This document shows, piece by piece, positions 1-328 of a stretch of DNA of 328 bases; positions within the stretch are counted from its first letter, which is position 1, and every line of letters starts with the position of its first letter. The translations under genes and the position numbers were made by a program. Below the pieces are notes generated by a model. It worked only from the letters and a program-made list of their open reading frames with translations, was not told the origin of the DNA and made no database searches. Source of the stretch: Escherichia coli. GTDB lineage: Bacteria > Pseudomonadota > Gammaproteobacteria > Enterobacterales > Enterobacteriaceae. Location of the stretch: the NCBI RefSeq assembly GCF_003334335.1, contig NZ_QOWQ01000219.1. The stretch is one strand, 5' to 3'.

Positions 1-308
1 TGCAGTCCGCCCTTTCCGGCACCGGCCAGTCGCGGCACAATGTGGATGACCGTTCCCTCACCCAGCTGTTCGTGAAGACGGGCGTACACCGCCTCCGGTG
101 CCGTGTCCTCACCGGCAATACGTATCTGGTACCAGCCTTCGTTCATCTGACGGCGGAATCCGGGCACCTGTAACGACAGCGCCCGGATGGCTTCCGCTGC
201 CGTGTTCACATACAGGCTGAGGCGGCGGCCAAATCGTTGTAAATCCCCGTAAAGGCAGATGCGTGCCAGTGGCGGTGACGCCAGACAGAATGCGTTCGTC
301 GTTGCCAT
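1..308 (-). CDS. I: Phage tail tip assembly protein I (lambda gpI-like), N-terminal 102 codons; 3' end lies beyond plus position 1
   Basis: Minus-strand ORF starting at ATG (complement of plus 306-308) and open to the window edge. The translation matches my recollection of lambda gpI in blocks such as ARICLYGDLQRFGRR, AEAIRAL, GWYQ(I/V)RIAG and VIHIVPR(L/V)AGA-K-GG. Codon usage and GC third-position bias are consistent with enterobacterial coding DNA. Homology is from memory, not a search. Confidence 0.9.
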   Translation of the reverse strand, partial: MATTNAFCLASPPLARICLYGDLQRFGRRLSLYVNTAAEAIRALSLQVPGFRRQMNEGWYQIRIAGEDTAPEAVYARLHEQLGEGTVIHIVPRLAGAGKGGL

Positions 309-328
309 TTTTCGGAATACCTCTCCCG
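206..328 (-). CDS. K: Phage tail tip assembly protein K (lambda gpK-like, JAB/MPN plus NlpC/P60 family), C-terminal 40 codons plus stop; 5' end lies beyond plus position 328
   Basis: Minus-strand frame open from the window edge to TGA (complement of plus 206-208), translating to RERYSEKWQRRTHSVWRHRHWHASAFTGIYNDLAAASACM*. It overlaps the I start by 103 nt in a different frame, the same overlap length I recall for lambda K/I (K 14276..14875, I 14773..15444). The peptide resembles the lambda gpK C-terminus as I remember it (…RERY..KWQRRTHS.WRHR.W.ASAFTGIYNDL.AAS…). Confidence 0.8.
   Translation of the reverse strand, partial: RERYSEKWQRRTHSVWRHRHWHASAFTGIYNDLAAASACM
320..326 (-). promoter_or_regulatory. 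Candidate Shine-Dalgarno element for gene I (GGAGAGG on the minus strand), lying inside the K coding sequence
   Basis: Minus-strand GGAGAGG sits 11 nt upstream of the I start codon. The spacer is longer than the usual 5-9 nt, so this is a weak or atypical ribosome binding site. No other purine-rich motif lies closer to the ATG. Confidence 0.35.

Follow-up and report, generated by a model that had tools for sequence, protein, structure and literature searches.

The genes K and I of bacteriophage lambda overlap out of frame by 103 nt in the RefSeq annotation (NC_001416: K, 14276..14875; I, 14773..15444). This is the longest out-of-frame overlap of the lambda late operon, in which the other overlaps of this kind measure 1-26 nt, and it has stood in the lambda annotation for decades. 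The sections of Iyer et al. 2006 (PMC1779556) that deal with the two proteins assign I a ubiquitin-like domain, predict that the JAB domain of K cleaves I at a Gly-Gly site, present K and I as a predicted enzyme-substrate pair, and report a fusion of JAB with I in one E. coli prophage. In the cryo-EM structures of lambda only gpI residues 134/135-223 are visible and gpK is absent from virions (PMC10721106, PMC12617516), an observation that fits the predicted removal of the ubiquitin-like domain and has no bearing on the overlap. Virion mass spectrometry detected a single gpI peptide (PMC10721106). Here, we compared with these systems a 328-nt stretch of Escherichia coli DNA, referred to below as the window.

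Frame translation places K and I both on the minus strand of the window. The K frame is open from 328 to the stop codon TGA at 208..206, and its translation, RERYSEKWQRRTHSVWRHRHWHASAFTGIYNDLAAASACM followed by the stop, is identical to the last 40 residues of K of Escherichia phage PhiR5_1. The window therefore carries the 3' end of K, a tail-tip assembly gene (206..328, minus strand; residues 208-247 and the stop), which covers the final helix and strand of the NlpC/P60 domain and a C-terminal helix. Lambda, Gifsy-2, cdtI and mEp332 have the K stop codon (206..208, minus, in the window) in the same place. The start codon of I, ATG (306..308, minus), is embedded in the K codons AAA TGG encoding Lys214-Trp215. 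From this ATG the I frame, which begins with MATTNAFCLASPPLARICLYGDLQRFGRR, is open for 102 codons and runs off the left end of the window (1..308, minus; translation MATTNAFCLASPPLARICLYGDLQRFGRRLSLYVNTAAEAIRAL...VPRLAGAGKGGL), the reading frame continuing beyond it. Thus, the two genes share 103 nt (206..308, minus), with I in the -1 frame relative to K. A stop codon in the I frame is located 7 codons upstream of ATG 308..306, which is the first start codon after that stop and, reading the sequences, the only canonical start upstream of I strand 1 in the lambda clade. Given that an open alternative frame of 34 codons is not rare by chance, the significance of the overlap comes from homology in both frames together with conservation and not from mere openness. 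Both frames match lambda gpK and gpI in sequence, and the overlap has the length annotated in lambda, so the initial annotation was right both in naming the two genes and in giving lambda an overlap of equal length; Gifsy-2, cdtI and mEp332 are annotated with the identical 103-nt overlap as well. The window matches PhiR5_1 at 99.4% identity and many Stx-converting phages at 94-99%, and of 5426 complete E. coli genomes 4147 contain similar sequence, the median among these being two copies. Three open reading frames on the plus strand of the window (43, 40 and 21 aa) are antisense to K and I; nothing was found in their support and they were dismissed. Together, we consider it probable that 308..206 belongs to the tail operon of a lambda-type prophage and truly codes in two frames, a judgement that extends to the whole explanation developed below. 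The overlap is real and doubly constrained, and it is ordinary, inherited and already known from lambda.

Both proteins have defined structure in the shared segment. K of PhiR5_1 carries the Pfam domains Prok-JAB (PF14464; residues 3-105) and NLPC_P60 (PF00877; residues 111-224), and the window encodes its C-terminus, i.e. the gpK C-terminus, while most of both peptidase domains is encoded outside the window. The AlphaFold2 model of this K (pLDDT 91) shows a short helix at 213-218, the last NlpC/P60 strand at 219-225 and a C-terminal helix at 234-246, all of which lie in the overlap, and the K tail motif F.GI.ND is kept in relatives including those without overlap. The part of I present in the window (residues 1-102) comprises the whole ubiquitin-like domain. 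Pfam analysis, run on I of PhiR5_1, which has the same first 102 residues as the I of the window, matched Lambda_tail_I (PF06805) with E = 1.6e-16 at residues 15-97, covering model positions 3-83 of 83. The AlphaFold2 model of I has a beta-grasp fold with pLDDT of 85-91 over residues 11-90, and its Foldseek matches were MoaD, SAMP1, CysO, Urm1 and ubiquitin with a target TM-score of about 0.7, in agreement with the assignment of Iyer et al. In this model strand 1 spans residues 14-19 and strand 2 residues 29-33 (pLDDT about 90); the sequence encoding them (210..269, minus; residues 14-33) coincides with that for the C-terminal tail of K. Strands 1-2 are homologous in every I protein that we examined, including those of non-overlapping phages. 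Because the K tail motif and I strands 1-2 are kept where the genes do not overlap, each of them is a real protein segment. The preceding 13 residues of I (MATTNAFCLASPP; 270..308, minus), which overlap the conserved K motif KWQRRTHSVWRHR, form an N-terminal extension specific to the lambda clade; it lies outside the Lambda_tail_I match, is predicted to be disordered (pLDDT about 52), and is missing from the aligned I proteins of mEp010-type, Pasteurellaceae-type and more distant phages. At its other end the ubiquitin-like domain closes with Gly-Gly (window 11..6, minus; residues 100-101) in the sequence ...AGAGKGG (residues 95-101). G96 does not vary in either alignment, nor does G101 in alignment A2, so the C-terminal glycines are in place.

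To describe the variation of the junction we used 418 loci from GenBank phages and IMG/VR, in which the K stop and the I core were placed by profile HMMs. In all 242 lambda-type loci (71 distinct junctions) the distance between the ATG and the end of the K stop is exactly 103 nt, without indels; among these loci K is about 71-100% identical, and the lambda-type sequences are relatives of 75-100% identity. The proposal that ATG 308..306 is the conserved start of I is therefore correct for the lambda-type clade (242/242) and incorrect for the family at large, in which the start is located 13 codons downstream. Among 60 distinct sequences, third-position diversity was 0.142 in the K-only and 0.164 in the I-only region, compared with 0.057 at third positions of K codons (first positions of I codons) and 0.036 at third positions of I codons (second positions of K codons) in the overlap, where the third-position peaks are lost in both frames, and in the window's own clade 49 of 100 K wobble sites were variable outside the overlap vs 5 of 34 inside (Fisher p = 0.0005), statistics that come from related, recombining and phylogenetically non-independent sequences, which makes the p-value indicative only. 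These figures agree with the expectation, voiced when the overlap was first pointed out, that dual coding would suppress synonymous variation. Lambda and the window phage differ at 17.5% of positions in the overlap and at 16.0% in the K-only region; total identity is not raised in the overlap, and the dual-coding signal sits in the pattern of codon positions. The further suggestion that the constant length betrays selection on the arrangement is unwarranted: lambda-type sequences are close relatives and any indel would damage two proteins, hence descent and double purifying selection suffice. One IMG/VR contig (L050; site equivalent to L002 1739) carries a single-base deletion that frameshifts the ubiquitin-like domain of I, and K of mEp332 has a single-base deletion in a G-run of its N-terminal part (L085, about 967); each reflects either a prophage copy in decay or an error of sequencing.

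Exploring the sequence upstream of the I start, we found a Shine-Dalgarno (SD)-like GGAGAGG (320..326, minus), spelled by the K codons (cg)G GAG AGG and separated from the ATG by 11 nt, which is a long spacing. Its AGG (322..320) is a rare arginine codon of K. The predicted duplex of GGAGAGG with the anti-SD is -8.6 kcal/mol compared with a mean of -5.3 inside K, a value that ranks only in about the top 10-15%. In 173 of 178 distinct lambda-type K genes, the arginine of K-R-E-R-Y that makes GAGAGG ahead of the upstream I ATG is encoded by AGG, vs 12% AGR among all arginines of these genes. A second arginine of K, that of S-I-W-R, is encoded by AGA or AGG in 115 of 115 distinct K genes of phages with a 58-nt overlap (58-type), vs 25% AGR overall, and there AGR makes GGAG 9 nt before the 58-type I ATG; the same arginine is CGN in 175 of 178 lambda-type genes and CGG in 12 of 12 resolved Mannheimia-type genes. 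Thus, which synonymous codon K uses depends on where I starts, a pattern drawn from few independent lineages, perhaps four. The rare arginine codons tracking the I start point to independent internal initiation. RNA structure masking the I start was considered and rejected, as the 120-nt fold around the start is no more stable than shuffled sequence (z = +0.39) and no unusual mRNA structure was seen there. A literature search for data on the I N-terminus or for ribosome profiling found nothing usable, the virion mass spectrometry giving the single gpI peptide. From the completeness of the modelled fold, the wobble constraint and the choice of SD codons we infer that ATG 308..306 serves as the initiation codon of I. 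I would thus be made by independent initiation inside the K frame, at the ATG formed by the Lys-Trp codons AAATGG, from an SD GGAGAGG that the rare AGG would write into the Glu-Arg codons of K, and neither termination-reinitiation at the K stop nor frameshifting would be involved.

The position of the start differs across the family. Two deep clades, mEp010-type and Pasteurellaceae-type, whose K proteins are 40-50% identical to that of the window, contributed 138 loci in which K and I overlap by a core of 58 nt in the same relative frame. The I start of these 58-type phages aligns with Met14 of lambda, and lambda-type I proteins carry the 13 extra residues upstream of it. In the annotations of more distant phages, K and I overlap by 4-26 nt in either frame, abut, or are parted by other genes. 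Within our explanation, the 103-nt length would have been derived within the lambda clade: an upstream move of the I initiation site by 39 nt would have lengthened an older overlap, of about 58-64 nt and common to the mEp010- and Pasteurellaceae-type phages, the shift having presumably run in this direction. The site of the family-wide start is represented in the window by CTG (267..269, minus; Leu14 of I), which corresponds to Met14 in lambda and to Met1 in the short-I phages; it is ATG in 50 distinct lambda-type junctions and CTG in 21 including the window, and in the sub-clade of the window the old start codon would have decayed to CTG.

Other modes of producing I were weighed against initiation at ATG 308..306. 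In the single RefSeq E. coli record that we looked at, PGAP starts I at GTG 209..207 (207..209, minus; L259 1120; L002 1620; Val34 of I), as do the annotators of PhiR5_1; this codon overlaps the K stop by 4 nt as GTGA and gives a 193-aa protein. I would then be made by termination-reinitiation and the stretch between ATG and GTG would be untranslated, which would agree with the presence of GTGA in both lambda and the window phage and with the 176-196 aa of distant homologues. However, the GTG start removes residues 1-33, and with them strands 1-2 as well as 20 residues at the beginning of the Pfam domain, although these strands are homologous even in phages whose K and I do not overlap, and it is the 13-residue extension and the length of the linker, not the fold, that make distant homologues differ in length. 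The GTG start also leaves unexplained why K wobble sites are constrained across the ATG-to-GTG stretch in the window's clade and why the I frame is open and begins with ATG in all 242 loci. The 20 nt ahead of GTG contain no GGAG, GAGG or AGGA, so the codon is not preceded by an SD-like motif, and 100 nt separate the K stop from the upstream start that leaves the fold intact, whereas reinitiation calls for a start within a few nt of a stop. We consider initiation of I at GTG very unlikely; the annotated GTG is probably a misannotation and ATG 308..306 the better call. Frameshifting by -1 within the overlap, e.g. at the A-run GAAAAATGG (313..305), would yield instead a K-I fusion processed in cis by JAB. 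I is indeed in the -1 frame of K, in the window's clade tRNA-Lys could re-pair from AAA to AAA one base back with the ATG next to it, and the part of PMC1779556 on this protein pair describes a JAB-I fusion in an E. coli prophage, but the K frame holds no X XXY YYZ heptamer from 328 to 206 and the A-run at 313..308 is out of heptamer register. Nor is the run conserved, as it reads GACAAATGG in lambda, Gifsy-2 and cdtI and CAACAATGG in 58-type phages. The 120 nt around the start showed no stimulatory structure (the z-score given above), an Rfam search gave no match, the I frame is closed by a stop 2-11 codons upstream of the ATG, and both ATG and SD are conserved, as initiation would predict. 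Lacking a slippery heptamer, a conserved A-run, an RNA structure and an Rfam match, the K-to-I frameshift fusion was rejected as extremely improbable. Two isoforms of a lambda phage protein, S107 and S105, are made from two starts. Likewise, two I isoforms could arise from in-frame starts at residues 1 and 14, the latter being the family-wide start, and both ATGs are kept in 50 of the 71 distinct lambda-type junctions. In the window, however, the second isoform would require initiation at CTG 269..267, upstream of which there is no SD (-1.5 kcal/mol), and in 175 of 178 lambda-type K genes the SD-forming AGR upstream of residue 14 is replaced by CGN; we hold it highly improbable that I is made in two forms. 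Initiation at the single upstream ATG remains our preferred reading, and I proteins should be modelled or expressed from this codon, given that the GTG form lacks two ubiquitin-like strands. If the choice of GTG is general, it touches a prophage module present in the majority of complete E. coli genomes.

The overlap was lost at least twice, through duplication of the shared segment and insertion of DNA. The non-overlapping forms are nested in overlapped clades and keep both the K tail and I strands 1-2, and the single shared segment of their overlapped relatives matches two places in the resolved loci. In one of these (L229, IMG/VR contig 2690316013_000003) the I copy is identical at 49 of 58 and the K copy at 33 of 58 positions, where the background is 14.5 +/- 3.4, and the two copies are the two best windows of the locus. 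The Mannheimia group shows the two-copy pattern too, with a 3-nt register shift, and each duplicate copy has gained changes that break the other frame. When traces of the duplication were looked for in alternative-frame translations of a Mannheimia phage only stop-rich frames were obtained, the signal being present at the nucleotide level instead. Because overlap-free lineages exist, including the isolated Mannheimia phage 587AP2, the overlap is dispensable; separating K from I needs duplication of the shared segment. K of Serratia phage PhooPhighters, used as a query against viral contigs, retrieved no loci.

The junction of K and I is also a recurrent site of insertion (L086 2230..2497; L251 2503..2916; L090 2254..3003; L114, L101, L102). 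L229 carries at 2523..3045 an HNH endonuclease gene (phrog_59, E = 1.9e-41), found in L231 as well, which is flanked by two diverged copies of the former overlap, and the new end of K is derived from the inserted DNA. Mannheimia phages have a terminator and small ORFs between K and I, one of them small and hydrophobic, mEpX2 has a lipoprotein gene (phrog_914), a Pseudomonas phage a lipoprotein-like ORF, and the insert of L114 encodes a 239-aa protein of unknown function (phrog_31798). The G+C content of the inserts is below that of their surroundings.

We favour the explanation that the overlap and its length persist mainly since both protein segments would be needed and any indel would hit both, although a regulatory benefit is possible. 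The long overlap could have been selected as a device that ties synthesis of I to translation of K, ribosomes on K occluding or unmasking the I ribosome binding site and thereby fixing the ratio of K to I. K and I are a predicted enzyme-substrate pair (PMC1779556, in its treatment of this pair), their overlap is longer than any other out-of-frame overlap of the lambda late operon (103 nt vs 1-26 nt), a same-frame overlap is retained across K proteins that are only 40-50% identical, and most of the distant lineages overlap K and I too, by 4-26 nt. Yet the length of the overlap varies between clades, as does the relative frame in distant ones, the overlap has been lost at least twice, including in 587AP2, and several phages carry unrelated genes between K and I. 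Furthermore, the mRNA structure at the I start is not unusual, and the constancy within the clade is already explained by the double coding constraint. We therefore regard selection for such coupling as unlikely. A more elaborate form, in which the I site written in rare K arginine codons is crossed by K ribosomes so that I output is gated by K translation, and in which the 39-nt shift of the start re-tuned the ratio, we consider slightly more doubtful still. Returning to the coding constraint that we favour, the locus changes little in the biology, as it is a known lambda feature in a very common prophage family. As a case of overlapping-gene evolution it presents a start that moved, an SD carried by synonymous codons of the other gene, and an escape by duplication only.

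Aligning the K genes, we noted that the lambda reference (J02459/NC_001416) misses one base at about 14267 (L001, about 1015; GGAGGC-TATTTCC) that is present in cdtI, mEp332 and PhiR5_1. The missing base puts the first ~46 K codons, with the JAB Glu-x-Cys-Gly region among them, in another frame, and because of it lambda K is annotated as 199 aa only, from an internal ATG. Lambda derivatives sequenced independently (DE3, KT232076, lambda imm21, HK630) align with one extra base, and the 199-aa lambda K is probably due to an error in the reference sequence or a strain mutation. Two further records look like contamination or mislabelling: GenBank MW057783 (Campylobacter phage CJLB-4) is lambda-like, 48,361 bp long, with an 81-nt K stretch 98.8% identical to lambda, and MT713136 (Aeromonas phage AP1, 254 kb) has near its end a 69-nt, 95.7% match to the K/I junction (253762..253830).

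Compared with described systems, the window is closest to the K/I junction of lambda itself. The genes, the relative frame, the 103-nt length, the position of the stop and the start context AAATGG are the same, the SD-like GAGAGG comes from the same K codons and is spaced 11 nt from the ATG, and nucleotide identity across the junction is 78.6%. Common to lambda and the window phage are the K tail ...KWQRRTHS.WRHR.W.ASAFTGIYNDL... and the I N-terminus MA.T......ASP..ARICLYGDLQRFGRR. Unlike lambda, the window phage has CTG (Leu) in place of Met14 and has thereby lost the second in-frame ATG, it differs at 6 of the 13 residues of the N-terminal extension, and RefSeq annotates its I from the downstream GTG. 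The 58-nt type shares with the window a homologous dual-coding core, in which the K C-terminal tail overlaps I strands 1-2 with I in the -1 frame, an ATG within a K Trp or Cys codon preceded by A, and an SD drawn from K codons, there a Trp-Arg pair; it differs in that its start is 13 codons further downstream without the extension, its K stop is 2 codons earlier, and its SD is TGG-AGR and not GAG-AGG as in the lambda type. The TAPI/TAPK system is represented in the window by the complete TAPI ubiquitin-like domain with its C-terminal glycines and by the end of TAPK, whereas the relevant sections of PMC1779556 treat domains and gene neighbourhood, leave the overlap unmentioned, and offer cleavage of I by K as a prediction. 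The ATGA coupling overlaps (4 nt) of phage late operons resemble K/I in joining adjacent same-strand genes of an operon and in the GTGA at the K stop, but the predicted functional start of I is 100 nt upstream of that stop, too far for reinitiation. Finally, as in the lambda G/GT frameshift, two tail-assembly frames overlap with the downstream one in -1; unlike G/GT, K/I has no slippery heptamer and no stimulatory structure, and I has its own conserved ATG and SD.

Follow-up and report, generated by a model that had tools for sequence, protein, structure and literature searches.

Gene I and its overlap with gene K

The window, the whole stretch of 328 nucleotides analysed here, contains the beginning of gene I from the tail-tip module of a lambda-type (pro)phage, together with the 3′ end of gene K, with which gene I overlaps. 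Positions 308 to 3 on the minus strand translate into 102 codons, MATTNAFCLASPPLARICLYGDLQRFGRRLSLYVNTAAEAIRALSLQVPGFRRQMNEGWYQIRIAGEDTAPEAVYARLHEQLGEGTVIHIVPRLAGAGKGGL, which end in PRLAGAGKGGL. This translation, its identity to the protein of Escherichia phage PhiR5_1, and a match to PDB entry 8iyk assign the frame to codons 1-102 of the 226 codons of gene I (3..308, minus strand), coding for tail tip assembly protein I (gpI, also called TAPI). The open reading frame continues past the edge of the window, where bases 2-1 open codon 103 (Q in PhiR5_1). At the nucleotide level the window is 99.4% identical to PhiR5_1, whose full I reading frame encodes 226 amino acids with residues 1-102 identical to ours, and it is 95-99% identical to more than 100 Stx-converting and other lambdoid phages. 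When the full protein of a near-identical phage is compared, the lambda gpI chains of 8iyk match at 7e-96.

The Pfam family Lambda_tail_I (PF06805) covers I residues 15-97 (model positions 3-83 of 83, E 1.6e-16, 60.9 bits), and a phmmer search of 1.84 billion cluster representatives returned 373 matches at E<=1e-3, which together rule out a chance reading frame. The corresponding PhiR5_1 frames are annotated as tail tip assembly proteins K (247 amino acids) and I. Gene order is H-M-L-K-I-J in PhiR5_1 and in one E. coli prophage, as well as in the annotated divergent phage loci that we gathered by tblastn against a phage collection together with annotated regions, two of which carry extra genes between K and I. 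Reading frames on the plus strand reach only 21-43 amino acids and were rejected as genes because they are short antisense frames of the I/K coding region. No Rfam family matches the window, and scanning it revealed no promoter-like or terminator-like sites. This is an ordinary copy of a gene that ranks among the most frequent in E. coli prophages: of 5426 complete genomes of the species, 4147 contain matches, with two copies as the median and 14 as the maximum.

The ATG at 306..308 (minus strand) is the sole canonical start codon upstream of the conserved first strand of the encoded domain. An in-frame TAA lies seven codons upstream of it in the near-identical locus L001, where the I frame occupies 4021..4701 with an ATG start, and the ATG at 308 is therefore the first start of the I frame. 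Eleven nucleotides upstream, inside the K coding sequence, is a putative Shine-Dalgarno-like element, GGGAGAGG (320..327, minus strand), that may serve in ribosome binding. Annotations disagree about this start. RefSeq/PGAP and several GenBank records begin gene I at a GTG (207..209, minus strand, within ATGTGA), which is codon V34 in our numbering and gives a truncated product of 193 amino acids, whereas the long start is the one chosen for the lambda sequence in UniProt and PDB (223 amino acids) and in a single phage record. Residues G21, L23 and G27, all upstream of the GTG, are invariant or at least 90% conserved in distant homologues. The GTG start cannot be right for a folded beta-grasp domain, because beta1 through beta2 and the invariant G21 would be lost, and the annotation conceals the fold by removing the first two strands of the domain.

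Gene K encodes gpK, a JAB plus NlpC/P60 peptidase, and its last 40 codons, RERYSEKWQRRTHSVWRHRHWHASAFTGIYNDLAAASACM, followed by a TGA stop at 208-206, lie in the window (206..328, minus strand), as read from the translation and from the full K of L001. A sequence-only reading of the window had placed gpI next to gpK, and the two are closer than that: the coordinates of the translations define an out-of-frame overlap of 103 nucleotides (206..308, minus strand), coding in both frames, that spans I residues 1-34 and thus includes beta1 and beta2 of the ubiquitin-like domain. Overlap length varies from 103 nucleotides in the lambda group to 58 in mEp013 and 4-19 in other annotated phages with overlapping genes; in a Mannheimia phage, K and I do not overlap. 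Conserved protein is encoded in both frames. In the I frame it comprises residues 14-33, including the invariant G21, and in the K frame the tail ...THSVWRH...F.GI.ND is common to the window and the non-overlapping Mannheimia K. Compared with a lambda-type phage, the overlap has 83.5% nucleotide identity and the remainder of the I fragment 59%, and the usual excess of third-position changes, seen at 46 of 68 sites outside the overlap, is gone inside it, with 3 of 34. Changes within the overlap fall mostly at first positions of I codons, which are the wobble positions of K.

A ubiquitin-like domain and the glycine that closes it

To model the N-terminal domain of gpI with AlphaFold2, we used an alignment of 55 diverse N-terminal domains (alignment A1), and obtained a structure with a pLDDT of 86 and a pTM of 0.75. 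The model contains beta1 (residues 14-19), a helix (21-26), beta2 (29-33), an alpha helix (37-47), a further helix (51-57), a strand (59-64), a helix (71-78) and beta5 (87-93), after which the chain becomes a floppy tail. A Foldseek structural search with this model gave results consistent with a beta-grasp of the ThiS/MoaD clade. As predicted, gpI residues 14-95 (24..269, minus strand) are a ubiquitin-like beta-grasp domain of the ThiS/MoaD/SAMP type, in agreement with the fold proposed by the sequence-only reading, and we are all but certain of the identity of gpI and of its fold. Residues 1-13, MATTNAFCLASPP (270..308, minus strand), form an N-terminal extension predicted from the alignment and from pLDDT to be disordered (mean pLDDT 56 over the first 10 residues). 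Because most distant homologues start at residue 14-17, this extension is specific to the lambda group.

The ubiquitin-like, ThiS/MoaD-clade fold of gpI was predicted by Iyer, Burroughs and Aravind in 2006 (PMC1779556). The fold has thus been present in the literature and in Pfam since then, and the sequence-only reading was right to call this a known prediction and not a new kind of system. A profile search of PDB sequences with A1 retrieved only gpI-type chains and no ThiS or MoaD, so the kinship to these proteins rests on predicted structure and on the iterative searches of Iyer and colleagues. We found no solved structure that contains the ubiquitin-like domain of gpI; PDB chains of lambda gpI and of two homologues match by sequence, but none of them came up as a structural match. 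In L001, which matches the window protein exactly over residues 1-102, and in lambda gpI (residues 1-223), a glycine-rich linker leads from the domain to hydrophobic helices and then to the plug domain at the C-terminus. The two hydrophobic helices and the plug are encoded outside the window, which stops at the linker.

Lambda gpI is the product of the same gene in the same place between K and J, is 62-63% identical to the window protein over residues 1-102, and shares this order of ubiquitin-like domain, glycine-rich linker, hydrophobic helices and plug. The window carries the Stx/PhiR5_1-type lambdoid allele, whose linker reads GAGKGGL where lambda has GAKSGGV. The 13-residue N-terminal extension also differs from that of lambda, with no functional difference in evidence.

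The end of the window translation had drawn attention in the sequence-only reading for a Gly-Gly followed by a leucine. These residues are indeed there: G100 is encoded at 11-9, G101 at 8-6 and L102, where the hydrophobic helices begin, at 5-3, so that the Gly-Gly codons occupy 11-6 of the minus strand. The pair was also proposed to be a conserved processing site, and here the comparative data point elsewhere. We counted residues downstream of P92 in 71 intact, non-redundant relatives that had not been chosen by the motif used for A1, placing P92 by HMM and reading the following residues without gaps. Glycine occupies +4 (G96) in 69 of the 71 sequences and alanine +5 (A97) in 61, whereas glycine is present at +8 (G100) in 37, at +9 (G101) in 49, and at both of these positions in 27 (38%). 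A Gly-Gly occurs somewhere in the linker in 47 relatives, five have no glycine at all from +7 to +11, and a lysine or arginine at +6 or +7 is found in 58. Poor conservation in an alignment, which the sequence-only reading had named as grounds for refutation, thus counts in part against the Gly-Gly but not against a glycine-marked junction, and the proposal that G100-G101 is a conserved processing site is unsupported in the form given.

In the MAFFT alignment of A1, G21 and P92 do not vary, and L23, G27, A40, L44, G58, H89 and G96 reach 90% conservation or more, although conservation of P92 and H89 partly reflects selection of A1 members by a motif that requires proline at 92 and restricts position 89; G100 and G101 are absent from this list of residues conserved at 90% or more. 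G96 never varies across 14 phage K-I pairs, and G101 is retained in 90% or more of them. We therefore distinguish two features on the minus strand: G96-A97 (18..23), a near-invariant glycine plus a small residue closing the beta-grasp domain, delimited by conservation and hhalign, and G98-K99-G100-G101 (6..17), delimited by conservation and by pLDDT values below 50. Judged by these comparisons, the Gly-Gly of the window belongs to a variable, glycine-rich, basic linker leading into the hydrophobic helices.

G96 is the third residue after beta5, which ends at R93, and this is the position held by G75 in ubiquitin. When A1 was aligned by hhalign with single ubiquitin and MoaD sequences, which served for residue pairing only and not as evidence of homology, G96 paired with ubiquitin G75 (7.7% probability) and with MoaD G80 (1.6%). 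By this pairing and by the end of beta5 at R93, G96-A97 is the positional equivalent of ubiquitin G75-G76 and MoaD G80-G81, although the very low hhalign probabilities speak against the mapping of G96. It is most likely G96, together with the small residue after it, that answers to the C-terminal glycine of the ubiquitin-like domain in the prediction of Iyer and colleagues, and G96-A97 is the likeliest recognition or cleavage point. With alanine in the second position, the beta-grasp of gpI closes on a single conserved glycine rather than a di-glycine.

Two observations weigh against a cut at this junction. Characterised JAMM enzymes cleave after Gly-Gly, and the residue that follows G96 is alanine, not glycine. 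In addition, one relative (P0052, ...PVVTAAQKGG) lacks G96, keeps the downstream Gly-Gly, and still has a neighbour with Prok-JAB and NLPC_P60 domains. On the basis of the same relative, we rejected a link between loss of G96 and loss of the JAB neighbour.

gpK as the candidate protease of gpI

In L001, full-length gpK matches Pfam Prok-JAB over residues 3-105 (E 7e-15) and NLPC_P60 over residues 111-224 (E 1e-12). Among 14 phage K proteins with identities down to approximately 36-45%, the residues of the JAMM motif (E19, H68-S69-H70, S78 and D81) are invariant, with the spacing H68-x-H70-x(7-9)-S78-x2-D81 and a nine-residue spacer in three of the proteins. Invariant as well are D120-C121 and H187 of the NlpC/P60 domain. 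Because all 14 proteins keep these catalytic motifs, both peptidase domains of gpK are under selection as enzymes. Among solved structures there is no K homologue apart from a distant JAB.

We also modelled, with AlphaFold2 and 14 paired alignment rows, a fusion in which K is joined by a 31-residue Gly/Ser linker to I residues 1-112 (pLDDT 78.9, pTM 0.71). Residues 94-97 of I (LAGA) change from coil in the model of I alone to a strand in the fusion, and the segment with pLDDT below 50 begins at G100 instead of G98, while G100 and G101 stay below 50 in both models. The modelled LAGA strand resembles a tail held in a protease cleft, with the Gly-Gly unengaged, and we regard this as only a hint.

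Studies of assembled tails are consistent with a domain that disappears. Lambda gpI has been modelled by cryo-EM from residue 135 (PMC10721106) and from residue 134 (PMC12617516), and from residue 101 in the closed state, as cited in a passage of PMC11101478; all three lambda studies call the N-terminal domain unresolved (PMC10721106, PMC12617516, PMC11101478). Published mass spectrometry of lambda virions recovered one gpI peptide, with 9.87% coverage. According to our computed tryptic peptides, this value fits only the C-terminal peptide 202-223, and the N-terminal domain would yield five good tryptic peptides. gpK was undetected in lambda virions (PMC10721106).

A further comparison is with the F-pyocin of P. 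aeruginosa, a tailocin rather than a phage, whose protein PA0640 is homologous to gpI (PDB chain 25vf_9, 8e-14, a chain that we assign to the F-pyocin by inference) and has a linker reading ...IVPLVIGSKQSG. Only residues 127-200 of PA0640 are visible, and its N-terminal region is absent by mass spectrometry from mature particles and present in mutants stalled before tube attachment (10.64898/2026.02.24.707460). The gpK homologue PA0639 is itself absent from particles and needed for the tip, as its deletion leaves tip-less tubes, and the authors propose a proteolytic checkpoint without naming a cleavage mechanism (10.64898/2026.02.24.707460). We found no direct test in the literature of gpK acting on gpI. 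One paper states that processing 'was shown', but its sole citation for this is the 2006 prediction (PMC4936722).

On balance, we favour, by a modest degree, a model wherein gpI is made with the ubiquitin-like domain as a removable pro-domain at its N-terminus and is cut at the glycine junction, with gpK as the most probable protease. The pro-domain would keep the hydrophobic plug segment soluble or guide the plug into a J-L-I tip precursor, and would block premature docking until its release, no later than the moment at which the tip attaches to the tape measure and tube. The non-structural product of the adjacent gene would carry out the cut, with the JAB (JAMM) metalloprotease domain of gpK recognising the ubiquitin-like fold and its extended tail much as a deubiquitinase does; alternatively, the cysteine peptidase domain, NlpC/P60, would be the catalyst. 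The C-terminal plug is the part of gpI present in the finished tail tip.

For lambda-type gpI, we infer three things: cleavage of the domain as opposed to disorder, gpK as the enzyme responsible, and a cut at G96/A97 and not at G100-G101. These parts merit different degrees of confidence. Removal of the domain from the mature tip is quite probable, the role of gpK as the protease of gpI has about even prospects, and the choice of G96/A97 over the Gly-Gly is tentative and somewhat doubtful.

Competing explanations and the wider family of ubiquitin-like systems

The domain might be removed by a host protease or through instability of the linker, leaving gpK with another job such as tip folding or maturation, peptidoglycan hydrolysis, or processing of a different protein, for example the tape measure gpH. 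NlpC/P60 domains are typically cell-wall peptidases, which favours this explanation. PA0640 produced alone in E. coli has its N-terminal region trimmed by host proteases without any K homologue, which also speaks against our preferred model (10.64898/2026.02.24.707460), and gpH, named above as a possible substrate, is cut by a protease in its glycine-rich C-terminal region, yielding gpH* (PMC12617516). We nevertheless consider this explanation rather unlikely. Divergent phages pair a ubiquitin-like domain bearing a near-invariant glycine with a JAB gene that keeps its catalytic motif, usually in overlapping arrangement, and this pairing matches known JAMM-ubiquitin-like pairs. Furthermore, gpK is absent from virions (PMC10721106) and so has no means of attacking the cell wall when the phage infects.

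Missing cryo-EM density is also compatible with a flexible, uncleaved domain, and the lambda-type domain could accordingly be a permanent appendage of the plug that is too mobile to be seen. The cryo-EM papers say only 'unresolved' or 'unseen' (PMC10721106, PMC12617516, PMC11101478), the density reported in the passage of PMC11101478 starts at residue 101, directly after the domain, and the PDB entries carry the full 223-residue sequence. This possibility is improbable in light of the homologous F-pyocin protein, from which the N-terminal region is missing in mature particles according to mass spectrometry (10.64898/2026.02.24.707460), and of the sole gpI peptide from virions, which fits the C-terminus even though the N-terminal domain offers five suitable peptides.

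Two more elaborate schemes invoke a second life for the released domain. gpK and the ubiquitin-like domain might constitute a minimal phage ubiquitin-like system, in which a JAB cut at G96-A97 would be an obligatory assembly checkpoint and the freed domain, ending in a ThiS/MoaD-like glycine, would be reused, either through transfer by NlpC/P60 onto a tail-tip protein or as a decoy or competitor for host anti-phage systems of the ubiquitin-like conjugating kind, whose target is the central tail fibre. We give this scheme a slight chance. Alternatively, the domain could become attached to a tail protein by its C-terminal glycine, a conjugation in which NlpC/P60 would act as transpeptidase and JAB as the processing or deconjugating enzyme. 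The predicted fold and glycine terminus do resemble those of the conjugated modifiers SAMP1 and Urm1, two peptidase domains adjoin one ubiquitin-like domain, and functional analogies of this kind were raised by Iyer and colleagues (PMC1779556). Against this stands the gene content: the annotated loci hold H, M, L, K, I, J and occasional lipoprotein or hypothetical genes, with no E1-like adenylating enzyme and no E2-like gene among them. The terminal motif is Gly-Ala rather than Gly-Gly, and the lambda and F-pyocin studies report neither extra ubiquitin-like density nor ubiquitin-like peptides on the tail proteins (PMC10721106, PMC12617516, PMC11101478, 10.64898/2026.02.24.707460). The chance of conjugation is thus very slight, and the suggestion of the sequence-only reading that gpK might conjugate gpI found no support. 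A muralytic function for the N-terminal domain has been offered only as speculation in the discussion of PMC11101478; we rejected a peptidoglycan-hydrolase role, which the predicted beta-grasp fold contradicts, and find it scarcely credible.

ThiS, MoaD, SAMP, CysO and Urm1 end in a free Gly-Gly, whereas the glycine of gpI is followed by alanine and the whole downstream protein, and gpI has no E1-like partner and no sign of thiocarboxylation or conjugation. The Bil/Bub and CBASS Cap2/Cap3 operons resemble K-I in combining a prokaryotic ubiquitin-like protein with a JAB peptidase, but they include E1 and E2 enzymes, which K-I lacks, and attach their modifiers to targets. Unlike those modifiers, the ubiquitin-like domain of gpI forms the N-terminal part of a precursor to a structural protein. 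K-I also resembles the JAMM-ubiquitin-like pairs HvJAMM1-SAMP1, Mec+-CysO and QbsD-QbsE, as the adjacent gpK carries an intact E...HxH...S..D JAMM motif. At the other end of the protein, the plug domain of phage T5 pb3 sits in the tail-tip lumen where gpI has its C-terminal tripod, and a similar role in membrane insertion has been proposed for it (PMC10721106). It corresponds to the part of gpI encoded outside the window, but it is an insertion in the hub protein and not a separate gene, and it has neither a ubiquitin-like pro-domain nor a JAB/NlpC-P60 partner.

The significance of this common prophage gene lies in a prediction now 20 years old, according to which tail-tip assembly includes a checkpoint at which a phage JAB/NlpC-P60 peptidase takes off a ubiquitin-like pro-domain. 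Recent cryo-EM structures and F-pyocin proteomics make cleavage of gpI by gpK directly testable, and G96-A97 deserves at least as much attention from mutagenesis and mass spectrometry as the downstream Gly-Gly.

Overlapping frames and the start of gene I

Genes K and I, both read from the minus strand, share an out-of-frame overlap of 103 nt (window 206-308, minus strand) in which both frames are conserved. Relative to a lambda-type phage, nucleotide identity is 83.5% inside the overlap and 59% downstream, and changes at I third positions fall from 46 of 68 downstream to 3 of 34 within it. The majority of the changes that do occur in the overlap lie at I first positions, which are the wobble positions of K. 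The length of the overlap differs elsewhere among the phages compared, being 58 nt, 4-19 nt, or none at all. K and I are separated rather than adjacent in some phages. Two genes intervene in Pseudomonas phage PseuP_222, one for a putative lipoprotein and one hypothetical (L009 238-1411), and in a Mannheimia phage the interval contains a predicted terminator along with a small ORF (L007 1248-1483).

RefSeq/PGAP (WP_001089988.1) and several GenBank phage records annotate gene I from an internal GTG, which is codon V34 and lies at the ATGTGA junction with K (window 207-209, minus strand). This start appears at position 4120 of L001, a PhiR5_1-type locus near-identical to the window, and at L002 1600, L003 1600, and L019 1020 among the further loci compared. 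The product begun at this GTG has 193 amino acids, and both β1-β2 and the invariant G21 are missing from it. Past an in-frame TAA, the first start codon encountered is the ATG at window 308, and it agrees with the 223-amino-acid lambda protein. Matches to the window are present in 4147 of 5426 complete E. coli genomes (median of 2 places per genome, with as many as 14), almost all of them chromosomal. The best matches in the collections searched are 99.1-99.4% identical.

A short N-terminal extension

Residues 1-13 of gpI (MATTNAFCLASPP; window 270-308, minus strand) form an N-terminal extension that is modeled with low confidence and is restricted to the lambda group. The corresponding residues in lambda are MAATHTLPLASPG, and residue 14 is Met in lambda but Leu (CTG) in the window. 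Most distant gpI homologues begin at the position of residue 14.

A glycine junction, a possible gpK target, and unusually long relatives

In the distant gpI homologue of Escherichia phage mEp013 (L013), a Gly-Gly occupies precisely the ubiquitin-equivalent position (..IIAPVVEGG-IAGIGVV..), and a hydrophobic segment follows directly, without a further linker. This placement fits a junction at +4/+5 from the conserved Pro. The tape measure protein gpH is converted to gpH* by a cut in its glycine-rich C-terminal region (PMC12617516). An obvious candidate for the protease is gpK, which is encoded in the same module, has two peptidase domains, and is non-structural.

Among the 373 relatives of the I fragment, one predicted protein of 2783 amino acids (P0021) has 17 separate stretches that match I residues 10-43 (E 8.5e-21), a pattern that suggests a tandem repeat read as protein, or an artefact of assembly, and not a tail protein. 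The ubiquitin-like domain is also N-terminal in four far longer proteins, namely P0115 (1812 aa), P0148 (1198 aa), P0149 (714 aa), and P0123 (567 aa), which are probably I-J fusions, an arrangement mentioned by Iyer et al. (PMC1779556). If these fusions are real, then the protein from which the pro-domain must be cleaved would be a giant hub/fibre protein.

Follow-up and report, generated by a model that had tools for sequence, protein, structure and literature searches.

The window analysed here, a 328-nt stretch of Escherichia coli DNA with a G+C content of 61%, carries parts of two genes, both on the minus strand, and is very probably the place where the tail-tip assembly genes K and I meet, in the late operon of a lambda-like E. 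coli siphophage (Table 1). Frame 0 of this strand reads RERYSEKWQRRTHSVWRHRHWHASAFTGIYNDLAAASACM, followed by a stop codon at 206-208, and constitutes the C-terminus of K. Frame 2 gives, from the ATG at 306-308, the N-terminus of I over 102 codons (MATTNAFCLASPPLARICLYGDLQRFGRR...IVPRLAGAGKGGL; in full, MATTNAFCLASPPLARICLYGDLQRFGRRLSLYVNTAAEAIRALSLQVPGFRRQMNEGWYQIRIAGEDTAPEAVYARLHEQLGEGTVIHIVPRLAGAGKGGL). A previous inspection of the letters and their open reading frames, referred to below as the sequence-only reading, had proposed K and I fragments on the minus strand, to be searched against phage and prophage collections. The translations and the searches bore this out at levels well past chance, as tail-protein families were found for both fragments. 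The I fragment matches the PHROG tail families phrog_4244 (E=2.2e-61) and phrog_32 (E=3e-29), and the 40-aa K fragment matches positions 502-541 of the 544 of phrog_30 (E=1.9e-18). None of the NCBIfam models names I. In a protein database search with the 102-aa I fragment, the top identity was 98%, most entries being truncated or frameshifted.

Table 1. Features of the 328-nt window and their coordinates
Feature	Position	Strand	Remark
Lambda I-like 5' part	1..308	-	Codons 1-102; ATG at 306-308; runs off at position 1
Gly100-Gly101, C-terminal edge of the predicted ubiquitin-like domain	6..11	-	GKGG = residues 98-101
Predicted ubiquitin-like β-grasp domain of I	18..266	-	Residues 15-97, Pfam Lambda_tail_I
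Lambda K-like 3' end	206..328	-	Last 40 codons and TGA stop at 206-208
K/I out-of-frame overlap, 103 nt	206..308	-	I frame is -1 relative to K
GTG, I start in RefSeq/PGAP and in the PhiR5_1 record	207..209	-	Probably not the real start
32-nt stretch ATCTGCCTTTACGGGGATTTACAACGATTTGG	229..260	-	Identical in window, lambda, mEp332, cdtI and Salmonella phage Gifsy-2
Shine-Dalgarno-like GGAGAGG	320..326	-	10 nt before the I ATG, within the K coding sequence

The K fragment spans the end of an NlpC/P60 domain and a 23-residue C-terminal tail. In the 247-aa K protein of a relative, Pfam recognizes a Prok-JAB domain at residues 3-105 (E=7e-15) and an NLPC_P60 domain at residues 111-224 (E=1e-12), and annotated relatives name the gene K or C40 family peptidase. 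The plus-strand open reading frames of the window, 21-43 aa long, were dismissed as antisense shadows of K and I. An Rfam scan of the window gave no match at E<=1, and neither a promoter-like nor a terminator-like site was found in it.

As a lambdoid tail-assembly junction, the window is ordinary: about three quarters of complete E. coli genomes contain it, often more than once. By megablast, it matched 256 records among the GenBank phages. The best match was Escherichia phage PhiR5_1 (PV340545.1; 326/328, 99.4%, E=3e-168), in which the whole window (328/328) is covered under the features 'tail tip assembly protein I' and 'tail tip assembly protein K', and it was followed by dozens of Stx-converting phages with 95-99% identity. 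Only positions 171 and 173 distinguish the window from PhiR5_1. Both belong to a single Leu codon (TTA versus CTG), so that phage and window encode the same K and I fragments. Among the complete E. coli genomes, 4147 of 5426 have a match to the window, for a total of 13061 places (per genome, median 2 and maximum 14). The best matches in these genomes, O104:H4 strains among them, reach 99.1%, and the other labels found under the matches are 'tail assembly protein' and 'C40 family peptidase'. Compared with PhiR5_1 and with the Stx-converting and O104:H4-type lambdoid prophages (98.8-99.4% nucleotide identity over the window), the operon layout is the same and the difference amounts to two to four single bases.

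The nearest IMG/VR match, IMGVR_UViG_643348545_000006, is identical to the window at 327/328 positions. The sole difference, at position 251, exchanges Tyr20 and His20 in I and is synonymous in K. A search with an exact 112-nt pattern (window 70-181) led to two IMG/VR contigs, with 327/328 and 321/328 identical positions across the window, and one with the exact pattern of window 160-271 gave no match in the JGI metagenome contigs and the GTDB representative genomes. An exact copy of the window was absent from the GenBank phages, the complete E. coli genomes, plasmids, IMG/VR, the JGI metagenomes and the GTDB representatives. At each variable position, the allele of the window was found in some relative, and the window thus looks like another variant of a very common sequence.

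The gene context was read from relatives only. Nine annotated regions were read, namely PhiR5_1, a 99.1%-identical E. coli prophage, six E. coli chromosomes picked at even steps down the ranking of high-identity matches, and EPEC E2348/69. Moreover, H, M, L, K, I, J and lom were mapped in 80 IMG/VR loci selected for an I protein of 96-100% identity. These loci are virus-predicted regions and, selected in this way, may over-represent intact operons. All nine annotated regions (9/9) have the order H-M-L-K-I-J-lom. On the strand corresponding to the minus strand of the window, PhiR5_1 and the 99.1%-identical prophage read portal...capsid...V-G-T-H-M-L-K-I-J-lom-side fibre (stf)-tfa, and the portal, capsid, terminase and lysis genes are contiguous with the tail operon. 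In the IMG/VR set, a full K is present in 66 of the 69 loci with at least 1.5 kb of upstream sequence, and L lies directly upstream of K in 62 of these 69. The exceptions are a truncated K in L017, L027 and L068 and a 2.1-kb insert between L and K in four loci. The lambdoid tail-tip operon anticipated by the sequence-only reading, with its M-L-K-I-J order and its orientation, was recovered in the relatives, as was the placement of L and M beyond position 328 (M-L-K in 9/9 annotated regions).

The same reading had placed J immediately beyond position 1. Of the IMG/VR loci that extend at least 1 kb past I, 74/74 do have J downstream of it, but not immediately: in the relatives, J is reached only after about 373 nt of I followed by a 234-854-nt spacer. 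The spacer measures 234-254 nt in 25 loci, 338-346 nt in 47 and about 851-854 nt in 5. On the other side, about 620 nt of K precede L. To judge from these relatives, the window would continue beyond position 1 with the rest of I, the spacer and then J, lom and the side-fibre genes, and beyond position 328 with the rest of K, followed by L, M and H.

Either a free phage or an integrated prophage may carry the window. The two had been considered inseparable from the sequence alone, and this still holds, as an isolated phage and several prophages make up the best matches. A different origin would be a decayed prophage remnant, with K truncated, or with L/M or J lost or interrupted. Relatives in such a state do occur: K begins only at residue 82, 108 or 167 in L017, L027 and L068, respectively, L068 contains no L, M or H over 6 kb of upstream sequence, L016 and L062 have an N-terminal deletion in J, and one E. 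coli match (H132) covers window 1-107 only. However, they form a minority (K truncated in 3/69 loci, J wholly absent in 0/74), the annotated regions are intact in 9/9 cases, and both frames of the window are open and protein-identical to those of PhiR5_1, whose listed host is E. coli C, so that we regard a remnant as quite improbable. The lambda-type tail-tip genes could also belong to another kind of element (F-type tailocin, gene transfer agent or phage-plasmid, for example), a proposal to which we attach hardly any weight. A plasmid label is carried by 47 of the 13061 E. coli places and by 62 PLSDB records, and F-type tailocins, which are built from flexible phage tails, do exist (bioRxiv 10.64898/2026.02.24.707460). 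However, all relatives read at 98-99.7% nucleotide identity are lambdoid phages or prophages, and the capsid, portal and terminase genes run in the same operon direction in near-identical relatives, which argues against a tailocin or a gene transfer agent. A plasmid origin was likewise set aside, the PLSDB matches being mostly very large or chromosome-sized records or phage-sized circles. We thus retain a lambdoid phage or prophage as the source of the window.

In some relatives, cargo genes are inserted between M and L and between L and K, and a small RNA gene lies between I and J. The I-J spacer of many relatives carries the published Hfq small RNA PasB or a variant of it, and that of PhiR5_1 has a variant PasB-like unit. 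In the spacer of one relative, a candidate match to the Rfam family SSRC34_2 (E=0.087) was rejected, as it reflects the terminator hairpin only. The sequence-only reading had described the window as part of a conserved assembly core, which holds for the gene order kept in the relatives but not for the junctions, given the cargo inserted at M/L, L/K and I/J. It had further expected novelty to lie in the J C-terminus, the side tail fibre or the cargo genes further along. This expectation is too narrow, since the core itself takes cargo, including PasB; in this lineage the tail-tip core accepts cargo at these three junctions, and novelty is not confined to J and the side fibres.

We consider it highly likely, from sequence conservation, that the 103-nt overlap between K and I is real. 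An overlap of the same length is found in the deposited annotations of lambda (NC_001416; K 14276-14875, I 14773-15444), mEp332, cdtI and Gifsy-2, and the same four phages have a purine-rich GAGAGG or GAGGGG at the place of the Shine-Dalgarno-like site of the window. The 32-nt stretch common to the five sequences is dual-coding and specifies ..SAFTGIYNDL.. in K and ..ICLYGDLQRFG.. in I. Outside it, the five differ by about 20-25%; within it, site 251 does vary among close relatives. Across the overlap, the K tail is identical to that of lambda K at 26/33 residues (about 78%). The five-phage comparison shows conservation of the K peptide KWQRRTHSxWRHR..SAFTGIYNDL and of the I peptide RICLYGDLQRFG, and the variable parts are I residues 3-14 and the final seven residues of K. 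As aligned, the loose end of each protein falls over the constrained part of the other. When 41 distinct close relatives are compared, the overlap has 15 variable sites, of which 9 are at third-codon positions of I (binomial p=0.03), a weak statistic, computed on related sequences, that we take as supporting evidence only. In the part occupied by I alone, the proportion in the same relatives is 22/35 (p=0.0003).

The extent of the overlap depends on where I begins. In the PhiR5_1 record and in all 8 RefSeq regions read, I is annotated as 582 nt long from the GTG. If I did start at this codon, only 4 nt (GTGA) would be common to the two genes, and the frame upstream of it would remain untranslated. 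This GTG is the choice of PGAP in all 8 RefSeq regions as well as of the PhiR5_1 submitters, and translationally coupled genes are often joined by GTGA. However, cdtI has GTA and Gifsy-2 has ATA at this codon, and no purine-rich site precedes it. Moreover, a start at the GTG would remove residues 1-33 of I and with them 19 of the 81 positions matched by Pfam as well as β-strand 1, whereas the profiles phrog_4244 and phrog_4946 match from I residue 1. In phages from E. coli to Salmonella, the upstream ATG is retained together with its Shine-Dalgarno-like site and the peptide ARICLYGDLQRFG. The ATG is favoured because it is conserved together with the Shine-Dalgarno-like site, whereas the GTG is not, and because the GTG lies downstream of the start of both the Pfam domain and β-strand 1. 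We therefore consider a GTG start unlikely, and translation of I most likely begins at the conserved ATG (306-308), behind the Shine-Dalgarno-like site inside K. The GTG start of RefSeq-type annotations in this lineage is then probably wrong and hides a conserved 103-nt dual-coding overlap; if so, it also truncates the ubiquitin-like domain of I.

The I frame is -1 relative to K, and a slip in the overlap would fuse K to I, which recalls the -1 frameshift of lambda G/GT. K-I fusion-like families exist in the databases (phrog_28576, and P0064 with both PF00877 and PF06805). However, I has its own conserved ATG and Shine-Dalgarno-like site, and the overlaps of the window, lambda, mEp332, cdtI and Gifsy-2 contain no slippery heptamer of the form X XXY YYZ when read in the K frame. 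A programmed -1 frameshift producing a K-I fusion was considered unlikely for this reason.

In every feature that could be tested here, the window behaves as a member of the lambda K/I family. It shares with lambda the M-L-K-I-J order, the 103-nt out-of-frame overlap and the start context of I, and its I fragment aligns end to end with gpI. The differences concern the nucleotide sequence, with about 79% identity over window 112-328 and window 1-111 unaligned by blastn, and the I-J spacer, which is 60 nt in lambda versus 234-854 nt in the lineage of the window. K also differs in length, as the reference lambda K is annotated as 199 aa owing to a 1-nt deletion relative to the 247-aa form. This deletion splits the JAB domain of the reference protein.

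A full-length relative of I aligns through residues 1-224 to lambda gpI 1-223 (PDB 8iyk_I, E=7e-96), and the gpI chains of PDB 8iyk, 8iyl, 8k35 and 8xcg align over its whole length. The Gly-rich/hydrophobic linker and the C-terminal plug domain of I lie past position 1 of the window; this part is present in the near-identical relative, whose residues 137-223 align to chain I of 9e7m (E=4e-39). For the part encoded in the window, Pfam aligns residues 15-97 of the relative to positions 3-83 of the 83 of Lambda_tail_I (PF06805, E=1.6e-16). An AlphaFold2 model of the 102 residues, built from a shallow alignment of 26 sequences, has a moderate confidence (mean pLDDT 76.9) and the order β14-19, α21-26, β29-33, α37-47, α51-56, β60-64, α71-78 and β87-92. 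When this model was compared with the PDB by Foldseek, SAMP1, MoaD, CysO, Urm1 and ThiS came first, the top matches having a probability of 1.00, TM-scores by target of 0.6-0.75 and E=1.6e-3 to 1e-2. The I segment of the window is thus predicted to fold as a ubiquitin-like β-grasp domain of the MoaD/SAMP type ending in Gly-Gly, of which G100 is invariant in the 26-sequence alignment. The Foldseek result is in line with the assignment that Iyer et al. 2006 (PMC1779556) made from profiles. What the window encodes is exactly the ubiquitin-like domain of TAPI in that study, with its conserved C-terminal glycine, adjoining the end of a JAB-NlpC/P60 protein, TAPK, and no difference from that arrangement was found.

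SAMP1, MoaD, CysO and Urm1 are the best structural matches of the modelled domain, but they differ from it in that the I domain is fused to the rest of I and is not a free modifier, and their sequences share only 9-21% identity with it. The tail operon shows no E1-like adenylating enzyme, and to our knowledge none is known there.

The pairing of a ubiquitin-like with a JAB domain, the role of the gpI C-terminus in the virion and the gene order are already published. In the lambda virion, only gpI residues 134/135-223 are seen in the structures, where they form a trimer that plugs the lumen of the tail tip and holds the C-terminal helices of gpH, the tape-measure protein, and a hydrophobic stretch past residue 137 may enter the outer membrane on infection (PMC10721106, PMC12617516). 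Virion mass spectrometry lists gpI, the part of gpI being unspecified (PMC10721106), whereas gpK is undetected by this method and not resolved in the structures (PMC10721106, PMC12617516). The part of gpI encoded in the window is exactly that which is unresolved in any lambda virion structure. Its absence from the cryo-EM maps could reflect disorder instead of removal.

K would be an assembly enzyme with a JAB metallopeptidase and an NlpC/P60 cysteine peptidase domain, which would process I at the Gly-Gly, so that the domain encoded in the window would have its role while the tail is assembled and would not be a resolved element of the completed tail. The JAB domain of K was predicted to release the ubiquitin-like domain by a cut at its last glycine (Iyer et al. 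2006, PMC1779556). Indirect support for such a cut comes from the limited part of gpI resolved in virions and from the failure to detect gpK there. Our search of the literature found no experimental report of I cleavage by K. The overlap, with its internal ribosome-binding site, probably couples or tunes the synthesis of K and I. We give somewhat less than an even chance to a tentative model in which a true ubiquitin-like pro-domain would be cut from I by the JAB domain of K at Gly100-Gly101 during assembly and the overlap would set the K:I ratio. In the K proteins of the relatives, the JAMM motif HSHPGGLPWLSEAD and the upstream glutamate of AESCGF are intact, and the JAB domain is weakly similar to a haloarchaeal desampylase model (E=1.4e-6, under the curated cut-off). 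The intact motif, this weak likeness and SAMP1 as the best fold for I are consistent with the processing of I by K.

Some annotations start gene I at a codon that is not conserved. RefSeq/PGAP and the GenBank record of PhiR5_1 place the start of I at the GTG at window positions 207-209 (L001, PhiR5_1; L002, the 99.1%-identical E. coli prophage; L086, EPEC E2348/69; and L091-L096, six E. coli chromosome regions), giving a protein of 193 aa versus 226 aa. The corresponding codon is GTA in cdtI and ATA in Gifsy-2. A start at this GTG masks the conserved 103-nt overlap between K and I, and the ubiquitin-like domain of I then loses its first β-strand.

The reading frame of K also differs between records. 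Upstream of the annotated K, the lambda reference (L003 6695-6842) carries a 1-nt deletion relative to PhiR5_1 and Gifsy-2, with GGAGGC-TATTT in NC_001416 versus GGAGGCGTATTT in the two other phages. This deletion moves ∼45 codons at the start of the JAB domain, among them that for the glutamate of AESCGF, to another frame, and lambda K is consequently annotated as a protein of 199 aa and not of 247 aa. It may be a genuine mutation, a case of recoding or an error of early sequencing. The phage mEp332 has a 1-nt deletion as well, which differs from that of lambda and lies within a G run. The PHROG family phrog_28576 spans 399 positions and matches residues 37-240 of K followed by residues 15-214 of I. 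In an E. coli protein of 159 aa (database match P0064), an NlpC/P60 domain occurs together with a Lambda_tail_I domain. The databases therefore contain K-I fusion proteins; these may be genuine or may be the products of 1-nt indels inside the overlap.

In lambda-type phages, the blastn alignment is confined to window positions 112-328 (∼79%), positions 1-111 being unaligned, and in some Stx2a phages the alignment does not begin until position 94. The ubiquitin-like domain of I contains a mosaic boundary, which follows residue ∼65.

Downstream of I, the spacer that separates it from J is 234-854 nt long and AT-rich in the lineage of the window, and 60 nt long in lambda. On the strand opposite the tail genes, it contains a small unit that has a promoter (TTCACA-16-TATAAT) and a terminator located 6 nt beyond the I stop codon. 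In E2348/69, this unit is PasB, a published Hfq-dependent sRNA (NC_011601 1466343->1466261), for which the northern probe was AATCCCGCAGTGATCGCGGAGCT (PMC8550237, supplementary file 8). PasB is full-length or nearly so in ∼30 of the 83 loci compared, and in ∼30 further loci the BLAST match is restricted to the 3' terminator part, a group that includes the two nearest relatives of the window; 13 of the 83 loci, lambda among them, had no PasB match. In L006, a relative of this type, the unit has a confirmed promoter, a confirmed terminator and a body that differs from PasB; the PhiR5_1 spacer aligns in the same manner.

Coordinates of the I-J spacers and of cargo within the tail-tip genes
Feature	Locus	Coordinates	Also in
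I-J spacer	L086 (E2348/69)	3757-3996	
I-J spacer	L010	6682-7023	
I-J spacer	L006	6679-6931	
I-J spacer	L001 (PhiR5_1)	9582-9821	
Cargo	L063	972-2543 and 3240-5374	L064, L065; partly L009, L062, L069
Cargo	L089 (Gifsy-2)	3145-3235	

Some relatives hold cargo inside the 'conserved core' of tail-tip genes. Loci of the L063 type carry an OmpC-family porin gene between M and L (NF007841, E=4e-149); between L and K, they encode a ClpP-related protein, with weak matches below the cut-off, and a 304-aa ORF without match in the NCBIfam search. In Gifsy-2, sodC lies directly upstream of L.

Window positions 260-328 match MT713136.1 253762-253830 with 95.7% identity (blastn match H80), near the end of this 254-kb Aeromonas phage AP1 record and where no feature is annotated; this region looks like a foreign or chimeric assembly end. 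In PLSDB, 62 'plasmid' records match the window, including one from Paenibacillus, one from Stenotrophomonas and, in E. coli, 'plasmids' of 0.4-1.4 Mb; they probably represent parts of chromosomes under a wrong label, contaminants or phages excised as circles.

What the first reader, a model, noticed from the sequence alone, without database searches (positions are those of the whole stretch)
85..134. Divergent segment within the gpI ubiquitin-like domain relative to lambda
Compared with my recollection of lambda gpI (…IAGRDVSTSGLTAQLHETLPDG…), residues 66-85 here read GEDTAPEAVYARLHEQLGEG, while the flanking blocks are nearly identical. A substituted loop or helix on a conserved scaffold could be an interaction surface that co-varies with the partner protein (K, L or J). 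The comparison relies on a remembered reference sequence.
Basis: partly seen in the sequence, partly recalled or inferred. Interest (0 to 1): 0.15.

Follow-up and report, generated by a model that had tools for sequence, protein, structure and literature searches.

The report
Variable helix in phage gpI domain
The flagged stretch is the naturally most variable helix-and-loop of the ubiquitin-like domain of a lambda-type phage tail-tip protein (gpI); related phages swap it by recombination without changes in the neighbouring tail proteins, so it is ordinary phage mosaicism and not a co-evolving contact surface.

Summary
The minus strand of the window encodes the last 40 codons of tail protein gpK, overlapping by 103 nt the first 102 codons of gpI. 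This allele is 98-99% identical to hundreds of E. coli lambdoid and Stx prophages.

What holds up:
- The stretch is the least lambda-like part of the domain (8/20 identical, against 63/102 overall).
- Across 73 diverse homologues, residues 66-86 are the most variable 20-residue stretch of the whole protein. They are also the only indel site in the N-terminal domain (permutation P<5e-5).
- A high-confidence AlphaFold model places the stretch on the beta3-to-last-strand connection of a MoaD/ThiS/ubiquitin-like beta-grasp fold.

What does not:
- Residues 66-85 map to window 54-113, not 85-134.
- The flanks are not "nearly identical".
- The pairwise clustering of substitutions is not significant on its own (P about 0.16).
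- Co-variation with K, L or J is not supported. Lambda-lineage loci carrying two very different segment alleles show no fixed differences in L, K or J. All 37 fixed differences lie in gpI residues 56-161, a sharply bounded recombination cassette.

Verdict: real, but ordinary and low interest.

The parts
1..308 (-). Coding sequence for gpI (tail tip assembly / tip plug protein I) residues 1-102. ATG at window 306-308. The ORF runs off the window at its low end.
   Evidence: Translation; Pfam PF06805 E=1.6e-17; 131 bits to lambda gpI, PDB 8iyk_I; 99.4% nt identity to phage PhiR5_1 gene I.
206..328 (-). Last 40 codons plus stop (206-208) of gpK, a Prok-JAB + NlpC/P60 peptidase, in a different frame from gpI.
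   Evidence: Translation RERYSEKWQ...AAASACM*; K annotation in L001; Pfam domains of full-length K.
206..308 (-). 103-nt K/I overlap where both frames are coding. It holds the most conserved block of gpI (residues 14-29).
   Evidence: Coordinates. The same overlap is annotated in lambda (14773-14875). dS between window and lambda is 0.17 here, against 0.95 or saturated downstream.
320..327 (-). Shine-Dalgarno-like GGGAGAGG, 11 nt upstream of the gpI ATG.
   Evidence: Read directly from the sequence. The same GAGAGG-N11-ATG arrangement occurs in lambda.
6..269 (-). Beta-grasp (MoaD/ThiS/ubiquitin-like) domain, gpI residues 14-101, ending in the GG motif (window 6-11).
   Evidence: AF2 pLDDT 95-98 with strands 14-19, 29-33, 60-64, 87-92 and helices 37-47, 51-57, 71-78. 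Foldseek hits to MoaD, SAMP1, ThiS and ubiquitin at prob 1.00, TM up to 0.74. G96 and G101 are conserved.
51..113 (-). The hypervariable segment, gpI residues 66-86 (GEDTAPEAVYARLHEQLGEGT).
   Evidence: Highest-entropy stretch of the family and its only N-domain indel site. Discrete alleles occur in close relatives. dN 0.82 here, against 0.2 in the flanks.
75..98 (-). Predicted alpha-helix 71-78 (PEAVYARL) inside the segment. L78 is the one conserved anchor residue.
   Evidence: DSSP on the AF2 model. Entropy of L78 is 1.84 bits, against about 3.1 for its neighbours.
1..139 (-). The 5' part of a recombination cassette in gene I (about residues 57-165, continuing beyond the window). Its left junction is at the conserved GWYQ(I/V)RIAG block.
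   Evidence: nt identity L115 vs L197 is 93-100% up to about I nt 165, 20-68% for nt 170-500, then 85-100%. Fixed differences are confined to gpI 56-161. Recombinant proteins a-c-a, b-c-a and b-a-b.
108..110 (-). Codon 67 (GAG, Glu), the only tri-allelic site of gpI within the window's own lineage (GAT Asp / GAG Glu / TAT Tyr).
   Evidence: I67 is D 26, E 14, Y 9 among 49 unique loci. It is one of 19 such sites among the 1505 examined in L, K, I and J(1-800).

Best explanation
The segment is the least constrained part of the N-terminal beta-grasp (MoaD/ThiS/ubiquitin-like) domain of the lambdoid tail-tip protein gpI. It is the connection between strand beta3 (WYQIRIA) and the last strand (VIHIVP), and consists of a short bridge, an 8-residue helix and a loop.

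Only one or two hydrophobic anchor residues (L78, L82) are kept. The other positions drift freely and tolerate indels. The window's version therefore differs from lambda's because the two belong to long-separated allele families.

In E. coli and Salmonella lambdoid prophages the segment is also the 5' part of a central cassette of gene I, about residues 57-165. The cassette comprises the variable helix, the GG linker and the first hydrophobic helix. Homologous recombination at conserved junctions moves it between phage lineages independently of genes K, L and J.

Shown here: the fold, the position of the segment, family-wide hypervariability, the cassette boundaries, and independence from K, L and J.

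Inferred, not shown: that the variability reflects relaxed constraint. A possible contributing reason is that the N-terminal domain is a transient assembly-phase module, which is never resolved in virion structures and was predicted by Iyer et al. 2006 to be cut off after the GG by the gpK JAB peptidase.
For: - Identity of the gene and domain.
- Family-wide hypervariability: residues 66-86 have mean entropy 3.08 bits (14-65: 2.01; 86-101: 1.74; C-terminal domain: 2.14) and hold all the N-domain gaps. P<5e-5.
- Substitution rates: dN 0.82 in the segment against 0.2 in the flanks, with dS saturated in both, so the pair gives no sign of dN>dS.
- Discrete alleles in close relatives.
- A sharp nt-identity trough limited to I nt 170-500, between flanks at 93-100%.
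- No fixed differences in L, K or J; 37 in gpI 56-161.
- Recombinant gpI proteins P0029 (a-c-a), P0090 (b-c-a) and P0026 (b-a-b).
- The K JAB domain is the most conserved block.
- Literature: the gpI N-terminal domain is unresolved in every lambda tail structure. It is resolved from residue 101 in PMC11101478 and from 134/135 in PMC10721106 and PMC12617516. The same holds for the F-pyocin homologue, described as 'flexible or proteolytically cleaved'.
- The prediction that the K JAB domain cleaves after the terminal Gly: PMC1779556.
Against: - Relaxed constraint is inferred from the pattern, not measured. dS is saturated, so dN/dS cannot separate relaxed from diversifying selection.
- The segment is more divergent than even the receptor-binding end of J in this sample (0.38 against 0.31), and codon 67 is tri-allelic within one lineage. 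A purely neutral reading does not require either.
- The linkage analysis covers only enterobacterial lambdoid loci and essentially three to five allele families. The 9 loci with the third allele may share recent ancestry.
- No coordinates or contact data were available to show that the helix is solvent-exposed.
Confidence: 0.75

Rival explanations
1. One reading: the helix and loop form a contact surface whose sequence co-varies with the partner protein (gpK, gpL or gpJ), so that each allele works only with its cognate partner.
For: - Across the two main lineages every block of L-K-I-J(1-800) differs together (Mantel r 0.77-0.90 with the segment). The crude correlation therefore exists.
- gpK carries a JAB domain that should recognise the ubiquitin-like domain.
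Against: - The correlation is explained by lineage. Within the lambda lineage two segment alleles that differ at 11-12 of 21 residues sit next to L, K and J proteins with no fixed differences. For example, L216 vs L084 differ at 3, 7 and 3 residues.
- The K JAB domain is the least variable block.
- The window-type segment is found in a lambda-type gpI frame (P0026).
Confidence: 0.05
2. Diversifying selection from outside the tail module: the exposed helix is recognised by a host factor or an anti-phage sensor, and allele turnover and cassette exchange are favoured because they escape that recognition.
For: - The segment is the highest-divergence block of the whole L-J region, above the J receptor-binding end.
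- It occurs as discrete alleles rather than a continuum.
- Codon 67 is tri-allelic within a 96-100% identical lineage.
- The cassette moves between lineages.
Against: - No dN>dS signal could be obtained (dN/dS about 0.4 with saturated dS).
- No known defence system is reported to sense gpI in the papers searched.
- Variability with indels in a beta-grasp connection is what relaxed constraint alone predicts.
Confidence: 0.1
3. Intramolecular co-adaptation: the variable helix of the ubiquitin-like domain packs against, or shields, gpI's own hydrophobic helix H1 before assembly. The two would then have to be exchanged together, which would make the cassette a functional unit rather than a product of linkage.
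For: - Segment class and the class of residues 102-160 are almost perfectly associated (A-A, B-B, C-D/E, E-F).
- All 37 fixed differences run contiguously from 56 to 161, including a 12-residue indel in H1.
Against: - The two regions are only 50-100 nt apart, and the intervening sequence is just 57-60% identical at nt level. Simple linkage without a recombination substrate explains the association.
- Exceptions exist: segment class A with 102-160 class C.
- The AF2 model gives no confident packing of the helices (pLDDT about 50 beyond residue 100).
Confidence: 0.1

Closest known systems
Bacteriophage lambda gpI (tail tip assembly protein I / tip plug, UniProt P03730, Pfam PF06805 Lambda_tail_I)
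   Same: Same gene in the same K-I-J position, with the same 103-nt overlap with K. It has the same domain order: N-terminal beta-grasp domain ending in GG, hydrophobic helices, then the C-terminal plug domain. Identity is 62% over the 102 residues in the window.
   Different: It belongs to a different allele lineage of the whole L-K-I-J module. Residues 66-86 are 8/20 identical, with nt identity of 0.44. Residue 14 is Leu rather than Met, so only the upstream ATG can serve as the start.
gpI of Stx-converting and other E. coli lambdoid prophages (e.g. phage PhiR5_1, BP-4795, O104:H4 prophages)
   Same: 97-99.4% nt identity over the whole window, with the same EDTAPEAVYAR segment allele.
   Different: Two to three nucleotide differences from the best database matches. 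Many records annotate a shorter gpI (193-210 aa) that starts inside the beta-grasp domain.
MoaD / ThiS / SAMP / ubiquitin beta-grasp proteins with a C-terminal Gly-Gly, paired with JAB/JAMM peptidases
   Same: The predicted fold matches (TM 0.6-0.74 normalised to the targets). The domain has a C-terminal GG, and a gene with a JAB domain lies immediately upstream. This link was drawn by Iyer et al. 2006.
   Different: Sequence identity is only 8-21%. The domain is fused to a structural tail protein and is not a free modifier or sulphur carrier. Neither cleavage nor conjugation has been demonstrated. The variable helix corresponds to the beta3-beta5 connection, which also differs in length among beta-grasp families (the last point is from my general knowledge).
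Mosaic gene segments of lambdoid phages (recombination at short conserved junctions)
   Same: Sharp boundaries between >93% and <60% nt identity inside a gene. The same cassette appears in different genomic backgrounds.
   Different: Here the exchanged unit is an internal part of one small gene that crosses a domain boundary (the end of the ubiquitin-like domain plus the linker and first hydrophobic helix), not a whole gene or domain.

Membership tests
Lambda_tail_I / gpI family | Significant match to the family profile (Pfam PF06805; PHROG tail assembly protein) | tested here: met
   PF06805 E=1.6e-17 over residues 15-97. phrog_32 E=2.8e-79 and phrog_4244 E=1.4e-86 for the full-length protein of the 99.4% identical phage.
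Lambda_tail_I / gpI family | Gene order L-K-I-J in a siphovirus tail module | tested here: met
   Annotated context in PhiR5_1. The K 3' end is present in the window itself. K, I and J were found together in 218 of the 232 loci (164+35+19).
Lambda_tail_I / gpI family | Hydrophobic helices and a C-terminal plug domain after the N-terminal domain | tested here: met
   These lie outside the window, but are present in the full-length ORF of L001 (226 aa) and align to lambda gpI 12-219.
Ubiquitin-like beta-grasp (MoaD/ThiS-like) domain | Beta-grasp fold | tested here: met
   AF2 pLDDT 95-98 for residues 11-90. Foldseek top hits are MoaD 6jc0_A (TMt 0.73), SAMP1, CysO, ThiS and ubiquitin, at prob 1.00. 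This rests on a prediction, not an experimental structure.
Ubiquitin-like beta-grasp (MoaD/ThiS-like) domain | Conserved C-terminal glycine(s) at the end of the domain | tested here: met
   G100-G101 in the window. In the 73-sequence broad alignment G96 is the top residue in 97% of sequences and G101 in 79%. G96 is also nearly invariant (90% or more) in the 84-sequence alignment A1.
Ubiquitin-like beta-grasp (MoaD/ThiS-like) domain | Processing at the GG by the neighbouring JAB peptidase, or thiocarboxylation or conjugation | not testable with these tools
   Only indirect evidence is available. K has Prok-JAB with the HSHPx7SxxD motif. The N-terminal domain is absent from all cryo-EM maps. Virion mass spectrometry covers 9.87% of gpI, which equals 22/223 and fits only the C-terminal tryptic peptide (this last step is my inference).
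Co-evolving inter-protein specificity surface | Segment alleles are tied to particular alleles of the partner (K, L or J) | tested here: not met
   No fixed or near-fixed differences in L, K or J between loci with two different segment alleles. The K JAB domain forms a single allele class.
Co-evolving inter-protein specificity surface | Residue-level coupling in a large paired alignment | not tested
   This needs thousands of diverse paired K-I-J sequences. Only 105 unique haplotypes from two lineages were available.
Mosaic recombination cassette | Abrupt change of nt identity at conserved junctions, with near-identical flanks | tested here: met
   L115 vs L197: 93-100% before I nt 165, 20-68% for nt 170-500, 85-100% after.
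Mosaic recombination cassette | The same cassette is found in different backgrounds | tested here: met
   The RDAGENEL cassette occurs in window-type (P0029) and lambda-type (P0090, 9 loci) frames. The window-type cassette occurs in a lambda-type frame (P0026).

The most novel reading that the evidence does not exclude
The central cassette of gene I (variable helix of the ubiquitin-like domain plus the GG linker and hydrophobic helix H1) may be a functional unit under diversifying selection. One possibility is that the helix is the recognition surface for an external factor such as a host defence sensor. Another is that it must match H1, which it shields until the gpK JAB peptidase releases the ubiquitin-like domain during tail-tip assembly. 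In either case the allele families would mark functionally distinct, non-interchangeable versions rather than neutral drift.
Probability: 0.1. Interest if true: 0.45.

Novelty: already known. Interest (0 to 1): 0.1.

Why it matters
It matters little on its own. The gene, its ubiquitin-like domain and lambdoid mosaicism are all known, and this exact allele is present in thousands of sequenced E. coli genomes.

Two practical points follow:
- Residues 66-86 should be treated as low-information when aligning or classifying gpI.
- Natural recombinants show that very different versions of this helix work with the same K, L and J. This narrows the search for the surface that the gpK JAB peptidase would recognise, if it processes gpI at all, to the conserved strands and the GG tail.

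The open question is whether gpK actually cleaves the ubiquitin-like domain from gpI. This segment does not address it.

Tried and rejected
- Pairwise statistics alone. The window-vs-lambda clustering of substitutions is not significant (P=0.16 for 20-residue and 0.24 for 10-residue stretches). I therefore moved to family-level entropy.
- The search for related loci with the 84-sequence alignment failed, because no stretch was conserved enough. I used single proteins of three allele types instead. The first scan returned only loci 96-100% identical to the query and was useless for co-variation by itself.
- Global Mantel correlations are dominated by the two-lineage structure. I judged them uninformative and replaced them with within-lineage fixed-difference and nt-profile analyses.
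- dN/dS. dS is saturated outside the K/I overlap, so no selection test is possible from the lambda-window pair.
- Plus-strand ORFs of 21-43 aa overlap the well-supported minus-strand genes. I took them as chance ORFs without searching them.
- Rfam scan of both strands: no match at E<=1.
- A diversity-generating retroelement was considered and rejected without a dedicated test. The alleles differ at almost every position, and by indels in the wider family, not at a subset of template-adenine positions.
- A K-I complex model was considered but not run, because the structure tool returns no coordinates or contacts.
- Literature searches for experimental evidence that gpK cleaves gpI found none in the held library.
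- Early scripts failed because the lambda locus file was not yet available in the sandbox. I worked around this by pasting the sequence.

Full report
**What the window is.**
The coding strand is the minus strand. One frame gives the last 40 residues and the stop of gpK (RERYSEKWQ...AAASACM*, stop at window 206-208). A second frame starts at ATG 306-308 and gives gpI residues 1-102: MATTNAFCLASPPLARICLYGDLQRFGRRLSLYVNTAAEAIRALSLQVPGFRRQMNEGWYQIRIAGEDTAPEAVYARLHEQLGEGTVIHIVPRLAGAGKGGL. The two genes overlap by 103 nt, as in lambda (14773-14875). A GGGAGAGG motif lies 11 nt upstream of the gpI ATG.

The window is 99.4% identical to phage PhiR5_1, where it spans 'tail tip assembly protein K' and 'I' within M-L-K-I-J-lom. 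It is 97-99% identical to more than a hundred Stx-converting and other lambdoid phages. It is also 95% or more identical to sequences in about 1,700 complete E. coli records.

Pfam gives Lambda_tail_I, E=1.6e-17. Full-length K of the same phage carries Prok-JAB (3-105) and NlpC/P60 (111-224). Rfam finds nothing on either strand. The plus-strand ORFs are 21-43 aa and were not pursued further.

**Checking the observation.**
The lambda sequence it recalled is also correct: PDB 8iyk chain I and NC_001416 both read ...IAGRDVSTSGLTAQLHETLPDG....

The coordinates are wrong. Residues 66-85 are window 54-113. The stated 85-134 encodes residues 59-75, which is the conserved strand WYQIRIAG plus the first half of the segment.

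| gpI residues | Identical to lambda |
|---|---|
| 1-102 (all) | 63/102 |
| 66-85 | 8/20 |
| 67-76 | 2/10 |
| 45-58 | 6/14 |
| 14-29 | 15/16 |

The flanks as a whole are 55/82 identical, so 'nearly identical flanks' overstates the case. In a permutation test on this pair alone, an equally poor 20-residue stretch arises in 16% of shuffles. The pairwise observation is therefore correct but not by itself more than chance.

**Family-level variability.**
gpI has 3,222 relatives among clusters at 50% identity with E<=0.001. I aligned 73 diverse full-length members.

| gpI residues | Mean column entropy (bits) |
|---|---|
| 14-65 | 2.01 |
| 66-85 | 3.08 |
| 86-101 | 1.74 |
| 102-155 | 1.80 |
| 156-215 | 2.14 |

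The highest-entropy 20-residue stretch of the whole protein starts at residue 67. Nearly all the gaps in the N-terminal fold also fall there; the only others are at the GG end, residues 99-101. None of 20,000 column shuffles reaches that value. Within the segment only L78, and more weakly L82, are conserved.

That criterion is not met. The segment really is the variable spot of the family.

**Where it sits in the structure.**
An AlphaFold2 model built from 84 sequences has pLDDT 95-98 for residues 11-90. Strands are at 14-19, 29-33, 60-64 and 87-92. Helices are at 37-47, 51-57 and 71-78. Foldseek against the PDB returns MoaD (6jc0_A, TM 0.73), SAMP1, CysO, ThiS, Urm1 and ubiquitin, all at probability 1.00. 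This confirms the ubiquitin-like assignment that Iyer et al. made in 2006 (PMC1779556).

The segment is the connection between beta3 and the last strand: a short bridge (67-68), helix 71-78 (PEAVYARL) and loop 79-86. The domain ends in G100-G101.

All published lambda tail structures lack this domain. gpI is resolved from residue 101 (PMC11101478) or from 134/135 (PMC10721106, PMC12617516). [quoted passage not shown]

Virion mass spectrometry in PMC10721106 reports one gpI peptide with 9.87% coverage. That equals 22/223, and only the C-terminal tryptic peptide has that length. This last step is my inference and is weak evidence.

**Does it co-vary with K, L or J?**
I fetched 232 loci using three gpI allele types as queries. 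I extracted L, K, I and J and obtained 105 unique haplotypes.

L, the K/I overlap, gpI 1-65, gpI 161-226 and J 1-400 (J 401-800 bar two loci) each fall into two lineages: A, the window type, and B, the lambda type. The K JAB domain forms a single class and the NlpC/P60 part of K forms three.

| Block | Mean p-distance | Max |
|---|---|---|
| gpI 66-86 | 0.38 | 0.67 |
| J 801-1157 (receptor-binding end) | 0.31 | 0.61 |
| K JAB domain | 0.083 | 0.188 |

gpI 66-86 is thus the most divergent block of the region, and the K JAB domain is the least.

Within lineage B, 37 haplotypes carry RDVSTSGLTAQ and 9 carry RDAGENELSAR. Between these two groups there is not a single fixed or near-fixed difference in L (232 aa), K (247 aa) or J (1157 aa). 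All 37 fixed differences lie in gpI residues 56-161.

At nucleotide level, L115 and L197 compare as follows:
- 93-100% identical through K and the first 165 nt of I;
- 20-68% identical from I nt 170 to 500;
- 85-92% identical in the rest of I;
- 95-100% identical in J.

Protein recombinants confirm that the cassette moves between frames:
- P0029 is A-frame with the third cassette.
- P0090 is B-type at the N-terminus, has the third cassette, and is A-type at the C-terminus.
- P0026 carries the window-type segment inside an otherwise lambda-type gpI.

So the segment is the 5' part of a swappable central cassette of gene I, made of the variable helix, the GG linker and hydrophobic helix H1 with a 12-residue indel. 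Its left junction is the conserved GWYQ(I/V)RIAG block, at about window 139. It is exchanged independently of K, L and J. The partner co-variation hypothesis is not supported for these alleles.

**Mechanism and rivals.**
The best-supported reading is relaxed constraint on an exposed connection of a beta-grasp domain, plus ordinary lambdoid mosaicism.
- dN is 0.82 in the segment against about 0.2 in the flanks.
- dS is saturated (0.95 to infinity) outside the overlap, so selection cannot be tested from this pair.
- In the K/I overlap dS is only 0.17.

Three rivals remain:
- Co-variation with K, L or J, about 0.05. The evidence here is largely against it.
- External diversifying selection, about 0.1. 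It is suggested by the extreme divergence and by tri-allelic codon 67.
- Intramolecular co-adaptation of the helix with H1, about 0.1. The near-perfect association is equally explained by a 50-100 nt linkage with no recombination substrate between them.

**Comparison with what is known, and novelty.**
All of the following are already described or routine:
- the protein (lambda gpI);
- its ubiquitin-like domain with a C-terminal Gly next to a JAB peptidase (Iyer 2006);
- its role as tip plug (cryo-EM papers of 2023-2025);
- the mosaicism of lambdoid phages.

The exact allele is abundant in the databases. I found no paper in the held library describing the central cassette of gene I specifically. 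It is nonetheless an ordinary instance of a known phenomenon. Interest is low, at 0.1.

Noticed in passing
window 206-308 (minus strand): The 103-nt overlap of gpK's 3' end and gpI's 5' end is coding in both frames. Synonymous divergence from lambda is only 0.17 here, against 0.95 or more downstream. This explains the very conserved ARICLYGDLQRFGRR block.
   Followed up: partly
L001 6021-6123 (window 206-308); proteins P0002, P0011 and others: Many database records, including the PhiR5_1 annotation (193 aa, GTG start after the K stop), start gpI downstream of the ATG. This cuts off strand beta1 (residues 14-19) of the confidently predicted beta-grasp fold. The long ORF has an SD-like GGGAGAGG 11 nt upstream.
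   Followed up: partly
L002 1233-1380 (lambda NC_001416, about 14132-14279): In the lambda reference, the N-terminal 45 residues of the K JAB domain (MTQTESAILAHARRCAPAESCGF..., including the predicted catalytic Glu) are in a different frame from annotated K. Annotated K starts at MSPEDW. This looks like a frameshift relative to prophage homologues, whether real, programmed or a sequence or annotation issue.
   Followed up: partly
window 108-110 (gpI codon 67): This is the only tri-allelic site of gpI within the window's own 96-100% identical lineage (GAT Asp 26, GAG/GAA Glu, TAT Tyr 9). The window carries the less common GAG.
   Followed up: partly
L001 6702-6941, and the I-J spacer of other loci (e.g. 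L197 vs L115): The I-J intergenic spacer varies greatly in length: about 60 nt in lambda and 240 nt in PhiR5_1, with a further insertion of several hundred nt in L197 relative to L115. No convincing ORF was seen in PhiR5_1.
   Followed up: no
J residues 714-781 in window-lineage loci (L001 about 9080-9285): There is a dense cluster of tri- and tetra-allelic positions in J (714, 717, 732, 749, 754, 755, 771, 773, 775, 776, 781) among otherwise near-identical phages. It lies well upstream of the receptor-binding end.
   Followed up: no
gpI residues about 110-135 (outside the window; P0029, P0036, P0090, loci L167, L197): The first hydrophobic helix of gpI exists in a long and a short form (a 12-14-residue indel). 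The short form travels with the non-lambda, non-window segment alleles.
   Followed up: partly
proteins P0006, P0007, P0017, P0077, P0087, P0092, P0105: Database proteins fuse gpI to NlpC/P60 (K) or to minor tail protein L domains. These are probably frameshift or gene-calling artefacts of the overlapping genes. Iyer et al. 2006 did list K-I fusions as real architectures.
   Followed up: no
PMC10721106 supplementary table (lambda virion mass spectrometry): gpI was detected by a single peptide at 9.87% coverage, which equals 22/223. Only the C-terminal tryptic peptide VVSQEISTADEGDGGQVVVIGR has that length. No N-domain peptide is implied, which is consistent with, but does not prove, removal of the ubiquitin-like domain.
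   Followed up: partly
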